In this document: piece after piece, positions 1-64,000 of the stretch
Position numbering within the stretch: the first letter of the stretch is position 1
Layout: every line of letters starts with the position of its first letter
IMG/VR virus record: IMGVR_UViG_3300020576_003687
Direction: 5' to 3' (one strand)
DNA: 64,000 nucleotides
Source: an uncultured virus (IMG/VR IMGVR_UViG_3300020576_003687)
Lineage: Duplodnaviria; Heunggongvirae; Uroviricota; Caudoviricetes
Made by a program: the position numbers and the translations under genes
The notes under the pieces: generated by a model
The model's input: the letters and a program-made list of their open reading frames with translations, nothing else
Databases searched by the model: none
What the model was told of the DNA's origin: nothing

Positions 1-957
1 AGCAATTCAGATAAGCACATAATTGATTTTGTTGATAAATTTATATCTGAAAAAAATATAGGCTATAAAAATAAACAATCTTATTCATCAACAATATGTA
101 GAGACTTGAGAATATATTCAAAAACATTTATTGATAAACTAAAAAATGATATGAAGATTTTACCTTCACATGCTACAAATAAGGAAATATCAATAGGTAT
201 TAGGCAATCCACTAAAGAGTCCATGTCAATGTTTATTAGAGGTCTTTTTGAGACAGATGGATGGTGTTGTTATGAAAAATCAAAACCAACTCTTTGTATA
301 GCTTTTTCATCAAAGAAATTTATTGATCAACTACACGTTATGCTTTTGAATTATGGTATTGTTGCTCATCGTAGAGTAAAAAAGACAACCCATGCTGATT
401 CTCATATTTTAACCATATATAGAGATTATATACCAGTATTTATGAGAGAAATAGGATTTGATCCTAATGGTCATAAGTATCAAAAATTACAGAAAATAAT
501 GAAAGAATGTGAGGATATCGAACAAAATTCAAATTCAGATCTTATTCCCAATCAGCAAGAAAAAATAGCTCGTCTTAGGTGGTTATTTGCTAAAATAATT
601 GGATATAGAAATGTTCGAGATCATATGGAGTCTTTTTGCAAAGATGTTACTTATTCCACATTAAGAAGCTGGAGTCAGCCTAAGTCCTGGAGGTCTCCTT
701 CTCGTTCTTCTTTGATGAAATATATTCAATATGTTAAAAAAGAAACACCTCAAAGACAATATCAATATGAAAAAGATCATGCAATATTTAAGTATGCAGA
801 AGAAGCGATAAAACTTTGTGAATATTTTGAATATATTTGTAGAGAAGATTTCTTTTATGATAAAATTGAATCAATAGAAGATGATTGGACTGATAATTAT
901 GATTTTGTTGTTCCTAAAACTCATAGTTTTGTTGCTCAAGGTTTTATAAATCATAAT
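1..957 (+). mobile_element. Intein (C-terminal part) with LAGLIDADG endonuclease in SF2 helicase Walker A
   Basis: FIRGLFETDG endonuclease block; ends YDFVVPKTHSFVAQGFINHN followed by Thr (ACA at 958-960); visibly more AT-rich than the extein. Confidence 0.9.
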
Positions 958-2049
958 ACAGCTATTGGCGCTGGTATTATCCAAAAACTAAGCGCTGCTC
1001 CTTTTATCTTCTATGTAACTTCCAATGATTTGCTTAGACAGGCAAAAGACGAACTAGAAAAGTTCTTGCTCCAAAATGGAAGTTCGCTCAAGGTTGGTAG
1101 TATTGGTGGTGGTAAGTTTGATATCAAAGACGTAAATGTTCTTACTGTTCAAACGGCTATTAGAGCGGTCGGGGAAAAGTACCATAAGTTTGACGAGGAA
1201 GACGAAGTAGAAGACATTTCGGAAGAGCTTCAGCAGAAGAGAGAAGCAATAGCGTCTCTCATTCATAATGCGAAGGGAATCATTTGCGACGAAGTTCAGC
1301 ACTGGGCTGCTGAAACCTGTCAGATCTTGGCTGACCATTCTGTTAATGCTAGATTCCGTTTTGGACTCTCGGCGACACCTTGGCGAGATATGGGCGACGA
1401 TTTGCTCATTGATTCTTGTTTTGGTAAGCTTATTCATGAGATTAATGCGTCGTTCCTTATTCGTAAGGGAATCTTAGTCAAGCCAACTATTTACTTTGTT
1501 CATACTCGAAAGTCTATGGACGAAGATATCAACTATGCAACAGCCTATAAAGAAGGCATTGTTCAGAATGAAGAGCGTAACCTACTGATTGGTAATATTG
1601 CGCAGAACATGGTCAAAGAGGGCAGGCATGTCTTGATTCTTGTTCGCCACATTGAGCATGGCGAGCTTTTGGAGTCAATGATTCCTGATAGTTTCTTTGT
1701 TCATGGTAGTAAGGGTCATAAAGTTCGTCAAACTCATATTGATGATATGAGACTAAAAAAGGTTCCTGTTACTATTGCCACATCAATCTTTGACGAAGGC
1801 GTTGACGTTAAGCCTCTTGATGGTCTTATTCTTGCGGGTTCTGGAAAATCTCAAACCAGAGCTTTGCAAAGAATTGGGCGTGTAATCAGAACTTTTGAAG
1901 ATCCTGCTTCTGGCTTCGTGAAAAAGGATGCTTACATTGTCGATTTTCACGATAATATGAAGTACATGCTTGCCCATAGTAGAGCGCGTCGAAGAATCTA
2001 CGAAACTGAACCAGAATTCGTAATCAAAGATTTCAAGGGTACAACCTAA
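1..2049 (+). CDS. Superfamily II (UvsW/XPB-like) DNA helicase with intein; 5' end outside window
   Basis: Frame 1 is open from base 1. After the intein come the helicase motifs ICDEVQH (DExH), GLSATP, IATSIFDEGVDV and QRIGRVIR. Confidence 0.9.
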   Translation, partial: SNSDKHIIDFVDKFISEKNIGYKNKQSYSSTICRDLRIYSKTFIDKLKNDMKILPSHATNKEISIGIRQSTKESMSMFIRGLFETDGWCCYEKSKPTLCIAFSSKKFIDQLHVMLLNYGIVAHRRVKKTTHADSHILTIYRDYIPVFMREIGFDPNGHKYQKLQKIMKECEDIEQNSNSDLIPNQQEKIARLRWLFAKIIGYRNVRDHMESFCKDVTYSTLRSWSQPKSWRSPSRSSLMKYIQYVKKETPQRQYQYEKDHAIFKYAEEAIKLCEYFEYICREDFFYDKIESIEDDWTDNYDFVVPKTHSFVAQGFINHNTAIGAGIIQKLSAAPFIFYVTSNDLLRQAKDELEKFLLQNGSSLKVGSIGGGKFDIKDVNVLTVQTAIRAVGEKYHKFDEEDEVEDISEELQQKREAIASLIHNAKGIICDEVQHWAAETCQILADHSVNARFRFGLSATPWRDMGDDLLIDSCFGKLIHEINASFLIRKGILVKPTIYFVHTRKSMDEDINYATAYKEGIVQNEERNLLIGNIAQNMVKEGRHVLILVRHIEHGELLESMIPDSFFVHGSKGHKVRQTHIDDMRLKKVPVTIATSIFDEGVDVKPLDGLILAGSGKSQTRALQRIGRVIRTFEDPASGFVKKDAYIVDFHDNMKYMLAHSRARRRIYETEPEFVIKDFKGTT

Positions 2050-3174
2050 ATGGCTCGTAAAAATCGAGAACAGTTTGGTAACTTGTTTGCCGAAACCAAA
2101 GAAGAGCTTTTTGTTGAAAAGGCTTTGAATACTCAAGCTGATTTCAATAGTTTGAGCAATCCATACGTCGGTAACAAACGCAAAATTCTGGCAGATATTG
2201 CTATTGAGCTAAATAGCGAAGTTTCTTTTGATTCTTTTAGCTCGGTACTTGATTTGTTTGCTGGTTCTGCTGTCGTTGGAGCGTTCTTTAAGAAGTTTGG
2301 TAAAGAAGTTTACTCGAATGAGTTGCTTCGTTCTTCTTATATGAATGGTGTTTCTTTGACGCAGGGCTGGAATAGCAGGATTCCCGACGAAGATTGGGAA
2401 TTTCTAGTATCTAATAAGAATTCGAAGTCTGATTCCTTTATGGAAAAGACTCACGCAGGTTCTCGTTTGACTAATGCGGAAGCCGTCTTTATTGACAATT
2501 ACTTCGCAAACGTAGAAGAGTGCTTTGCAAATGACCATGTTAGAGCCTGTATTGCTCATTCGACAATGATGCAGTTTATTATGTCTCATTGTTTTGTAGG
2601 CGGTAGGCTTAATAGCGGGCAGATTATTGCGTCTCTTGAACATCGTTTACAGCATCAGAGAAACGATAACAGTGAAATGAACTTTAAGACAATGAAGCCT
2701 TTCTATTTTCCTTGCGAAGGGCCTCCGTCGATGTTCTTCAACAATGATGTCTTTGATTTTTGTAACTCGGTTGGTAGCGGTCGTAGTTTTGATCTAATTT
2801 ACATTGATCCTCCATATGGTGGACAACAAAGCGATTACGCTTTTATGTACCAGTTTTTAGAGGAATACTTAGCTAGGAAATCTTTCGAAGATATCGAATA
2901 CCTAAAGGTTGCTTCGAAGTCTTTTTCAAAAGCTAAAACTTATGAGGATCATTTCCGAAGGTTACTAGATAGTTTGGATTCAAATGCAACTTTGGCAATT
3001 AGTTACAATGATAGTAGCTGGGCCAAAATTGAGACGATTAAAGAGTTGGTAAGCGAGTTTAGGAAGAATGTAATAGTTAAGACAATGCAGTACGATTACA
3101 AGTATCGTTCAGCCGAAAACTCGTCAGGTGTAGAATATTTGATTATTGGTCAAAGCGATGCCCAAAAGAGGTAA
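2050..3174 (+). CDS. D12-class (Dam/FokI-like) DNA adenine methyltransferase
   Basis: NPYVGNKRKI, LDLFAGSA (motif I), LIYIDPPY (motif IV). Confidence 0.85.
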   Translation: MARKNREQFGNLFAETKEELFVEKALNTQADFNSLSNPYVGNKRKILADIAIELNSEVSFDSFSSVLDLFAGSAVVGAFFKKFGKEVYSNELLRSSYMNGVSLTQGWNSRIPDEDWEFLVSNKNSKSDSFMEKTHAGSRLTNAEAVFIDNYFANVEECFANDHVRACIAHSTMMQFIMSHCFVGGRLNSGQIIASLEHRLQHQRNDNSEMNFKTMKPFYFPCEGPPSMFFNNDVFDFCNSVGSGRSFDLIYIDPPYGGQQSDYAFMYQFLEEYLARKSFEDIEYLKVASKSFSKAKTYEDHFRRLLDSLDSNATLAISYNDSSWAKIETIKELVSEFRKNVIVKTMQYDYKYRSAENSSGVEYLIIGQSDAQKR

Positions 3175-3178
3175 GAAA

Positions 3179-4042
3179 ATGCAGACAGAAACAAAAGACT
3201 TTATGGGTGATATTCTTGCGCAAAGTCAAAAGGACGCCAGTAAGGGGATTAGTCCTAAAGCTAAGAAGAAGAATAGCCTTCTTGATATCATTGGAGAAGA
3301 CGAGCTTGAAATTGTAGACGGACCAACTACTACTAAGAACACTAGCGGTCAGAAGACTGGCGTTTGTAAATGGAAAGATATAAAGACTTCAAAGGGCTTT
3401 AATACTATTCATCCAGATCTCTGGACTGATAAGGCGATGTTTAATTATCTTCGCTATCTCTGTATAAAGAAAGACAAGCGCCTCGGAGATAAAATTACTG
3501 TTACAATTGGCCCTGCGATTCATGCTCGTTTTACAAAGCGGATCAAAGAGGAGCTTGAAAGAAGGTTATCCGCTCCGCCGTCAAATTCAATAGTAAAGAC
3601 CTACATAGAATGGTTTATTGAAGAGGAGCTAAATGTTGAGGCTTTTGATTTGTATGACTTCTGTTCTCGTAGGGCTTCTCAGAAGTTTGTAAGTCTCAAT
3701 AAGCATAAGGAAGTTCAAGGCGTTGCGCTTGGAAACAGAATTGATCTATCGAAGATTGAAGAGTATTACAACTCTGGCGGTGTCGCATTTCTTATGAACT
3801 ATGGGATTGTTGTTTGTTTTTCATGGTTGCTCTCGAATAGGGGTTTGTCTCCTAAAGAAAGCAGAGAAGTAATACAGAGCTTTTATCAAGACGCAACAAA
3901 GTCAGGACCAGCATTTGTTGAGCGAATCAAAGACATAACAAAGAAAATGTCTCCGTATGCAGAGAAGCATTATGACCCACAGTTGGACGCATTACTCAAG
4001 AGTTTGGCGATAAACGGGATATCTTTTGTTTCGAAGGATTAA
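3179..4042 (+). CDS. Hypothetical protein
   Basis: Long ORF; ATG 3179 follows GAGGT (alternative starts 3146/3158); no recognised motif. Confidence 0.6.
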   Translation: MQTETKDFMGDILAQSQKDASKGISPKAKKKNSLLDIIGEDELEIVDGPTTTKNTSGQKTGVCKWKDIKTSKGFNTIHPDLWTDKAMFNYLRYLCIKKDKRLGDKITVTIGPAIHARFTKRIKEELERRLSAPPSNSIVKTYIEWFIEEELNVEAFDLYDFCSRRASQKFVSLNKHKEVQGVALGNRIDLSKIEEYYNSGGVAFLMNYGIVVCFSWLLSNRGLSPKESREVIQSFYQDATKSGPAFVERIKDITKKMSPYAEKHYDPQLDALLKSLAINGISFVSKD

Positions 4043-4052
4043 GGAGCTTATT

Positions 4053-4589
4053 GTGACTGGCAGGATTTTTGCGAATGAAGAGATTTTTGGTTACTCCGTA
4101 ATTGTTATTGACGAAAACGGGGTCAGCAAGGGAGAGACTAACAAGAGATTTGCAATCTCCCAAGCGAAGGAACGAGGTTTCGATCTTGTTCAGGTTTCAA
4201 AGAATGATAAGGGCATTCCTGTTTGTAAGTTTGCAGATCTTGGCAAGCTTAAGTTCGAAGCTTCAAAGAAAAAGCATAACAGTAAGCCTACTGAAACAAA
4301 AGAGATGATGTTTCACTTGAAAACGGGAGAACACGATATTCAAGTGAAAAAGACGAAGATTAGAGGCATGCTTGAAAAGAAGTGTCTTGTTAAGTTTGGA
4401 ATCGAGCTAAAGGGAAGAGAAAGAGCATTTATCGCAAATGCGAAAGAACTTCTCAATAAGGCGGTGTCTGACCTTGGCGATGTCGCAAAATGGGACGAAT
4501 TAAAGGTCACAGACAACATAGTTTTTGTAATACTCAAACCACTAAGAGAGCATGTTCATGTCGAAGGGTCAAGTCAAGATAAGCTCTAG
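4053..4589 (+). CDS. infC: Translation initiation factor IF-3
   Basis: NEEI..V.VIDENG..G.....A...A.ERGFDLVQV....PVCK..DLGK.KFE and KEM.F.....EHD...K....L.K...VK..I..KGRE match both IF3 domains. SD AAGGAG 4041-4046 precedes ATT (4050) and GTG (4053). Confidence 0.9.
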   Translation: MTGRIFANEEIFGYSVIVIDENGVSKGETNKRFAISQAKERGFDLVQVSKNDKGIPVCKFADLGKLKFEASKKKHNSKPTETKEMMFHLKTGEHDIQVKKTKIRGMLEKKCLVKFGIELKGRERAFIANAKELLNKAVSDLGDVAKWDELKVTDNIVFVILKPLREHVHVEGSSQDKL

Positions 4590-5883
4590 TATTGCGGGAA
4601 TTGGCGGCAAGTCTTTTCTGCATGATATTTACGGGAACAGTTATCGAGTTTCCGAGTTACCAACCATTCTTGAAAAAGGCAGTTTACAAGTAATTGGTTT
4701 TGACCAGGAAACTTGGCAATCAAAGATTGTTCGAATTCAGTCTTGCGTTGAAGGGAAGCCTTCTAAATTGACCAAGATACAAAGCTGTGGTTCTTTTCTT
4801 GAACTACAGCAGGATTGCATGGTTTATGTTAATGAAAATGGAGAGTTGAATAAGGCGTCTGCTGGTGAGCTTGTCGCAGGCGATTTGCTTTTGATGCCGA
4901 AGTTTCTCTCTTTTCGAGAGAATAACTTTCAAATTGAAAACGTCTTTCCAAAGAAAAGGAAGGGTTCGCTTATAAAGCAAAGGGTTGGAGGTAAGCTTCA
5001 TGAGGCGGACGCTTCTATGTCCATCACTTTTTTGATGGGACTTGCATTTGCTGCTGGCCTTATTGATTGTAAAGGAACTTATAATATTGAGACTGGCGAT
5101 ATTCTTTTCAGCACGCCTAACAAGATTGTAAATAACATATTTGCACATCTTATATCTTCAAACTTCCTTGTTGAACCAGAGATCAATTGGAATTTGGTCA
5201 GGGTTCAAAATAAGGTTGTTGCCATGTTGATTGACTCTTTCTTGAAAGAGGTTGCATCTCAGAATGAAGAGATTATAGCGAACTATCTTGCTGGATATTT
5301 TCATGCAAGTAACACTTTCGGCTTTATTGATAAGGCAAAACTTAAGCCTTGTATTTCTCTTCATCGTGGCAGCGAAGTTTCTTCTGATAGACTTTGCAAG
5401 TGTTTGCTTACGATTGGCGTAGTGCCTTTCATGTCTAATTCTTCTTACATAATCATTGATAGCGGTCATATCGAAACTTTCTTTAGCTCCATACCTTATC
5501 TAATCAAATCCCTTGTTATGAAGGTTGATGATTATATGACAGAGCTTACAAGCAGACCCATTCCTGCTGTTGATTTGTTGGGTTATAAATTCGGTAAGTC
5601 TCTTTCAAATATCAAGAAAGACGTAGGGATGGCTGCTGAGAAATACGAAAAGCTCGCTCTCTTTGAACAGGATAATGTTGTTATGAATCACGACATGGCT
5701 GCTGATTTGAACAAGTATATCAAGAAAAAGAGTAAGCAATCTTCTCTATCAAAACTTGTTGAATCCTCTGTTGTAGGAATCAAAGTTTGTAGCATAGAAA
5801 ACACTCCAGTAGAAAAGACATTTACAATAACGTGCGACGATAGTTGTGGTATCTTTTTGAACAACATTCTTTGCTCTTGCTGA
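4552..5883 (+). CDS. Stand-alone degenerate intein-like (Hint + LAGLIDADG) protein
   Basis: N-terminal Hint-like blocks ending ASAGELVAGDLLLMP; LAGLIDADG-like FAAGLIDCKG and YLAGYFHASN; C-terminal VCSIENTPVEKTFTITCDDSCGIFLNNILCSC resembles intein blocks F/G; no exteins. Confidence 0.7.
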   Translation: MFMSKGQVKISSSIAGIGGKSFLHDIYGNSYRVSELPTILEKGSLQVIGFDQETWQSKIVRIQSCVEGKPSKLTKIQSCGSFLELQQDCMVYVNENGELNKASAGELVAGDLLLMPKFLSFRENNFQIENVFPKKRKGSLIKQRVGGKLHEADASMSITFLMGLAFAAGLIDCKGTYNIETGDILFSTPNKIVNNIFAHLISSNFLVEPEINWNLVRVQNKVVAMLIDSFLKEVASQNEEIIANYLAGYFHASNTFGFIDKAKLKPCISLHRGSEVSSDRLCKCLLTIGVVPFMSNSSYIIIDSGHIETFFSSIPYLIKSLVMKVDDYMTELTSRPIPAVDLLGYKFGKSLSNIKKDVGMAAEKYEKLALFEQDNVVMNHDMAADLNKYIKKKSKQSSLSKLVESSVVGIKVCSIENTPVEKTFTITCDDSCGIFLNNILCSC

Positions 5884-5915
5884 TTGTGATTTCCTGCAAC
5901 GGCTAGGTTGTTTTT

Positions 5916-5932
5916 GTCGAGAATACCATATG
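5916..5932 (+). promoter_or_regulatory. Putative -10 element GTCGA-N9-ATG (leaderless start)
   Basis: GTCGA at 5916-5920, 9 nt, ATG at 5930; no SD; same geometry recurs elsewhere in the window. Confidence 0.5.
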
Positions 5933-6790
5933 TCTGATTTAACTGCAATCATACGCAAGTACAGGTTCTATTTGTATCAAACCGCAGGGGAAGATTCAAA
6001 TGGTAATCCTTCTTTTTGCAAGAACTATATCGGAGCGGACCAGTGTAGTAGACCTAACGGTTGTCTTTGTAGAAAACTCGCAGAAATCAAAGGCAATATT
6101 GAGTATACGATACCCGAGCAATACAGAGAACTAAGCATCCAAAATCTAACCGGAATGGTTGTTGATAAAAATAAGAACCTTCAATCCGTTTGGAGTAACG
6201 AGGACCGAGTTAGGATACAAAACGATCTTCGTAAGTATCTGTTTGACGGTGAAGAGATAGCTAGGCTCTCAACCAGAGAGGCCATGAATAAAGCTTCTAA
6301 GATGGATACCCGTTTTAATGACGGCGATAATGTCGTTATTCACGGAGACGCTATTCGTTTGAAGCTTGGGGCTTCTTCTCGTTCGTTGCCTGCTGGTAAG
6401 ACGCTCATTGCGAGCCTTATCATAAAAGAAGCTATATGGAGAAGGCTTTACGCTTCTAATCGAGCAGACACATATTCGATGGTATCGTTTCATACCCTCA
6501 AGCAAGATCTAAAGCAAAAGACAGATAAAGCCAATGATTTGAAAGAATGCGATTGGCTTGTTATCGACGATATAACTTTGCCTGCGAATGAGCTTGATTT
6601 CAACTATCAGTCCTTTGTTGCTTTATTCGAAAGTTTCTTGATAACAAGACTTGAAAATAAGTTACCAACCATTCTGATTTGCGATTTTGATGTTGAGTCC
6701 CAGGACTATAGCAAGTTCATGGGTTATGCATTTCAGAAAATCATTTCTGCGAATAATACATGGCTGATAAAGGTTGGGGGACAAGGATGA
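5930..6790 (+). CDS. DnaC/DnaI-like helicase loader (AAA+ ATPase)
   Basis: Cys-rich N-terminus, IP..Y...S motif, VVIHG...AGKT (Walker A with insertion), CDWLVIDD (Walker B), RLENKLPTIL; directly upstream of DnaB. Confidence 0.7.
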   Translation: MSDLTAIIRKYRFYLYQTAGEDSNGNPSFCKNYIGADQCSRPNGCLCRKLAEIKGNIEYTIPEQYRELSIQNLTGMVVDKNKNLQSVWSNEDRVRIQNDLRKYLFDGEEIARLSTREAMNKASKMDTRFNDGDNVVIHGDAIRLKLGASSRSLPAGKTLIASLIIKEAIWRRLYASNRADTYSMVSFHTLKQDLKQKTDKANDLKECDWLVIDDITLPANELDFNYQSFVALFESFLITRLENKLPTILICDFDVESQDYSKFMGYAFQKIISANNTWLIKVGGQG

Positions 6791-8379
6791 TTACAGACGC
6801 AGAAGCTCAGCAAAAATTACTCAACATAGTGGTCAATAAACAAGAGTTTATACCTGATTTTCTATCTGAACAAATTGGTACTGAATACTTTGACACGAAA
6901 TACAGACCCTTTGTTAGAGGCATAGAACAGTCTTATCAAGATTCTCAAGCGTTTACTGAAGAGTATTACAGCGATTTTATATCGAAATCTGTTGCAAACG
7001 GTGATTACAACAAGTGGACTGGTAGCGAGGTTTCGAGTCAAAAAATTGCAGTTGGTAATGAAAAGGACATATATACTGGTATAAAGAACTTTGAGAAGAC
7101 TGATTCGGCTGACTTTCCTCTTATGTGCAGGAGAGTTAGAGAAAGCTTCATTCGTCAAAAGTCTGTCAAGTTTATAGAGAAGTTTAGCGCCAACAAAGGT
7201 CAAGATTGGATTGGTTCGCTTTCTTCTCTTACAGAAGAGCTTACCATACTAACCTCGAACTCAATTGATGGCAAGACTGCCTCTTGGGATACCGTTGCTG
7301 AATACGGAGACGATTGGTATGCGGAGCTAGAGAACGAGATAACGAATCCAAAGAAGGTTCTGCAAACTGGAATAAAGCCTTTTGACGAGACAATGCCGAT
7401 GGGTTTGGATATCGGCGCGCTTACTCTCATTGTTGCTGACGTTGGCGGATTTAAGTCCGCAACAATGATCAATATTGCATTGAATGTCTGTAGAGATTCT
7501 CAGGAAGATGTTCTTTATGTTTCGCTTGAAATGCCTAAAGCCAGATTGATGCAGAGAATCATGGCTAGGGAGGCTAATGTTCATTCTGAGAAAATTGGCA
7601 AGCCTAGTTTGCTTTCGCCGCCAGAAAAGGAAAGGCTCAAGAAGGCTAATGAAGAGTTCAAGAAGATAAGTTCTAAGTTTGCCATTCTTGACGCTCAAGA
7701 GAGAATGACCGTATCTAAGATTAGGGCGGAGCTTGAGAAGCGCAAGCATTTCTTCAGACCAAGACTTGTTGTAATTGACTACATTTCTATTCTTAGCCCT
7801 GAGCCTTGGTATCAGAGACTTGCCGAGCATAGCTGGTATGGTCAGATGTGCAAAGACCTTAGGCAGCTTGGTAGGAAGATGGGTTTCTCTGTTTTGTCTG
7901 CTGTACAGTTGAATAGAGAGGCTATCAAGTCTCTTCGCAATCAAAAGGACGGCAAGCAAACTGTTGGCTCAGACGCTCTTAGAGGTTCTCATGATTTCTC
8001 AGCAGACGCTGATAATATCTTTGTTCAGTTTCCTCATCCTGATAGGCCAAAAGAGAAGCTTTATCTTGTATGCGTAAAGTCCCGTTACGGTTCAACGATG
8101 TTCGGCCAATACAAAGACAAATCAAAGGCGGATCTTGAAGTTAATCCTCATATTGGCAAGATCTATTCAACTGTTGAGGCTACGTTTGATTTTGGAGATC
8201 CAGAGGCTTCAGGTTTGATTAAGAAAGCAGAAGATGCTGTAATCAAGAATCCTGACCTTGACCTTTCCTTTGAACCAGAAGCGCCTCAACCCATGCTCAG
8301 TAGGGGCGAAGTAAAGAATCCCGCAAAGAGCGCAACAAAGGGTGTTTTGAATAGTGTAGCAAACTTGGATTTTAGTTAA
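6787..8379 (+). CDS. dnaB: DnaB-like replicative helicase
   Basis: LQTGIKPFD, ADVGGFKS, LYVSLEM, LVVIDYI, SAVQLNR, LRGS.D...DAD, KSRYG. Confidence 0.88.
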   Translation: MITDAEAQQKLLNIVVNKQEFIPDFLSEQIGTEYFDTKYRPFVRGIEQSYQDSQAFTEEYYSDFISKSVANGDYNKWTGSEVSSQKIAVGNEKDIYTGIKNFEKTDSADFPLMCRRVRESFIRQKSVKFIEKFSANKGQDWIGSLSSLTEELTILTSNSIDGKTASWDTVAEYGDDWYAELENEITNPKKVLQTGIKPFDETMPMGLDIGALTLIVADVGGFKSATMINIALNVCRDSQEDVLYVSLEMPKARLMQRIMAREANVHSEKIGKPSLLSPPEKERLKKANEEFKKISSKFAILDAQERMTVSKIRAELEKRKHFFRPRLVVIDYISILSPEPWYQRLAEHSWYGQMCKDLRQLGRKMGFSVLSAVQLNREAIKSLRNQKDGKQTVGSDALRGSHDFSADADNIFVQFPHPDRPKEKLYLVCVKSRYGSTMFGQYKDKSKADLEVNPHIGKIYSTVEATFDFGDPEASGLIKKAEDAVIKNPDLDLSFEPEAPQPMLSRGEVKNPAKSATKGVLNSVANLDFS

Positions 8380-8380
8380 T

Positions 8381-9016
8381 ATGAATGCGATACTTGATAC
8401 AATTTCAAAATCAGTCAAGATAACTGATTATCTTGCTCTTAAGGGCATACAGTGGCAAAGTCATGACGCTGAGAGGTACAAGTATCGTTGCCCTTTGCCT
8501 ACGCATGCTAATGATAACACGCCCTCATTCTTTGTATTTGACAAGCCAAATGGACAGGACTATTACTGCTTTGGATGCAAGAGCGCTGGTAATATCATAC
8601 AGTTGGTTTCTGCTTATGAGCAGATAACTCTTAGAGAAAGCATAGAAAAGTTATCGTCAGGACTAAATATAAGCCTAGACGATATTGTTGACTCTATTGT
8701 TAGAGAACTTGTTATATACTCAGAAAGCGGAGGTAAAACTGATAAAACGGAATCAATTATTGCCGCCGATCTATTTGTCAGTAATCATATGTACAATTTC
8801 CTGTCAAAGGTTGGTTTCAACGCCAAAGACCTAGAAATAGCGGAAAAGGTCTACAAGGTTGTGGATTCCTATATTCTTGTTGAAAGAGTAGACGATCTAG
8901 AGAAGCTTGTAAAGGCTCTTCCTGCGAGAACAAAATCAAGGTATGAGATTTACATGGCTGAAAAGAAGCAAGAAGAGATAGACAGACTTAGAGGCCCCAA
9001 GAAGAATGAAATATGA
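8381..9016 (+). CDS. Primase-type CHC2 zinc-finger protein without TOPRIM domain
   Basis: CPLPTH..DNTPSF.V......YYCFGCKSAGNIIQLV...E..TLRESIEKL is the DnaG zinc-binding domain, followed only by a helical tail. Confidence 0.85.
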   Translation: MNAILDTISKSVKITDYLALKGIQWQSHDAERYKYRCPLPTHANDNTPSFFVFDKPNGQDYYCFGCKSAGNIIQLVSAYEQITLRESIEKLSSGLNISLDDIVDSIVRELVIYSESGGKTDKTESIIAADLFVSNHMYNFLSKVGFNAKDLEIAEKVYKVVDSYILVERVDDLEKLVKALPARTKSRYEIYMAEKKQEEIDRLRGPKKNEI

Positions 9017-9764
9017 ACTTCATAATACTGACTGTCTTGGCCTGGTAACGGAGCCTGTTGATTTAGTGTATCTAGATCCGCCTTATAGCTGTGAATCTGA
9101 AGACGAATACTATGGAGTTGGTTCGTCTTTCGACGAGTTTGTTTCTTATATGGCTGACAGGCTGAATGCCATTAAGAAGCTAATGAAGAAAGATTCGAAT
9201 ATTGTAGTTCATATGGATTACAAGGCGATACATTATGTCAAAGTTTCAATGGATAAGATTTTTGGAAGGGATAGCTTCAGGAACGAAATTATATGGGGCT
9301 TTAGTAATCCTGCAAGCGCTAAGAGATGGCTCCCTAGGAAGCATCATACGATCCTATGGTATGGACTCGGAGAGTATGTATTTAACCAACCCAGGGTTCC
9401 ATATAAAACCAAGATGAATGTCGGAGGGGCTGCTGCTTGGTCGAAAGAAAAAATTCCTTGGGAACATTACGAACAGAGAGGTAAGCTTCTTGAGGATTGG
9501 TGGGTTGATATTCCTGCAATATGCAGGAATGAGCCGGAAAAGAACGGGTATGCAACTCAAAAGCCTCTTAAGCTCATGGAGAGAGTAGTTACTATATGGA
9601 GCAATCCTGGGGATAGAGTTTTGGACCCATTTTGCGGTAGCGGTAGTTTTTTAGAAGCAGCGTTAGCGGCTAAAAGATTCCCTGTTGGAAGCGATAAGAA
9701 CCCTAAAGCGATTGCTTTAGCAAAGCAAAGACTAGATGTAGTAAAAGATATATTCTCGGAGTAA
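9006..9764 (+). CDS. Beta-class N6A/N4C DNA methyltransferase
   Basis: LVYLDPPY, YATQKPLKLMERVV, VLDPFCGSGS. Confidence 0.9.
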   Translation: MKYELHNTDCLGLVTEPVDLVYLDPPYSCESEDEYYGVGSSFDEFVSYMADRLNAIKKLMKKDSNIVVHMDYKAIHYVKVSMDKIFGRDSFRNEIIWGFSNPASAKRWLPRKHHTILWYGLGEYVFNQPRVPYKTKMNVGGAAAWSKEKIPWEHYEQRGKLLEDWWVDIPAICRNEPEKNGYATQKPLKLMERVVTIWSNPGDRVLDPFCGSGSFLEAALAAKRFPVGSDKNPKAIALAKQRLDVVKDIFSE

Positions 9765-9766
9765 TC

Positions 9767-10615
9767 ATGAGCTTGTTGAACACAATTATGTTGGACGATG
9801 TTTTGGACGGTCTCAAAAAGATACCCGACGAGAGTGTTCATCTTGTTTTATCTTCTCCGCCTTATAATATTCAGCTTGAAGGGTATCGTAATCGTAATGA
9901 CGACGATCCATATAAGGTATATGTTGATTGGCTAAAGAAGATATTTATTGAATGCAAGAGAATACTTGTTGACGGAGGCCGACTTGTAATCAATATTGAT
10001 TCTGTTAGAAATAGGCAAGACGACGACGAATATATGAGACCCATTGCGGGTGACCTTATCAATGTAGGTAGAGAGGTAGGTCTTAAATATAGAACCGAAA
10101 TTTGCTGGTATAAGCAGAACTGGTCAGGCAGGGCAACTGCTTTTGGTTCTTATATGTCTTGCTCTAATCCTGCTATTAGACGAAATCATGAGTATATTAT
10201 GGTTTGGTCTAAAGGTAGTTGGAAACTCAAAGGAGACCCTGAGCTTTCTGATATGACAAATGAAGAGTTCCAAAACTGGACTTTTTCAACATGGTTTATT
10301 CAACCAGAAACTCAGAATCTAAATGGTCATCCAGCGCCATTTCCTGAAGAGTTAGCAAGAAGGGTCATTAAGCTATTTTCTTACAGAGGGAATACAGTTG
10401 TTGATCCGTTTATGGGAACTGGTACTACAGGCTTGATGGCTAAAGTTCTTGGCAGAAACTACATTGGTATAGACAATTCTGAATCCGATGTTAATTACGC
10501 AAGACAAAGGATATCTGCTGTTTCTAATATATTTGACGATTATATTCCAAGATCCAAGAGAATTGAGGAAAATAAAAAGACAGTAAATACTGTTGAGGAA
10601 AACAGGATTAGTTAA
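9767..10615 (+). CDS. Beta-class DNA methyltransferase (SPPY, likely N4-cytosine)
   Basis: VLSSPPYN, HPAPFPEELARRVI, VVDPFMGTGTT. Confidence 0.9.
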   Translation: MSLLNTIMLDDVLDGLKKIPDESVHLVLSSPPYNIQLEGYRNRNDDDPYKVYVDWLKKIFIECKRILVDGGRLVINIDSVRNRQDDDEYMRPIAGDLINVGREVGLKYRTEICWYKQNWSGRATAFGSYMSCSNPAIRRNHEYIMVWSKGSWKLKGDPELSDMTNEEFQNWTFSTWFIQPETQNLNGHPAPFPEELARRVIKLFSYRGNTVVDPFMGTGTTGLMAKVLGRNYIGIDNSESDVNYARQRISAVSNIFDDYIPRSKRIEENKKTVNTVEENRIS

Positions 10616-11098
10616 ATGGAATTTGAGATTCAATTTTCAGATGTAACATTGCTTGAGGCAAATGGCAACTATGATAAGGTTTGTAAAATCATGGCTGCTG
10701 ATGCTGAGGAGTCTGGTGTTGCAAGCCATAAGGGTGAGTGGATGGTCCGCTCAAAGGTTACTGTTATGAGTCCTTTTGGTTTTGCGATTCTCATTTGTCA
10801 TTTTTACAATACAGGCAAGGTTTACATCGCTGAGTATTTTCCGTCAAGTAAAGACGCTCATAATGCGGATATAAAGAGTTTGACTTATTGGTGTAATGAG
10901 TTTGGCTGGAAAACTCCTGAGCCATTGCCTCATGTTGTTGATTCATGGCCGGCTTTTTGGAAGTCAGAATGGGAAACTTACATTGTTGATTCAGAATATC
11001 TTGACAAAAAGTATGGCTATAGGAAAGAGATACTATTTAGCAAAGACGATGACGAAGACGAAAATGACGATATTGTTTTAGACGAGGATGAGCAATGA
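10616..11098 (+). CDS. Hypothetical protein, acidic C-terminus
   Basis: 160-aa ORF abutting both neighbours. Confidence 0.6.
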   Translation: MEFEIQFSDVTLLEANGNYDKVCKIMAADAEESGVASHKGEWMVRSKVTVMSPFGFAILICHFYNTGKVYIAEYFPSSKDAHNADIKSLTYWCNEFGWKTPEPLPHVVDSWPAFWKSEWETYIVDSEYLDKKYGYRKEILFSKDDDEDENDDIVLDEDEQ

Positions 11099-11310
11099 GT
11101 TTTGTTTGTCCTCATTGTTTTTCAAGTTTGGGGGCAAGATCGAATGTATATGGAACGGTATGCTCTAAATGCGGAACGTTTATACAAAATGAAGTTCCAG
11201 CCCCTATATACAAGGAAATGAAGAAGCGATTGACGCAGCAACAACAGCAGATAAGGCAGTTTTTAAGGAAGAAGATTTTAGGAGATAGCAATGGCAATCA
11301 AGTCAAATAA
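11095..11310 (+). CDS. Small zinc-ribbon-like hypothetical protein
   Basis: CPHC...CSKC; ATGA overlap with upstream gene. Confidence 0.55.
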   Translation: MSFVCPHCFSSLGARSNVYGTVCSKCGTFIQNEVPAPIYKEMKKRLTQQQQQIRQFLRKKILGDSNGNQVK

Positions 11311-11896
11311 GAAGATAGATTTTGAATATGAATATGTCAATGGGGAGGCTGTTTTTTCCATTTGGCTAAGGCTTTATGAGTCCGCTGATTGCGGTATGTC
11401 TATTGGCGTTTTAGACGAGAATGGCGAGATCGCTATTAGCTTTCCTATTGGAATGTTTGCCGAGGTAACTGATTTCTTGATTGCTCAAGGAGTTCTTGAA
11501 GGTAGGCGAACCGTTTCGGCTACATTGCCGGTACAAAAGACTGTTACTCAAAAACCATCTTCGTTGCCTAAGCCAAGATTGGTTTCTTCAAGACCAATAT
11601 CTAAGCCCAAAACAAGTAGCGGTCCAACTATTGTTGATTTAGAGCAAGACGGCGGCGACGACCTATCTGAGTATCCTGAGGAAGTCAGGGAGCAGATTCG
11701 TCAAGAGCAAGCAAGGTTGCATGAGATTCAAAATGCAATTGATGGTGCTACTCCAACAGTATCTTTGTCAGCAGCGGCTGAGCAAACCGATCTTCCTGAA
11801 GAAGAAGCAAAAAATATCTTGCAAGAAAGACAAGCTGCTCTCAAGAGAGCGCAAACCTCAGCGAAGAAGATTAAGAAGAGAGATGACGACGAGTGA
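11291..11896 (+). CDS. Hypothetical protein
   Basis: 201-aa ORF with SD AGGAG. Confidence 0.6.
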   Translation: MAIKSNKKIDFEYEYVNGEAVFSIWLRLYESADCGMSIGVLDENGEIAISFPIGMFAEVTDFLIAQGVLEGRRTVSATLPVQKTVTQKPSSLPKPRLVSSRPISKPKTSSGPTIVDLEQDGGDDLSEYPEEVREQIRQEQARLHEIQNAIDGATPTVSLSAAAEQTDLPEEEAKNILQERQAALKRAQTSAKKIKKRDDDE

Positions 11897-12129
11897 GCCA
11901 ATATAAGTGTAAACTTGTTCCTCTTGAAAGGCTTCCTGTTGGGCCTCTTGGAGTTGTTTCCCCTTTATGCAATGATTGCGAAACAGTGGATTGCTCTAAT
12001 CCCATTGAGCCTGTAAAGATAACTGTCTTTGGAAGACAGGTTGAATGGAAGGTATACAAAAAGAACTTTGTAACATCCATTGTTGTTCAATGCGCAGGAC
12101 ATAGTAAAGACAATGCCAACGTAAATTAA
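11893..12129 (+). CDS. Small Cys-rich hypothetical protein
   Basis: GTGA overlap with upstream gene; CxxC..C motif; its stop overlaps the stop of the antisense endonuclease. Confidence 0.55.
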   Translation: MSQYKCKLVPLERLPVGPLGVVSPLCNDCETVDCSNPIEPVKITVFGRQVEWKVYKKNFVTSIVVQCAGHSKDNANVN

Positions 12130-12896
12130 ATAGCAGATAAATAAGAATTTCTTTTTCTGCTCAGGAAGACGTTGGAATCTTTGTATAGCCAATCCATTAT
12201 TGTTTTTACAGAACTGTATGCGGTACTATCATATTTGTAGGCACTTCCTGATCTAAATAGTTTTGGTCTCTTTTTTATTCCTAAATGTTCATGTAATTTG
12301 TTTTGCATTTCATCTAAAAATATTTCACTTCCTATAATAGATAATCTTGGCCCTCCCCTTGCTCCGTTATTATGATGTGAAACGCATCCATCTCCGTCGA
12401 AATATCCTCTTATAAAGTGTCTATCCATATTCTTATTTAGGATTGGGTATTGGAGTATTAGTGATTTTCTCGGAGTGCATCCAAGTTTGATTAAATCATT
12501 ACTTATCTTATCTGAATACAAACGAATATAAGAAAAATCGTGCTTATTATGATAATCATGTATTTTGATAGAAGAGTTTATATCTTTACTAAATAGTTCA
12601 AGATGTTCTCTGTCTTTTCTTGATAGGCAAATGGATAAGAATTTTGAACAACCCTTTATTTCCGAAACACATCCATCTGCAAAAATAAAACCAAGCCAAT
12701 AAGCTTTTCTTTCTGAATCTATATTCTCGAAATAGTTTTCGTTAAATTTAGGTTTTATTGCCGATATTTTATATGAAGAGCATATGCTGTAAAATGTAGA
12801 TTGAGATATTTGAAGTTTGTCTAAAATTTCTTTTCTAGAGTTACTACTATTTATTGTTTTTTCTAATTCACGCTTTGATATGATTATCTTTTTCAT
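12126..12896 (-). CDS. Free-standing two-motif LAGLIDADG homing endonuclease
   Basis: AYWLGFIFADG and HFIRGYFDGDG, FNENYFENID, LIKLG.TPRKS, FLSRKR; AT-rich; antisense to the surrounding genes. Confidence 0.9.
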   Translation of the reverse strand: MKKIIISKRELEKTINSSNSRKEILDKLQISQSTFYSICSSYKISAIKPKFNENYFENIDSERKAYWLGFIFADGCVSEIKGCSKFLSICLSRKDREHLELFSKDINSSIKIHDYHNKHDFSYIRLYSDKISNDLIKLGCTPRKSLILQYPILNKNMDRHFIRGYFDGDGCVSHHNNGARGGPRLSIIGSEIFLDEMQNKLHEHLGIKKRPKLFRSGSAYKYDSTAYSSVKTIMDWLYKDSNVFLSRKRNSYLSAI

Positions 12897-12945
12897 ACAT
12901 TTATATTAGTTATGCGGCATGAAAATTCCTTCAAGGAGATCAAAA

Positions 12946-13224
12946 ATTCCAACCTACATATACCAGATACTGAGTAAAGAGGGCGAGCCAATAGGTGAGA
13001 CTATTGAGATCTTTCAAAACATGAAAGACGACGCTCTTACTGTTGATCCTGAAAGCGGCAAGCCAATCCGTAGGGCTATTTGCGCGCCAGCCATTAGAGA
13101 CGGCAAACCAGCTTGGGACAGATGCTCTGATGTTCGTGATCATATTAGGAAAACACGGCCTAAGTGGATTCATGATAAAGAAAAGGGCATTCGAGAGCGA
13201 TTTGACCCCAAGAAGCATGGTTAG
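12946..13224 (+). CDS. FmdB-family (zinc-ribbon-like, Cys-less) protein, probable ATT start
   Basis: (I)PTYIYQ.....GETIEIFQNMKDDALTVDPESGKPIRRAI resembles FmdB MPTYxY..FE..Q.M.D..L..CP.CG...R.I; SD AAGGAG 12933-12938 lies 7 nt before ATT 12946. Confidence 0.65.
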   Translation: MPTYIYQILSKEGEPIGETIEIFQNMKDDALTVDPESGKPIRRAICAPAIRDGKPAWDRCSDVRDHIRKTRPKWIHDKEKGIRERFDPKKHG

Positions 13225-13234
13225 TGTTTTACTC

Positions 13235-13270
13235 TAAATCCGAGTCCTGTAGCGTCGATACATGACTATG
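13235..13270 (+). promoter_or_regulatory. Sigma28-like promoter TAAA-N15-GTCGATAC upstream of dnaE-N
   Basis: TAAA 13235-38, 15 nt, GTCGATAC 13254-61; ATG 13268 is 9 nt after GTCGA. Confidence 0.5.
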
Positions 13271-14656
13271 GCAAAAATCATAAGCAATAGCGATTTTGTG
13301 CATTTGCACAATCATTCCGAGTATTCGTCTTTTGACGGCTTGAATAAGATATCTCAGTTTCCTAAGGCTGCTAAGGAAATGGGGTTTAAGGCCTTAGCGT
13401 TGACTGACCACGGTAATATGGGTGGAGCGGTCAAGTTTACTCAAGAATGCAATAAAGAGGGTATAAAGCCTATTATTGGTTGCGAATTCTACTTGTCTAA
13501 AGACCGTCACTTGAGAGGCGAAAAGAAAGACGGCAACAAGATTGTGAAGGGTCAACCTGACGGAAGAAAAGGTAATCGCCACTTGGTTCTTATTGCAAAG
13601 AACTGGAAAGGTTGGCAGAACCTCTGCTCTTTATCTCAAAAGTCATGGACCGAAGGCGTTTATATTGACCCAAGAATTGATATCAACCTTTTGGCTGAAC
13701 ATAGTGAAGGTTTGATTTGCAATTCTGCTTGTCTTAGTAGCGTCATCAATGCTAATTTGCTTCATGACCGCTATGACCAGGCTAAGAAGTCTGTTGCTCT
13801 TTTCAAGGATATCTTCAAGGAAGACTTCCATTTAGAGGTTATGTATCATGGAATTGAAGCGGAAGCGGCAATTATTCCTGACATCATAAAGCTTGGTAAT
13901 GAAATGAATGTTCCAATCATTGCTACAAATGATTGTCACTATTGCAAGAAAGAGCATGGTTCTTCGCAAGAAATACTCATGTGCATGAGTACGAGTCGCT
14001 GTCTTAACGATCCAAAGAGATTGCATTTTCCGTACCATGAATTCTATCTCAAGTCTGCTCTTGAGATGTCTGTAATGTTTGGATCTCATCCAGAGTTTCT
14101 TCTCAATACAGTCATGGTTGCTGATAAGATAGATGCTAAGGATATTTTTGAGAACATGACTTCTGGCATGAGATTGCCTAGGTATAAGATTCCAGAAGGC
14201 TTTGCCTCTCCGTTTGATTATCTTTCTCATATTGCATGGGAGGGTATGAGGAAACTTGGATGGGACCGTAGCGAGCCTCATAAGGAAAGACTCAAGAGAG
14301 AGCTTGAAGACGTTAGAGTTGCATGGGAGAATAACAAATACGATTTTGCAACTTACTTTCTTATCGTTCGAGATTACATCCAAGAGGCTACTAATAAGTC
14401 AATTCTTACTGGTTGTGGTCGAGGTTCGGGTTATGCAAGCGTTCTTCTTAGGGTTCTTGGTATCGCTTATGGTCCAGACCCATTGAAGTATGACTTGATT
14501 TGGGAGCGGTTCCTTGGCTTCGACTGGAAACATTTTATTCAAGAGAAAGACTTCTTTGATGAAGATGTCATAATTTCTGATGAAAAGCCTATTTTAGAAG
14601 CAAAAGAAGACGACAGAGACGTTGTAGATGATCCAGGTGGAGTTGATAGGTATTAA
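13268..14656 (+). CDS. dnaE: DNA polymerase III alpha, N-terminal piece (PHP domain + start of palm)
   Basis: FVHLHNHSEYS, ALTDHGN, IKPIIGCEFY, IATNDCHY, YFLIVRDYI, GCGRGSG, DPLKYDLIWERFL, then an acidic tail and stop. Start 13262 or 13268. Confidence 0.92.
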   Translation: MAKIISNSDFVHLHNHSEYSSFDGLNKISQFPKAAKEMGFKALALTDHGNMGGAVKFTQECNKEGIKPIIGCEFYLSKDRHLRGEKKDGNKIVKGQPDGRKGNRHLVLIAKNWKGWQNLCSLSQKSWTEGVYIDPRIDINLLAEHSEGLICNSACLSSVINANLLHDRYDQAKKSVALFKDIFKEDFHLEVMYHGIEAEAAIIPDIIKLGNEMNVPIIATNDCHYCKKEHGSSQEILMCMSTSRCLNDPKRLHFPYHEFYLKSALEMSVMFGSHPEFLLNTVMVADKIDAKDIFENMTSGMRLPRYKIPEGFASPFDYLSHIAWEGMRKLGWDRSEPHKERLKRELEDVRVAWENNKYDFATYFLIVRDYIQEATNKSILTGCGRGSGYASVLLRVLGIAYGPDPLKYDLIWERFLGFDWKHFIQEKDFFDEDVIISDEKPILEAKEDDRDVVDDPGGVDRY

Positions 14657-14685
14657 GGTAGTATAGCAAATATTGAGCTTCAAAT

Positions 14686-15210
14686 ATGAATTATAAATCA
14701 ATGAAAGGTGTTGGTTCGTTCTTTGTGCAAGAGGATTTTGACAAATATGATGAACCAGCTAAAAACGCAGCTTATGCTCTTCTTAAGTTTCTTGAAAAGA
14801 AAGGCTTTGCTAAAAATGTGGACATGAATGTAGAAAACGAACTGGAACAGCCTTATCATCGAGATCTAGAAGTTATTGTTAATGGAGTCCGTCGAGTAAT
14901 TAGCACAGAAGTAAAAACTGCTTGGATGTATGGAAAAGGGAGATTTCCATATGAGACTGTTCGTGTTATGAATAGAAAAAGTGAGGACTGCCATAAGAAA
15001 AATGCACTATTCACAGACTTTTTTGTTACGAGTGTTGATAAAAATGGTATAGCTGTTATAAGTCGAAAAGATTATGATAGTGTCGTTCCTAATGAAGTAA
15101 TGACAACAAGAGGATTGGATTGGGGACGAGAGATACCTATTGATAAAGTAATTTTTTATAGGCGAATAGACGCCAAAAACAATATCTGGGAAAAGAGCAT
15201 TGGAATCTAA
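14686..15210 (+). CDS. Hypothetical protein, possible PD-(D/E)xK nuclease
   Basis: RDLEVIVNG.....STEVKTAW gives a D...ExK arrangement. Confidence 0.45.
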   Translation: MNYKSMKGVGSFFVQEDFDKYDEPAKNAAYALLKFLEKKGFAKNVDMNVENELEQPYHRDLEVIVNGVRRVISTEVKTAWMYGKGRFPYETVRVMNRKSEDCHKKNALFTDFFVTSVDKNGIAVISRKDYDSVVPNEVMTTRGLDWGREIPIDKVIFYRRIDAKNNIWEKSIGI

Positions 15211-16059
15211 ATGGCAGACACAATCATAAAAAGAGTTGGCGGAAAAGTTAAGCTGAGAGAGTGGATTAAAGATCTGCTACCAAAGCATAATCTATATTGC
15301 GAGCCTTTTGGTGGTAGCTTTGCTGTGGGTTTTGTTTTACCCAAAACTGACGGCAAGTACCGTTTGGTTTATAATGACTTGGATAGTCATGTTTGGAATC
15401 TATTTAGAGTTCTTAGAGATTATAAAGATGCCTTTATTGAGAAGGTCGAATTAACGCCGTACTCCAGGGAAGAGTTTGAAAAAGCAGTTGAATATATTGA
15501 GTCTAAACGAGACTTTCTAAAAGAAGATCCTGTTGAGTGGGCAAGAAACTATCTTATCTACAATAGACAATCCATGTTTGGAAAAGAAGACGGAACATGG
15601 TGTGTTTCGAGAACAGGGGAGAATATATGTTTGTCTTGGGCTGGTTTGCCTCCCTTTATTGATAGATGTGCTAGGTTTTTCAAGGGTGTTTACATTGAAA
15701 ACCTTGACTATAAGGAATGTATCAAAAAGTGGGATTGCCCAGAGGCCTTGTTTTATATTGATCCTCCGTATGAGCATGTTGAAAAGATGTTCTATCATGT
15801 CAATATGACTGACGGATTTATTCATGAAGACATGGCTAAGTATTTAGACGGGATTCAAGGGTCTGTTGCGATATCTTACTATTCCAGCCCGAACATTAAA
15901 GATCTTTACCCGGCAAGTAAGGGTTATACTATCTACAAGAAAAGCGTTGTCAAGCATATGCAGACCTTAGAAGAAAAAGATTCTGTTGAAGAACTCTTGA
16001 TTGTTAAGAAGAGTTCTTATGCGATGGCTGGGGAAAAGCAACCAATGTGTTTCGAGTGA
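15211..16059 (+). CDS. Dam-family (D12) DNA adenine methyltransferase
   Basis: RVGGK, YCEPFGGS, VYNDLD, IENLDY, FYIDPPY. Confidence 0.9.
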   Translation: MADTIIKRVGGKVKLREWIKDLLPKHNLYCEPFGGSFAVGFVLPKTDGKYRLVYNDLDSHVWNLFRVLRDYKDAFIEKVELTPYSREEFEKAVEYIESKRDFLKEDPVEWARNYLIYNRQSMFGKEDGTWCVSRTGENICLSWAGLPPFIDRCARFFKGVYIENLDYKECIKKWDCPEALFYIDPPYEHVEKMFYHVNMTDGFIHEDMAKYLDGIQGSVAISYYSSPNIKDLYPASKGYTIYKKSVVKHMQTLEEKDSVEELLIVKKSSYAMAGEKQPMCFE

Positions 16060-16063
16060 AATT

Positions 16064-16312
16064 ATGGGATATCATAAATCTAAAATCGCAAAAGGCAAGT
16101 ATGGCGAATCTTCTAAGATAAAAGAGGAAATAGAAGAGTTGCAGGATGCTGAAAGACAGAGCAATAGGATAATGGCTCTTGTTGAGCTTTCTGATATCGT
16201 TGGAGCTATTCAAGGCTACTTAGAAAGACAGCATCCAAGCATAACCATGCAGGACTTGATTATCATGTCCAATGCAACTCGGTCTGCTTTTATGGACGGC
16301 ACAAGATCATGA
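16064..16312 (+). CDS. MazG/HisE-like all-alpha NTP pyrophosphatase
   Basis: KIKEEIEELQDA....ALVELSD (EExxE...ExxD). Confidence 0.6.
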   Translation: MGYHKSKIAKGKYGESSKIKEEIEELQDAERQSNRIMALVELSDIVGAIQGYLERQHPSITMQDLIIMSNATRSAFMDGTRS

Positions 16313-16929
16313 GAGTAGAATACGATATTGTTGTAAAAGCTATTACTTATTATGAGCGTGCTGGATATGCTTATATTGATGTCCCGTGGCAGGCCTCTCT
16401 TGATGTTCTTATGGTAACGGCTCCTTGTTTCTTGACTAAGGAAGATGTTGCGAAAGCTAATCCCAATGGCTTTGTTGCCTCTGGAGAACAATCGTTTTTG
16501 TAAATGGCTATTGATAAGAAGCTTTCTAAGGGCAAATATTGTTGCGCTACTCCTTGTTTTAGACCGAATGATGACCTTAAGGACGGTCTTCATTTCCCAA
16601 ATTTTTTCAAAGTTGAACTGATAGAATATATAGGCGATGATCTTTGCGATGTTACAAAGGTAGCGGGCAGGGTTGATTCCATGATTGAAAAGGCTGCAAT
16701 TTTCATGGAAAATGTCTTAGGTAAAGACCTTTCAATTGAGCCAATTATTGATGACGAAAGAATTGGATGTCAGAGTTCTTTTTGTTGTGATATAGTAACG
16801 CCTATGACGAAGATAGAGTTAGGGTCATACGGTTATAGAGTGGCAGATCAAATTGGCTCTTGGATTTATGGTACAGGCGTTGCTCTTCCGAGATTGACTA
16901 TTGTTGGAGACAATAAATGGCTGATATGA
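16309..16929 (+). CDS. Class II aminoacyl-tRNA-synthetase-like catalytic domain, interrupted by in-frame TAA (16501-16503)
   Basis: GY.YIDVPW, VASGEQSFL*MAID, TPCFR (motif 2), FFKVEL, IELGSYG, YGTGVALPRL (motif 3); both ORFs are in the same frame. Confidence 0.65.
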
Positions 16930-18893
16930 AGCAGGAAATCTTGGAGGCAGTTAAGGATAAGTCTCTTTTGCCTCTGATTGAGAAAGAACTAGCTCAAATG
17001 GAGCAAACAGAAGGCTTGGACGAAAAACCAGTTCTACAAAAGTTCCATTCAATCTGGAAGCATTCTCATGGTAAGGTTGGTCATCGTAATGATATCAACT
17101 CCTGGACCGCATATGCTCTTGGTATGACTGATAAAAAGCCTGACGAAGGTTCGGAATTCTTGCCAAAGCGTCGCGCTTTTGCCCGTAAAGGTTTTCCCGA
17201 TATTGACTCGGACTTCGACTACGAACGTAGAGACGAGATGTACAAGTACATCATTGATACCTACGGAAGAGAGCATGTTGGTAATATTGGAACATACTCT
17301 GGCCTTAAGATGAAATCGTTTGTTCGTCGAGCGGTCAAGGCTATAGATCCAGAGAATACCTTTTTCAAGGGTTATGATGAATGGAAGACAAAGACGAATG
17401 AACTCGGCGACGAGATATTGAATGCTTTGCCGCCTCAATATGGCGCTTTTTTGAAAGTAACAGATGATCAAGGCAATGAACACCCAGTCAAGACCGTTCA
17501 GGATGCTTATAAGTGGTGTCCAAAGTTTGCATATTACATGGAGAAGTACCCTGCTATACTTGAACACTCTAGGAGTATTGAAGGACTTTTATCTATATTC
17601 GGAGTACATGCTGCCGGTATTGTTATATCGAATGAGCCTCTTGGACGTATAGCTCCGCTTAAGCAAAGCAAGATTACGGATACAGCCGAGGACGGCGAAG
17701 TTAAATATGCTTTTGCGACTCAGTTTGAGTACAATGACTTAGAGTTTCTTGGACTGATCAAGTTCGATATTCTTGCTCTTAGTACGCTTTCGGTTATTGG
17801 CCGATGCTGTAAGCTTGTTGAGCAAAACTACGGCTTGAAGATCAATATCTATGACTTGCCTCTTGAAGACAAGAAGACCTTTGATTTATACAAGAGCGGC
17901 AAACTGACTGGCGTATTCCAATGCGAAGAGCCTGGAATGCAGAAGACCATGATTAACATGGGAGTTGACTCCCTTGACGACATCATGGCAGGCATTGCGT
18001 TGTATCGTCCTGGTCCGATGGATTCGATTCCAACCTATTGCGCTCGTAAGCATGGTTCAGAATCTATCAACTACTTCCATCCTTCTCTAAAGAAGTATGT
18101 TGAGCCTTATCTCAAGAAGACGTATGGATTGCTTGTATATCAAGAGCAAGTCATGCAGATTTGTAACTCAATTGCAGGATTCTCTATTCCTGAGGGTTAT
18201 GTTGTTATCAAGGCAATCGGTAAGAAGAAACCAGAGCTTTTGGCAAAGTATAGAGCTAGGTTTATCTCTGGCGCAAAAGAGAATAATGTAGACGAAAAGA
18301 TTGCTCAAGACTATTGGGACAAAGTAATCATGCCATTCGCTGATTACGGCTTCAATAAGGCGCATGCTTGCTGCTATGCTTACAACTCTTATGTTACTGC
18401 TTATTTGAAGGCTAACTTTCCAGAAGAGTTCCTTACAGCTTATCTCAATGTCGAAATTAATCGCTCAAACTATGACAAGGTTGACGCTCTTGAAAAGATG
18501 TCTAAAGAGATGAACATAGAGATTTTGCCAAGGCAAATCAATCATTGCAAGCTTGAGTATTTCATTGTTAAGAAGGCAGATCCCGCAAATGGTATTCCAA
18601 AGTCGCAAATCATGCCTTCTATAAAGTGCAAGGGCTTGAGTCATAATGCTGCAACTAATATTGTAGAGCATCAGCCTTATGCTAGTCTTCAAGAGTTTGC
18701 GGAAAAGACTGATACGAAGATGGTTGATGCGAAATCGTTTGAGTCTTTGTTGAATGCAGGCTTCTTTAAGCCAGCAAAGGGTGGCGGTCGAAGCGCAAAT
18801 AGAGAAGAAGTTCTTAAGTCTTTCGAAATTATTAGAGAAGACTTGAAGAGAGCCAAGAAGAAAGGCGTCATTGTAGGCAACATTTTTGGGTGA
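16917..18893 (+). CDS. dnaE: DNA polymerase III alpha, C-terminal piece (catalytic palm, fingers, HhH)
   Basis: FPDIDSDF, GVHAAGIVIS, GLIKFDILAL, GVFQCE, ALYRPGPM, TYGLLVYQEQVMQ, YGFNKAHA, AYLKANFPEEF. Confidence 0.92.
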   Translation: MADMKQEILEAVKDKSLLPLIEKELAQMEQTEGLDEKPVLQKFHSIWKHSHGKVGHRNDINSWTAYALGMTDKKPDEGSEFLPKRRAFARKGFPDIDSDFDYERRDEMYKYIIDTYGREHVGNIGTYSGLKMKSFVRRAVKAIDPENTFFKGYDEWKTKTNELGDEILNALPPQYGAFLKVTDDQGNEHPVKTVQDAYKWCPKFAYYMEKYPAILEHSRSIEGLLSIFGVHAAGIVISNEPLGRIAPLKQSKITDTAEDGEVKYAFATQFEYNDLEFLGLIKFDILALSTLSVIGRCCKLVEQNYGLKINIYDLPLEDKKTFDLYKSGKLTGVFQCEEPGMQKTMINMGVDSLDDIMAGIALYRPGPMDSIPTYCARKHGSESINYFHPSLKKYVEPYLKKTYGLLVYQEQVMQICNSIAGFSIPEGYVVIKAIGKKKPELLAKYRARFISGAKENNVDEKIAQDYWDKVIMPFADYGFNKAHACCYAYNSYVTAYLKANFPEEFLTAYLNVEINRSNYDKVDALEKMSKEMNIEILPRQINHCKLEYFIVKKADPANGIPKSQIMPSIKCKGLSHNAATNIVEHQPYASLQEFAEKTDTKMVDAKSFESLLNAGFFKPAKGGGRSANREEVLKSFEIIREDLKRAKKKGVIVGNIFG

Positions 18894-18943
18894 AATAGAC
18901 TCAATAGCGATAAGAGTAGACGAATTACCATTTGGAGAAAAAT

Positions 18944-19258
18944 ATGTCACAAGATCAAAATATGAGAAAGTCCGTTGTACGCAAAGCTATTATTAGGAAA
19001 TATAATACTGCAAAGTTTGAGACAATGGACATTATTGTAGAGCATCAGATTGAGATTGAATGGGAAAACATTGATATGTTGCGAGCCAAAAGCGACGGTA
19101 TCACAACTCTTGTGAGAGAGGATTTCGAGAATACCCAGAAGAGGGTTTTTGAGGAATTGAACCTTAATGGATTCTCCGCGATTGTATCTTCTACGACCAA
19201 TAATAATAAACGTGGTCTAACTGAAGAAGAAAAGAAAGATTTTGACGCTCTTGATTGA
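18944..19258 (+). CDS. Hypothetical protein
   Basis: ORF with SD GGAG before ATG 18944. Confidence 0.6.
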   Translation: MSQDQNMRKSVVRKAIIRKYNTAKFETMDIIVEHQIEIEWENIDMLRAKSDGITTLVREDFENTQKRVFEELNLNGFSAIVSSTTNNNKRGLTEEEKKDFDALD

Positions 19259-19277
19259 AGTTAAAGGAAGACAATAA

Positions 19278-20456
19278 ATGCCGTCGATAAATGAACAGCT
19301 TTTAGATGACATTTTTGGTATTCCCAAAGATGGATCGAATATCAGAGAAGAAGACGACGAAAGCCAGGAAACTTCTTATGCTGAGGTCATAAAGACCGGA
19401 GGCGCTGAAGGTTTTGAGCAGAAGTCAAAAAAGCTGAATGAGGTCTTAGCAACAGATGCTCCTCCGAGTGAGGATACTTATGTTGCAAAGGAGCAAGGCA
19501 ATGAAGCGAAGATCAAACAAGAACCAGTCGTTCAGCAACCAATCACAATCGCAGAACCCAGCAAGAACTCGTTTGAGAAGATACTCAAGCAGTCAGTTCT
19601 CCCTGGAAAGCCTGTCAGCGAGGAGACTAAACCCGTGGCGCAAAAACAAACCGCTCATAATGAAGATACAGACGCTGGAGAAGAAGCTGAGGAGACAAAG
19701 GAGGAGTCCGTAACGACTCCTTCGGTTGCGAGTAAGGCAGACGAAGATGGCTGGACTCTTGTTCCTCCGTCGCCAATGTTTGCTCATTTCTATTCGGAAA
19801 AGCATAGCTTTATCAAGTCGCTTACAAGGGGTGGAAAACCTCTTCTTGTTGATAAGCTTATGGCCGAGCTTAGGACTTGTCATGTTAGTACAAGTACAGA
19901 GTTGATGGATCTGGAGGGAATGGCTGATAAGCTCAATAAGATTCAATCTCTTCTTGATAGAGTTGTTGAAATCAAGATTCAAGCAACAGGTCAATGTTCC
20001 GCCTCTAAAAGAGGCGTTGAGTTACTAAGGGGCGTTCTTGCAAAGGTTACTTACGAAAAGCCTGCTGCTCGTCAAGACGGCGTTATTCATGATCATATGA
20101 AAGATGTTGAAATGTATGCTTGCGAAGTTGAGGCTCTTGAACAAGCAGCTAAAGACGTTTATCATAACTTGCTTGAGTCGAAAGAGATTCTTAGTCGTAA
20201 GATTAGCATAACGCTTGAACTTCTTAAGCAGCAAAATATTACGGACAGTCATGAAAAGAACTATGCGAACTTGTCCGATAAGGCTAAGAAGGTTGTTGAG
20301 AACGTTTCTGCTCGTTCCTCTGTTTCGCCAGAAATTGCAGCAGAAGGTTTTGATAGATTAGAGGTTCAAGAAGCTGTGAAAGCTCAATCTTCGGCAGCAA
20401 AAACGTCGATGAGTGGTCCAGGAAAGACAGGGAAAATAAGTTGGTTGGATGACTAA
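19278..20456 (+). CDS. Hypothetical protein (acidic low-complexity N-terminus, coiled-coil C-terminus)
   Basis: 392-aa ORF with SD AAGGA. Confidence 0.65.
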   Translation: MPSINEQLLDDIFGIPKDGSNIREEDDESQETSYAEVIKTGGAEGFEQKSKKLNEVLATDAPPSEDTYVAKEQGNEAKIKQEPVVQQPITIAEPSKNSFEKILKQSVLPGKPVSEETKPVAQKQTAHNEDTDAGEEAEETKEESVTTPSVASKADEDGWTLVPPSPMFAHFYSEKHSFIKSLTRGGKPLLVDKLMAELRTCHVSTSTELMDLEGMADKLNKIQSLLDRVVEIKIQATGQCSASKRGVELLRGVLAKVTYEKPAARQDGVIHDHMKDVEMYACEVEALEQAAKDVYHNLLESKEILSRKISITLELLKQQNITDSHEKNYANLSDKAKKVVENVSARSSVSPEIAAEGFDRLEVQEAVKAQSSAAKTSMSGPGKTGKISWLDD

Positions 20457-20726
20457 AGGAATTTGTTGAATTTAGTCGAATTAAGAGTATCCGAGTTTTA
20501 GAGTTCTAGAGATTAGAGAAAGGAGATGTAACCGACAAATGCAAGTAAATCATATTGAAATTGTTAGAAGTTAATGCTAGTTTTAGGTTATGTTTTTATT
20601 GTTATTATAGACAGAGTAAACAGAGACCTAGAGAAAAGAGATTCTGAGCGTTTCAGGGTTTCGAGAAGACGTAGAATAAAAAGCTGAACTCAAACAAATA
20701 GAGTATCAGAGACAAGGAGTTTTGAA

Positions 20727-21404
20727 ATGAGTAAGATAATTAATTGGGATGATATTGATACGACTTCGACGGGTAAGAAGGGCGGCAAGGGCGGAGGCAA
20801 TGATAGCAAGTATCTTAAGTTGACTGGAAGCATCCAGGGTACAACTTACAGAGTCCGTCCTGTTGGCGACCCATGCGGCTTTTACGCCTATTACATTGCA
20901 AATCCAGACGATCCTAAGAGGTTCAACAGGGCCATCACAGAAGACCCTCAGAACTGCATTATTCGTCAGAAGTACAATGTTGAGGCCAAGCCTCGCTATG
21001 CGGTAAATGTCATTGATCGAGCCGATGGCAAGTTGAAGATTATGGAGGCTCCTGCTAGCGTATTTGAGGCAATCAAGCGCTGGGCAAAGGCTTCAGGTCA
21101 GCACCCCGGTAATAGAAACGGCGCAGATTTCGAAATCACCGTTAAGATTCCGGCAAACGGCGACAAGAGGCGTACTGAGTACAACACAACTCCAGTTGTT
21201 CAAACGCCTTTCACTGATGAAGAGAAGGCGATGTTGAAGGAACAGGATCTTTGGGATCTTGGTAAGGAGTTTGCTCCAACTCCTCAGAGCGAAATCGAAG
21301 AGAAGCTTTATCCGAGCAAGTCAAAGGCCCCAGCGCAAGCTGCTTCGGCCCCGACCGCTGCTCCTGCAAAGGCTGCTTCGAGCAAGCTTGATCTTGGATT
21401 CTAA
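20727..21404 (+). CDS. T4 gp32-like single-stranded DNA-binding protein
   Basis: YLKL...YRVRPVG, PRYAVNVIDRADGKLKIME..SVFE, GADFEITVK....TEY, Ala/Pro linker ending LDLGF; directly upstream of recA. Confidence 0.75.
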   Translation: MSKIINWDDIDTTSTGKKGGKGGGNDSKYLKLTGSIQGTTYRVRPVGDPCGFYAYYIANPDDPKRFNRAITEDPQNCIIRQKYNVEAKPRYAVNVIDRADGKLKIMEAPASVFEAIKRWAKASGQHPGNRNGADFEITVKIPANGDKRRTEYNTTPVVQTPFTDEEKAMLKEQDLWDLGKEFAPTPQSEIEEKLYPSKSKAPAQAASAPTAAPAKAASSKLDLGF

Positions 21405-21427
21405 AAGTAAGTAAGTCTGTAATGAAC

Positions 21428-21460
21428 AGGCCGTGGTTTTGTATGAGCCACGGCCTTTTT
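21428..21460 (+). terminator. Rho-independent terminator after SSB
   Basis: Stem AGGCCGTGGTT / AGCCACGGCCT followed by a T run. Confidence 0.8.
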
Positions 21461-21506
21461 GTTACGATGAGCTATCAGTACGCAAACAGAGAAACGGAGA
21501 TGAAAA

Positions 21507-22745
21507 ATGGCAAAGAAAAGTACAGCATTAGCGAATTTTGAAGGTTTTGAGTTTGGTTCTGAGGGTAATCCGACTGAGTTTATCCCAACAGGACATGCTG
21601 AGCTTGATTACATTATTGCAAGCGGCTTATTGAATAATGATGGTGATTCGGTCAAAACAGGCGGTATACCGACTGGTAAGCTTGTTATGATTTATGGCGG
21701 CGAAGGCGGCGGTAAGTCTTCTCTTGCTTATTCAATTTGCGGCAATGCTCAGCGAATGGGAAAGATCCCGATTTGGGTTGACGTTGAGAACTCTTTTAGC
21801 GAGTCTTTGGCAAAGATCAACGGAGTTGACCTTGCAAAGATTGGTCGCAGGTCAATGTTCGACAAGAACAATCCTGACAAGGTTTTCGACGGAGAGTATG
21901 CTCTTGATTGTGTTATGGAGGCTTGCAAGAAAGGCGCAGGAGTTGTTGTTCTTGACTCGGTTGCTTCGCTTGTTCCTCGCTATGTCATGGAGAATCCTGC
22001 TGATAAGGATACGATGGCAGCGCTCGCTCGTTTGCTTGGTAAGACCGTAAACAAGATTTGTAGTCTTGCGGCAGCGAACAACACGCTTGTTATCTTCATT
22101 AATCAGCTTCGTATTTCTCCAACGGCAATGTTCAAAGACCCCGAGGGTTATCCAGGCGGCAAGGCTATTGCCCATGCTTGCTCGGTAATTCTTAAGTTGA
22201 ACAAAGTCAATGCAAAGGATGGATACCGATACATTGAAGATGACGACGGTAAGGAAAGGATGATTTCAGGTTCTGCGAATGTTTTCATTCAGAAGAACCG
22301 CTTTGCTGCTCCTCACTTTGGTGGTATTCGTATTCCGATTTACTATGAACACTACTTCCCTCAAGTTGAAGAAAACGCTTTTGAGTATGGTCGTCAGACG
22401 AAGGTTATTAGCGTTCGTAATGGCGTCTTTTCTTGGGGTGGCTTGAAGGTTGAGGGAAAGAAGGCGTTTATAGCTGAGTTGGTTGCTCAAGACAAGGTTG
22501 GCGAACTTATCAACGCAATCAAGGGCGCTGCTAAGCAAGCTGAAGTTGTTCTCCCTGCTGCAATTTTGAACTACGATAAGCATATTGCGTTTATCGAGCA
22601 GAACAAAGATAAGCTGGAGAATGCGAAGAAGAAAGCGAATAAGCAAAAGTCGAAGAAAGACGAACTAAGTGAAATCCTTGAGGAAGAAGAAGACGGTGTA
22701 TCGAGCGAAACTGAAGTAGAAGTTGTCGAAAATCCTGATGTATGA
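21507..22745 (+). CDS. recA: RecA/UvsX recombinase
   Basis: IPTG...LD, GGIPTGK, YGGEGGGKS, VVVLDSVASLVP, VIFINQLR, PGGKAI.H, KNRFAAP. Confidence 0.92.
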   Translation: MAKKSTALANFEGFEFGSEGNPTEFIPTGHAELDYIIASGLLNNDGDSVKTGGIPTGKLVMIYGGEGGGKSSLAYSICGNAQRMGKIPIWVDVENSFSESLAKINGVDLAKIGRRSMFDKNNPDKVFDGEYALDCVMEACKKGAGVVVLDSVASLVPRYVMENPADKDTMAALARLLGKTVNKICSLAAANNTLVIFINQLRISPTAMFKDPEGYPGGKAIAHACSVILKLNKVNAKDGYRYIEDDDGKERMISGSANVFIQKNRFAAPHFGGIRIPIYYEHYFPQVEENAFEYGRQTKVISVRNGVFSWGGLKVEGKKAFIAELVAQDKVGELINAIKGAAKQAEVVLPAAILNYDKHIAFIEQNKDKLENAKKKANKQKSKKDELSEILEEEEDGVSSETEVEVVENPDV

Positions 22746-23518
22746 AGGTTTATTTTCCAGAAGTAGAGCGGAAGGCGATAGTCAATCTTTCGCAAGAAGT
22801 TCTATGGACGGAAGATACCGAGGATGTTCGAGAGACCCTTAATTATCTAAGGGTTGAACGAGGTCTTACGGACGACGTAATAAAGAAGTTTCGCTTTGGG
22901 TATTATCCTCAAAGATTGAAGAAGCAAGGGCATGATTGGGCCGGAAGGCTCATCATGCCATTATATGACCAGCATGATGAATTGATCATTCTTACATCAA
23001 GAGATTTTAGATGTAAGGATAAGACTAAGATGCCTCATTTGCATGAGCAGTTTGATAAGAAGTTCTTTTTGTTTGGTATGAATGTTGCAAAAGCTAACAT
23101 TATCAAGCATCAAAAGGCGATTGTTGTTGAAGGCCAGTTTGATACGGCATGCGCTCATAGATATGGTTTTGGAGTTACTGTTGGATTGCTTGGAAGCGCC
23201 TTTAGCCCTTACCATTTATGCATTATTTCTAGGTATTGCAGAGATATCTTTCTTAGCTTTGATTCTGACGATTCAGGTTTCAAGAACCTTAGTCGCTCAG
23301 TAAGAATGTATAGAGAGTATGGTCTTGAATCAACGGGAATCCGATTCATTCCTGTTGTTCTACCAAAGCATAAAGATCCTGACGAGTTTCTAAAGAAAGA
23401 ATCAAGTAGTGATTATCTAGAGTTGCTTAGAGAAGCAAAAGCAAAAGTTGAAGAACTTGGATTGAAGAAGTATTGTTTAGGTCTTAGTAATAAACATTCT
23501 CAGTTAGAGATAGATTAG
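22742..23518 (+). CDS. dnaG: DnaG primase catalytic/TOPRIM piece without zinc finger
   Basis: YL..ERGLTDDVIKKFRFGY, GRLIMPL, LFGMN.AK, AIVVEGQFD, FDSDDSG, KDPDEFL. Confidence 0.88.
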   Translation: MKVYFPEVERKAIVNLSQEVLWTEDTEDVRETLNYLRVERGLTDDVIKKFRFGYYPQRLKKQGHDWAGRLIMPLYDQHDELIILTSRDFRCKDKTKMPHLHEQFDKKFFLFGMNVAKANIIKHQKAIVVEGQFDTACAHRYGFGVTVGLLGSAFSPYHLCIISRYCRDIFLSFDSDDSGFKNLSRSVRMYREYGLESTGIRFIPVVLPKHKDPDEFLKKESSSDYLELLREAKAKVEELGLKKYCLGLSNKHSQLEID

Positions 23519-23526
23519 GAAGACGT

Positions 23527-24546
23527 ATGCCTCCTGTTGCACAACCACCTGAAGTAACGAATGTAATGAATGTATTAAACACCTTCCTGAAATGGAAGAA
23601 TCTCAATGGGCCTCCTCGCGGATATTCTTCGTACCATCCTTCTTCATTTGGAGGTTGCTTACGAAAGGTTCAGTATCAAAGATACTCAGACCAAGGCCTT
23701 ATAACGCCTGATAAGGGAGACATAGAGCCAAAGACCGTAAGAATCTTTGATACAGGTCATAGCATGCATGCTCGTTGGTCTCATTATTTCGCGGAAATAG
23801 GAGTTTTGCGAGGCATTTGGCAATGCGCAAATGAATGCTGCCATCTTTGGGATAATGACGGCAATTATCATCCTGATATTCTTCAAAGAGATGGGCTTAA
23901 GGTTCCTGAGGTTGTAGCAAACTTCAAACCGCGAATGTATGGATTAGACAATAAGCTTGGCTGCTTTAAGCCAAAAGAGTGCGTTTGCGGAAATGACAAA
24001 TTCCATTATCATGAAATTACCGTTCAAGATAAGGAACTCAACTTCTATGGTCATTGCGATCAAATTCTCGATTTTTCTAAGTTTGATCCTGCAATGTTCT
24101 CGCAAGGCAATGCTGTTGATGTTCTTTTTAGAGCAGAAGACTTACCCAAGAAGCCTATTGTCTTGGATATGAAGAGTATTAACTCTTACAGTTTCAAATC
24201 AAAGCTTGAAAATGGCCCTTCATTGGTCTATAAAACGCAGTTAGTGATTTATAGCAACATTCTTGACCTTGATTATGGAATATTGATTTACGAGAACAAA
24301 GACGACTCTTCAACCAAGATCTACAAGGTTGAGAGAAATCCAGAGATGTGGCTAAAGATTAAAGAACAGGCTTATAAGCTAAACGAGATGTCCAAGGATA
24401 AGTTACTTCCGCCTCCTCGTCCGCTGTCTAAGGACAGTTATGACTGTAGGTATTGTGAATTTCAGTCGATATGTCATAGTAGTAAAGCTTGGAGCGATCC
24501 AGACTTAATGCAAAAGCGACTGAAGTTTTACGGTATCATAGAATGA
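23527..24546 (+). CDS. PD-(D/E)xK Cas4/RecB-like exonuclease
   Basis: HPSS.GGCLRK, FDTGHSMH, GHCDQIL, VLDMKS, QLVIY, C-terminal CRYCEFQSIC. Confidence 0.8.
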   Translation: MPPVAQPPEVTNVMNVLNTFLKWKNLNGPPRGYSSYHPSSFGGCLRKVQYQRYSDQGLITPDKGDIEPKTVRIFDTGHSMHARWSHYFAEIGVLRGIWQCANECCHLWDNDGNYHPDILQRDGLKVPEVVANFKPRMYGLDNKLGCFKPKECVCGNDKFHYHEITVQDKELNFYGHCDQILDFSKFDPAMFSQGNAVDVLFRAEDLPKKPIVLDMKSINSYSFKSKLENGPSLVYKTQLVIYSNILDLDYGILIYENKDDSSTKIYKVERNPEMWLKIKEQAYKLNEMSKDKLLPPPRPLSKDSYDCRYCEFQSICHSSKAWSDPDLMQKRLKFYGIIE

Positions 24547-24556
24547 GGAGTTAGTT

Positions 24557-24868
24557 ATGTCTAATACTGAGCCGGATATAACCCTGCTAAAAGTAAAGGG
24601 AGAAGGTTCTTTTACTTCGGATGAACTTAGAAAAGGATATGTTAAGAGTCTTGCTTCCGCTGTTTTGACTGTTGTATCAAAACATGGACATGCCAAACTC
24701 AAGACAGTTGGAGCGTCTTCTGGCAATAATGCTTGGAAGGCAATCATTATCGCTCGCGGTGAAGCGGCAAAAAAGGGACTAGACCTTGTGGTTGAGCCAT
24801 CTTTTGACAGCGCTTCGTTCGATGGAGGGGATAAGACTGCTATAGTTTTGAAAGTTGTACCACGATAA
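24557..24868 (+). CDS. spoVS: SpoVS-family protein
   Basis: LLKV..., SLASAV, VGASSGNNAWKAIIIARG....GLDLVVEPSF...DGGDKTAIVLKVVPR parallels the SpoVS consensus. Confidence 0.75.
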   Translation: MSNTEPDITLLKVKGEGSFTSDELRKGYVKSLASAVLTVVSKHGHAKLKTVGASSGNNAWKAIIIARGEAAKKGLDLVVEPSFDSASFDGGDKTAIVLKVVPR

Positions 24869-24877
24869 GGAGCCTTT

Positions 24878-25462
24878 ATGAGTTATGAAGATGAAGCACC
24901 AGGAATGTCGTACTTGAAAGTTGAAGGTATCATCAATGGTACTGAGCAGCTTCAGGACAAGTATGAAATAGAAAACGTTCTACTTGTTTTGCAGAATATG
25001 ACAAAGAAGATTGAGTTTCTCAAAGAACTCAAGAAACGCAGAGTCGCTGCTATTGACGAGCAAATTCAGAAAGAAGAGTCTGACGCTGAAAAGCTTGAAG
25101 AGGCAATCAAGACTTGTATGCAGCGCAATAAGGATAAGACCTTAGATTTCCCTGGCGTTGGTAAGGTTCAGGTTCGTTCTTCAAAGGGAACATGGACGAT
25201 TGTTGACGACGAAGGACTTCGAGACCATTTGCAGGCCCTTGGTAAGTTTGACGAGGTTTCCGAAACTTCTTGGAAGTTCAAGAAGAAGGACTTGAATAAG
25301 CTTCTCGATCAGTTGCTAGAGAATAATAATACTTCTCCTTTCGTTCAGAAAGAGCAAGATAAGACTTCTCTCAGCGTTTCTTTCCCCAAGGAAGAAACAA
25401 CCATTGCTCCTGTTGTTCCTGCGGCTCCTGCTGTTAGAGCGCCTCAAAATATAACAATCTAA
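24878..25462 (+). CDS. Mu Gam/Gp157-like coiled-coil protein (host nuclease inhibitor-like)
   Basis: Coiled coil followed by KTLDFPGVGKVQVR...W.I.D...KKKDL. Confidence 0.5.
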   Translation: MSYEDEAPGMSYLKVEGIINGTEQLQDKYEIENVLLVLQNMTKKIEFLKELKKRRVAAIDEQIQKEESDAEKLEEAIKTCMQRNKDKTLDFPGVGKVQVRSSKGTWTIVDDEGLRDHLQALGKFDEVSETSWKFKKKDLNKLLDQLLENNNTSPFVQKEQDKTSLSVSFPKEETTIAPVVPAAPAVRAPQNITI

Positions 25463-26070
25463 TGTCTCGCGCAATATTCATAATTGGCCCTCAGGGATCT
25501 GGTTCCTCTTGTTTAGCCGGAGCGCTTCATGTCGCTGGTATAAACATGGGGTCTAATCTCAGAGGGTCAAGTCGTCTTAATCCAAAAGGTCATTTTGAAG
25601 ACCTTCCTTTTGAACTTTTAGCAAGTAAAGAGGATGCGATTGAGAGAGAACATGAGTTTAGAGCATACTTTGAGGAGCGTAATAAGAGTCCTCTTTGGGG
25701 TCTTAAGTCGTATCAGATAGCTTTTTGCTATAAGTATGTTCTTCCGTACACTAACTGTAGAATTTTGTCTATAGATAGGCCAGAAGAAGGCGCAATTAAG
25801 AGTTCTCTTGTAAAATATGGTCATTTTAGAACTAGGGAATTCATAGAGCATATACATTCTCTAATAAGACTTCATAGAAAGAATCTTATAGAAGAGTATG
25901 ATTTACCTAATCTTAATGTGAATTTCAATGAGCTAACAGATAATCCTGGCGAGATGATACCTAAAATTCTTGGCTTTTGTTGCGAAGGGATTGACGCTCA
26001 AGGTATTGATATTCAAGCTGCAATAGACTTTGTTGATCCCAAACTAAATCATAAAAGGGAGCTTCAGTGA
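25462..26070 (+). CDS. Sulfotransferase-family P-loop protein
   Basis: IFIIGPQGSGSSCLAGALH..GINMG, NPKGHFED, WGLK, FVDPKLNH. Confidence 0.7.
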   Translation: MSRAIFIIGPQGSGSSCLAGALHVAGINMGSNLRGSSRLNPKGHFEDLPFELLASKEDAIEREHEFRAYFEERNKSPLWGLKSYQIAFCYKYVLPYTNCRILSIDRPEEGAIKSSLVKYGHFRTREFIEHIHSLIRLHRKNLIEEYDLPNLNVNFNELTDNPGEMIPKILGFCCEGIDAQGIDIQAAIDFVDPKLNHKRELQ

Positions 26071-26831
26071 TGCTTTATTCGGTTACACCTAAAAAAGAAA
26101 AGGAAGCTAGAGTTTCCTTAAATGTTCTATACAGTAAAATTCCAGATACAAAAGGCTGCATGGAGCATATAGGAAAGCCTGAGTCAGAGGGCGGTTGCGG
26201 CGCTTGGTGTTGCCGAATGCAGACTCCACAGGTTTTGTATTCAGAGTTTTTGAATACATGGAAGAATGTAACATCTTCTTTTTCTGATGGTGATTTTGAA
26301 TCGTTGATAGAAAGATGCTTGAGAAAGTATCTTTATCCAAATGAAGATAAGGGCTGCGTTTTCTTGAACAAAGAAACGAATATGTGCGCTCAACATGAAA
26401 CAAGGCCTTTTAACTGTAGGGTTTATGGTATTATTCCAGAAGAAGAGTTCAAGCCAAGATATGAGCGGTTGAAAGTCATTTATCCTGACGTTCGAGAGCA
26501 ATGTAATCTTGTTTCTACTGTTGACGGTAGAAAGGTTACAAAGAAAGACACGGACAATTGGTGGCTAGAACTTAAGTCGATAGAAATGAAAATGGGCGTG
26601 AAGCCTGATTTGATTTCTGACGACGACGGAGGTTCTTATAGAACCTATCACGATCATATCCTTATTCATCTTTTAGGCGAAGAGAATTTGTATAAGCTTT
26701 CGGAAATACGAGTTGGCGGCTCTAAGATTGATAAGGAGCGAGTCATTCAAAGAATGATGGGCATGTTGAAGAAGTTCAAGGAGCAGAAACGTGAGCAAGC
26801 CAAAGAAGATGCTTCCTCCAAGGAAGGCTAA
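26067..26831 (+). CDS. YkgJ-family (CxxCxxCC) Fe-S/Zn cluster protein
   Basis: CGAWCC, CVFL...CAQHETRPFNCRVYG. Confidence 0.8.
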   Translation: MMLYSVTPKKEKEARVSLNVLYSKIPDTKGCMEHIGKPESEGGCGAWCCRMQTPQVLYSEFLNTWKNVTSSFSDGDFESLIERCLRKYLYPNEDKGCVFLNKETNMCAQHETRPFNCRVYGIIPEEEFKPRYERLKVIYPDVREQCNLVSTVDGRKVTKKDTDNWWLELKSIEMKMGVKPDLISDDDGGSYRTYHDHILIHLLGEENLYKLSEIRVGGSKIDKERVIQRMMGMLKKFKEQKREQAKEDASSKEG

Positions 26832-27141
26832 AGTTATTGAAGGCAAGTATCTTGAGCATGCCGATCTTATTAGCTGGACTTTGAAGTTTGCTGATTCAGG
26901 AGTAGAGCAGACTTATGTTTGGCCTAGTGTAGATCTTCTTTCTTGTCTTAATATCAAAGGCAAGGCAACCACAGAAATGCTTCACAAGTTTTGTTCAGAT
27001 ATGACTGGTAAAGACATTAATTTTGTCATAGACGAAGAACCTAGCCTGCCAAAGCCTGCTGCTATTGCTGAATATCAAGGGCTTAGTGACGGCCTTCGTG
27101 AATACTTTGGGGTTTCAAGAAAAAATGCCGAAAGAGGGTAA
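26791..27141 (+). CDS. Hypothetical protein
   Basis: 116-aa ORF filling the gap between neighbours. Confidence 0.55.
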   Translation: MSKPKKMLPPRKAKVIEGKYLEHADLISWTLKFADSGVEQTYVWPSVDLLSCLNIKGKATTEMLHKFCSDMTGKDINFVIDEEPSLPKPAAIAEYQGLSDGLREYFGVSRKNAERG

Positions 27142-27142
27142 C

Positions 27143-27547
27143 ATGAGTTCATTTACTATACGAATTTTTGGTTCGCCAGAATGCGAGCGATGCCAAGCTC
27201 TAGTTAAGGCTTTCCAGTACCATGATATTGCGTATGAGTATGTTGATGCTGATGCTGCTGAAAATGAAGCATTATGCGATACCTATAATGTAGACGAACT
27301 TCCGCATATACAGGCAAGATATTCTGAAAGCGGAAAGGTTTTTCATACTCATATAGGTTACACTAGTCCAATTGCTTTTATAGAGAAGGCTAGAGAGCAT
27401 ACAAAACAATTGGAAGAGTTCTTCAAAATGAACGCAAGCGTTGCGAATAAGGTTGTAGGTCATCAAGAAGTAATGAGGTCCGTTCATGAGCAGCAATCAA
27501 AGCGTCCCTGCGGAGGGTGTTCGAAGAAAAATCAGCCTAAACCCTGA
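27143..27547 (+). CDS. Glutaredoxin/thioredoxin-like protein
   Basis: IFGSPECERC, YEYVD, YNVDELPHI. Confidence 0.7.
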   Translation: MSSFTIRIFGSPECERCQALVKAFQYHDIAYEYVDADAAENEALCDTYNVDELPHIQARYSESGKVFHTHIGYTSPIAFIEKAREHTKQLEEFFKMNASVANKVVGHQEVMRSVHEQQSKRPCGGCSKKNQPKP

Positions 27548-30500
27548 ACAGCTAGAAGCCGTTGAGCATGTCATGGGACCGTGTTTTGTATGCGCCTGCC
27601 CTGGCTCTGGGAAGTGCATAACTGGAGATTCTATCGTTGTTCTTGACGACGGATTTTCTACTATTGATAATAGCAAGGTTGATTGGATTAGAGCGTTTGA
27701 TTCAGAATCTTTGAATCAAAGTAATTATCGTTCTATAAAAATCACAAATTTTGTTGACTCCGGCATTAAATCCACTCTTAAAGTTACAACTGAACAAGGT
27801 TATTCTATCCAGGGAACTCACCATCATCCTATTGCTATATTAAATAGGAAATGTGAACTAGAATGGAAAAAGCTTGAGGATATCCAAGTTGGGGATATTG
27901 CGGTTCTTCAAATGGAGAAGCAATCTGATAATCCTATAATACGCCATCCAAAATTTTATGATGTTTGGTATGTTCTTGGGTTGATGTTTGGTGATGGTTA
28001 TTTGGTAAGAAAAAATGAACTTAGCATAACAACTAATGATGATGAAATTCAAGCCTCGTTTACTCAGTTCTTTAGAGAACGATTTGATTATACTGTAAAT
28101 GTTTACTATGATAAGAGGCGAATCGGTCTTAGATCTTTAGTTATCTGTTCTAAGGATATAAAAAAGCAATTACAAGATATATTTGGTGATTTTTTTAGTT
28201 TGGCTTGCGATAAGAGGATGACATCGCAAATGCTATCTGCTGGAAGAGGAGAGATAGGCAGCTTTATACAAGGGCTGTTTGATACTGATGGGTATGTTAG
28301 CGGAAATAATGTTGAAATATGTCTTTGTTCTCAAAAGCTTATAGAGCAGCTTCAAACTATTCTTTTGAGATTTGGAGTGTTTTCTTCGCTAAAAACAAAA
28401 GAAGTTGATGGATCTTTATATTATCGTTTACATATTTCAGGCGAAGATATGCGTAGATTTGAGAAGAATATAGGTTTTAGACTTCCTAGAAAACAGAAAC
28501 AACTCAGAGAAATTTGTTGCAAGATTTCTAATCCCAACAGAATTATACCTTTTGCAGATTATTTGGTTTCTCAAATTTATAGTAAAGTAAAATTACAAAA
28601 ACCGGAAAACTACGATCCTAAAACTTCTAATTTTTATGATATCAACGGAGATTTTGTTAGGCTCATAAGATATTGTTCAAAATCCAAAGCTGTATTACGA
28701 GGTTTAACTGAAACGGCAGCTTATAAACTAATATCTGCTTGTGAAGTTGCCAATATTAATTGTATTGCTTTGGATCAATTGAGGTTTTTGGTAGACAATT
28801 TTGGATTTAGTCCGGTTGAATCTGTGGTTGATGGTGGGCCTCAGCATGTTTATGACTATTTTATTGAGGGTTCACATAATTTTGTTGCCAATGGGTTTGT
28901 AAACCATAATACTCGTGTTATTGTTGAAAGAGTTATTCGCCTTATTGAGAAGGGTTATAGCCCCCGTTCTATTCTTTGCATAACATTCACCAATAAAGCT
29001 GCAAACGAAATGAAGGAAAGAGTTTGTAAGCAGCTTGGCGAAACGCAAGGTCAAGAAGTCTATATAAGCACTTTCCACGCTCTTTGCGCAACCATTATCA
29101 GGAAGTATGGCTCCTATATCGGTTATGGACTCAATACCACTATTCTTGACGACGAAGATCAAGAAGGCCTAATGGCTCAGTGCGCTAGACAAGCGGGCCA
29201 TGAATGGAATGCGCAGCAAATAAAGAGCCTTATTTGGAAGGCTAATGAACTTCGAGAAAACCTTATTTCTGAGGACGATTTTCCTTCTCATTTCAAGCAC
29301 GAAGCCGAAGGCGAGGTTTGCAGAGAGTATGTTCTTCGTATGAGAAAGAACAACCAGATAGATTTCAGTGGTTTGTTGTCTGAAACTATTAGACTCCTTG
29401 AAAAGGACGGTTCTGTTCTTTGTAAGTTACAAACTCGTTTTGATTTTATTCAGGTTGACGAAGCTCAAGATACAAACTTTGCTCAGTTTAGAATTGTTCA
29501 GTTAATTGGCGCTCATAATAATGTTCTTATAGTTGGAGACCCGGACCAAGGTATCTACTCTTGGCGTGGCGCTCGTTACAAGAACATAGAAGATTTCATC
29601 AACATCAACAAGGCGAAGGTTGTTAACCTACCTCATAACTATCGATCAACGCCAGAGATTGTCAAAGTTGCTTCAACGCTTATAAAGCACAATAAGAACC
29701 GTCAGCAAACTCTTGAATTCAAGACGGGTAATGAAAGCGGACAGCCTGTTGAATGCATTTGTCTACCAACGCCAGAGCAGGAAGGGGCATGGATTGCTCA
29801 TCGTATTAAGCATATGATTGACAACGAAGGTTATAAGCCGCATGATTTTGCGGTTCTGTATAGAATTAATGCGATGTCGAGAGCTATTGAGCAGGGTCTT
29901 ATGGCTGTTGGCGTAACTTATCAAGTTATTGGAGGCTTTAGCTTCTTTGACCGTTCTGAGATCCGAGACTGTCTTGCAATGTTGCGGTTCATTGTTAATC
30001 CTCTTGATGGAACTGCTTTATCTCGTTTCATCAATAAGCCTTCTCGCCGAATCGGAGAAGTATCTTTGGGTAAGATTGAGAATTTTGCTAACGATCAAGG
30101 TATCAATCTTATGGAGGCCATGAAGCGGGTTAGAGAGTTTGCCTCTGGCAATGATAAAGCAAGGGTTATACAGGGATGCGAAGAAATCCATGCAGCGTTT
30201 TCGTTTGACAGAACTGGTATGTCAATAGGCGATGTTTTGGATAATATCGTTGTTCGATTGGGTTACTATCGTTATCTTGAGTCTAAGTACGAAACAAAAG
30301 AACTTGACGACAGGAAGGATAACGTTCAAGAACTTATCAATGCTTGCGCTTTGTATACAGAAAAGAGAAATAACGATATTGCTGGATACTTGAATAACAT
30401 AGCTTTGCAAACCTCGTCTGATAAGGATACGGAAGAGAATACTGTTTCTCTAATGTCTCTTCACGCCTCAAAGGGCTTGGAGTTCCCTGTCGTATTTATG

Positions 30501-30746
30501 CCTGGTCTTGAAGAAGGTCAGCTTCCTCATAAGCGAGCCTTGATGGAAAGAGACGGCTTAGACGAAGAGCGAAGACTTTGTTATGTTGGAATGACAAGAG
30601 CGCAACAAAGATTGATTGTTTCTTTTGCGGATACGAGAATGCAGCGATTCAAGAATGGCGGTATATCTTTCGAGCCGACTAAAAAGAGTCGTTTTCTTCA
30701 AGAATCAGGGCTTGCTAATACAATAAGAACGATCCGCGCAAGATAA
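27486..30746 (+). CDS. uvrD: UvrD/PcrA helicase with intein
   Basis: LNPEQLEAV, ACPGSGK|intein|TRV, ITFTNKAANEM, STFHA, VDEAQD, VGDPDQ.IY.WRGA, NYRS, HASKGLEF, EERRLCYVGMTRA. Confidence 0.95.
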   Translation: MSSNQSVPAEGVRRKISLNPEQLEAVEHVMGPCFVCACPGSGKCITGDSIVVLDDGFSTIDNSKVDWIRAFDSESLNQSNYRSIKITNFVDSGIKSTLKVTTEQGYSIQGTHHHPIAILNRKCELEWKKLEDIQVGDIAVLQMEKQSDNPIIRHPKFYDVWYVLGLMFGDGYLVRKNELSITTNDDEIQASFTQFFRERFDYTVNVYYDKRRIGLRSLVICSKDIKKQLQDIFGDFFSLACDKRMTSQMLSAGRGEIGSFIQGLFDTDGYVSGNNVEICLCSQKLIEQLQTILLRFGVFSSLKTKEVDGSLYYRLHISGEDMRRFEKNIGFRLPRKQKQLREICCKISNPNRIIPFADYLVSQIYSKVKLQKPENYDPKTSNFYDINGDFVRLIRYCSKSKAVLRGLTETAAYKLISACEVANINCIALDQLRFLVDNFGFSPVESVVDGGPQHVYDYFIEGSHNFVANGFVNHNTRVIVERVIRLIEKGYSPRSILCITFTNKAANEMKERVCKQLGETQGQEVYISTFHALCATIIRKYGSYIGYGLNTTILDDEDQEGLMAQCARQAGHEWNAQQIKSLIWKANELRENLISEDDFPSHFKHEAEGEVCREYVLRMRKNNQIDFSGLLSETIRLLEKDGSVLCKLQTRFDFIQVDEAQDTNFAQFRIVQLIGAHNNVLIVGDPDQGIYSWRGARYKNIEDFININKAKVVNLPHNYRSTPEIVKVASTLIKHNKNRQQTLEFKTGNESGQPVECICLPTPEQEGAWIAHRIKHMIDNEGYKPHDFAVLYRINAMSRAIEQGLMAVGVTYQVIGGFSFFDRSEIRDCLAMLRFIVNPLDGTALSRFINKPSRRIGEVSLGKIENFANDQGINLMEAMKRVREFASGNDKARVIQGCEEIHAAFSFDRTGMSIGDVLDNIVVRLGYYRYLESKYETKELDDRKDNVQELINACALYTEKRNNDIAGYLNNIALQTSSDKDTEENTVSLMSLHASKGLEFPVVFMPGLEEGQLPHKRALMERDGLDEERRLCYVGMTRAQQRLIVSFADTRMQRFKNGGISFEPTKKSRFLQESGLANTIRTIRAR
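27615..28910 (+). mobile_element. Intein with LAGLIDADG endonuclease in UvrD Walker A
   Basis: Starts CITGDS after GSGK; GTHHH block B; VLGLMFGDG and FIQGLFDTDG; ends HNFVANGFVNHN before Thr; 432 aa. Confidence 0.93.
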
Positions 30747-30766
30747 ATATTGACAAGACAAAGAAA

Positions 30767-31504
30767 TTAAATAGCCCCATCTTTTCTGGTATGATATCCT
30801 GTACGGAAGTAAACTTCCGTACCATGAATGCCTATTTTATTTAGTTCTCTTACTTGTTTGTATAATCGCTCCCTCCATTCTACAACTTCTTGTGGAGAAG
30901 TTCTAACCCTCCCGTCTTTCCCTTTTCTTTGCTCTTCTAAGACTATTTCAACAAGTTTTTTAGGTATACGAGGTTTACTGGCTAAGTGATAAGCTCCTTT
31001 CACAGAAAGTAAAAGGCCGTTTTTTACTGCTTGAGATACTGAGCTTAGATTTTTGTACCCCAAGATATGACAAACTTCTTGGCTACTAAGAAGTTCGTCA
31101 TTTTTCCAGTTTGGATATTTTTGACTGAACCAGTAACTGTGCATTAGATACTTGCGATTTCTGGTCTCTTCTAATTCTAGAATAATTTTGGCTTGTTGTT
31201 TCTTTACAACAAGAAAAGGAAGCAAGGTTTTACAGAAAGCAATAGCTTGCTGATTGTTACATTCAAAAACAAAGAGTTCTTTGCTGTTTTCTGATTGTCC
31301 TTTTTCTTTTCTCAGGCTACCTCTAAAAATGGAGTGTAATAGATTTGGAATTTGAGGAGTTACTTGTTTTAGTCCAACTTTTGCTTGATAAGTAGGATAA
31401 TAACAGTCTTTGATGACTCTTGTTTTGTAATCTGATTTTTTTATTGAAAACCAACCATCAGAGTCCATTGCTCCTGCCAGATAGGCTAAGGTTTCGTTCT
31501 TCAT
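30767..31504 (-). CDS. Free-standing single-motif LAGLIDADG homing endonuclease with HTH-like insertion
   Basis: LAYLAGAMDSDGWFSI, LLPFLVVKKQQA, RERLY..VRELN; LLSSQEVCHILG resembles an excisionase-type HTH; SD GGAGG on the minus strand. Confidence 0.85.
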   Translation of the reverse strand: MKNETLAYLAGAMDSDGWFSIKKSDYKTRVIKDCYYPTYQAKVGLKQVTPQIPNLLHSIFRGSLRKEKGQSENSKELFVFECNNQQAIAFCKTLLPFLVVKKQQAKIILELEETRNRKYLMHSYWFSQKYPNWKNDELLSSQEVCHILGYKNLSSVSQAVKNGLLLSVKGAYHLASKPRIPKKLVEIVLEEQRKGKDGRVRTSPQEVVEWRERLYKQVRELNKIGIHGTEVYFRTGYHTRKDGAI

Positions 31505-31562
31505 ACATCCTCCGTATAACAGTATATTTTACTATTTCTTTCATATGGTCGATAATCCCTTT

Positions 31563-32563
31563 ATGGCAAACTATGAATTATTATGCGGTGATACGGAAGG
31601 AGTGTTGGGCGGAATGAGTCCCAATAGCGTTCATGCTATTGTGACTTCTCCGCCCTATTAGCTTATTATCAGTTGCGAGATTATGACTTTCAAGATCAGA
31701 TTGGTCTTGAAAAGACTCCTGACGAATATATAGCTAAGCTTGTTAGCGTGTTTTCTGCCGCTAAACGTGTTCTTAGAAATGACGGAACTGTATGGCTTAA
31801 TATAGGCGATACTTACGCAAGAACTTCCGGCGAAGGATATAAGAAGGGAGATCTTTTAGGGATTCCCTGGATGCTTGCTTTTGCTTTGAGAAAAGACGGT
31901 TGGTTTTTGAGAAGCGCTATAATTTGGGCCAAACCCAATCCTTTACCTGGAGGAGTCACAGATAGACCTGTTTCTTCGCATGAGTATTTGTTTCTTCTTG
32001 GTAAGTCTGAAAACTATTATTATGATCAAGAGTCTATAAAAGAAAACGCTGTTGAGCGTAATTCTGATGGTTCTTTTAAGAGACGAATTAAGAGGGACGT
32101 TTGGACTGTCCCTGTTGCGTCTTTTAAGGGCGCTCATTTTGCTGTTTTTCCTCAAGGCTTGGTTGAGCCTTGTATTTTGGCTTCAACTAGCGGTCATGGT
32201 TGTTGTAAAGTATGCGGTTCTCCTTATGAGAGACAAGTTCAGAAAAATCGCTATTCAACTCGCCCTGGCATACATAATAAGGTTGATAAGAAGGGTTTTG
32301 CAAATAGGGATTCGGGAAGGCATCTAACTGATACAAAGACTGTCGGATGGTTGAAAACTTGTAGTTGCGAAACAAATGAAGTTGACAAAAGCGTGGTTCT
32401 TGATATTTTCTGTGGTTCAGGTACGACAGGTGTTATAGCCTTGCAAAATGGGCGGAAGTTCATTGGAATAGATGGTAAACAAGAGTATTTGAATATGGCG
32501 AAGAACCGCCTTATAAGAGAAGAAGAAGTAATAGGAGTTTTGAATGCATCTAAGGGACTTTAA
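31563..32563 (+). CDS. Beta-class N4C DNA methyltransferase split by stop + frame change right after SPPY (bypass candidate or pseudogene)
   Basis: 31563-31658 encodes MANYELLCGD...VHAIVTSPPY then TAG; another frame continues YYQLRDY..QIGLE.TP..YI, HFAVFP..LVEPCI, VLDIFCGSGTTG. Confidence 0.8.
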
Positions 32564-33299
32564 GGACAAACACAAAGGTAAGCTTGGTTTTATCGTTGGC
32601 GCAGGCCCTTCTTTGCGGCATGTTGAAACAGACAGCCTAAAAGATTATGTTGTTTTTACGTCTAACTCTGGTTTGTTGAAGTTTCCTAACTGCGATTATT
32701 TTGTAACCGATGATAATGGCGTTTGTAGTTGGAACTATTGGCAAGTAACGGCTAAGCAAAGCAAGTGCATGAAGCTTCTTTATAGGGAAAAGCTTCAAGG
32801 TCATGAGTCTATTTTTAGGCCAGAAGAAGTTCTCTTTTATGATCATGTAGGATGGGCCTCTTCAGGTCCAAACGGGTTGATTTACCATAAAGAGAATGTT
32901 GTTATGACGGACGATCCAGAAAAGCCAATTATGGGAGCAAGAACGTCTGCTGCTTCAGCGATGCATATTGCTTATATTATGGGATGCGATCCTATTGTTC
33001 TTCTTGGTATGGATGGTTGTTATGAAGGAAGAAATAGGTATTACTGGCAGTTTCCTAATCAACCCAAGGCTATAGAGTATAACAATCGTATATTTTCAAC
33101 ACCGAATCGAGGGTTGCTCAGAGATAAACCTGTCGATAATCACTGTGTTGCATATGACTTGTATTGGAATCATTTTGCTGAAATGAACCCAAGTCTGATG
33201 CAAGGAAGAATTCTTAATGCCTCGGGTGGAATTGTTGAGGTTTTTCCAAGAATTAGTTTGTCCGAAGTTCTTAAAACATATGGAGATAGAAAGAAATGA
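32544..33299 (+). CDS. Maf/DUF115-like putative nonulosonic acid transferase
   Basis: FKDKHKGK.GFIVGAGPSL, AMHIAYIMGCDPIVLLGMD, ILNAS; next to neuA/neuB. Confidence 0.65.
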   Translation: MHLRDFKDKHKGKLGFIVGAGPSLRHVETDSLKDYVVFTSNSGLLKFPNCDYFVTDDNGVCSWNYWQVTAKQSKCMKLLYREKLQGHESIFRPEEVLFYDHVGWASSGPNGLIYHKENVVMTDDPEKPIMGARTSAASAMHIAYIMGCDPIVLLGMDGCYEGRNRYYWQFPNQPKAIEYNNRIFSTPNRGLLRDKPVDNHCVAYDLYWNHFAEMNPSLMQGRILNASGGIVEVFPRISLSEVLKTYGDRKK

Positions 33300-33754
33300 A
33301 GAAGACGCAAAACAAAAAGTCAGTAAGGAAAACTTCTAGTCGAAAAAAGAATTCTAAGAAGTTATCAAAAAAGAAATTGAGAGAGCAAATTGTCAAACTT
33401 CAGTTTGATAAGTTTGCTAAAATGTTCGAAGACGCAGAAGAGTTTTCGAGAAGGTTACATGATAAGAAGAAAGAGTTTGAGGCCTTGAATAAGGAGGCTT
33501 GGGAAGAGCAAAGAAGGCGTCTAACCGAAGCTTGTCCTAAAAAGGAAAAGGAAAAAGAAAAGCCTAAGAGTTCAGTTTGCGAGAATAGAGCCGAAGCTTG
33601 TATTCATAAGTTGTTGGAAATTATTACATCACAAGAGCCTCCCTCGATTAGACTGAATAAGGCGTATGAGTATTTGGAAGATTGCTTTAGCCCTTTACCT
33701 GAATTTGTTCCCAATATGTTGATTGAAGTATGCTCCCCGACAAATCAAAAGTAA
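33296..33754 (+). CDS. Hypothetical Lys-rich protein
   Basis: ATGA-coupled 152-aa ORF. Confidence 0.5.
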   Translation: MKKTQNKKSVRKTSSRKKNSKKLSKKKLREQIVKLQFDKFAKMFEDAEEFSRRLHDKKKEFEALNKEAWEEQRRRLTEACPKKEKEKEKPKSSVCENRAEACIHKLLEIITSQEPPSIRLNKAYEYLEDCFSPLPEFVPNMLIEVCSPTNQK

Positions 33755-34458
33755 TAGCGTTCATTCCTGGCAAGACGGCTTCTATTGGTCTTCCCGGAAA
33801 GATGTTCAAAAAGATTGGTCAACACTCTCTTTTAGAGTGGACATTACTTGCTGCAACACAAAGTAAGTACATAGATGAAATAGTTGTTTCAGCAATTGAC
33901 CCTTTGGTTTTTGAAGTATTTAACAAGTTTGCTTCTGAACATACAGAGAAGGTATTTAGGGCGATTGAAAGACCGGCAGAACTTTGCTCTGCGACAAGTA
34001 AGACTGAGCAAGCTATTAGTCATTTGTTTAACAACTATCCGTATTATTCTGATTTTAGCTATTTAGTTATGTTGCAGGCAACGTCTCCTGCAAGAAGAAA
34101 TGGATTGATAGATAAATGCTTTGATAAGCTTATTGATACGAATGCTGATAGCTTATTAACAGTTACCGCTTCAACTCCTTTCTTTTGGAAGAAAACAGGA
34201 GTTGGTCATGCTTATACTCCAACTTATGACGTACTCAATAGACCAATGAGGCAAGAGCTTTTTGATAGAGATTACTATTATCACGATAATGGGAATGTTT
34301 ACATAACAAGGGTTGAAAAGTATCTAGAATCTCGTTGTAGGGTTTCTGGAACTGTTGAGATTTATCCGACCGACAAGTTTGAAAGTCTTCAAATTGACAA
34401 TGCAGAAGACCTCATAATGATGCAGTCATTGCATGATTATTATGGAAGTTGTTTATGA
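33730..34458 (+). CDS. neuA: Acylneuraminate (CMP-nonulosonate) cytidylyltransferase
   Basis: AFIPGKTASIGLPGKM, ERPAEL, MLQATSP.R, RPMRQE, YHDNGNVYI, SLQIDNAED. Confidence 0.85.
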   Translation: MLPDKSKVIAFIPGKTASIGLPGKMFKKIGQHSLLEWTLLAATQSKYIDEIVVSAIDPLVFEVFNKFASEHTEKVFRAIERPAELCSATSKTEQAISHLFNNYPYYSDFSYLVMLQATSPARRNGLIDKCFDKLIDTNADSLLTVTASTPFFWKKTGVGHAYTPTYDVLNRPMRQELFDRDYYYHDNGNVYITRVEKYLESRCRVSGTVEIYPTDKFESLQIDNAEDLIMMQSLHDYYGSCL

Positions 34459-35312
34459 ATGTTACAGCAAAAGTTGTTGCAGAAGTTGGATGTGTTCATC
34501 TTGGCTCTATGCAAAGAGCTAAGGATTTGGCGAGTCTTGCCAAACTTTGCGGCGCTGATTATGTAAAGTTTCAAAAGAGGAATCCCGAGGAAAGCGTACC
34601 AGAATCTCTTAAGCACAAACCTCATCCTAATCAGATATTCGCTTATGGTCCTACATATCTTGAGCATCGTAAAGCTCTTGAGTTTTCAATAGATCAGCAT
34701 TTAGAGCTTATGTCTTATTGTCAAGGAATTGGCATTAAGTATTCTTCCTCTGTTTGGGATATGACTTCTGCCAAGGAAATTGTTTCCTTGAATCCCGAGT
34801 TTATCAAGATACCAAGTGCATGTAATCAAAATTTCAAGATGTTGGAATACCTTCTGTGTAACTATAAAGGCGATATTCACATCTCAACGGGTATGACTTT
34901 TGACCATGAGAAGATTCGTATTTTTGATTACATAAAGCCTTATCCAAGCCGTTTTGTTGTCTATCATTGTACAAGTCTTTATCCTTGTCCATTTGAAAAA
35001 CTATATTTAATGAATATTAGAGGTTTGTCGAAGCTTGCTAATGAGTACAATTTTGAGGTTGGATTTTCTAATCATGGTTATGGTATAGCGGCTGATATAG
35101 CTGCGTATGTTCTTGGTGCTACGTTTATAGAGAGACATTTTGTTGACGATAGAACCCTTCGTCATACCGACGCTGCTGCGAGCCTTGAGCCTGAGGGTTT
35201 ACGGAAGTTGTGTCGAGATTTGAAAAATGTTGCAAAGGCTATGGAATTTTCAGGTCCAGAGCCAACCGCAGAAGAAATGGTTGAAAGATCTAAATTGAGG
35301 GTTGAAGAATGA
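34455..35312 (+). CDS. neuB: N-acetylneuraminate/KDN-9-P synthase family (no C-terminal SAF/AFP domain)
   Basis: VAEVGCVHLG, GADYVKFQKR, IKIPSA, ISTGM, YHCTSLYP, VGFSNH, IERHF, DAAASLEP. Confidence 0.9.
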   Translation: MNVTAKVVAEVGCVHLGSMQRAKDLASLAKLCGADYVKFQKRNPEESVPESLKHKPHPNQIFAYGPTYLEHRKALEFSIDQHLELMSYCQGIGIKYSSSVWDMTSAKEIVSLNPEFIKIPSACNQNFKMLEYLLCNYKGDIHISTGMTFDHEKIRIFDYIKPYPSRFVVYHCTSLYPCPFEKLYLMNIRGLSKLANEYNFEVGFSNHGYGIAADIAAYVLGATFIERHFVDDRTLRHTDAAASLEPEGLRKLCRDLKNVAKAMEFSGPEPTAEEMVERSKLRVEE

Positions 35313-35797
35313 GTATTGAAGCTGTAAAACTGATAGCCATAGACGTAGATGGAACTCTTACTGATGGAAACTATTACATCAATGAGGCGGGTGATCTATA
35401 TAAGAACTTTTTTACAAGAGATATGTATGCAATAGATCAAGCTGCCAAGAATGGTTTTCAGATAGTTTTTGTAACAGGTTCAAGAGATAGAGTAATCTAT
35501 GCCAAAGTAGGCAAAAAGTATCCAATTTTGTCTGGTTGCGAGAATAAGTTTGCAAAACTGAGCGAGTATATAGTTGAAAATGGGTTGAGTTGGGAAGAGG
35601 TTGCTTACATTGGTGACGCGGAGAATGACCATAAGTGTATTGTTGAAGCAGCTTTTTCTGGATGTCCTTCTGACGCCGTACCTGAAATTGTTGAGCATTC
35701 CGTTTATTCTTCTCACTGTCCTGGCGGTAAGGGTGCGGTTTACGATGTTATCAGATATTTTTACAGACTTCGCAAGATTCCTTGGACTTTAGAGTAG
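35309..35797 (+). CDS. KdsC/YrbI-family HAD phosphatase
   Basis: IDVDGTLTDG, F.TRD, VTG, VAYIGD.END, CPSDA, GGKGAV. Confidence 0.88.
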   Translation: MSIEAVKLIAIDVDGTLTDGNYYINEAGDLYKNFFTRDMYAIDQAAKNGFQIVFVTGSRDRVIYAKVGKKYPILSGCENKFAKLSEYIVENGLSWEEVAYIGDAENDHKCIVEAAFSGCPSDAVPEIVEHSVYSSHCPGGKGAVYDVIRYFYRLRKIPWTLE

Positions 35798-35847
35798 TTC
35801 TAGAGGATTGATTTGCCCAAAGTTAGAACTATTGACGAGGGCGAATC

Positions 35848-36141
35848 ATGCATAAAAACTTCATCTATCTTGAAGAGTATAGTGCCGAGTTCAGGCAAGG
35901 CTATGACGTTGCCAATGTTATCAGCGCAATGAAAGAGCTTCTTAGACTTTTCTACATTGATAACTCAACCAAAAAGTTGCATGTTTGTATTCATAAGGAT
36001 AGTCTTTCAGCCTGCGAAGGAATCTGCGCAGAGAATTTGTTTCATACTGAACTAAAAGATCCGGAGAAAACTGACGAAAATACAAAGGCGGACAATGAGA
36101 TTTGGCTCATGATAACTCCGTCTAAGATGATAAAGCACTAA
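35848..36141 (+). CDS. Hypothetical protein
   Basis: 97-aa ORF preceded by GACGA-N9. Confidence 0.55.
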   Translation: MHKNFIYLEEYSAEFRQGYDVANVISAMKELLRLFYIDNSTKKLHVCIHKDSLSACEGICAENLFHTELKDPEKTDENTKADNEIWLMITPSKMIKH

Positions 36142-36144
36142 GGT

Positions 36145-36918
36145 ATGACAAGACCAAATTCTGAGAATATATGTTTCACAACAACGGCGATGCCTCGTCC
36201 TGAGCTTCTTGTTAAAACATATGCTTCTTTCAAACAGCATCTTCCCTGGCTTGACTTGAAGAAATGTCCATTGTTTATCAATGTTGATTATTTCCCTCAT
36301 TATTACGAAGATCATGCTCAGCGAGTTCAATCTGTTATTGATATTGCCAAAGAGTATTTTGGCGAAGTAACGGCAAACATTCAGGAGAGAGGGAATTTTC
36401 CTGCTGCTGTTAAGTGGATTTTTTCGAATGTAAATAGAGAATTCGTTTTCAATTTAGAAGACGATTGGGAGCTTCTTTGCGACATACCTGAATATGTCGC
36501 TTCTTTTTTTGATGACCCAAAGATTATACAGGTTGGCTTTAGAGCTTGGAAGAAATCCGATCCTCGTTTTGTTCTTAGTCCGTCAATTTTGAAGGCTTCT
36601 TTCTGCCATAAGGTTGCTGCTGAGATGCATACAAAACGTAATCCAGAATGGCAGATTAGGGGTCTCAATCCATATAAGGTTCAGGAATCGTTTATATATT
36701 GGCCTTATGAAGACGACAAAATTATTCTTAGAGACTTAGGAAGGACATGGATGAAGGATACTCCATTTGCAAGAGGTCTAGACACTTGGACTTCTTGGGA
36801 ATTTGTTCCCAATGTTATTATAAGAGCAAGGGAACAGTTGATACAAGATCAAAATATTGAGATAGATATATCAAAGCTTGATGGTAATTTTAGAGGTAAA
36901 GATGTACCCAATAACTGA
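36145..36918 (+). CDS. Putative GT-A fold glycosyltransferase (paralog 1)
   Basis: FTTTAMPRPEL, INVD, NFPAAVKW, FNLEDDWEL. Confidence 0.6.
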   Translation: MTRPNSENICFTTTAMPRPELLVKTYASFKQHLPWLDLKKCPLFINVDYFPHYYEDHAQRVQSVIDIAKEYFGEVTANIQERGNFPAAVKWIFSNVNREFVFNLEDDWELLCDIPEYVASFFDDPKIIQVGFRAWKKSDPRFVLSPSILKASFCHKVAAEMHTKRNPEWQIRGLNPYKVQESFIYWPYEDDKIILRDLGRTWMKDTPFARGLDTWTSWEFVPNVIIRAREQLIQDQNIEIDISKLDGNFRGKDVPNN

Positions 36919-37720
36919 GAAAACATTGACTTTTACAACTACTGCGATGCCTCGGCCAGAAATCATAGACCAAACCTATGCTTCATTTTCAAGGCATTTT
37001 TTGGAGTTTGATTTCAAACAAGCAACTTTGCTTCTAAATATAGATAGTTTTCCCGATAAGAGAGACGATCATAAAAGGCAAGAAGTTGCAAATGTTGCAA
37101 GAAAGTATTTTGGCAATGTTATTGTCAATATGCCTGAAAATCCTAATTTTGCGGCTGCTGTAAAGTGGTGTTTTTCAAAGATTGAAACATACTACTGTTT
37201 TCATTTAGAGGACGATTGGGAGTTATTGACTCCTTTTAAGGTTTCAATATTCAATCAATTCTTTGTTCCGCCTCATGTTCAGCAACTTGCTTTTAGAGCT
37301 TGGAAAAATGTTAAGAGCAATTTTTGGCTCTCTCCCTGTTTTTTGAGAGGAACATTTTGTAGAGAAATAGCTGAAAAGATGAACATAGTCGATAATCCTG
37401 AAGTTCAAATAAGGACTCTTTGTGGTGGATAAAAGCCAGAAGGTTTCCTTTATTTTCCATTTGTACATAGGGCTGTCATACTGAAAGACCTTGGAAGAAA
37501 TTGGATGAAAGAGAAAGGTTTCAATAGAGGCGAACGTAACTTTACGCAATGGCACACTATTGAAGAAGGCAAAGGTTTTCAGCGATTGGCAGATCAAAAT
37601 GCTCAAATACCAAAAGAAATGCTTTCGCCCAATCCTAATGATAGAAAGGCTATAGCGTTGAATAGATGGGTTAAGTCTTATGAAAAACAAAGAGCGCATA
37701 AACTTAGGAATAGGAAGTAA
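36902..37720 (+). CDS. Putative GT-A fold glycosyltransferase (paralog 2), interrupted by in-frame TAA (37430-37432)
   Basis: Aligns with paralog 1 across the stop: QIRTLCGG*KPEGFLYFP...ILKDLGRNWMKE vs QIRGLNPYKVQESFIYWP...ILRDLGRTWMKD. Confidence 0.65.
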
Positions 37721-37722
37721 GC

Positions 37723-38313
37723 ATGAATAAGAAACTTTCAATACTTATATGTTCGTTGGCTTCTAGAGCGGATAAGCTACAGAGGCTTATGAATGTTCTG
37801 CAACCTCAAATTAATGATTCTGTAGAACTTTTAGTTAAAACCGATAACGGAGAGATGCCTATTGGTAAGAAAAGAAATCTTCTTTTGGAAGAAGCTTCAG
37901 GAGCTTATATAGCGTTTGTTGATGACGATGATTTGGTTTCCGAAGATTATGTCAAAAAGATTCTAGAAGCTTTAGAGTCTAATCCTGATTGTTGTGGCAT
38001 ACAAGGAATTATTACCTTTCAGGGTCAAGGACCAAGAATGTTTATACATTCTTTGAAATACAAAGAATGGTTTGAGCAGAACAATATTTATTATCGTTGT
38101 CCAAATCATTTGAATCCTGTAAAAAGAGAAATTGCTTTACAAGTTAAGTTTCCAGAAACTAATTTTGGAGAAGATAAGGATTACTCCACTCGGCTTTTTC
38201 CTCTTTTGAAAGAAGAGCGAATAATTAGCGGTGTTGTTGATCATTATTTATATGAAAAGGGTGGACCACCAAACGGTAGGCCTCATAAAAGAGTTCATAG
38301 AGGAATCAGATGA
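37723..38313 (+). CDS. Glycosyltransferase family 2
   Basis: LSILICS, IGKKRNLLLEEASGAYIAFVDDDD, GED. Confidence 0.8.
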   Translation: MNKKLSILICSLASRADKLQRLMNVLQPQINDSVELLVKTDNGEMPIGKKRNLLLEEASGAYIAFVDDDDLVSEDYVKKILEALESNPDCCGIQGIITFQGQGPRMFIHSLKYKEWFEQNNIYYRCPNHLNPVKREIALQVKFPETNFGEDKDYSTRLFPLLKEERIISGVVDHYLYEKGGPPNGRPHKRVHRGIR

Positions 38314-39092
38314 TATTGCCAAGAAGTGTAAATAATCTCCCTTCTGATATAAGAAAGAACTTTGAGTTTTCATCGTCTTCTGTTCAGCCAGTTTCAGGAA
38401 TAACAGTTGTTGTTCCTGTTCGGGGTGTAGATAGACAGCAAAATCTCAATTACTGTATTTCTAGGCTTTTGTTGCAGAATGTTGAACCAATGGAGATTGT
38501 TGTTTCAGAAGAAGATGTTACTGAGAAGATAAATCTTGATAGATTTAGGAATGATTCAAGAATTAAAAAGATTTTTGTAAAGAGTCCTTCTAAGCCATTT
38601 AATAAAAGTATTGCAATAAATGCGGGTGTTATGTTTGCAACGCATGCTAAAATTGTCATGAATGATGCTGACATAGTTCCTCCTAGAGGATATTTGCAAA
38701 GAATAGATATGTTTTTGAATTCTTATGATTGTTGTTTTCTTGGTAAAGAAATTTACAATGTTGAGTTAATGCGTAATGTTGTAGTTTGGAGAGGTAGTAA
38801 GAGAGTTGATTATTTTTCAGGAGGCAGTATTGCTTTTACTAAGAAAGCTTTTATTGCTGTCGGAGGAATGTGCGAAAGATTTTATGGTTATGGCAGTGAA
38901 GATTGTGAATTTTGGGAAAGAATAAACAAACTTACCAATCTCCATGAAAGTCGAGATAGTGTATTTTTGCATTTGAACCATAAGAGGCTTACCCCTTTCA
39001 GCGTTAATGCTGACCTTTATAATGAGATAGTTTCTTTATCTATGGAAGAACGCTTAAAGTTTCTTAAAGAAGATTTGAACAAAAGGGCATGA
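38310..39092 (+). CDS. GT2/GT7-like glycosyltransferase
   Basis: VVVPVRG, FNKSIAINAG, MNDAD, VGGMCERFYGYGSEDCEF. Confidence 0.78.
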   Translation: MILPRSVNNLPSDIRKNFEFSSSSVQPVSGITVVVPVRGVDRQQNLNYCISRLLLQNVEPMEIVVSEEDVTEKINLDRFRNDSRIKKIFVKSPSKPFNKSIAINAGVMFATHAKIVMNDADIVPPRGYLQRIDMFLNSYDCCFLGKEIYNVELMRNVVVWRGSKRVDYFSGGSIAFTKKAFIAVGGMCERFYGYGSEDCEFWERINKLTNLHESRDSVFLHLNHKRLTPFSVNADLYNEIVSLSMEERLKFLKEDLNKRA

Positions 39093-39095
39093 TAA

Positions 39096-39809
39096 ATGTT
39101 GAAGATAATATCTTTTAGTGTTTGGGGTAATTCTTTCAAATATCTCAATGGATGTATTGAGAATATTGAAATTGCAGAGAAGATATACCCAGGTTGGACT
39201 GTTAGATTTTATTGTGATTCAGAAGTCAATAAAGACTTTATTCGTAAACTTGAAAAAGCAGGCGCTGAAGTTCTTATAAAGAACACTCTAAAAGATAATT
39301 GGGAAGGGTTGTTTTGGAGATTCCTTCCCGCTTCTGAGGCTGATATTTTCATTTCAAGAGATATTGATTCAAGATTAAATGAAAGAGAAAAAGCCGCTGT
39401 TGATGAATGGCTATCAAGTGATAAAGACATTCATTGTATGAGAGATCATATTGAACATAATGTTCCTATGCTTGGAGGGATGTGGGGATGCAGAAATAAG
39501 GTTATTCCGAATATGGAACAACTTATTTCTGAATGGTCTAAAAATGATTACAAAGGAAGTGATCAAGATTTTTTGAGAACAGAGATTTGGCCTAATTATT
39601 TAGGTACAATACTTGCTCATGATAAGTATTTCGATGGTCTTATTGTTGAAAAAGGACAGCATAAGCGAGGCTTTTTAGGCGTTGATCGTTTGGACTCAGA
39701 GTTTGATTATGTTTACGATCCGATAAGATTTTTTGGGAAACATGACATTAGGCCATTTCCAAATCATCCACCAATGACTTATGGCGTTCATGTCGGGGAG
39801 ATAATATGA
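39096..39809 (+). CDS. Putative glycosyltransferase-like protein (RDxD family)
   Basis: IISFSVWG, FWRFLP, FISRDIDSRL, MRDH..H..PMLGGMWG, DQDFL; paralogous to 44535-45377. Confidence 0.55.
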   Translation: MLKIISFSVWGNSFKYLNGCIENIEIAEKIYPGWTVRFYCDSEVNKDFIRKLEKAGAEVLIKNTLKDNWEGLFWRFLPASEADIFISRDIDSRLNEREKAAVDEWLSSDKDIHCMRDHIEHNVPMLGGMWGCRNKVIPNMEQLISEWSKNDYKGSDQDFLRTEIWPNYLGTILAHDKYFDGLIVEKGQHKRGFLGVDRLDSEFDYVYDPIRFFGKHDIRPFPNHPPMTYGVHVGEII

Positions 39810-40894
39810 AAATATTCAATCTTGATTTGCATATATCAGTTATTGAAGACATCAAGAGTATTCTTGGCGAGTTAGGACATGAAGTTACTAGCTGGAATAT
39901 GTCTGGTCATAATTGGGTTTTGGGTAGAGGAAAAGCTTCGACCTCAGTTGTTACTCCTGAAAATTGGACGCAAATAGATCAGTCTATGTGCGATAATTTC
40001 TACAATACTTACAAAGATCAACTTTCAGTTTATGACGCATTTGTTGTTACCTATCCTCCGGCGTTTTCAATGTTGTTTGAAAAATGGAATAAGCCAATAA
40101 TCGTTGTTGCTCCTATTAGATATGAACTCCCGTTCTCAACAAGACCAGAACAGTGGGAAAGATTTAATGATTTTCTAAGACGAGGAGCGGATAGCGGACA
40201 AGTTCTTTTGGCGGCGAATAGTAAGTATGATGCCGAATATGGTAAGTATTTTACTGACAGAGAGTGGACTCATATTCCTAATCTTTGCGAATATACAAGG
40301 GTTCATTATGCTCCACAAAAACGGCAGTTTTTGTATTACTCAAGATGCATGCAGTATAGTCATTACCTCGGTGGAAGCTGGATTCCGAATCTTGTTGAAA
40401 AGTCAAAGGCCCTAGGAAATGGTTATCAATGGTCTGAAAGAGTAAAATATAGGGGTCTTGTTGGAGTTCCTTACAATATCTCAACAATGAGTATTTTTGA
40501 GTTCTATAATGAGAATATGCCTTTGTTTTTTCCAAGCGTAGATCTTATGATTAGAATGAAACAGGATTTTACTGCTTATGTTCTTGCGGAGACTTCTTGG
40601 AATCAAACATGGAATATTCCAAGTGGTTCTGTTATAAGACCTGGACCTAATGATCCAAATGATTTTGCAGATTTGAACAAGTTTAAGAAGTGGCTTCCTC
40701 TTGCTGATTTTTATGACACAGAATGGATGCCTCATATACAGTATTTTGATGATTGGAATACACTTAGGGATAGGCTTGGGTCGATACATGACGATGAGTT
40801 GTTTGCTATAAGTAATAAGATGTCTCAGTTCAATGTTATTAGACGACAAAAAGTTCTTGATATTTGGACTAATTTCTTGAAGAGAGTGAAATGA
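39806..40894 (+). CDS. Putative glycosyltransferase (GT-B-like)
   Basis: Cluster context; VPYNISTMSIFEFY..NMPLFFPS resembles a GT-B C-terminal motif. Confidence 0.45.
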   Translation: MKIFNLDLHISVIEDIKSILGELGHEVTSWNMSGHNWVLGRGKASTSVVTPENWTQIDQSMCDNFYNTYKDQLSVYDAFVVTYPPAFSMLFEKWNKPIIVVAPIRYELPFSTRPEQWERFNDFLRRGADSGQVLLAANSKYDAEYGKYFTDREWTHIPNLCEYTRVHYAPQKRQFLYYSRCMQYSHYLGGSWIPNLVEKSKALGNGYQWSERVKYRGLVGVPYNISTMSIFEFYNENMPLFFPSVDLMIRMKQDFTAYVLAETSWNQTWNIPSGSVIRPGPNDPNDFADLNKFKKWLPLADFYDTEWMPHIQYFDDWNTLRDRLGSIHDDELFAISNKMSQFNVIRRQKVLDIWTNFLKRVK

Positions 40895-40895
40895 T

Positions 40896-41477
40896 ATGAT
40901 GGAATATGATAAGAAAATTGCAAATATGTTAATGAAGGTTAGCGATGCTAATGAGGGTTCTTTATTAAACAATACCGCTCCTTGTGTTAAACTGCAAGTT
41001 GAGCTTATTGAAAGAACGCTTGAAAAGTATCGTCCAAAGTATATTGTTGAAACTGGAACTAATAAAGCTTTCTTTTCCTTTGTGTGCTTATCTTTTCTTG
41101 ATAAGTTTGCCGAACCAGTCATTATAGATACTTTTGATATGGCTGATTTTAGTTTGAAGGCCGTTACTATTGTTAATGATCATTTTCCAAAGCATAAAGT
41201 GTTTTTCCATCATGGGGATAGTCGTCAAACTTTGAGTTCGTTTTCTCCAAGACAACAAGTTGATTTGTTTTTTGTAGATGGTGGTCATTCTTATGATGTT
41301 GCTCTTTCTGATATTAGAAACGCAATAAGAATGAATCCTCCTTTGATATTGATTGATGACACCGGGGGAGAAGGCGTTTCTAAAGCGATAGATTATGAAC
41401 TTATTGGTAAATATCAAATGATTGATGGAACAGAAAGAAGCGACGATAGAAAAATGCGATTGTATGCAAAGTTTTAA
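40896..41477 (+). CDS. Class I SAM-dependent methyltransferase (Methyltransf_24-like)
   Basis: IVETGT, HGDS..TL, DLFFVDGGHSY, LIDD. Confidence 0.8.
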   Translation: MMEYDKKIANMLMKVSDANEGSLLNNTAPCVKLQVELIERTLEKYRPKYIVETGTNKAFFSFVCLSFLDKFAEPVIIDTFDMADFSLKAVTIVNDHFPKHKVFFHHGDSRQTLSSFSPRQQVDLFFVDGGHSYDVALSDIRNAIRMNPPLILIDDTGGEGVSKAIDYELIGKYQMIDGTERSDDRKMRLYAKF

Positions 41478-41488
41478 GGGGACTTATT

Positions 41489-42106
41489 ATGGCTCAAGGT
41501 CAAATAAATAGAGGTAGCAATCTTGGTGAAACGATTTATAGTTTAGCCAAGAAAGATGATGTCAATGTAATTGTTGAAATTGGAACTTGGAATGGGGCTG
41601 GTTCTACGAAATGTATTAGAGATGCAGTTTTAGACAAAGGCAAGCCATGTAATGTTCTATCTATTGAAGCTTGGAAATCAATGTATGATGTTGCAATTCA
41701 AAACAATCAGCCTGCTATCGTTGGATTCAGTATTGTTCATGGTAGAATTGTTGAACTTTCAGATCTTAATTGGTTTGATCCTGCGACTTTGAGTGCAGAC
41801 GAAAAGAGATGGCTTGCCGAGGATATTGAAAACTACAAGCAATGCCCAAACATTATTGACCGTATTCCTTCTAAAATTGATTTGCTTGTATTAGATGGTG
41901 GAGAGTTTAGTTCTCACGAAGAGTTTCATAAGCTTATTGATAGATCAAACTATGTTGTACTTGATGACACATTTCAAGGAACCAGGAAGTTCAAGCTTAT
42001 TAGAGAAATGATTCTTGCTAATCCTGATAGATATGAAGTCTTTGGTGATATAACAAATGATAGAAATGGATACATGGTTCTAAGGAACAAACGATTCAAT
42101 GCCTAA
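41489..42106 (+). CDS. Putative SAM-dependent methyltransferase
   Basis: IVEIGTWNG.GST, IDLLVLDGGEF, VVLDD. Confidence 0.65.
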   Translation: MAQGQINRGSNLGETIYSLAKKDDVNVIVEIGTWNGAGSTKCIRDAVLDKGKPCNVLSIEAWKSMYDVAIQNNQPAIVGFSIVHGRIVELSDLNWFDPATLSADEKRWLAEDIENYKQCPNIIDRIPSKIDLLVLDGGEFSSHEEFHKLIDRSNYVVLDDTFQGTRKFKLIREMILANPDRYEVFGDITNDRNGYMVLRNKRFNA

Positions 42107-43064
42107 AATTGCGTTTATATCTGGTGCTGGCGGTCAAGATGCTTCATATTTAGCGGAGCATTTGATATTAGATGGATATGAAGTTCATGGCCTTGAAAGA
42201 AGTCGTTCAAAAGAAGAATGTAAGTTTGTTCCAAGTCAAGTAGTTTGGCATAAAGGTGATATTTGTGATTTCTATTTTCTTGAATCGCTATTATGCGAGA
42301 TAAAGCCGTCAAGAATATATAACCTTGCTGCCCAATCAGAGGTCAGGCTAAGCTGTGATTTACCGCATCTAACGACAACAGTTAATTCAATTGGCGCTCT
42401 TAATATGCTTGAGGCATTTCGTAGATGCTGCCCTTCTTCTCGATTTTACCAAGCAAGTTCAAGCGAAATGTTTGGAGTTTCAATGGATACTGATGGGATG
42501 CAAAGGGAGTTAACCCCAATGAATCCTATTACGCCATATGGCATATCCAAACTTTACGCTCATAAGATGTGCCAGTATTATAGGTCGCATTACAATTTGT
42601 TTATTGCTAATGGCATTCTATTTAATCATGAATCTCCTCGCAGACCGGAGCGGTTTTTGACAACTAAAGTTGTAAAAACTGCTGTTGCCATAAAGTTTGG
42701 AAAAACAAATGAATTGAAAGTTGGTAATTTGGATGTCTATAGGGATTGGGGTCATAGTAAGGATTATACAAAATCTATGATTCTTATGCTTGAACATAAT
42801 GTTCCCGATGATTTTGTTATTAGTACAATGAAAAGCAATTCTGTTCGTTATCTAATAGAATATGTCTTTTCAAAATTAGGCTTGGACTATGTAAAATATG
42901 TTGTTCAAGATCCTGAGTTTGTAAGAAAAATAGATCAGAAAGTAGTTCTTGGAGATTCAACGAAAGCAAGAACGGTTCTTGGTTGGCAGTCTTTATATAG
43001 TTTTGAGCAAATGATTGATGAAATGATTGATTTTTGGGTCAAAGAAATGGGAGATAGCAAATGA
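42099..43064 (+). CDS. gmd: GDP-mannose 4,6-dehydratase (copy 1)
   Basis: [51 protein letters not shown]. Confidence 0.9.
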   Translation: MPKIAFISGAGGQDASYLAEHLILDGYEVHGLERSRSKEECKFVPSQVVWHKGDICDFYFLESLLCEIKPSRIYNLAAQSEVRLSCDLPHLTTTVNSIGALNMLEAFRRCCPSSRFYQASSSEMFGVSMDTDGMQRELTPMNPITPYGISKLYAHKMCQYYRSHYNLFIANGILFNHESPRRPERFLTTKVVKTAVAIKFGKTNELKVGNLDVYRDWGHSKDYTKSMILMLEHNVPDDFVISTMKSNSVRYLIEYVFSKLGLDYVKYVVQDPEFVRKIDQKVVLGDSTKARTVLGWQSLYSFEQMIDEMIDFWVKEMGDSK

Positions 43065-43633
43065 GTAACCATCTTGGTGGATGCGTTTTTGAGGGCGATA
43101 TAGGAACTTTTGCACCTCAAGTTTGGGATAAGTTAATCGAGCTTTATAATCCAAAAACGGTTATAGACGTTGGTTGTGGTTGCGGCTATTCTTTGAAGTA
43201 TTTCATGGATAAGAATGTTGATGGTATTGGAGTTGAAGGTTATAAAGAAGCCATTGCTCGATCTCCTGTTGGAGGTAATATCGTTTTACATGATTATACT
43301 CGCGGTCCTTTTGTTCCGCCGTCTAATTTTGACTTAGCATGGTGTTGCGAGTTTGTCGAGCATGTAGAAGAGAAATATAAAGCCAATTTCATGCAAACAT
43401 TTGCTAAGTGCAATCTTGTTGCTATGACGCATGCAGTTCCTGGACAACCTGGATTCCATCATGTTAATTGTCAAAATGCCGATTATTGGATAACAACCTT
43501 TGCTGATTATGGCTTTGAGTATTTAGAAGAAAAGTCTTTGATGCTTAGGAAGTTGTTATTCAACGAAGATGGTTCATGGAAACCTAACGGTGGGCATGTT
43601 AGAAACACTCTTATGCTCTTCAAAAGGAAATAA
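43061..43633 (+). CDS. Class I SAM-dependent methyltransferase
   Basis: VIDVGCGCG, FDLAWCCEFVEHV, PGQPG.HHVN.Q..YW. Confidence 0.8.
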   Translation: MSNHLGGCVFEGDIGTFAPQVWDKLIELYNPKTVIDVGCGCGYSLKYFMDKNVDGIGVEGYKEAIARSPVGGNIVLHDYTRGPFVPPSNFDLAWCCEFVEHVEEKYKANFMQTFAKCNLVAMTHAVPGQPGFHHVNCQNADYWITTFADYGFEYLEEKSLMLRKLLFNEDGSWKPNGGHVRNTLMLFKRK

Positions 43634-43636
43634 GTC

Positions 43637-44542
43637 ATGATTAGCATAGAATCGAACAGAGAGTTGTATCTATTTGACACTGTTGAAAGAGTTAGAAAGT
43701 CTCTTGATTTTGCTAAGTCTTTACCAGAGCCAAGCGTTCCTGAGCCAGTGACTTTTCATTTTTACTGGAGAGTTCCTAAAGAGTTTTCGCGCAAACAAGT
43801 TCTTCCAATAAAGTCTGCTATAGTTTCACAAAAGATGGCTAATACAAAGTTCATTCTTTGGTCTAATGTTGATTTGAAAAACAACGAATACCTTAAGCCT
43901 TTGCTTCCTTTTGTTGAAACTAGAATATGGGATATTAGCGAGCAATCCAAAAGTTCTCCGCTTGAAAATGCTAATATGCTCAAAGGCTTAATAGATGACC
44001 CTTTATGCTATCTAGGTGGGGATTTGTTTAGATTGCTTTGCCTTCATAAACATGGAGGCGTTTATATAGACATGGACGTTGTTGTATTGAGGGATTTTAG
44101 TCCAATATTGCCTTATGAGTTTATGTATCAATGGGGAGCGTCAGGTACATTTGAAAACGAACCTGTTATTCGCCAAAATGGGGCTATAATGAGACTTAAA
44201 CCATATAGTCAACTTTGTCACGATTTGCTAAATGAATTAGCAAGAACACCTGCTAATCCTAATACAACTTGTTGGGGAACTGACTTGTATCATAAAGTAA
44301 GACAACACAACAAGAACTGGACTGTATTTCCTTGTGCGTGGTTTAACACTGAATGGGGCTTTGGTATTCCTCTTGAGCCATTCAAGAAAAATGCTTCTGG
44401 TAATGATAGTTCAGAGCTTTATGACGGTGCTTTTACTTGGCATTGGCATAATAAATGGGATGAACCAATTGAAGATGGATCTAAGTTTCAAATATTAGAA
44501 AGTATGGTTGACCGAAAATTTAAGGAACTAATCGGTGAGTGA
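43637..44542 (+). CDS. GT32/DXD-motif glycosyltransferase
   Basis: DLFRLLCLHKHGGVYIDMDV, HWHNKW. Confidence 0.8.
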   Translation: MISIESNRELYLFDTVERVRKSLDFAKSLPEPSVPEPVTFHFYWRVPKEFSRKQVLPIKSAIVSQKMANTKFILWSNVDLKNNEYLKPLLPFVETRIWDISEQSKSSPLENANMLKGLIDDPLCYLGGDLFRLLCLHKHGGVYIDMDVVVLRDFSPILPYEFMYQWGASGTFENEPVIRQNGAIMRLKPYSQLCHDLLNELARTPANPNTTCWGTDLYHKVRQHNKNWTVFPCAWFNTEWGFGIPLEPFKKNASGNDSSELYDGAFTWHWHNKWDEPIEDGSKFQILESMVDRKFKELIGE

Positions 44543-45377
44543 TTTCATAAACAGTTTTTCAGCATTTGGAGAAAGAAGAGAGGCGTATATGTCTCTCTTC
44601 CCTCTCATTATTAGAATGCACTATTCTTTGTATGTTAATCCAAAATGGAAAATACGACTTACAACTGACCGAGTTTTTGATTCAACAAGTTTTTATGGAA
44701 GACAAATTAATAGCCTTGCTAATAGAGGCCTTTTGCAGTTAAGAATTGTTCCTAATGGAGGTTCTATTTGGGAACAGTCTGTAAAAGGCATTGGTATGCT
44801 GTGGAGGCTTATGCCAGCTTGGGAAGATAATGAATATGTTTTTTGTAGAGACTTGGATTCTATATTAACTCCAAGACAAGCTAAGTTTGTTCAGAGTTTT
44901 ATTGAGTCAGATAAAGCGGTTCATGGTATCAACGATAACGATGCCCATACAATTCCTCTTATGGGAGGAATGATTGGCGTTAAGTCAAAGAGATTTGTCT
45001 CGTTAGTAGGATTTTCTTCTTTTGCAGATATGATTTCTTCTTGGAGGCGAACAAGGGAAGGTTGGGATTCTCATGGGCAAGATCAATCGTTTCTAATGGA
45101 ACGAATATGGCCTAAGGTTTGTAATGATTCTTTGATACATAGGATTCAAGGACCAAATGATAGATGCCATATGAAGGATTGCGTACCAGGAGTTGTTCTT
45201 GAAGGGGTTAGTCAGAAAGTTCTTGACGAAGGCGATAATTTTACCAACTACATAGGCGCTGCAAACTGTAAGAATACAACTTATGGTGAGCGAACGGTTG
45301 AGGAGATGTCTGCTTTTTATGAAGAGTATGGTAATAAAGAAATGATAGCGAAAATTAAAGAAGCAGAAAGGGCGTAA
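44535..45377 (+). CDS. Putative glycosyltransferase-like protein (RDxD family paralog)
   Basis: MLWRLMP, FCRDLDS, H.IPLMGGMIG, DQSFL...IWP shared with 39096-39809. Confidence 0.55.
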   Translation: MSDFINSFSAFGERREAYMSLFPLIIRMHYSLYVNPKWKIRLTTDRVFDSTSFYGRQINSLANRGLLQLRIVPNGGSIWEQSVKGIGMLWRLMPAWEDNEYVFCRDLDSILTPRQAKFVQSFIESDKAVHGINDNDAHTIPLMGGMIGVKSKRFVSLVGFSSFADMISSWRRTREGWDSHGQDQSFLMERIWPKVCNDSLIHRIQGPNDRCHMKDCVPGVVLEGVSQKVLDEGDNFTNYIGAANCKNTTYGERTVEEMSAFYEEYGNKEMIAKIKEAERA

Positions 45378-45378
45378 T

Positions 45379-46233
45379 ATGTTTTGGCAATGGAAGACAT
45401 TTGAGGATCATAGCTTTCCTTATCTAACAGGAAATAGCTTTGCCGTACAATGCAAGCATATATGGAACTACGATGGATATAAGATAAATCCATATTCAAA
45501 ACCCGAAAACTGGGTCTTTGTTAAAACAGATTACTTAGCGAATTTTTTCTCAACGATTAGATTGCCTAATCCATTTGTTCTTTTTACTCATAATAGTGAT
45601 TATCCTATTAATGAATCTCATCTTAGGTATTTGGAAGATCCTAGGGTATTAGTTTGGTTTGCGCAAAATGTTGCTATAAATCATCCAAAACTTAAGCCTA
45701 TTCCAATTGGCATTGCGGACGCAGGGTATTCGCATGGAGATATTTCTGCTATTAACAAAGTAAGAAGCGAAGAGAATGCAAAAGAAGTCATGTTTTACGC
45801 TAATTATAGCATTCAAAATAATAGAGCAGAAAGAGAATATTGTTTGCAGCAAACTGGTGTTCCTTTAGCTTCTGAAACTAATGGTGGTTGGAATGGTTTC
45901 GCTGGAGGATATAAGCTTCCAAATACTTTCGAAGGCTATCTTAGAGATATTAGCAAATCTTACTTTTGTATTTCCCCGAAAGGTAATGGTATTGATTGCC
46001 ATAGAACGTGGGAAGCTTTGTATGTTAAATCAATACCTATTGTAACAAGAAGTCCTGTTGCTGAGGCTCATAAGGATTTTCCAATAATCATTCTTGATGA
46101 CTGGTCTGATTTTAAGAAAATCAATTTTAGCAAAGAGCTTTATGATAAGATTTGGAATAATTTCAATGTTGGAGAGATTCATATGGATAATTACATGAAG
46201 AGGGTTCAAAATGTCATTAAAGCTAACACCTGA
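45379..46233 (+). CDS. Exostosin/GT47-like glycosyltransferase
   Basis: THNSD, WFAQN, PIPIG, YFCISPKGNGIDCHRTWEALY..SIPIV. Confidence 0.72.
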   Translation: MFWQWKTFEDHSFPYLTGNSFAVQCKHIWNYDGYKINPYSKPENWVFVKTDYLANFFSTIRLPNPFVLFTHNSDYPINESHLRYLEDPRVLVWFAQNVAINHPKLKPIPIGIADAGYSHGDISAINKVRSEENAKEVMFYANYSIQNNRAEREYCLQQTGVPLASETNGGWNGFAGGYKLPNTFEGYLRDISKSYFCISPKGNGIDCHRTWEALYVKSIPIVTRSPVAEAHKDFPIIILDDWSDFKKINFSKELYDKIWNNFNVGEIHMDNYMKRVQNVIKANT

Positions 46234-46882
46234 ACATATACTTACAAGTTTCCATAAAGCAAAGAATAAAGAGTCAAAACTTGATTCTTTTGTTCTTTCG
46301 ATTATGGGAATGTCTAGCGAACGAAATAGGCATTTTTTGAATAATCTAATGTCTGTTGACGGCCTTTCTTACTTAGAGGTTGGATGTTGGCGAGGTAGTA
46401 CAGCTTGCTCTGCCCTGTATAAGAACAATATTGCAAAAAGCTTGTTGATTGATAACTTTTCAGAGTTTGGTAAAGACTTTCTAGAAACAGATAAAGAGTG
46501 GGATAATGGCGTTTCAATAAGAAACGATCTTGAGAACAATCTTTTAGCTTTCACGGACGGTAAGAGCCGTTTTATTGATGCTGACTTTTTCAAAACAGAT
46601 CTTTCTAAGCATGGTAAGTTTGATGTTTTCTTCTATGATGGTTGTCATGATTTTGAACCTCAAAGCAAAGCGCTAGAATATGCGATTGATAGTCTTTCGG
46701 ATACTTTTTTGTTTATAGTCGATGATTATTCGTTTCCTGTTGTTAAGTCAGCAACTAAGCATTCTTTGGAATCTTTATCTTCAAAAATCAAGATTCAATA
46801 TTCTCTTGAGTTGGAAAGAGAAGAACCGATAAAAGAATGGTGGTGGCATGGACTCTATATTGGATTGTTGAGTAAAGTATGA
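46211..46882 (+). CDS. Class I SAM-dependent methyltransferase
   Basis: YLEVGCWRGST, FDVFFYDGCH, IVDD. Confidence 0.78.
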   Translation: MSLKLTPEHILTSFHKAKNKESKLDSFVLSIMGMSSERNRHFLNNLMSVDGLSYLEVGCWRGSTACSALYKNNIAKSLLIDNFSEFGKDFLETDKEWDNGVSIRNDLENNLLAFTDGKSRFIDADFFKTDLSKHGKFDVFFYDGCHDFEPQSKALEYAIDSLSDTFLFIVDDYSFPVVKSATKHSLESLSSKIKIQYSLELEREEPIKEWWWHGLYIGLLSKV

Positions 46883-47442
46883 ATCATTTCTATAAAACAA
46901 TTCCTGGGTATTTTGATTACGAAGACGTTTATTCTAAGATTGTTTCTTGGGCAAAAGACGACTATCTTTTTGTTGAAATAGGGGCTTGGTACGGACAAAG
47001 TACCGCTTATCTTGCTGTTGAAATAATAAACTCAGGTAAACGCATAAAGCTTGATGTTGTTGATACATGGAAGGGTTCTGAGCAAATGTATGATCCTTCT
47101 AATGGGGCTTACGATGAAACACTTGTTCGTAATGGTACTATTTTCCCAGAGTTTTTGAATAATATGGCTCCTGTTCTTCATATTATGAAACCTATAGAAA
47201 TGGATTCTGTTCTTGCTTCTGCTCGCTATGCTGATTCTTCTATAGATTTTGTATTTATAGATGCAGAACATAAGTATGAGTTTGTTATACAAGATATTAA
47301 ACATTGGTTGCCTAAAGTTCGTAAAGGCGGAATTATTGCCGGTCATGATTATGGCTGGGAGGGTGTAACTAGGGCAATTAACGAAGTTTTTGGACAGGGT
47401 AATTATTCAACTAATGGTCAATGCTGGTTAGTCGAGGTTTAA
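46879..47442 (+). CDS. Class I SAM-dependent methyltransferase (Methyltransf_24)
   Basis: FVEIGAWYGQS, DFVFIDAEH.YE, WLPKVRKGGIIAGHDY. Confidence 0.85.
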   Translation: MNHFYKTIPGYFDYEDVYSKIVSWAKDDYLFVEIGAWYGQSTAYLAVEIINSGKRIKLDVVDTWKGSEQMYDPSNGAYDETLVRNGTIFPEFLNNMAPVLHIMKPIEMDSVLASARYADSSIDFVFIDAEHKYEFVIQDIKHWLPKVRKGGIIAGHDYGWEGVTRAINEVFGQGNYSTNGQCWLVEV

Positions 47443-47451
47443 GGAGTTATT

Positions 47452-48135
47452 ATGTTCGATCTACTAATTAAGTTTCCAACAAGAGGGCGACCGGATAAGT
47501 TTCGTAATCAATTTGACAAGTATTACAGTATGTTATCGGGTGAGCTAAAGGTAAAGTTCGTTGTTTCTATGGACATTGATGACCACTGGATGAATAACGA
47601 TGATATGAAATGGTGGCTAAGTTCTGCGAATGGCGGTAGACAACATATTTTCTACTATTATGGCAACTCGAAAAGTAAGGTTCAGGCAATAAATGCAGAC
47701 ATGCATCATCATAATGATTGGAAAATTCTTTTGCTAGCAAGCGATGATATGACTCCTATAGAAAAGGGTTATGACAAGATTATATTTGACGATATGGCAA
47801 AGAATTTTCCCAATTTTGACGGAGCTTTACATTATAGCGATGGAAGGGTTGGTCAAAGGCTGATTACTCTTTCTATCATGGGAAAGCCGCTGTATGACTA
47901 TTTTGGGTATATTTATCATCCTAGCTACGTTAGCCTCTATTGTGATAATGAGTTTCATGATTCTGTTTATGCCATGAATAAGGCCGTATATCTTGATAAG
48001 GTCATAATCAAGCATGATTGGGTTGACTATACAGGCAAGGATCAGCTTCATATGCGAAACGAATCGTTTTACCGGCAAGATGGAAGAACATACGAGCGCA
48101 GAAAAAGATCCAACTTCAATCCCAGATTACCTTGA
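47452..48135 (+). CDS. Putative GT-A glycosyltransferase
   Basis: IKFPTRGRP, SKVQAIN, LLASDDM, YIYHPSY.SLYCDNE. Confidence 0.6.
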   Translation: MFDLLIKFPTRGRPDKFRNQFDKYYSMLSGELKVKFVVSMDIDDHWMNNDDMKWWLSSANGGRQHIFYYYGNSKSKVQAINADMHHHNDWKILLLASDDMTPIEKGYDKIIFDDMAKNFPNFDGALHYSDGRVGQRLITLSIMGKPLYDYFGYIYHPSYVSLYCDNEFHDSVYAMNKAVYLDKVIIKHDWVDYTGKDQLHMRNESFYRQDGRTYERRKRSNFNPRLP

Positions 48136-48211
48136 TATTTGGTGAAATGCGCAATTACTCCCTGTACTAACTCCGAAAAATATATGTTCAGTCATATAAT
48201 GGAGAATATGT

Positions 48212-48595
48212 ATGAGGAGAAAGGTAGAGAAGAACGAGTCTAAGCCAAGTAAGGTTGCCAAAAAGACAAAAGACGTTAAACCAATCAAAAGAGGTAAGCG
48301 CAAACCAAAGGTAATCAAGCTAAAAGAAATTGGTATGGAGATGGACAAGATCTATGCCATAATTAGTTATTGCCAAATAAATAGGGTCGAACAAGAGTTA
48401 GTCATAGATCCGGTAGATTTCCCTGTAATAGAGAATATTCTCCGAGACGGAGAGATGGCTTTTACCAAATCTTCTCAAAATGATGGTATTCATTATCTTA
48501 TACAGCCTCCTCCAGAAATTGAAGTCTTGGACGAGGCTTTTATCTTTGACGAAGAACTAGAAAATGAACTTAAAGACGATGAACAATGCTTTTGA
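48212..48595 (+). CDS. Hypothetical protein
   Basis: 127-aa ORF; basic N-terminus, acidic C-terminus. Confidence 0.55.
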   Translation: MRRKVEKNESKPSKVAKKTKDVKPIKRGKRKPKVIKLKEIGMEMDKIYAIISYCQINRVEQELVIDPVDFPVIENILRDGEMAFTKSSQNDGIHYLIQPPPEIEVLDEAFIFDEELENELKDDEQCF

Positions 48596-48605
48596 AAGGT
48601 AAATA

Positions 48606-49523
48606 ATGAAAGTTCTAGTTACTGGCGGAACGGGCATGGTTGGGAAGGCCCTGCAAAGAATTTTTCCTAATGCAACCTATCTAAGCTCTATGGATTGTGA
48701 TTTGAGAGATGCAAGAGGGGTTAGTGGTTTGTTTTTCTCTCATAAACCTGACGCCGTAATCCATCTTGCAGCAAGAGTTGGAGGTATCAAGGATAACTCT
48801 GATTTTCTATACGATTACTTTGTTCAGAATCTTAGAATCAATACTAATGTTATCAATGCTTGTGTTGAATTGCGAGTTCCGAAGGTCATTGCTCTTTCAA
48901 GCACATGCGTTTATCCGGCAGTTGTTGAGTCTTATCCGATTAAAGAGGAGGTTCTTCATAAAGGCTATCCAGAAAAAACAAACTATGGCTATGCTTTTGC
49001 CAAAAGAATGATGCAGGTACAGATAGAAACAGCCAAGCAGCAGTATGGTTTGAACTGGACAACTGTTTATCCTAGTAATCTTTATGGTCCTTATGACACG
49101 TTTGACTTGCAAAAAAGTCATGTCATTCCTGCGTTGATGCTTAAGTTTCATAATGCTGTAAAAGAAGGTAAGGATACTGTTGAGGTTTATGGAACAGGTT
49201 TGCCTTTGCGACAGCTAACATATGTTGACGATCTTGCTAAGATGCTTTTGCGCATTCTTAATTCTGATATTAGTGGCGATTTTAATTTTGCAAATCCAAG
49301 AAACTATTCTATAGCAGAGATTGCTCAGTCAGTTGCAAGAGTTACAAACTATTGGGGTGGTATTTATTACAATGGAAAGCTTGACGGTGTTCATAGAAAA
49401 GATGTAGATATTTCAAAAATATCAAGTGTTTTTGCTCTTGAACCGTTTACTGATTTGGACGAAGGACTTAAGAAAACATATGACTGGTATCTTCAGCAAA
49501 CTTTAGAGAAAGAGAGAGTATGA
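48606..49523 (+). CDS. fcl: GDP-L-fucose synthase
   Basis: [40 protein letters not shown]...SHVIPAL. Confidence 0.9.
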
Positions 49524-50491
49524 AAAAGGCACTAATAACTGGCGTTTCAGGGCAAGATGGTTCTTATCTTGCAGAGTTTTTATTATCCAAAGGATATGAA
49601 GTTCATGGAACTCTGAGAAGGTCTAGTTCTTTCAATACAGAGAGAATAGACCATATTTTTGATAAGCTACATTTGCATCATGCAGATTTGCTTGATCAAA
49701 CGAGTATATCTGGAGTTATTAACGAGACTCGACCAGATGAAATATATCATCTTGCAGCTATGTCTCATGTCAAGGTTAGTTTTGAGATACCTCATTATAC
49801 CGTAGCCTCAACCGCTCTTGGTACATTGAATATACTTGAATCTGTAAGATCTTTGGGTCTTAATTCTAGAATATATAATGCTTCGTCTAGCGAGATGTTT
49901 GGAGCGGCATCTCCTCCTCAGAACGAATTAACAACTTTTTTACCACAAAGTCCTTATGCATGCGGAAAAGTCTGCGCTCATTATTTGACAAGAAACTATA
50001 GAGAATCATACGGTATGTATGCATGTAGTGGTATTCTTTTCAATCATGAAAGCCCTAGAAGAGGCGAAACGTTTGTTACGAGAAAGATAACAAGAGCAGT
50101 TGCAAGAATTAAAGCTGGATTACAAACAGAACTTCGTCTTGGCAATCTTGACGCTAAGCGAGATTGGGGTTATGCAAAAGAGTATGTTGAAGCGATGTGG
50201 CTTATGCTTCAGCAAGATAAACCTGAAGATTTTGTTGTTGCAACAGGTCAGAGTTATAGCGTTAGAGATTTTTTGCAAGAAGCTTTTTGGAGGGTCAATC
50301 TTGATTGGGAAGATTATGTCGTTATTGACCCGAAGTATTTTAGACCCTCAGAAGTGAACTTTTTGCTTGGCGACCCTTCAAAAGCCCGTGAAAAGCTTGG
50401 ATGGGTTCCGAAAACTTCTATGAAAGAGCTTTGTCATCTTATGGTGGATTCCGATATTCGCCAGCTTGGAAAGACGATTGATGTTGTATAA
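49520..50491 (+). CDS. gmd: GDP-mannose 4,6-dehydratase (copy 2)
   Basis: [58 protein letters not shown]. Confidence 0.95.
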
Positions 50492-50503
50492 GGAGCTAAA
50501 TAC

Positions 50504-50923
50504 ATGCTGATTAGAACTGTAGAGAACTTTTTTGGACCAGACGGCGAAAGAATCGAAAGATTGACTCTTGTTGACGCGGACAGCGGGATGACTCCTACTG
50601 ACGAGCAAATAGCTGCTGAACTTAAGGAACCAGAACCAAGAGTTGTCCATCTTGGAGTTATTCTTATCCCCGTTGGCGTTCATGCGCCTGGTCCTGACGG
50701 ACGACCAGTGCTTATAGATGTTCGTCCGCAAGAGGTTCGATTCCCAATTGAGAGCGAAACCCTCAAAGAGGCTTACGAGAAGTTCCCAGAGCTTGCAAAG
50801 CAAGTTATTGACGATTTGCGCAAGAAGCAGGAAGATAAGGCTAAGAGCAAGCCCGATATCATTGTTCCTAATGCCGCTCAATCCGAGGCAATCAATAGAT
50901 TGAAGCTTGTAACTCCCGAGTAA
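50504..50923 (+). CDS. Hypothetical protein
   Basis: 139-aa ORF with SD AAGGAG. Confidence 0.6.
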   Translation: MLIRTVENFFGPDGERIERLTLVDADSGMTPTDEQIAAELKEPEPRVVHLGVILIPVGVHAPGPDGRPVLIDVRPQEVRFPIESETLKEAYEKFPELAKQVIDDLRKKQEDKAKSKPDIIVPNAAQSEAINRLKLVTPE

Positions 50924-50935
50924 GGAATAAGCAAC

Positions 50936-52024
50936 ATGAAGTTTGAAAATGCTGCTGGTGAGCAATATTGGCCTTCGTCTTGGTTAACATTCAATGATGT
51001 TCTTCTAAAGCCACAAAGGTCTCCATTCAAATCAAGAATGGATAGTCGTATTAGCCTTATTTCGCATCTTGCTGAAGGAGTGTCTTTAGATATTCCGTTT
51101 ATCAGCGCCAATATGGATACCGTAACTGGTTCCAAGATGGCAAAGGAAATGTCTGAGCTTGGTGGCTTGGGTATTCTTCACCGTTTCTACCCGTCTCTTG
51201 ACGAGTATAAGAAAGAGATAGAAAAAGTCCATAAGTCATGTAGTTATACGGCATTTAGTGTTGGTTGCGGAAATAAATGGATTGAGTTTGCTAATGATAT
51301 AGTAGAAAAACTAAATTCGGAATTTCCGTCAAAGATGATTATTTGTCTTGACGTTGCTCATGGTCATATGGAGCAAGCTATAGAAACTGTTACCGAATTA
51401 GCGAAACTTGAAAGGGTTTGCGTTATTGCAGGTAATGTAGCAACCCCTGAGGGTGTTATTGATTTAGCTGCGGCTGGCGCTCATTGCGTCAAGGTTGGAG
51501 TTGGTTCCGGTTCTGTTTGTACAACAAGAATAGTTACAGGTCATGGCGTTCCTCAGCTTTCGGCTATTATAAGCGCTAGGCAAGCATTAGAGGGAGAAGG
51601 TTTTTCTAATGTTGGAATTATAGCTGACGGAGGTATTAGGAATGGCGGAGATATTATCAAAGCCATTGCTGCTGGGGCTGACGCTGTAATGTTGGGAAGT
51701 ATGTTGGCCGGTTGCGACGAAACGCCTGGTGAGATATTTACAACCAAGGACGGGTCTTTCAAGATGTATCGAGGACAGTCTTCGAAGCATTTTTTGAAGG
51801 ATATAGGTAAGATGGGCGTTGCTGCTGAGGGCGAGTCTATCGAGATAAAAGCAAAAGGCTCTGTCAAGGAAGTGATTTCAGAACTTGCAGGAGGCATTAG
51901 ATCGGGTTTGACTTATTCTGGAGCTTCTGATTTATACGATTTACAGAGCAAGGCTGTGTTTTTAGAGATTTCGCATCATGGTTGGGTCGAAAGCACTCCT
52001 CATGCGATAACAAGAGTTCATTGA
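50936..52024 (+). CDS. IMP dehydrogenase/GMP reductase family, no CBS domains
   Basis: [63 protein letters not shown]. Confidence 0.9.
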
Positions 52025-52073
52025 AGTTGCTAACGTAGCGGCTTCTCAAGTTTGATCCTTTTGGAAGAAGTAA

Positions 52074-52469
52074 ATGAAAGCGCATTACGAAAAAGTTGTT
52101 CGAACTGTTTGCGGTGATAACTGGAATACGAATGAGGTTAGTCTCGACGAGAGAGATGGTGGCTATGGAGTTGCTATTTGTCTTGCGCAGCTTGTTCGAC
52201 CATCAAATAAGCTAATGGACATTGCCGAAACAATCGGCTGTCCTCCTCAGTATATAGAAATCGCTTATAAGCGACTCCAGATTAATGGGGTTCTCTCAGC
52301 AAATTCTCCTATTCTTAGAGATCCTGAGTTGATTATGAATGATGATATGACTGATGCTGAGATGGACCGTTCTGTTAAGGCGTGGTGCCATATTGCCGGA
52401 CTTGCTTCCGGCTTCATTGGTGTTGCCCCTTCTAGGCAGGAACTTATGGCAAGAAGGGGAGCTAGATGA
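52074..52469 (+). CDS. Hypothetical protein
   Basis: 131-aa ORF. Confidence 0.55.
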   Translation: MKAHYEKVVRTVCGDNWNTNEVSLDERDGGYGVAICLAQLVRPSNKLMDIAETIGCPPQYIEIAYKRLQINGVLSANSPILRDPELIMNDDMTDAEMDRSVKAWCHIAGLASGFIGVAPSRQELMARRGAR

Positions 52470-52470
52470 A

Positions 52471-53079
52471 ATGTCTATTTCTTGGGCTTCAAAACTTGCG
52501 ATTGCCTTCATAAGGCCATTTAGATCTTATGTTGACGGTTATAGTTTATTCAAAGGCGAAAAGGCTCAAGTTGAAGCTGATATAAGAGCTAAGATTGATG
52601 CTATTGCTGAGAATGCGAGAAGCCGCAACCCGGATATAGATGAAGAAAGGCTTGAGTATACTAAAGAATGCCTCATAGCTATCAATATGAAACTCATTGA
52701 TAGTTATGATAAGAGTTATGGAGATATCCTAACTGAGGTTTTGGATAAGCTCACTATAGATCTTGAATCCGAAATAAAGAACTCTTTCAATGGAGAAGAG
52801 CAGGAAAAGCTAATAGAACTAGTGTCGAATCCTGTTTTTCAAAAGTTGTTGCAAAATCAGAAACTGTTTGGTTTACTTAAGAAAAGCGAACTAGATTTGG
52901 AATACAAGCTTCGTCTCAAAACTATGGTTGACATTTCAAGCACTAAGGGCGTTGAAGAAATGAAGAATCTTCTTCGTGATTTGAAGAAGAAGAGGCAACA
53001 AAGAGACGATGAGGACGAGAATGGTTTTGATTTTCCTCCAGACGAGGAAGGTCAGAATGATACAGACTTTTGGAATTAA
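52471..53079 (+). CDS. Hypothetical helical protein
   Basis: ATG 52471 follows the upstream stop by 1 nt. Confidence 0.55.
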   Translation: MSISWASKLAIAFIRPFRSYVDGYSLFKGEKAQVEADIRAKIDAIAENARSRNPDIDEERLEYTKECLIAINMKLIDSYDKSYGDILTEVLDKLTIDLESEIKNSFNGEEQEKLIELVSNPVFQKLLQNQKLFGLLKKSELDLEYKLRLKTMVDISSTKGVEEMKNLLRDLKKKRQQRDDEDENGFDFPPDEEGQNDTDFWN

Positions 53080-53106
53080 CCAAGGCAATTAGAAAGGAAA
53101 TCAAGA

Positions 53107-53325
53107 ATGAGTGTATCAACGATTCGCAAGAGAGTTATCAACTCCAAGAGGCATACGGTTGGTTTTGTTTTGACGGGAAATAAGAGGGTCTCCAGAGCCG
53201 AGGCTGTTCGCATGGCGCGTCAGTCAATGATCGGCGGTGTTAGAGTGGTTCGAAGCTCGCAAGGAACGTACTTGCAAAGCACAACGGATCGTAATTTGTA
53301 CGATCTTCCAACAGTCAGTAACTGA
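53107..53325 (+). CDS. Small basic protein, DUF3892-like
   Basis: SRAEAVRM.....IGGVRVV.....YLQS....NLYDLP. Confidence 0.6.
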   Translation: MSVSTIRKRVINSKRHTVGFVLTGNKRVSRAEAVRMARQSMIGGVRVVRSSQGTYLQSTTDRNLYDLPTVSN

Positions 53326-53354
53326 GTATTTGAGTGATTATGCCTGGTTAGTTC

Positions 53355-53390
53355 AAAAGGCGTGAGGATTTGTTTCCTTACGCCTTTTTT
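53355..53390 (+). terminator. Rho-independent terminator
   Basis: Stem AAAAGGCGTGAGGA / TCCTTACGCCTTTT with T tail. Confidence 0.75.
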
Positions 53391-53404
53391 GTCGAAATGA
53401 TGTT

Positions 53405-55393
53405 ATGGCAAAGTACCTCGTTATAGTTGAATCGCCTGAAAAGGCTAAGAAAATAGGCGGATACCTTGGTAAAGATTACAAGGTAATGGCTTCAGTGGGT
53501 CATGTTATAGACCTGCCTTCAAAGGGACTTAACGTAAACATCAAGAAGAATTTTGAACCCAAATACGATGTCATGCCGGGTAAGGAAGATGTTGTTAAGG
53601 CTATTGTAAAGGCCGCAGAAGATGTTGATGAAGTTTATCTTATGAGCGACCCAGATAGGGAAGGGGAAGCGATTGCTTGGCATCTCAGCCGACAACTTCC
53701 TAAGGGTATTCCGTTCAAGCGAGCAAAGACAAATAGCATTACAAAGCAAGCGGTTCAAGACGCAATCAATAATGCTCATAGTATAGATTATGACCTTGTA
53801 GATAGTTATGAAACAAGGCGAATTCTTGATAGGCTGGTAGGCTATAAGTGTAGCTTCATTACAACTTCTGCCACAGGCGGTAAGTCCGCAGGAAGAGTTC
53901 AAAGCGCTGCTCTTAGAGTTCTTGCCGAGAGAGAAAAAGAGATACAGACGTTTGTTCCTCAAGAGTTTTGGGAAATCGACGCTGAACTTTTAACTCCAAA
54001 GAAAGAGAAAATTGTAGCCTCTCTTGTTGATCCTGATAAAATGGATGTCAAGAATAAAGAGCAGGCCGATGTTATTGTCGCTGCAATTAAAGGCAAGGTT
54101 GCTAAGGTTTCTAAGTACGAAAGCAAAGAGGTCTTTGTTTCGCCAAGAGCGCCTTTTACAACTTCAACGCTTCAACAAACAGCAGCTTCTGTTCTTGGAT
54201 GGGATCAGGATAAAACAATGAGAGTCGCTCAATCGTTGTATGAAAATGGTCATATAACGTACATGAGAACCGACTCTGTAACAATCGTTCCGCAGTTTAT
54301 CTCTGATACTAGAACATATCTTCAAGCTAACTTTGACAAAACTTATTTACCAAAAACAGCAAACGTATATTCCAACAAAGCTGCTGCTCAGGCTGCTCAC
54401 GAAGCCATACGACCTGTTGACGTAACTGTTACTCAGGTTTCTTCTGACACTGATTCAAGAAAGCTATATGATTTGATTTGGCGCAGGACTGTTTCAAGTC
54501 AAATGGAGAAGGCTAAAAACCTATCCGTTTCTGCTCGTTTCAAAGTTGGCAAATATGAACTAGGCGCAACAGGTAGCGTCTCTTTGTTTGACGGATGGAA
54601 AAAAGTATGGCACTGGTCTGCTGGTGAAGATAAGCCTTTGCCTCTTTTGAATGTTGGTGATGATTGCGACGTTATTGATGTTACTTCTGAACAGAAGTTT
54701 ACTCAGCCGCCTTCTCGTTATACCAAATCTTCGATTACGAAGATGTATGAAGAAACTGGCATAGGAAGACCTAGCACTTATGCAAGTATAACCAAAACAC
54801 TTAAGGCTCGACAATATATTGAGCTTGCTGGTAATTCGTACAAAGTAACTGATCTTGGTATGAAGGTTTGCGACTTCCTTGTTAAGTCAAAGTTCTGTTT
54901 TATGGACTTGAACTTTACTTCTGATATGGAAGGTAAACTTGATAAGATTGGTGATAAAGAGCTTAAGAAGTTGGACGTTCTGACTGATTTTTGGGATAGA
55001 CTAAAGAATGATATTGATTTTGCTACCCAAACCAAGAACAATCTTGCTGTAACTGACTTTGATTGTCCTAAATGTAAGACCAAGCTATTGCTGAAACATG
55101 GTCGTTTTGGCGATTTCTTTGCTTGTCCTGTTAAGGAATGCAAGTTTACAGCAAATGTTGGCGAAGACGGCAAACCTAAGGAAAAGGTTGTTGTTGAAAA
55201 GGTGTATTGTAAAGACAACTGCCCTACTTGCTCTTCCAAGATGATTCTTAGAAAGAGTAAGTTTGGAGAGTTTTATGGATGCGAAAAGTATCCTAAATGC
55301 AAGGGTATGAGAGGGGCTGACGGAGAGGAAATAAAGCCCAAGCCGCCTGGCGAAGGATTCAAACGAAGATTCTTTAAGGGGAAGAAGAAATGA
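53405..55393 (+). CDS. topA: DNA topoisomerase I (type IA) with zinc ribbons
   Basis: LVIVESP.KAK, ASVGH, DPDREGEAI, SAGRVQS, HITYMRTDS, AHEAIRP, GIGRPSTY, C-terminal C4 repeats. Confidence 0.95.
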   Translation: MAKYLVIVESPEKAKKIGGYLGKDYKVMASVGHVIDLPSKGLNVNIKKNFEPKYDVMPGKEDVVKAIVKAAEDVDEVYLMSDPDREGEAIAWHLSRQLPKGIPFKRAKTNSITKQAVQDAINNAHSIDYDLVDSYETRRILDRLVGYKCSFITTSATGGKSAGRVQSAALRVLAEREKEIQTFVPQEFWEIDAELLTPKKEKIVASLVDPDKMDVKNKEQADVIVAAIKGKVAKVSKYESKEVFVSPRAPFTTSTLQQTAASVLGWDQDKTMRVAQSLYENGHITYMRTDSVTIVPQFISDTRTYLQANFDKTYLPKTANVYSNKAAAQAAHEAIRPVDVTVTQVSSDTDSRKLYDLIWRRTVSSQMEKAKNLSVSARFKVGKYELGATGSVSLFDGWKKVWHWSAGEDKPLPLLNVGDDCDVIDVTSEQKFTQPPSRYTKSSITKMYEETGIGRPSTYASITKTLKARQYIELAGNSYKVTDLGMKVCDFLVKSKFCFMDLNFTSDMEGKLDKIGDKELKKLDVLTDFWDRLKNDIDFATQTKNNLAVTDFDCPKCKTKLLLKHGRFGDFFACPVKECKFTANVGEDGKPKEKVVVEKVYCKDNCPTCSSKMILRKSKFGEFYGCEKYPKCKGMRGADGEEIKPKPPGEGFKRRFFKGKKK

Positions 55394-56121
55394 GCGATAA
55401 TCTTGAATGGAATGTAACTTCGATTCCCGCTCAAAGTATTAACGGAACTGTTTTTTCTGTTACTGTACCTGTTAGCGGTCCTCCAGTGTTTTCTGGCACT
55501 CCTTTTGACGGTTCTGTAGTTGTTTATGCCAATGATAATTCCGCGCTTTTTAATTCCGAAGACGATATAAGTATGAATGTCAAAATTGATCATTCTGATA
55601 TAGCAACTATTAGATCGATAATGACGTTTATATACAATGAGTTTGGAAATGTTCATTCTAAGGTTTTCAATCTCAATTGTTTCTTTTATCTTGGCAAAGA
55701 TAATGAGAAAATGTGTTTTCAACATCTAAAGAGTCTTCCTGTTTTTAGAATGTCTTTTCCAAAGCATTCTTCAAATTCTATTTTGTTCCATTCTGATTGG
55801 GATGGTCATCCTAAGGTTTTTGAAGGATGGGATATGATTGAAGAACAAAGTCTAAACGGCGGAGCAATTACCCACAAAGTTAAGAATTCATTTGTTATAC
55901 CAGATGTTAGTAGAATATCTGTGTACAAATGGGGTTTTGAAGTTACTAATGAATCAGGTTCAGTTCAACTTATTGCTATTATGGCTTATGCCTTAGAAAC
56001 AAAGTTTGACGCGCAGCTTGGAAAAGTTGGATGGAGACCTCCATTCAAACAAGAACTAATAGAGAAAGAACCTGATTTTATGAAACCAACTGCTGAATGG
56101 AGAAAAAGCAATGAAGGGTGA
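55390..56121 (+). CDS. Hypothetical protein
   Basis: 243-aa ATGA-coupled ORF. Confidence 0.6.
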   Translation: MSDNLEWNVTSIPAQSINGTVFSVTVPVSGPPVFSGTPFDGSVVVYANDNSALFNSEDDISMNVKIDHSDIATIRSIMTFIYNEFGNVHSKVFNLNCFFYLGKDNEKMCFQHLKSLPVFRMSFPKHSSNSILFHSDWDGHPKVFEGWDMIEEQSLNGGAITHKVKNSFVIPDVSRISVYKWGFEVTNESGSVQLIAIMAYALETKFDAQLGKVGWRPPFKQELIEKEPDFMKPTAEWRKSNEG

Positions 56122-56338
56122 AATCCGAGGATTGAAGGCTGGTGAGTATTTGAGTAAGGACGGAACGCTACTATTGCGTCTAAAGAAGACAGATAATGGT
56201 GTAACGATTGAAATAGCAGACTTTGATGCCGACATATTCTATGCCGCAAACGTTGACGGCAAAGAAGTAAAGTTTGAATGGGGCAATGTAACTCCAAGCT
56301 CCCTAACTGACAAAGGAATGCAAGATGGCGAAGATTAA
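56111..56338 (+). CDS. Hypothetical protein
   Basis: 75-aa ORF overlapping both neighbours. Confidence 0.5.
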   Translation: MKGEIRGLKAGEYLSKDGTLLLRLKKTDNGVTIEIADFDADIFYAANVDGKEVKFEWGNVTPSSLTDKGMQDGED

Positions 56339-56762
56339 ACCAGAATACAAGGAGCTGCCAGAGTTTGTTGAGATTATGCAGAAGGTTCTAGATCGTTATC
56401 CAGGTGTTTTTCCTGATATTGATCCTGATCAAATTGCTGCTGTTCAGATTGTAAACAAGCCTCGGCCCGAAAAGAAGAACCAAGTTTGGGATCTTAAGCC
56501 GGTAAAGGCTCCTGTTACCTTGTTCTGTCCCAAGGTCTATTTTGTTGTTCTTTACTCTAGCGATTGGGACGTATTTGATGAGGCTCGTAAGGCTGCTGTT
56601 GTTGCAGACGTTCTGTTCTCGATTTCTCCAACCGTTGATGGCGATACCATTCCGTTTGACAAGAGAGACCATAGCATTATTCTTAGAACGCTTGGCGTTG
56701 ACTACATGAGCGAGCCTGTCATTGCTAATATTCTCGAAGAAAACGTTGATTGGAAACAATAA
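56325..56762 (+). CDS. Phage putative metallopeptidase-like protein lacking HExxH
   Basis: YFVVLY...W...DE..K.AVV.D.L..I...PFD..DH..ILR.LG pattern; assignment tentative. Confidence 0.45.
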   Translation: MAKIKPEYKELPEFVEIMQKVLDRYPGVFPDIDPDQIAAVQIVNKPRPEKKNQVWDLKPVKAPVTLFCPKVYFVVLYSSDWDVFDEARKAAVVADVLFSISPTVDGDTIPFDKRDHSIILRTLGVDYMSEPVIANILEENVDWKQ

Positions 56763-56772
56763 GGAGAGATGA

Positions 56773-57228
56773 ATGAAGTATCAACTTTGGAATCAAGACG
56801 AGTACGGAACAGGATCTATTGTTGGCACGTTTGACTCCGCTGAAAAAGCGATTGCTCAGGCGAGGCAACTGGTAACTTCTGCTAACTTTGGTAATTCGTT
56901 GTCTGCTCTTGAGCAGATGCGCAACATAGAGAGTTATTTTGTCGAAGTTCTTGGAAAGAAGAATACCATAGACAGTAATGTTGTCTATGGTGGTAATAGA
57001 CGAGGCGGTAAGTTTGTTACTTATAAGGTTGGCTCTACTGATCCTGTAGAGTTTGCTCCTGAGAAAGCTTCCGTTAGAATCTATGTTGGCTCAAAGTTTA
57101 CAAACAAAGGGGCAGCTAAAGAAGAGGCTAAGATTTACATGACTGATGATAAGGGCAATCTTATCTCTAGTATGAATCATAAGTCATTAGCAGGTAAGTC
57201 TGTTTACTTTGTTGTACCGTTGGCTTGA
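56773..57228 (+). CDS. Hypothetical protein
   Basis: 151-aa ORF with SD AAGGAG. Confidence 0.6.
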   Translation: MKYQLWNQDEYGTGSIVGTFDSAEKAIAQARQLVTSANFGNSLSALEQMRNIESYFVEVLGKKNTIDSNVVYGGNRRGGKFVTYKVGSTDPVEFAPEKASVRIYVGSKFTNKGAAKEEAKIYMTDDKGNLISSMNHKSLAGKSVYFVVPLA

Positions 57229-57241
57229 ACGGAGGCTCGAC

Positions 57242-58015
57242 ATGACAGTGGTTCTTGGCTTTTCTGGTAAAAAGCAAAGCGGTAAAGACACTTTGCTTAG
57301 TAATATAACTCCGCACCTAAATGGTACTGTTAAGAAGTACAGCTTTGCTGACGGACTCAAGAATTTTCTTGTAGACGTTATGGGCTTGCGACCTGAGCAG
57401 GTTTGGGGAACGGACGAACAGAAGAATACAAAGACAAACTACCTTTGGGAAAACTTCCCTGATTTTATGAGATGGGAAAATGGAGGTAGATGGGTTGATT
57501 TTGGAGGCAGACAGCTAACAAATCAAGTCCCTCTTTTTGAAAGTTCAATCGGCTATGGCGATTTTTCTCCAGAAAGATTGTATTGGTCTCTTAAGCATTC
57601 TGGCGGAGCCGTTCCTGTTAATCTGAAGTCTGGCAATATGTCTGGCAGAGAACTTATGCAAGTTCTTGGAACGGATATATGCAGAAGGATGTTTAGTCAG
57701 TATATCTGGGTCCATGCGACTTTTAGGCTTATTGCAAAAGAGAAAGTCGATTATGCGATTATCCCTGACCTAAGGTTTCCTTCTGAGTTGAATGGAGTTC
57801 AGCAACATGGAGGCCTTGTTGTGAGGCTAACCAGAGACGTTAGCCAAGGTGACGAACATCCAAGTGAAACCGCTCTTGACGGCTATGATTGGTCTCTTTT
57901 GGGGGATAGGGTGATTATCGTTCCGCCAGACTTGGGAATAGTCGAAACAAAAGACGTAGTTTGGGAATGGTTGCAGAAGAAATTAGGAAATCAAAATGAG
58001 TGTTCTAGCCAATAA
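57242..58015 (+). CDS. Deoxynucleoside monophosphate kinase (T4 gp1-like)
   Basis: LGFSGKKQSGKDT, SFADGLK, RELMQVLGTDICR, IPDLRFPSE, HPSETALD. Confidence 0.85.
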   Translation: MTVVLGFSGKKQSGKDTLLSNITPHLNGTVKKYSFADGLKNFLVDVMGLRPEQVWGTDEQKNTKTNYLWENFPDFMRWENGGRWVDFGGRQLTNQVPLFESSIGYGDFSPERLYWSLKHSGGAVPVNLKSGNMSGRELMQVLGTDICRRMFSQYIWVHATFRLIAKEKVDYAIIPDLRFPSELNGVQQHGGLVVRLTRDVSQGDEHPSETALDGYDWSLLGDRVIIVPPDLGIVETKDVVWEWLQKKLGNQNECSSQ

Positions 58016-59102
58016 ATACAGACCCAAGAAGATAGCTGATCTCATTGGGCAAGAGTCCGTTACAAGGATTTTGACCAATACGATTATGTCAGGCAAGCTT
58101 CATCATGCTTATATTTTCTGCGGTAAGTTTGGTTGCGGAAAAACTTCGAGCGCAAGAATCTTTGCTGCATCTGTAAATGACAAGAAAGGCATGAGCCTTA
58201 CGCCTGATTTGAATGATCCTGATATTCAGGCAATCTTTGAAGGTAAGTCTGTTGATGTTATGGAGTTTGACGCTGGCTCAAAAGGTAAGATTGAAGAAAT
58301 CAGAGACCTAAAGGAAGCGATACGTTATTCTCCTATAACTCTTAGGCATCGTTTTGTTATTATTGACGAGGCTCATCGTCTGACTGGCGCTGCTGCTGAG
58401 GCTGCTCTTAAGATGATTGAGGAGCCGCCGCCAAACTGCATTTTCATTCTTTGTACAACCAATGCGGAAGATTTGAAGGACACGATTCATAGTCGCTGTA
58501 TGCCCTTGCGATTTAACAAGGTTTCTTGGGACCAGTTGTATATGAATCTTGTTCGAGTTGCAAAGGCTGAAGGTCTTGATTATGACGAAGCTGCGCTACG
58601 AATTGCAGCCAAGCTGTCTAAGGGTTCTGTTAGAAACTCTCTACAGAATTTACAGACAATGCTTACCTTTGCAAATGGATCAAAGCTTTCTGCTGAAATT
58701 GCGCAACAAGCATTAGCAGCAGTTGATGAGAACAAATACTTCGATATTGTCGATATGATCCTTAAACCCGACGCCGGAGAGGCTATGCGCATCATTGACC
58801 AGACTTTAGGTGATGGGCGCGAAGTTGGGGAGGTTCTTGATGGACTCGTTGGACATATTAGAACATTATTGGTCATAAGGACCGCCAAAGACACTTCAAA
58901 GCTTTTGTTTCTGACTGAAGAAGAGAAAAAGAGATTCGTTGTACAATCGCAATCTACATCTGTTCCATTGCTAATACAGATGATAGACTTGCTTGGGGAA
59001 GTTATGAGAGGAATCTCTCTAAACATAAATCCTCAAACGATGTTGGAAAAGTTTGTTGTTTGCTCAATTATCTTCAACAGGACGGAGGCAAAAGCGGCAT
59101 AA
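57996..59102 (+). CDS. dnaX: DNA polymerase III clamp-loader subunit gamma/tau
   Basis: LANKYRP, LIGQE, HHAYIFCG..GCGKTS.ARI, IIDEAH, ALKMIEEPP, TIHSRC, GSVRN. Confidence 0.92.
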   Translation: MSVLANKYRPKKIADLIGQESVTRILTNTIMSGKLHHAYIFCGKFGCGKTSSARIFAASVNDKKGMSLTPDLNDPDIQAIFEGKSVDVMEFDAGSKGKIEEIRDLKEAIRYSPITLRHRFVIIDEAHRLTGAAAEAALKMIEEPPPNCIFILCTTNAEDLKDTIHSRCMPLRFNKVSWDQLYMNLVRVAKAEGLDYDEAALRIAAKLSKGSVRNSLQNLQTMLTFANGSKLSAEIAQQALAAVDENKYFDIVDMILKPDAGEAMRIIDQTLGDGREVGEVLDGLVGHIRTLLVIRTAKDTSKLLFLTEEEKKRFVVQSQSTSVPLLIQMIDLLGEVMRGISLNINPQTMLEKFVVCSIIFNRTEAKAA

Positions 59103-59114
59103 GGTTATCAACTG

Positions 59115-59906
59115 ATGCCCAGACCAAAGAAAAATACAAAGAAGGCTGGAGCAAAAAGAGTTAGCAAGACATTATCAGCGGAAAAGCAAAAACTACTTGC
59201 TGATAAGGAAAAACTAGAACAAGATTACCAAAATAATCTAAGATGTATCAAACTGATCAATAATATCAGGAAAACGAAAGACGAAACAGAGGCAAATAAG
59301 GCATTTGAAGAGTTATTATCAATGCTTTTGCCTAAGATTCAGAAGGTAGTTTCTAAGTTTAACATACCTGGATATGAGTATTCAGATATCTTGCAGGAAG
59401 CTCTTTATGCTCTCCGCTATAAAGCAATCAAAGATTATGACAAGGCCAGAGGTACAGGCGATGGCCCTGCGCCGTTTGATAAGTTCGCTCTTTTATGCAT
59501 AAGAAGACATTTAGCCACAGAGTTCAAGTCTTCTTATCAAAACAAGAAAAGAGTTCTTAATCAATCGGTTTCCATATACAAAGAATCCTCAAGAAATAGT
59601 GATAACGAAGAAGAAGTTTCGTTATCTAACATCATTTCAGATCCTGACGCTCTTGATATTTGCGAACTCACAGCAGAAAATGAGTATTACAAAAACTTGC
59701 AAGATTTATTGTTGTCGTCGCTTTCTAGTTTCGAAAAAGAAGTGTATCTTTTGTATGCACAAAAATACTCTTACGAAGAGATAGCTGAAAAAATCAACAA
59801 CAAAAGGTCTAAAGTTAGAGTGAATATCAAGGGGGTAGACAATGCTCTTAGCCGAATAAAGCATAAGGCCAGAGAAATTCTGACGAAGTACGAAGAAAAG
59901 AAGTAA
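59115..59906 (+). CDS. Sigma-70-family RNA polymerase sigma factor, SigH-like
   Basis: DILQEAL.AL...AIKDYD, FDKFALLCIRR, LSSFEKEV, SYEEIAE, KGVDNALSRIKHK. Confidence 0.85.
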   Translation: MPRPKKNTKKAGAKRVSKTLSAEKQKLLADKEKLEQDYQNNLRCIKLINNIRKTKDETEANKAFEELLSMLLPKIQKVVSKFNIPGYEYSDILQEALYALRYKAIKDYDKARGTGDGPAPFDKFALLCIRRHLATEFKSSYQNKKRVLNQSVSIYKESSRNSDNEEEVSLSNIISDPDALDICELTAENEYYKNLQDLLLSSLSSFEKEVYLLYAQKYSYEEIAEKINNKRSKVRVNIKGVDNALSRIKHKAREILTKYEEKK

Positions 59907-59919
59907 CAAGGAGATAACG

Positions 59920-61176
59920 ATGAAGTTTACGGCTCAAGTTGGCGGTTTGCTCAAAGGTTTGAAGCCTGTTTTGGTTGTTGCAACGAAAGGAATTTTGAAA
60001 GACTACCAGTTTGGCGGTCTAATTACCTTGAACGTTGTCAATGGCTATATTCAGGCAATTGCGGACGGCGGTAAGGTTAGCGCTACGAATGAAATTGGCA
60101 ATGATACCTATAGCATTGATTATGTCTGCGATATGGACGGAACAGTTACTGTCAATGCCGTAGACCTTGAGAATGCTCTTTCTTCGTATGCTCCTTCTGA
60201 TAAGATATCTTGTGAGCTTGTTAATGGTTCAACGGTAAAAATCTCCAGCATAACTGATAGCGATGAAGTTCAAACCATGCCGGTTGTTGGAACTCCATGT
60301 CAGTTCCATGACATAAATGCTGACGGACAAAAGCCGACGAAGCTTTCTATTCGTAGAGATATTTTCCAGAGCTACGCTAGCAAGATTATGTTTGCTTATG
60401 GAGACCAAGAACAGTATAAGCAGTTTACTTATTGGGTTCTCCGTTCATTCGGAACAAATTCTCTACGATTTGTTTCTGGTACAGGAACAATCTTTGCTGT
60501 CGCAGAGGTTGATGGAGCTAATATGACTGATGCTAAGGGCGACATTAAGATGTTGTTCCCTAATGAGCAAACAACAATCCTGCTTGGCATGCTTAAGGAG
60601 CTTACTTGCGATAAGATTTTGATTGAATCTGGCGAGCGATACATTTGCGTTACTTGCGGAGCAATCAGAGTCAATATTTATTCTTGCGATCCGAATGTTG
60701 AATGGCCTGACGAGAACCGCTTCCTCAAGAGAGACAGCAAGTATAAGCTGACAACGAAGGCTGCAAATTGGAAGAATGCAATCAAGGGTATTCTTGCTAC
60801 AAACAATGTAGACCTCAAAGAAGAGAATAAGGTTCATAACTGCGTTCTCAATATTGACCTTTCTAAGAAGGTTATCAACGCAAAGACGGACCATACGCTG
60901 AAGTCTTCCAGAAAGGTTCCGATTGAGGACATTGGAACAAATGAGACGACAAAGGAAGTCAAGATCAACTGTGTTTCTAAGTATATGAGCGAGATTATCA
61001 ATCGTTCTAATGACGAGGAATACTTGCAGTTTGAGATCGAGGACGCTAATCAGCCTGTTGTTGTAAGACATTATGCTGACCCCAATGGCGTTGGTAACTA
61101 CTTGGCCTTCAATAAGCCAAGCGAAGACGGTCTTCAGGAAAGATACTCAGTGTTCTTTGCAACGCTGAAGGATTGA
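59920..61176 (+). CDS. dnaN: DNA polymerase III beta sliding clamp-like protein
   Basis: MKFT....LLKGL..V start, beta-rich three-domain length, WPD..RFL, INCVSKYM.EII; located between dnaX and holA-like genes. Confidence 0.7.
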   Translation: MKFTAQVGGLLKGLKPVLVVATKGILKDYQFGGLITLNVVNGYIQAIADGGKVSATNEIGNDTYSIDYVCDMDGTVTVNAVDLENALSSYAPSDKISCELVNGSTVKISSITDSDEVQTMPVVGTPCQFHDINADGQKPTKLSIRRDIFQSYASKIMFAYGDQEQYKQFTYWVLRSFGTNSLRFVSGTGTIFAVAEVDGANMTDAKGDIKMLFPNEQTTILLGMLKELTCDKILIESGERYICVTCGAIRVNIYSCDPNVEWPDENRFLKRDSKYKLTTKAANWKNAIKGILATNNVDLKEENKVHNCVLNIDLSKKVINAKTDHTLKSSRKVPIEDIGTNETTKEVKINCVSKYMSEIINRSNDEEYLQFEIEDANQPVVVRHYADPNGVGNYLAFNKPSEDGLQERYSVFFATLKD

Positions 61177-61180
61177 GTGG

Positions 61181-61213
61181 ATTGTTGCAGTCAGAAATGG
61201 CTGCAACAGTTTT
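61181..61213 (+). terminator. GAAA-tetraloop hairpin/terminator between dnaN and holA
   Basis: ATTGTTGCAGTCA-GAAA-TGGCTGCAACAGT followed by TTT. Confidence 0.65.
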
Positions 61214-61216
61214 ATT

Positions 61217-62371
61217 ATGGCTGAAAATAAGAACAATGCAGCGTGGGTAAGCGGTGCTTACTACCTGGCAAAGCCGTTGCTTTCTAAAATCAGAGAGAAG
61301 TTCAAAGGGGCAGAGTCTTTTGACTGCTACGAGAATACTCCGTTTAGTAAGCTCATGACATGGCTTTCGTCGAACTCATGTTTTGCGGATAACCGCTTAG
61401 TTGTTATTCACGCGCTTCCTAAGATGACAGAAAGCGAAAAGGATAAGTTCAAGCTTGTTTTAGAAAAGCTTGAAGGCAATGTATGGGTTATCTTCTTTAT
61501 GATAGACCCGTCCGATGCAAGAGCTATATACAATACGGTTAAGAAGTTTGGTAAGCTCTTTGAGTTTGACGACACTGTTGTTTCTAGTAGCGCTACAGAT
61601 TGGATAAACAAGCGAGCAAGAGAACTTGGTTTTGAGCTTGAACAAGAAGCAGTTCTTGCAATTGCAGAAAACGCTTTACTTGTCAAAGATAAAGAAACCG
61701 CTCTTGATCCTTTGGAGTCAACGCTTCAACGATTAACGTTATATGCTCCAGGCAAAAAGGTTTATTCTTTAGAAGATGTTATTTCAACCGCTGCATTCTA
61801 CAACAACTTTGTTATATGGAATCTAATGAATGCTTGCGACGAACGTAACTATGAAAAATGCTTGAACGCTTTCAACAAGTGCGTTGCAGCGAATGCAGAT
61901 CCAATCAAGGCTATCAATGAAATACTACCAATGATGGCTTGGAAGTATCGCATGCTTCTTTGTATGAAAGAATTGCTTGCTAATGGAGCGTCTACCGAAG
62001 AAGCAGTATTGAAGGCTTCTTCGATTAGGAAAGTTGCTTTTGAAAGTTCGGGCTTGAAGGCTATTAGCAAAACCAATTTGATAGAATCAGGCCAAGATAA
62101 GGATAAGCCTGTTCCCGTTTGGAATCAAAGAGCTTGTTCTATGGCTGTTTCTGGTAATTATGGAAGAAAGCCTCAGATAGAGATTTATTCTCGAAAAGAT
62201 CTCTACCTTATAGTCAAGTGCATTGAAGATAGCTTGATTCTATCAAGAACGTGTAGCTCTCAAGGAGAAGCTAGTTTGATTGCCGATGTTCTTTTTATGA
62301 CGATTTGTTCTGTAATGGATTCTGCGTCGGTGTCAAAAATAGTCAAGTCTCTTAATAAAGTAAGGGTATAA
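61217..62371 (+). CDS. holA: DNA polymerase III delta subunit-like
   Basis: FADNRLVVI, WINKRARELGFEL..EAV, LQRLTLY, EDV, FVIWNLMNA; replisome context. Confidence 0.7.
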   Translation: MAENKNNAAWVSGAYYLAKPLLSKIREKFKGAESFDCYENTPFSKLMTWLSSNSCFADNRLVVIHALPKMTESEKDKFKLVLEKLEGNVWVIFFMIDPSDARAIYNTVKKFGKLFEFDDTVVSSSATDWINKRARELGFELEQEAVLAIAENALLVKDKETALDPLESTLQRLTLYAPGKKVYSLEDVISTAAFYNNFVIWNLMNACDERNYEKCLNAFNKCVAANADPIKAINEILPMMAWKYRMLLCMKELLANGASTEEAVLKASSIRKVAFESSGLKAISKTNLIESGQDKDKPVPVWNQRACSMAVSGNYGRKPQIEIYSRKDLYLIVKCIEDSLILSRTCSSQGEASLIADVLFMTICSVMDSASVSKIVKSLNKVRV

Positions 62372-62373
62372 TT

Positions 62374-62643
62374 ATGGACGAGGGCTTGCATTTGAGTAAA
62401 GTACAAACAAAATGTTTGCAGGCATTTTCTGCAATGACAAAGTTACATGATGCTTGTCAGAAACTTGTTATTTCTCCATCTCAAGAAGCGGTTGACGAAA
62501 TAGCGGGGCTTGCTACTGTTTATCAGTCTGCAACCGAAGAATTTCAAGGCGCTCTTATGGACTTTCTCAAGAATATTGCAGAGCCTTCTGAGGAAATACA
62601 AATAACTTCGTCTCAAACTGATATTGGATACAAAATCAACTAG
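62374..62643 (+). CDS. Hypothetical protein
   Basis: 89-aa ORF. Confidence 0.5.
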   Translation: MDEGLHLSKVQTKCLQAFSAMTKLHDACQKLVISPSQEAVDEIAGLATVYQSATEEFQGALMDFLKNIAEPSEEIQITSSQTDIGYKIN

Positions 62644-62652
62644 GAGGCTTGT

Positions 62653-63021
62653 ATGTCGGAAAAAGATCCAAAAAATCCAAAAGATAATGATCAAAATCCA
62701 CCGCTTGATGATTATGGCATAGATCATGATCGTCTTCTTGAAATATGCGAAAAGATAATTGAGATTACTCATAAACGGTATGTAGAAGACGGTCAACTTC
62801 CAAAGAATGCCGCCGAACTAAGAGATGTTGCTGAAACTCTTGAAAAGGTTTGGTCGCTTACAAGCAACATTCTTAATCTTGACGACTTCATTAGGTCTGC
62901 TATGCAGGCTTTTGCTACTGGAAAAGGAATCCCACAAGATGGTGAAGATTTCCGTTTAGAAGACATTATTGACGAAGAATTTGACGACGAACTCGATGAC
63001 GACGAAGACGATACGGAATAA
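62653..63021 (+). CDS. Hypothetical acidic protein
   Basis: 122-aa ORF with SD AGGAGG. Confidence 0.6.
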   Translation: MSEKDPKNPKDNDQNPPLDDYGIDHDRLLEICEKIIEITHKRYVEDGQLPKNAAELRDVAETLEKVWSLTSNILNLDDFIRSAMQAFATGKGIPQDGEDFRLEDIIDEEFDDELDDDEDDTE

Positions 63022-63024
63022 GCA

Positions 63025-64000
63025 ATGAAAGACTATTACGGTATTTTAGGGGTCTCTGAGGGAGCAACGGATGAGGAGATCAAAAAGGCTTATCGCTCAT
63101 TGGCGATGAAGTATCATCCTGACCGTAATCAAGGCGATTCGACTTCAGAAGAAAAGTTCAAAGAAGTAACTGAAGCTTATGATGTTCTTTCAGACCCTAA
63201 GAAGAAACAGAAGTACGATCATTACAAGAACAGAGGCGGACCTGATATAAACTTCAATAGCGATGCCCCTGATTTTCAAGGGTCCGTACATGACGTATTC
63301 AGGGACTTCTTTAGAAGCCAAAATCATCATAACTCGGCGCAGGGAAGAGATACGTTTTGTGATATTTCCTGCTCATTTGAAGACTCTATTCATGGAGTCA
63401 AGAAGAGTGTTAGCTTTTCTACAACAGAGGTTTGCGGTTCTTGCAATGGCGAGGGAGTTAAAGCGGGAGCCAAGAAAGACAAATGCAAAAAGTGTCGAGG
63501 TTCGGGTCGTATAGTCATGAATCATGTTATGGGACAGAACCAGGTTATGCAGATGGTTTCGTCATGCGATGAATGCCAGGGTTCTGGCGTTTCCATTAAT
63601 GATAGTGATTTATGTAAAGATTGTATTGGCGGTTTGAATGAAAAGCATATTAGGGTAGACGTAGATATTCCGCCTAAGTTTGTTTACGGTACTGCTCTTA
63701 GAGTTGCGGGACAAGGTTATCATTCTTCTCCTAAAGGTAGAAAAGGTGATTGCTATATCAGAGTTCATCCAGAAGAACATGAACTTTTTGATATGACAAC
63801 AAGCTATGATCTTGTTATTGAAGCATACATAACGATGTCAGAAGCTATTCTTGGCACCACAATAGAGATACCGATTCCTGAGGGAGGCTCTGAAAGGATA
63901 ATAATTCCTTCGGGAGTTTCTACTAATGACAAATTCGTAGTTCATGGTAAAGGTCTTTATAGAAAAGGCGGTCGAGGCAATATAATTGTCGTTGTCGTTG
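63025..64000 (+). CDS. dnaJ: Class A DnaJ chaperone (runs off window; absent from the ORF track)
   Basis: [10 protein letters not shown]...[59 protein letters not shown] repeats. Confidence 0.93.

Follow-up and report, generated by a model that had tools for sequence, protein, structure and literature searches.

In fungal mitochondria, mORF gene hybrids have been described for atp6 of Allomyces macrogynus and for atp6, atp9, cox2, and nad3 of Glomus sp. (PMC3630166), and the WHO elements of Torulaspora and Lachancea yeasts have an intein-related LAGLIDADG-type endonuclease and home without splicing (PMC7282813). The principle of an endonuclease element that replaces a gene end is already known from these published examples. 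T4-like phages have free-standing Seg and Mob endonucleases, which spread by “intronless homing,” and phage genes split by a homing endonuclease gene include nrdA of Aeh1 (mobE), T4 39/60 (mobA), and gene 43 of phage 25 (PMC2988022). No duplicated, rebuilt gene start is described for the T4-type examples in the parts of PMC2988022 drawn on here. A keyword search of the main text of the open-access literature, including PMC2988022 and PMC10448857, did not turn up a phage in which a gene start has been rebuilt next to a homing endonuclease gene.

The window considered here is a 64,000-nucleotide stretch of DNA from an uncultured jumbo phage of wastewater, in which an 833-bp low-GC insert interrupts a small Zn-ribbon-like (“FmdB-like”) gene within its first four codons. 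An earlier note on this DNA proposed an endonuclease cassette within the first four codons of the gene, with the old start remaining as a stub and an altered copy of codons 1-4 downstream, and that description is borne out. The insert is probably a homing-endonuclease cassette that is mobile and splicing-free and works by “gene-end replacement,” in this case at the 5' end of a phage gene.

Organization of the insert

The stub ATG CCA ACG TAA, the antisense ORF, and AAGGAG followed by 7 nt and ATT were each found where the earlier note had placed them. The features of the locus are as follows.

11893 to 12129, plus strand: upstream cysteine-rich ORF of 78 amino acids, with its last codon and its stop codon (12127-12129) inside the insert
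12113 to 12124, plus strand: old gene start, now the three-codon stub ATG CCA ACG TAA (ATGCCAACGTAA), read from the sequence
12113 to 12123, plus strand: left copy of the 11-bp repeat, ATGCCAACGTA
12124 to 12956, no strand: insert of 833 bp, from alignment of the junctions with empty alleles and from the GC dip
12126 to 12896, minus strand: gene for a free-standing double-motif LAGLIDADG homing endonuclease of 256 amino acids, from Pfam, invariant motifs, AF2, and Foldseek
12169 to 12183, minus strand: third near-copy of the junction sequence, inverted, within the 3' end of the endonuclease coding region
12897 to 12945, no strand: spacer of 49 nt at the cassette's right end, without variation among the occupied alleles seen
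12919 to 12921, plus strand: in-frame ATG, a rival start that would add MKIPSRRSK, with no Shine-Dalgarno motif before it
12933 to 12938, plus strand: AAGGAG Shine-Dalgarno motif, followed by 7 nt (12939-12945) and then the ATT at 12946
12946 to 12956, plus strand: right repeat copy and substitute gene start, ATT CCA ACC TA, read from the sequence
12946 to 13224, plus strand: host gene of 92 codons, Zn_ribbon_8-like (“FmdB-like”) without cysteine pairs, from alignments and a Pfam PF09723 match below the cut-off

The antisense ORF takes up 771 of the 833 nt of the insert, and the remainder consists of 2 + 49 + 11 nt. GC content is 0.25-0.35 within the insert versus 0.40-0.475 in both flanks. 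An imperfect 11-bp repeat lies on both sides of the insert, with ATGCCAACGTA on the left and ATTCCAACCTA on the right; the two are equal at 9/11 positions, and agreement at 9 or more of 11 at one fixed pair of places has a chance of 2e-4. Two bases set the right copy apart from the left: codon 1 has G>T, and the last base of codon 3 has G>C. Over its first 11 nt, the stub is identical to the start of the uninterrupted gene in the empty allele L005 (11/11). Owing to the flanking repeat, the insert has about 12 equivalent placements, and 12113-12945 fits equally well; insertion inside the Tyr4 codon, as stated in the earlier note, is a valid placement but only one of these.

At the left edge of the insert, TTAA at 12126-12129 provides the stops for both the endonuclease gene on the minus strand and the upstream ORF on the plus strand. 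The tail of the upstream ORF varies among relatives: in L002 and L007 it ends at TAATG, and in L005 and L006 it continues through about 35 nt of the next gene. Because this ORF overlaps the start of the following gene in empty alleles, the insert lies in coding sequence and not in an intergenic region. The 49-nt spacer at the other edge precedes the endonuclease start on the minus strand and, on the plus strand, holds the translation signals of the host gene. Read on the minus strand, 12169-12183 matches 12941-12955 at 13/15 positions, which is borderline in a shuffle test (13/300 shuffles reached 13/15). Transposon-like ends were ruled out, since there are no terminal inverted repeats at the insert borders; the inverted pairs found are 10-25 nt long and internal.

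Distribution among relatives

The empty allele L005, from a relative with 95% amino acid and about 90% nucleotide identity, reads straight through ATGCCAACGTACATATAT at the place taken in the window by the stub, insert, and substitute start. Its wider junction context, ...gacgATGCCAACGTACATATATCAG..., is likewise without a break, and such a contiguous allele had been predicted for a relative lacking the endonuclease gene. L002, L006, and L007 are also without the insert. The junctions are letter-identical in L001, L003 (G001), and L008, and occupied junctions were found on contigs of 4/4 sequencing runs examined (X4, X8, X9, and X10). Contigs of X4, X8, and X9 bridge both junctions, and those of X10 only the right junction; the breaks in the X10 contig at 12088/12124 and 12669/12679 are not interpretable. 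X9 is an RNA library, and a contig from it is no proof of transcription. There are no variants between 12856 and 12991 in the contigs of the four runs, and no joined (empty) form was seen beside the occupied form in the contigs of X4, X8, X9, and X10. A metagenome scan for further alleles as DNA gave three loci, while a search of genome contigs gave none. For the right end of the cassette, a 23-nt pattern matches only the L001 contig in IMG/VR.

The host protein cluster has 14 distinct sequences: three of 101 amino acids, ten of 92, and one fragment. The three 101-residue (occupied) forms all start MKIPSRRSK-IPTY, and the ten 92-residue forms all start MP(T/R)Y. Codon 1 is Ile in 3/3 occupied variants and Met in 10/10 full-length uninterrupted variants, one of which, close in sequence to the window, was seen as an empty allele in DNA, the nine others being called uninterrupted by their length and Met start. 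With that reading of the nine, an ATT/Ile codon 1 goes with the cassette, as had been claimed. The occupied protein P0018 shares the N10/R39 background with P0001 (the L005 protein), and S10/K39 is the background of P0011 and P0012. Both backgrounds carry the cassette, so its presence is uncoupled from markers starting 27 nt from the junction. P0023 (92 amino acids) is the same as the occupied P0012 at 91/91 residues after codon 1, and an uninterrupted variant that is otherwise identical to an occupied one suggests that the element is polymorphic and probably mobile. Judged from the aligned alleles, this is a presence/absence polymorphism at one precise site in near-identical backgrounds.

The endonuclease gene

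The endonuclease ORF matches Pfam LAGLIDADG_3 in two stretches (E 1.5e-12, 48 bits, cut-off 22.5) and has two LAGLIDADG motifs, ...WLGFIFADGCV... and ...IRGYFDGDGCV.... Residues D74-G75 and D167-G168-D169-G170 are invariant in 41 homologues. The AF2 model (pLDDT 94.1, pTM 0.87) predicts the two alpha-beta-beta-alpha-beta-beta-alpha core domains expected of LAGLIDADG enzymes as well as an N-terminal three-helix DNA-binding domain. The best Foldseek matches of the model are I-Tsp061I (E 6e-10, TM 0.51/0.62), I-AniI, the bI3 maturase, and the I-OnuI family; a PDB search with the sequence alone found nothing. Four full-length variants share at least 99% identity, each with an unbroken ORF. Three haplotypes differ by 8 synonymous and 4 non-synonymous substitutions, counts that depart from neutrality (P = 0.0005-0.016). 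By these counts, the ORF is intact and selectively maintained.

The spacer has no sigma-70-type promoter for the endonuclease, and the whole region has 5 promoter-like sites versus 6.1 expected. Relatives of the endonuclease with 32-40% identity occur in four contexts (L010/L011/L013, L014/L015, L016, and L020), which are ordinary co-directional intergenic insertions; an antisense or gene-start position was found in 0/4. In the phage-record collection, the sole DNA match was 71 nt to an endonuclease of the uncultured phage cr6_1, and there was no protein match.

The host gene

The sequence ATT CCA ACC TAC ATA TAC opens a 92-codon frame to 13224. From codon 1 onward, this frame can be aligned with relatives that start MPxY. 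The remaining 88 codons follow in frame on the substitute ATT CCA ACC TA, which lines up with the MPTY of relatives. Zn_ribbon_8 (PF09723) is matched by 8/10 family members at E <= 1 (best E 5.4e-8), with the profile alignment beginning at residue 1. The score of P0006 is 32.3 bits versus a cut-off of 34.4, P0001 and P0023 score 15-16 bits, and the host protein of the window has no PF09723 match. FmdB and Zn_ribbon_8 proteins are expected to have two CxxC zinc knuckles. Cysteine pairs are absent from residues 1-45 in all 14 cluster members, where the knuckle positions read ILxKEGEP and DPESGKP. The label “FmdB-like” in the earlier note holds only at scores under the Pfam cut-off, with a match from residue 1, and the zinc-binding cysteine pairs are absent.

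In every relative seen, the host gene lies beside a gene for DNA polymerase III alpha. In the window's copy, two non-synonymous changes are derived, and one affects the nearly invariant Thr16; these would fit relaxed constraint, with counts too small for a test.

Proposed mechanism

In the reading preferred here, the 833-bp unit consists of the antisense LAGLIDADG gene, the 49-nt spacer, and an 11-nt substitute copy of the first codons of the host gene. The enzyme would presumably cut the uninterrupted allele in or close to the ATGCCAACGTA/CATATA region, where a 4-nt 3' overhang would be expected of a LAGLIDADG enzyme, and in a co-infection, repair of the break from an occupied genome would copy the cassette in. 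Ribosomes would be drawn by the cassette-borne AAGGAG and would most likely initiate at AUU 12946, giving a protein of ancestral length (fMet-Pro-Thr-Tyr...) at a low level, while the unaided ATG 12919 would be a second, possibly co-used start. We infer that the rebuilt junction is immune and that homing is still active.

The earlier note had described a new RBS before the ATT, and AAGGAG with 7 nt is a consensus Shine-Dalgarno motif at ideal spacing. With 22 AAGGAG on the plus strand of the 64,000 nt, the chance that one falls at any of 7 fixed positions before a given codon is about 0.0024. Nine of the 22 precede, by 5-8 nt, a canonical start codon whose ORF has at least 50 amino acids; one of the nine, at 19488, is inside a longer ORF. 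Shine-Dalgarno motifs are in wide use across this phage, and most genes have one. The native start in empty alleles has no strong Shine-Dalgarno motif and is overlapped by the upstream gene, which suggests that it is a weak, coupled start. After the stop at 12907-12909, no canonical start comes before ATG 12919. This ATG shares its frame with ATT 12946, with no stop between them, and is present in every occupied allele seen; the earlier note had cited it merely as a refuting condition and did not mention this conserved in-frame status. RNA structure over either start folds no better than shuffles (z = +0.92). Use of the ATT is rated at just short of an even chance, ATG 12919 as the main start at somewhat over a third, and a silent gene at little more than a tenth.

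Alternative explanations

If the insert were removed as a group I or II intron or as an intein, the duplication would be irrelevant, and excision of 12124-12956 from the transcript does restore the ancestral frame exactly. However, an opposite-strand ORF fills 771 of the 833 nt, the plus-strand frame through the insert is closed, and a Shine-Dalgarno motif with a substitute start would be pointless if spliced out. A search of 11500-13600 on both strands against Rfam (4227 families, E <= 1) gave 0 matches and no ribozyme. The antisense ORF and the Rfam result together rule out an intron or intein, agreeing with the earlier statement that there is no room for either, and removal by splicing is considered extremely improbable. 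Plain disruption is a less remote but still unlikely explanation, in which the small gene would be silent and decaying and the Shine-Dalgarno motif and in-frame codons would be leftovers or chance. The canonical ATG is lost, the two derived non-synonymous changes in the copy of the window include the one at Thr16, and neither the occupied 92-residue reading nor the 101-residue P0012 has a Pfam match, while P0023, differing only at the start, does. Against disruption, the 92-codon frame is intact in 3/3 occupied variants on about 10 contigs, P0012 retains its complete identity to an uninterrupted allele over 91 residues, and occupied haplotypes differ in the host gene by 3 synonymous and 2 non-synonymous changes. 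An ideally spaced Shine-Dalgarno motif is also unlikely by chance, and the gene keeps its place beside that for DNA polymerase III alpha in every relative seen.

A closer competitor has the same cassette, but with translation from ATG 12919 into a 101-residue protein with a basic N-terminal extension of nine residues, so that the ATT would be an internal Ile codon and AAGGAG a relic of an earlier Shine-Dalgarno and ATG start that decayed after the upstream ATG took over. This ATG is canonical, in frame, and in all occupied alleles, and gene callers picked it in the 101-residue entries. In E. coli reporters, AUU initiation has only 1-2% of the activity of AUG, making AUG about 50-100 times better in the reporter data drawn on here (10.1101/063800). 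The region is AU-rich, with structure no stronger than in shuffles, favoring initiation that is independent of a Shine-Dalgarno motif. On the other hand, 12919 has no such motif before it, unlike most genes of the phage, while a perfect AAGGAG is present 7 nt before the ATT, and a ribosome bound there would be expected to compete with initiation 13 nt upstream. Exact starts at MPxY or MAxY, with no extension, are found in 10/10 full-length uninterrupted cluster members and also in 8/10 more distant relatives, and the Pfam profile starts at residue 1. A 101-residue protein fits the sequence just as well, so that initiation at ATG 12919 is a real, if tentative, possibility, and initiation at the ATT remains the preferred reading.

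Base differences in the substitute start

The chances are about even that the two changes, ATG>ATT and ACG>ACC, are neutral divergence or donor-lineage hitch-hiking and not selected protection of the junction; the earlier note had considered loss of the cut site plausible. Divergence between the window and L005 is 9-11% on both flanks, and the 2/11 nt that differ between the substitute and the left copy are not above this background. There is no co-conversion tract or locally raised divergence beside the insert, where 60-nt windows are 48-59/60 identical throughout. ACG>ACC is a synonymous third-position change. In homing sites, insertion itself splits a site spanning the junction, so any such site here is already split by insertion alone. 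However, a start codon is usually highly conserved, and Met is kept in 10/10 uninterrupted cluster members. The duplicate also rebuilds 9/11 of the left half beside a complete right half, and an unaltered copy could be cleavable. The WHO elements carry a cleavage-resistant replacement end (PMC7282813).

A stronger version, considered rather unlikely, is that the endonuclease imposes the non-AUG start: G>T (ATG to ATT) and G>C three bases before the junction would make the rebuilt junction uncleavable, with the consensus Shine-Dalgarno motif compensating for an AUU that is about 50-fold weaker. The rebuilt site could then also be an operator for self-repression, with 12169-12183 as a second binding site. 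I-TevI represses itself in T4 (PMC2988022), and by analogy the candidate operator would be the rebuilt copy of the homing site, which lies 45-60 nt before the endonuclease gene begins and which the enzyme would be unable to cut.

Comparison with known systems

If the cassette is as proposed, a phage homing endonuclease can colonize coding sequence without an intron or intein, at a cost of 11 duplicated bases and a ribosome-binding site, which would be the smallest “bring your own gene end” version compared with those of fungal mitochondria and yeast. Gene callers stretch the host gene to a spurious-looking 101-residue form and overlook the three-codon stub, and ATT or other non-canonical starts beside endonuclease genes may be systematically mis-called. 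Should the ATT start be real and imposed by escape from self-cleavage, the level at which a host gene is expressed would clearly have been set by a selfish element.

The putative AUU start resembles those of E. coli infC and pcnB, where AUU behind a Shine-Dalgarno motif gives low, factor-sensitive initiation; that of infC is an autoregulatory device of a cellular gene, whereas the phage AUU would be a by-product of a mobile element (10.1101/063800). Like the T4-type homing endonuclease genes, the cassette is a phage-borne, free-standing gene between or inside conserved genes of the replication module, with presence/absence polymorphism in close relatives and a presumed spread by break repair in co-infection (PMC2988022). 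The T4 examples, as described in that source, are GIY-YIG or HNH enzymes that are intergenic or split a gene into two reassembling polypeptides (PMC2988022), whereas the present enzyme is of the LAGLIDADG type and the three-residue stub is simply discarded.

The fungal mORFs and the WHO elements are closer in design, as far as the portions of both sources used here describe them. Like the mORFs (LAGLIDADG or GIY-YIG), the phage element is a free-standing endonuclease gene in coding sequence without an intron, and has an in-frame substitute of the displaced gene end that is spelled unlike the native one, which is left as an untranslated remnant (PMC3630166). The substitute is 11 nt in the phage element versus 50-240 nt in fungal mORFs (PMC3630166). 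Unlike the mORFs, the phage element replaces the 5' end and so must bring a Shine-Dalgarno motif and a start codon, its endonuclease gene is antisense and not in phase with the host gene, and it has a bacteriophage host and a non-canonical start codon. The WHO elements also replace one end of the target gene on integration, but this is the 3' end of FBA1, where they build clusters of old ends, and they are nuclear and eukaryotic (PMC7282813). Allele-specific cleavage has been demonstrated by experiment for the WHO elements (PMC7282813) and is predicted for the phage cassette. The phage cassette is a mirror image of the mORF and WHO design, with the 5' end of the gene replaced instead of the 3' end.

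Structure of the insert and its uninterrupted alleles

At the start of the small Zn-ribbon-like (FmdB-like) host gene, the window carries a genuine homing cassette that is polymorphic and splicing-free and brings its own substitute for the gene start. The reading given in the earlier note is borne out in part. The parts described in the earlier note, a stub of the old start, an antisense LAGLIDADG gene, and AAGGAG seven nucleotides ahead of an ATT start, are all present in the window sequence:

12113-12124, + strand: old gene start, the stub ATG CCA ACG TAA (sequence read)
12126-12896, - strand: 256-codon endonuclease ORF (ORF and Pfam)
12933-12938, + strand: AAGGAG, then seven bases to ATT (sequence read)
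12946-13224, + strand: ATT CCA ACC TAC ATA TAC, opening a 92-codon frame (sequence read)

The contiguous empty allele that had been predicted exists. L005, a 165-kb metagenome contig with a host protein 95% identical to that of the window and flanks 89-91% identical as DNA, reads ...agtaaagacgATGCCAACGTACATATATCAGATACTG..., uninterrupted. The gene starts of more distant relatives are also uninterrupted (ATGCCATTCTATGAG in L002 and L007, ATGCCATATTACCAA in L006); the window therefore holds an 833-bp insert, with 771 nt of endonuclease ORF preceded by 2 nt on its left and followed by a 49-nt spacer and an 11-nt substitute start. The GC content is 0.25-0.35 between the two 11-mers that mark its ends, compared to 0.40-0.475 in both flanks.

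These 11-mers, ATGCCAACGTA (12113-12123) and ATTCCAACCTA (12946-12956), form an imperfect direct repeat with 9/11 matches; at least 9/11 at a fixed pair of places has a chance of 2e-4. Similarity of the copies stops at the repeat ends, except for one extra A on the left. The left copy is identical to the L005 start, and the right copy continues in frame into the remainder of the host gene and lines up with MPxY, the start in all relatives. Owing to the repeat, any position within it can serve as the insertion point, so the proposed insertion inside the Tyr4 codon is a valid placement, but only one among equivalent descriptions. At the left edge, TTAA (12126-12129) provides the endonuclease stop on one strand and a new stop for an upstream 78-aa ORF on the other. 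In L005 and L006 the tail of the upstream ORF reaches about 35 nt into the following gene, and in L002 and L007 it forms a TAATG overlap; the tail is therefore variable and evidently dispensable.

RNA- or protein-level splicing was set aside, since no RNA family (Rfam) matches either strand of 11500-13600 at E <= 1 and the + strand frame is closed through the insert; the splicing-free character proposed earlier thus holds.

An inverted look-alike of the junction repeat is found in the 3' coding end of the endonuclease gene (12169-12183, - strand, against 12941-12955, 13/15). It spells a hybrid of both repeat copies, and the left copy (12113-12122) pairs with it at 9/10. Equally good matches were obtained in 13/300 shuffles (p ~0.04), and the look-alike may be due to chance. 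A terminator-like hairpin with a T-run (12023-12039, - strand) is located 87 nt past the endonuclease stop, inside the conserved upstream gene. Its stem sequence is also seen by eye in the empty allele L005, so the hairpin is older than the insert; if it terminates the antisense transcript, this may be fortuitous.

The endonuclease

The minus-strand ORF matches Pfam LAGLIDADG_3 in two stretches (E 1.5e-12, 48 bits against a cut-off of 22.5) and has two LAGLIDADG motifs, with Asp/Gly residues that do not vary across 41 aligned homologues. The family is very large: at least 7711 proteins in the database match at E <= 1e-5. In the confident AlphaFold model (pLDDT 94.1, pTM 0.87), an N-terminal domain of three helices precedes two alpha/beta cores, and the structures that match it best are those of monomeric LAGLIDADG homing endonucleases, including I-Tsp061I, I-AniI, and the I-OnuI family (E down to 6e-10, TM 0.5-0.6).

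The protein collection holds four full-length variants, which share at least 99% identity and are all intact. Comparison of the endonuclease ORF among three occupied haplotypes (window, L001 type, and a contig of run X4) gives 8 synonymous and 4 non-synonymous changes, a departure from neutrality with P = 0.0005 (Nei-Gojobori sites) or 0.016 (transitions only). These sequence comparisons indicate that the endonuclease gene is kept functional. Relatives of the endonuclease at 32-40% identity occupy ordinary co-directional intergenic positions in 4/4 contexts examined, so the rebuilt start characterises this cassette rather than its clade.

Polymorphism and proposed recoding of the substitute start

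The junctions are letter-identical in the occupied alleles L001, G001 (L003), and L008. Contigs of four sequencing runs from four studies also carry them, with X4, X8, and X9 bridging both junctions and X10 only the right one; in these contigs no variants are seen between 12856 and 12991, and no empty form is found beside the occupied form.

Clustering of the host protein at 90% identity gives 14 distinct sequences: three of 101 aa, ten of 92 aa, and one fragment. The 101-aa forms, from about 10 contigs, are occupied, called from ATG 12919, and all start MKIPSRRSK-IPTY. The 92-aa forms all start MP(T/R)Y and are classed as uninterrupted by DNA for L005 and by length and Met start for the others. 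One of these, P0023, is the same as occupied P0012 at 91/91 residues after codon 1. Occupied P0018 has Asn10/Arg39, as does P0001, which is exactly the L005 protein; occupied P0011 and P0012 have Ser10/Lys39, as does P0023. Each of the two residue pairs therefore occurs both with and without the cassette, giving all four combinations, and the nearer residue begins 27 nt from the junction. Such combinations would result from homing with short conversion tracts, and also from later recombination.

Ile (ATT) at codon 1 tracks the cassette, being found in 3/3 occupied variants compared to Met in 10/10 uninterrupted ones. Two differences in 11 nt are as predicted by the 9-11% background divergence, the window and L005 flanks have no locally raised divergence beside the insert, and ACG>ACC is an ordinary synonymous change. 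Recoding of the substitute start for immunity to cleavage would be reasonable on general grounds, because the duplicated bases rebuild most of the left half of a site spanning the junction, next to a right half that is intact, and because LAGLIDADG enzymes are sensitive to changes at central bases. The structural matches include PDB entries of I-SmaMI bound to "uncleaveable" central-four variants. A further reason is that WHO elements carry allele-specific resistance, as described in the available part of PMC7282813.

Start codon of the rebuilt gene

Use of ATT 12946 as the start has just under an even chance. It would give a host protein of ancestral length, and this ATT is the codon exactly homologous to the ancestral ATG. 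Shine-Dalgarno (SD) motifs precede most genes of the window phage, and 9 of the 22 AAGGAG sequences on the + strand are 5-8 nt ahead of a canonical start (one, 19488, inside a longer ORF). That ATG 12919 is the main start of the host gene is a tentative, though substantial, possibility: it is the first canonical start past the stop at 12907-12909, lies in frame with the host gene, and is kept in all occupied alleles. The AU-rich leader folds no better than shuffled sequence (z = +0.92), favouring SD-independent initiation, and AUU initiation in E. coli reporters is only 1-2% of AUG, with infC and pcnB as the only confirmed AUU genes there (10.1101/063800, available part). However, AAGGAG in one of the seven useful positions ahead of a given codon has an expected p of ~0.0024, and the 101-aa product is unlike all close relatives, which have no N-terminal extension, with the Pfam profile beginning at residue 1. 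Both starts may be used.

A silent host gene is unlikely. The host ORF has 3 synonymous and 2 non-synonymous changes among the occupied haplotypes, both of the latter derived in the window and one at the nearly invariant Thr16; selection on the host ORF cannot settle which start codon is used. In the empty alleles, the native start lacks a strong SD and lies in an overlap with the upstream gene; it is probably weak and coupled. For this reason, a strong SD with a poor codon such as ATT 12946 might restore a similarly low expression level.

Two host-protein relatives from short Logan contigs also have unusual N-termini. P0007 (111 aa) has Leu for Met at the family's first position after a 19-residue called extension, and P0005 (106 aa) has a 14-residue extension ahead of MPIY. 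These would be either mis-called starts or further altered starts.

The phage and its other elements

The source of the window is an uncultured jumbo phage; the nearest records are contigs of 101-334 kb. Runs containing the stretch are labelled as wastewater, activated sludge, biofilm, riverine, and digester metagenomes. A protein search with the host gene gave no match in any record of the phage collection. The genes neighbouring the endonuclease ORF are all on the + strand.

The genome of the window phage is crowded with selfish endonuclease elements. The UvrD-type helicase ORF (1086 aa, 27486-30746, +) contains an in-frame intein with a LAGLIDADG_3 domain (Intein_splicing E 2.7e-13; LAGLIDADG_3 E 6.6e-19, residues 259-330; helicase domains from residue 476). 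A LAGLIDADG-like stretch within a 982-aa open frame of the occupied G001 (G001:C1:40024-40545, by offset approximately the first 350 bases of the window; ORF 1-2049) is 30% identical to endonuclease residues 30-202 (E 1e-7), and is probably another intein. A second antisense ORF (245 aa, 30767-31504, -) has a weak LAGLIDADG_1 match (E 0.004, below cut-off) and is directly upstream of an N6/N4 DNA methyltransferase gene (31563-32563, +). The methyltransferase gene is broken just past its SPPY motif by TAG (31659-31661) and a frame change, with the remainder from TTG 31673; the break is common to G001 and G002; it may be a scar, or the gene may have been split or have become a pseudogene.

Two ORFs make up the DNA polymerase III alpha gene, one with the PHP and the start of the NTPase domain and the other with the remainder and the finger and HHH domains (13262-14656, 14686-16929, 16917-18893, +). 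About 2.2 kb separates the halves, with a 174-aa ORF, a Dam-type methyltransferase (15211-16059), and a 141-aa ORF. The 464-aa N-terminal piece is shared by L005, which resembles the window only up to about 14523 and then has other ORFs, so the segment between the halves is variable.

Comparison with known systems

Free-standing endonuclease genes of the T4 family are intergenic or split genes into two working polypeptides; rebuilt gene starts are a feature of this cassette and are not described for them in the available part of PMC2988022. Keyword searches of open-access main text, including the available part of PMC10448857, gave no phage example of a gene start rebuilt by an endonuclease. 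The cassette layout does match two fungal systems, as described in the available parts of their reports. In mitochondrial "gene hybrid" elements, a mobile endonuclease ORF brings a foreign, differently spelled C-terminal gene segment and the native C-terminus is left behind (PMC3630166); N-terminal atp9 duplications are also mentioned (PMC7487136, in part). In yeast WHO elements, the 3' end of FBA1 is replaced at each integration and splicing is not needed (PMC7282813). Unlike these elements, the cassette is located in a phage, its endonuclease is antisense, merely 11 nt are duplicated, and a non-AUG start is possibly forced. It also differs in affecting the 5' end, and because this is the end replaced, the cassette carries its own translation start signals. 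The principle of gene-end replacement without splicing is therefore a known one, here with a substitute 5' gene start in a phage.

Follow-up and report, generated by a model that had tools for sequence, protein, structure and literature searches.

The window (the whole 64,000-nt stretch analysed, from the uncultured virus record IMGVR_UViG_3300020576_003687) encodes a beta-class N4/N6 DNA methyltransferase whose gene is split by 8 extra bases directly 3' of the catalytic SPPY motif, and this locus raises the question of whether the enzyme is still made as one protein and, if so, how the ribosome would cross the interruption. Positions 31650-31684 read CCG CCC TAT TAG CT TAT TAT CAG TTG CGA GAT TAT. 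The methylase is not one continuous reading frame: frame 0 starts at ATG 31545 or ATG 31563 and ends in ...VTSPPY followed by TAG (31659-61), and a second frame, open from 31628 to the stop at 32563 and differing by +2/-1 across the gap, reads ..AYYQLRDYDF.., so that 8 nt lie between SPPY and YQLRDY. The 296-aa ORF of the second frame matches PF01555 (N6_N4_Mtase) at 5e-37 (128 bits, vs a cut-off of 26.7). In the closest intact homologues (P0001, 95% identical, 331 aa; and L004) the junction is continuous and reads ..ITSPPYYQLRDYDF.., with one Tyr codon fewer at the proposed landing site; the window therefore carries exactly 8 bases more than intact alleles. The insert has six equivalent placements because TATTA stands on both sides of GCT. 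The features of the locus are collected in Table 1.

Table 1. Features of the interrupted methylase gene and its surroundings in the window.
Feature	Positions	Strand	Basis or remark
Segment without detectable homology to the endonuclease-less allele	30748..31628	.	blastn of the window vs L004
Free-standing gene for a LAGLIDADG-type homing endonuclease (245 aa), in divergent orientation to the methylase gene	30767..31504	-	ORF, motif, and weak profile matches
Divergent intergenic region with weak promoter-like matches	31505..31562	.	TTTACT-17-GATAAT ending at 31556, 9/12
N-terminal methylase fragment of 32 codons with motif IV SPPY at its end	31563..31658	+	ORF and alignment to homologues
Proposed take-off codon TAT, Tyr of SPPY	31656..31658	+	Sequence
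Putatively untranslated gap TAGCT; TAG 31659-61 would be in the A site at the proposed take-off	31659..31663	+	Conserved in L001, L002, and contigs of four runs
Proposed landing codon TAT, match to the take-off codon	31664..31666	+	With 31659-63, the 8 extra bases
Methylase C-terminal part; proposed resume codon TAT 31667, then QLRDY... to the stop	31667..32563	+	PF01555 5e-37; 95% identical to intact P0001

The insert is present without an indel in another IMG/VR contig with flanks diverged by ~5% (L001) and likewise in G001/L002; an IMG/VR phage of 333 kb is among the carriers, as are Logan contigs of runs X1, X3, X11, and X9, which represent four studies (three besides that of the window). 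The sole indels listed for those Logan contigs are at 30754 and 32534. The insert is thus not an assembly error, because L001, G001/L002, and contigs from four studies carry the 8 nt; the run evidence consists of contigs, in which rare variants may be hidden. The gap of the form TAT TAG CT TAT TAT described in the initial annotation is accordingly confirmed at 31656-31669, with contigs of other studies providing the support that had been sought for the 8 nt. The view that both halves of the methylase are otherwise intact is also borne out, by the ORFs and the PF01555 match: the SPPY motif, of the motif IV form (S/D)PP(Y/F), lies in the N-terminal fragment and the AdoMet motif FxGxG, present as FCGSGTTG, in the C-terminal part, and PDB relatives reached via P0001 include CcrM, M.PvuII, and M.RsrI. 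Identity of the N-terminal fragment (32 aa, with neither Lys nor Arg) to the N-termini of 10 intact homologues is 32-50%, and L, T, S, P, P, and Y do not vary; a 32-aa protein that is 84% identical to the fragment (P0122) likewise terminates at SPPY.

The least probable explanation that we considered is that the 8 nt are handled by other means, such as excision at the RNA level, an insert-free DNA subpopulation, or a phage tRNA that reads an extended codon. A related phage encodes at least 41 tRNAs, among them one ARAGORN 'cta' call (80 nt) with an odd 14-nt anticodon region, as might suit the last of these. However, a UAGCU read as a single codon would add two residues, a contig from an RNA library of X9 retains the 8 nt (although this contig may derive from DNA carry-over), and no indel variant is listed at the site among contigs, which can hide rare forms. 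We know of no mechanism for an 8-nt intron. Reading of TAG as a sense codon was rejected, as frame 0 past the TAG is junk and the window genes need no in-frame TAG; stop usage in the window (n=71) is TGA 35, TAA 32, and TAG 4. No suppressor tRNA was found in the window or in the seven loci scanned; the related 333-kb phage may encode a tRNA with a CUA anticodon, which would compete at the UAG.

The 8 bases form the distal, right-hand terminus of a mobile homing-endonuclease cassette, whose other components are the LAGLIDADG-type gene and a foreign, diverged version of methylase codons 1-32. The endonuclease has the motif LAGAMDSDG near its N-terminus, matches Pfam LAGLIDADG_1 at E 0.004 (18.5 bits, below the gathering score of 23.1) and PHROG 5046 at 2.3e-16 (labelled 'HNH endonuclease' in PHROGs), and has a weak PDB match to I-CvuI (E 0.17). 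Its homologues in L289, L199, and L221 (30-35% identity) occupy the same divergent position beside gapped methylases, and those of L289 and L221 reach E 8.5e-6 and 3.7e-4, respectively, against the LAGLIDADG profile. The endonuclease ORF starts 155 nt from the TAG. Homology to L004 is lost between 30747 and 31629, where L004 has 104 nt; the unmatched segment covers the endonuclease gene and the intergenic region and extends over the 5' end of the methylase gene, which is diverged. L004 has neither the endonuclease gene nor the gap, with a 42-nt spacer and an intact 331-aa gene in their place, and a contig of run X9 joins 30747 directly to 31664. The endonuclease gene and the gap occur together in the window, L001, G001, and contigs of X3 and X11, and sample X9 contains both gapped and endonuclease-less forms. 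The proposed tie between the gap and the divergent LAGLIDADG gene therefore stands, in that the relative without the endonuclease is also without the gap. A single 90% cluster unites five distinct 296-aa gap forms with seven intact full-length forms of 321-331 aa (P0135, P0137, P0140, P0141, P0142, P0145, and P0146). The promoter-like sites in the intergenic region are a hint only, not exceeding shuffled sequence (4 found vs 2.7 expected).

The alternative that the insert is a duplication scar is a less good fit, because the 8 nt are not copied from adjacent sequence; a simple tandem duplication was rejected, as both neighbouring 8-mers match the insert no further than TATTA. Chance is an unlikely source of the insert, since only ~0.0015 of random 8-mers would have both an initial stop (3/64) and a terminal Tyr codon (1/32).

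Between the window and L001 the cassette has diverged by 1.4% (14 differences in 30707-31706) and the flanks by up to 11% (44 per 400 nt), which indicates that the cassette has moved between backgrounds. This history bears directly on the main rival of a ribosome hop, namely that a dispensable methylase was inactivated by the 8 nt that a selfish cassette introduced, that no full-length enzyme is made, and that the downstream ORF looks intact only because the event is recent. We regard such a dead gene as unlikely, but it draws on several observations: the flanks are far older than the cassette, which is spreading among backgrounds, and a homing element is able to spread despite harm to a non-essential gene. 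Phages can often do without their methylases, and the loss of this one would therefore be affordable for a selfish cassette. The C-terminal part differs between the window and L001 by 48 synonymous and 8 non-synonymous changes with zero stops (pN/pS 0.047); given a young cassette, this low ratio and the intact downstream ORF mostly reflect history before the insert. Against a dead gene, the residues invariant in the family are preserved in the N-terminal fragment, and more distant relatives retain the downstream gene over longer divergence.

These relatives (P0009, P0010, P0012, and P0013/P0133) are all N-terminally truncated at one common residue and make up a single clade (support 93/90), which is the sister of the intact P0016/P0018. 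Members of this P0009 clade are ~63% identical to the window methylase, with truncation at the same point, and 73-76% identical to each other. Their 290-aa ORF has been kept across 24-27% protein divergence, with tip branches of 0.23-0.33 (shared stem of P0013 and P0133, 0.29) vs 0.26-0.69 in intact relatives; the clade has thus diverged without faster protein change than its intact relatives, which argues against a dead gene. Decay of the downstream part, which would have counted against the bypass originally proposed, is accordingly seen neither here nor in the stop-free comparison with L001. The only decoding that fits the frame overhangs of P0131/P0132 is ..I-T-S-P-P-Y, TAG, a single base (Y or R), and Tyr-Phe-Gln, corresponding to a step of 7 nt for which +1 is needed, whereas +2 is needed in the window; this 7-nt anatomy was decoded from protein overhangs, not from DNA. 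No close relative of P0010 was found in IMG/VR (best 41%), and the P0009 clade was not among the matches of the pattern scan of IMG/VR for stop-led inserts.

Such scans identified 20 distinct IMG/VR methylase lineages with a stop-led insert directly after the same Tyr codon; the scans required a stop right after the Tyr codon, such that inserts without a stop are invisible to them. The search for the same gap in homologues thus yielded stop-led gaps at the same codon boundary in both related and unrelated methylase lineages. The inserts of the 20 lineages are 3, 4 (13 lineages), 5, 6, 7, 7, 8, and 8 nt long, and that of L106 is 9 nt; the series comprises TAG, T[GA]AC, TGAAT, TAGTTC, TAGTTAC, TGATTAG, TAGCTTAT, and TGAAGTAG, with all three stop codons represented. 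None of the four TAG-led inserts is 4 nt long, vs 13/16 of those led by TGA or TAA. Skipping the insert restores the consensus spacing SPPY-xxx-R.Y in 20/20 lineages. This spacing is continuous in 70/86 loci (the rest being 3 interrupted and 13 uninformative loci) and in 64/71 rows (the rest being 2 interrupted and 5 uninformative loci), and it agrees with the earlier proposal that take-off and landing would give VTSPPY-YQLRDY, in keeping with the family motif. L091 reads TAT TAG T TAC and has relatives with SPP-YDGIRNY; an equivalent relationship is seen for L237 (7 nt) and L255 (8 nt). Because lengths and frames vary among lineages, only a length-blind mechanism, such as a hop, would serve all of them.

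The ends of the inserts also follow a pattern. In 5/5 inserts of at least 6 nt, the last 3 nt match a Tyr codon at 2 or 3 positions (chance 0.25 each, or 0.25^6 for six inserts with the decoded P0009 clade included), and the fourth base of the four-base inserts is a pyrimidine in 13/13, giving xAY; the landing match is perfect in some lineages and just 2-of-3 in most of the 20. A dead gene is hard to reconcile with 20 lineages that share this non-random design (a stop, a Tyr-like landing triplet, and an intact motif directly after), as random knock-outs would not cluster at one codon boundary with such anatomy. In 7/20 gapped lineages vs 1/126 intact loci, the 600 nt upstream contain a LAGLIDADG or HNH gene (E<=0.001; Fisher p 2e-6), and three of the seven neighbouring endonucleases are homologues of the window enzyme in the same divergent layout. 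No endonuclease gene was found beside the gap at L091 and L106.

The comparative data also bear on a split enzyme, in which translation would stop at the TAG and restart at TTG 31673, and the 32-aa SPPY peptide and 296-aa protein would assemble. We consider this improbable. The TTG stands 3 codons past the landing codon and a Met occurs at this position in 3/4 P0009-clade lineages, and phage enzymes split by endonucleases, such as T4 Topo2L and Aeh1 NrdA, are able to reassemble (10.1101/2022.08.31.505936). However, a restart at the TTG would drop the conserved aromatic residue after SPPY, and the codons between the stop and the restart (Tyr, Phe/Tyr/Trp, x) are in frame and match the consensus in 20/20 lineages and in P0131/P0132, which argues against their being untranslated. 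Nor is a nearby start conserved: the first ATG, GTG, or TTG of the resume frame is at codon 3 in 4/20 lineages, at codon 8 or later in 15/20, and absent within 60 codons in 1/20, and as near start codons are rare, reinitiation is not the explanation for these lineages. The TTG lacks a Shine-Dalgarno (SD)-like core, yet just 42/74 long frames of the phage have one, and for the same reason the lack of an SD at the start of the N-terminal fragment is uninformative.

A conventional -1 (or +2) frameshift at CCC TAT TAG, with a product of SPPY-L-A-YYQLRDY and three extra residues in the catalytic loop, is more doubtful still. In its favour, the two frames would be fused by a shift at any point of 31628-31661, since the downstream one is open from 31628 onwards, and a stop in the A site favours shifting. 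However, a slippery heptamer is absent, tRNA(Tyr) cannot re-pair at -1 (CUA) or +2 (UUA), and extra residues between SPPY and R.Y are found in no uninterrupted family member. Related lineages would need +1 or 0, and because the lineages need different shifts, no single type of frameshift explains the family. In prfB and antizyme +1 frameshifting, recoding is driven by a stop in poor context (stop then C) in the A site; such sites resemble the 4-nt T[GA]AC inserts of other lineages, and the 4-nt class could use a similar +1 shift instead of a hop. Unlike prfB and antizyme, the window needs +2 rather than +1, tRNA(Tyr) cannot re-pair at +1, and a +1 shift would lengthen by one residue a loop of invariant length.

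In summary of the observations, the insert travels with the endonuclease gene, its design recurs at different lengths and in different frames, and the downstream gene persists. The methylase is most likely still made, via a ribosome hop as suggested by the anatomy of the gap, and the insert most likely shields the carrier genome from the cassette's own endonuclease. To this combined reading, a minimal translational hop with shielding of the endonuclease target that would be analogous, not homologous, to T4 gene 60/MobA, we assign a probability of roughly 0.55. The insert sits in the part of the methylase gene that is conserved most strongly, which encodes SPPY-Y-Q-L-R-D-Y. Peptidyl-tRNA(Tyr) would be positioned on UAU 31656-58 with a slowly decoded UAG in the A site and would let go; the mRNA would slide by 8 nt, the tRNA would re-pair with the matching UAU 31664-66, and decoding would restart at UAU 31667. 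Based on the anatomy and the comparative data, the product would be a 330-aa enzyme with a normal SPPY-YQLRDY junction. Poly-proline sequences stall ribosomes, and the di-proline before the Tyr may, speculatively, slow the ribosome and aid take-off. Synthetic short hops are inefficient, in the per-cent range.

The closest precedent is in phage T4, in which the MobA endonuclease and the gene 60 bypass constitute one mobile element whose insert blocks nicking by MobA, and a stop right after the take-off codon is a listed feature of gene 60 (10.1101/2022.08.31.505936). The window locus resembles this element in that the endonuclease gene and the putatively untranslated insert travel as one cassette, which has its own diverged copy of flanking target-gene sequence and has spread recently among related phages; the insert is likewise in a highly conserved coding stretch, with a landing codon that matches the take-off codon and a UAG directly after the latter. 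Unlike in gene 60, the gap spans 5 nt (a step of 8 nt), not 47-50 nt, the target encodes a DNA methyltransferase (PF01555) and not a topoisomerase, and the endonuclease gene does not split its target gene in two but is upstream and divergent; in addition, MobA is of the HNH type, whereas the enzyme here is LAGLIDADG-type, with weak LAGLIDADG_1 and I-CvuI matches. There is zero sequence homology between gene 60/MobA and the window locus, where the bypass is a candidate only. Gene 60 has a nascent signal (KKYK...) 25-30 residues ahead of the P site, together with an SD-like element 6 nt 5' of its landing site (PMC5009743). By contrast, no significant RNA structure, SD-like element, or KKYK-type nascent signal was identified at the window gap, and this lack of gene 60-type stimulators also favours a dead gene. 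A take-off hairpin is absent because the gap leaves no room for one; the fold of 31620-31710 is not significant (z -1.68, matched by 16/200 shuffles), and a hairpin at 31690-31710 falls in sequence common to the intact allele.

Translational bypassing is known to be in use in T4 gene 60 and its homologues and in one yeast mitochondrial genome. According to a 2016 review by Atkins and colleagues, shorter natural counterparts of gene 60 have been 'long presumed' and no natural in-frame stop hop is known (PMC5009743). Synthetic 'stop-hops' function in E. coli when a stop stands between matched codons, and resemble the candidate here in that the P-site tRNA quits the codon before the stop and re-pairs a few bases downstream (PMC5009743). 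However, those are lab constructs that hop in frame, with 9 nt for one residue (PMC5009743), whereas the candidate hop is natural, frame-changing, and recurrent in several lineages. A short coding gap proposed for another phage gene is linked with the rare Streptomyces UUA codon and is thought to be regulatory, with no endonuclease link described in the available text (PMC5009743). If the hop is true, ordinary ribosomes in nature would skip a few bases after a stop, driven by an arms race between homing endonucleases and their targets, and such genes would be systematically mislabelled by gene callers, as pseudogenes or as truncated. The lineages identified here constitute a ready-made allelic series of hop lengths and landing matches for testing landing rules. 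Should the hop reading be false, the locus would remain an example of a LAGLIDADG cassette that, as it spreads, disables a methylase at the catalytic motif.

A broader proposal, to which we give slightly less than even odds, is that tiny stop-led gaps of 3-9 nt are a general natural solution of phage homing-endonuclease cassettes, resolved via hops. The gap would disrupt the endonuclease's own target inside an invariant motif and leave the protein unchanged, and the hop would proceed from the last sense codon to a cognate or two-of-three triplet that ends the insert; a hairpin or a long nascent signal would be unnecessary if the SPPY di-proline and the stop provide the pause. No recoding signs were found at the other gapped loci, and a literature search on frameshifting or recoding at the SPPY of phage DNA methyltransferases, which excluded subscription journals, found nothing relevant.

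The same enzyme family is repeatedly targeted by homing elements at conserved residues in actinophages, in which PF01555 methylases carry an intein and a ShiLan domain with a hidden HNH endonuclease (PMC9957025; PMC11855218). Those insertions differ from the inserts described here in being long and translated through in frame, and the available text of both reports makes no mention of 'frameshift', 'SPPY', or 'bypass' (PMC9957025; PMC11855218). At its end the ShiLan insert has TAAC, which is also the sequence of three of the 4-nt inserts; this may be a coincidence.

The methylase frame of the window runs from an ATG at 31563 (with an additional ATG earlier, at 31545) to ..VTSPPY and then meets a TAG, nucleotides 31650-31684 reading CCG CCC TAT TAG CT TAT TAT CAG TTG CGA GAT TAT. 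The downstream frame is open from 31628 and contains a 296-aa ORF with a match to PF01555 (N6_N4_Mtase, 5e-37). The nearest homologues, protein P0001 (331 aa, 95% identical) and metagenome locus L004 (99% identical to P0001), are uninterrupted and read ..ITSPPYYQLRDYDFQDQ.., and therefore the window carries a surplus of exactly 8 bases, located between the SPPY Tyr codon and the Tyr codon that follows it, which confirms the 8-nt coding gap described in the initial annotation. The insert has six equivalent placements because TATTA stands on both sides of GCT, and it is no copy of neighbouring sequence. The PDB relatives identified via P0001 (CcrM, M.PvuII, and M.RsrI) are beta-class N4/N6 DNA methyltransferases.

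Other data show that the insert is real: the same 8 nt occur in L001 (an IMG/VR contig of 333,623 nt) despite a difference of ~5% in the flanks, and the site is spanned without an indel by Logan contigs of four sequencing runs from four studies (X1, possibly the source sample of the window, X3, X11, and X9), the only indels listed in these runs being at 30754 and 32534. The nearest record (G001) is 99.97% identical to the window over 3.5 kb and may represent the same population.

The genes of the window lie almost all on one strand and its relatives are contigs of 165-333 kb; the window is part of a jumbo phage. Upstream of the methylase gene and divergent from it is a 245-aa ORF with the motif LAGAMDSDG, matched by Pfam LAGLIDADG_1 (sub-threshold), PHROG 5046 (2.3e-16), and, faintly, I-CvuI. 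L004 represents the empty site: 42 nt separate the end of its UvrD gene from an intact methylase gene with an SD-like GGAG, and there is no endonuclease gene. The window has no homology to L004 across 30748-31628, its first 32 methylase codons show 32-50% identity to the N-termini of ten intact homologues including P0001, whereas the remainder is 95% identical to P0001, and a contig of run X9 joins 30747 straight to 31664 (the second TAT). Therefore, the foreign segment ends at the insert, and it consists of the endonuclease gene and a diverged copy of the methylase 5' end. This cassette differs between the window and L001 at 14 of 1000 positions, compared with 44 differences in each adjoining 400-nt bin; thus, it is more recent than the sequence around it and has been transferred between genomes. 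Within one protein cluster at 90% identity are five different gap forms of 296 aa, encoded on contigs of 11-333 kb, alongside seven intact forms (321-331 aa) and two more listed members that are partial; the 3' parts are mosaic. Run X9, one wastewater RNA-library assembly whose contig is no demonstration of transcription, has both the endonuclease-plus-gap allele and an endonuclease-less contig, and so both alleles coexist in one sample. The adjacent UvrD-like helicase gene contains an intein; this 1293-nt insert is missing from L001 and L004, is polymorphic among close relatives, and is a second, independent mobile element adjoining the methylase cassette.

Features of the methylase locus, contigs spanning the insert site, and stop-led inserts after the SPPY Tyr codon
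Feature	Location or lineages	Details
UvrD-like helicase gene	window 27486-30746	
Intein in UvrD gene	window, about 27614-28906	Intein_splicing 2.7e-13; LAGLIDADG_3 6.6e-19
Endonuclease ORF	window 30767-31504 (- strand)	
Methylase N-fragment	window 31563-31658	32 codons
Proposed take-off TAT	window 31656-31658	
TAG	window 31659-31661	
Proposed landing TAT	window 31664-31666	reading resumes at TAT 31667
Sugar genes	window 32544-35797	MptE-like (PF01973, 9.9e-9); cytidylyltransferase (CTP_transf_3, 2e-8); NeuB (1.4e-60); HAD hydrolase
Logan contig	X1	1 difference
Logan contig, 54,523 nt	X3	69 differences over 2201 nt
Logan contig	X11	67 differences over 31356-32700
Logan contig (RNA library)	X9	20 differences over 30636-31702
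Insert TAG	L095 (methylase at oriented 988-2613)	1 lineage
Insert TGAC	L221, L222/L259, L223, L231, L240, L247, L250, L254/L267, L279	9 lineages
Insert TAAC	L179/L207, L195, L199	3 lineages
Insert TGAT	L233	1 lineage
Insert TGAAT	L289	1 lineage
Insert TAGTTC	L093/L097 (methylase at 2405-5020)	1 lineage
Insert TAGTTAC	L091	1 lineage
Insert TGATTAG	L237	1 lineage
Insert TAGCTTAT	window's lineage	1 lineage
Insert TGAAGTAG	L255	1 lineage
HNH gene	L122 2454-2822	directly upstream of an intact methylase
9-nt insert	L106, about 2980-3010	TAG ATA TCG, in frame, between SSPP and YDGIRNY
'tRNA-Pyl (cta)' call	L322 1792-1871	80 nt

Downstream of the gap, the window and L001 differ by 48 synonymous and 8 non-synonymous changes (pN/pS of 0.047 vs 0.052 in the neighbouring gene), most of which are older than the cassette and give no verdict on gene death within the window's lineage. 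The decisive evidence on this question comes from outside that lineage. Proteins P0009, P0010, P0012, and P0013 (~63% identical to the window; 73-76% mutual identity) begin at the same point, with M/L-RDY or a short out-of-frame overhang, and together with P0133 make up a clade (support 93/90), sister to the intact P0016/P0018, whose branches are no longer than those of intact relatives. Therefore, a gene interrupted at this position has persisted despite substantial divergence, and the gap is not unique to the window. The overhangs of two longer cluster members, P0131 and P0132, decode only as a shifted ..S-V-H-x-x-I-T-S-P-P-Y, TAG, a single base (Y for one protein and R for the other), and Tyr-Phe-Gln-(Met/Leu)-Arg-Asp-Tyr. 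As judged from protein rather than DNA, the junction of the P0009 clade would be a 7-nt step (Tyr-TAG-N-Tyr) with a +1 change, compared with an 8-nt step and a +2 change in the window; in either case, a Tyr-to-Tyr skip yields the family consensus. A profile search aimed at short proteins gave 10 hits among 15 candidates; three of these hits stop precisely at SPPY, namely P0122 (84% identical to the N-fragment of the window), P0123, and P0124.

IMG/VR was scanned for codons of [I/V/M]-T-S-P-P-Y followed by each stop codon, a pattern that covers stop-led inserts only. The yield was 16 TAG, 36 TAA, and 92 TGA loci (80 of the latter were fetched), most of them chance hits without methylase context. 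A script filter for [WFYD]-x-[LIMQVA]-R-x-[YF] shortly downstream in any frame retained 25 loci, representing 20 distinct and highly diverse lineages, and in nearly all of them the downstream frame stays open as far as the fetched DNA extends. The loop is unbroken in 64 of 71 rows of the L091 family (TSPP-YD..; 2 interrupted, 5 uninformative, and 3 of 74 loci omitted) and SPPY-xxx-RDY is continuous in 70 of 86 more distant relatives (the 3 broken loci belong to the window's lineage and 13 have no regex match); thus, loop spacing is invariant, and skipping the insert regains it exactly in every gapped lineage. L091 itself has one additional Tyr codon (TAT TAG T TAC GAT). In its relative L106, found with a query lacking a stop, CCG TAG ATA TCG TAT shows an insert of 9 nt that lies one codon further upstream; its final triplet, TCG, agrees with the take-off codon CCG at two positions out of three. 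A P-site Pro-tRNA beside a stop is a poor context for termination. The methylases of L093/L097 and L095 have an in-frame TAG after SPPY. The L093 gene exceeds 833 aa, with the methylase domain only from residue 332 and LAGLIDADG_3 at 750-797, and so probably contains one or two inteins; just upstream is an ORF with only the DnaB N-terminal domain.

The final triplets of the five inserts of at least 6 nt (TTC, TAC, TAG, TAT, and TAG) each agree with a Tyr codon at two or three positions (chance 0.25 each), although these are not fully independent events because L237 and L255 are related. In 13 lineages T[GA]A[CT] directly follows the SPPY Tyr codon and the motif continues in the +1 frame (position 619-625 of the oriented loci); the last base is a pyrimidine in 13/13, giving GAY or AAY. 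Four-base inserts are found in 0/4 TAG-led vs 13/16 TGA/TAA-led cases, as would be predicted if tRNA(Tyr) landed poorly on AGN, and not if weak stop context alone mattered. These rules argue against reinitiation as a general mechanism, in that no start codon is conserved close to the resume point (codon 3 in 4/20 lineages, codon 8 or later in 15/20, none within 60 codons in 1). They also argue against any one frameshift direction, because +1, +2, and 0 are all required, and they fit re-pairing of a peptidyl-tRNA after a short slide. For the 4-nt class, either a 4-nt hop onto xAY or a +1 shift of the prfB/antizyme kind, which would add one residue, could apply. The window contains no tRNA genes. 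The record of L001 (G002, C1:1-30000), a related 333-kb phage, has at least 41 tRNA matches including tRNA-Tyr(GTA). The ARAGORN 'tRNA-Pyl (cta)' call in this phage (L322) has an odd 14-nt anticodon region with CCTAGG and, if a real amber suppressor, would compete at the gap UAG.

With the window endonuclease as query, tblastn found homologues in L289, L199, and L221 (30-35% identity, E 7e-17 to 9e-14), each divergent and immediately upstream of a gapped methylase. Pfam searches of 35 ORF pieces from 18 loci (the upstream genes of L093 were viewed separately) identified LAGLIDADG_1 in L221 and L289 and HNH in L179, L237, and L250. Thus, an endonuclease gene lies within 600 nt upstream in 7 of the 20 gapped lineages. 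Applied to 126 intact loci (219 ORF pieces), this procedure yielded one clear match (L122, HNH, 4e-6) and weak ones in L012 (0.009) and L069 (0.008), both from the first batch, for which E<=0.01 was accepted, as against E<=0.001 in the second. Gapped and intact loci differ by Fisher's test (p 2e-6; Pfam matches alone, 5/19, p 1e-4), with controls that are relatives of P0010 and L091 and not matched neighbours of each gapped lineage. The L122 endonuclease may have another target, or its site may be shielded by substitutions instead of an insert. Neither L091 nor L106 has an endonuclease gene next to the gap; this would be consistent with the enzyme having been lost once the insert was in place, as described for MobA elements, and also counts against a strict link.

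The minimal ribosomal bypass proposed initially is supported, as far as computation reaches, through recurrent stop-led gaps, a consensus restored on skipping, and the endonuclease link. We assign a probability of about 0.55 to a short hop between the two Tyr codons that preserves a working methylase, with the insert protecting the target of the endonuclease; peptidyl-tRNA(Tyr) would re-pair after a short slide from the first to the second Tyr codon. A dead gene in the window's own lineage is less likely, and the remaining probability goes to a split enzyme, a conventional frameshift, or an odder mechanism. The closest known system is T4 gene 60 with MobA, in which endonuclease and bypass cassette form one mobile element and the insert blocks MobA nicking with the conserved protein unaltered (10.1101/2022.08.31.505936). 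The window locus would work alike without belonging to that system: its gap measures 5 nt vs about 50, no counterpart of the gene 60 hairpin, SD, or nascent KKYK signal was found at the locus, and endonuclease family and host gene both differ. According to a review (PMC5009743), synthetic stop-hops with matched codons exist, natural in-frame stop hops are not known, and gene 60 had long been presumed to have short natural counterparts, one candidate being the terminase of Streptomyces phage Hau3. Searches of open-access papers and preprints turned up no account of a gap at the SPPY motif of a methylase.

The sugar genes directly 3' of the methylase gene resemble, as a set, a pathway for nonulosonic (sialic-like) acid carried by a jumbo phage.
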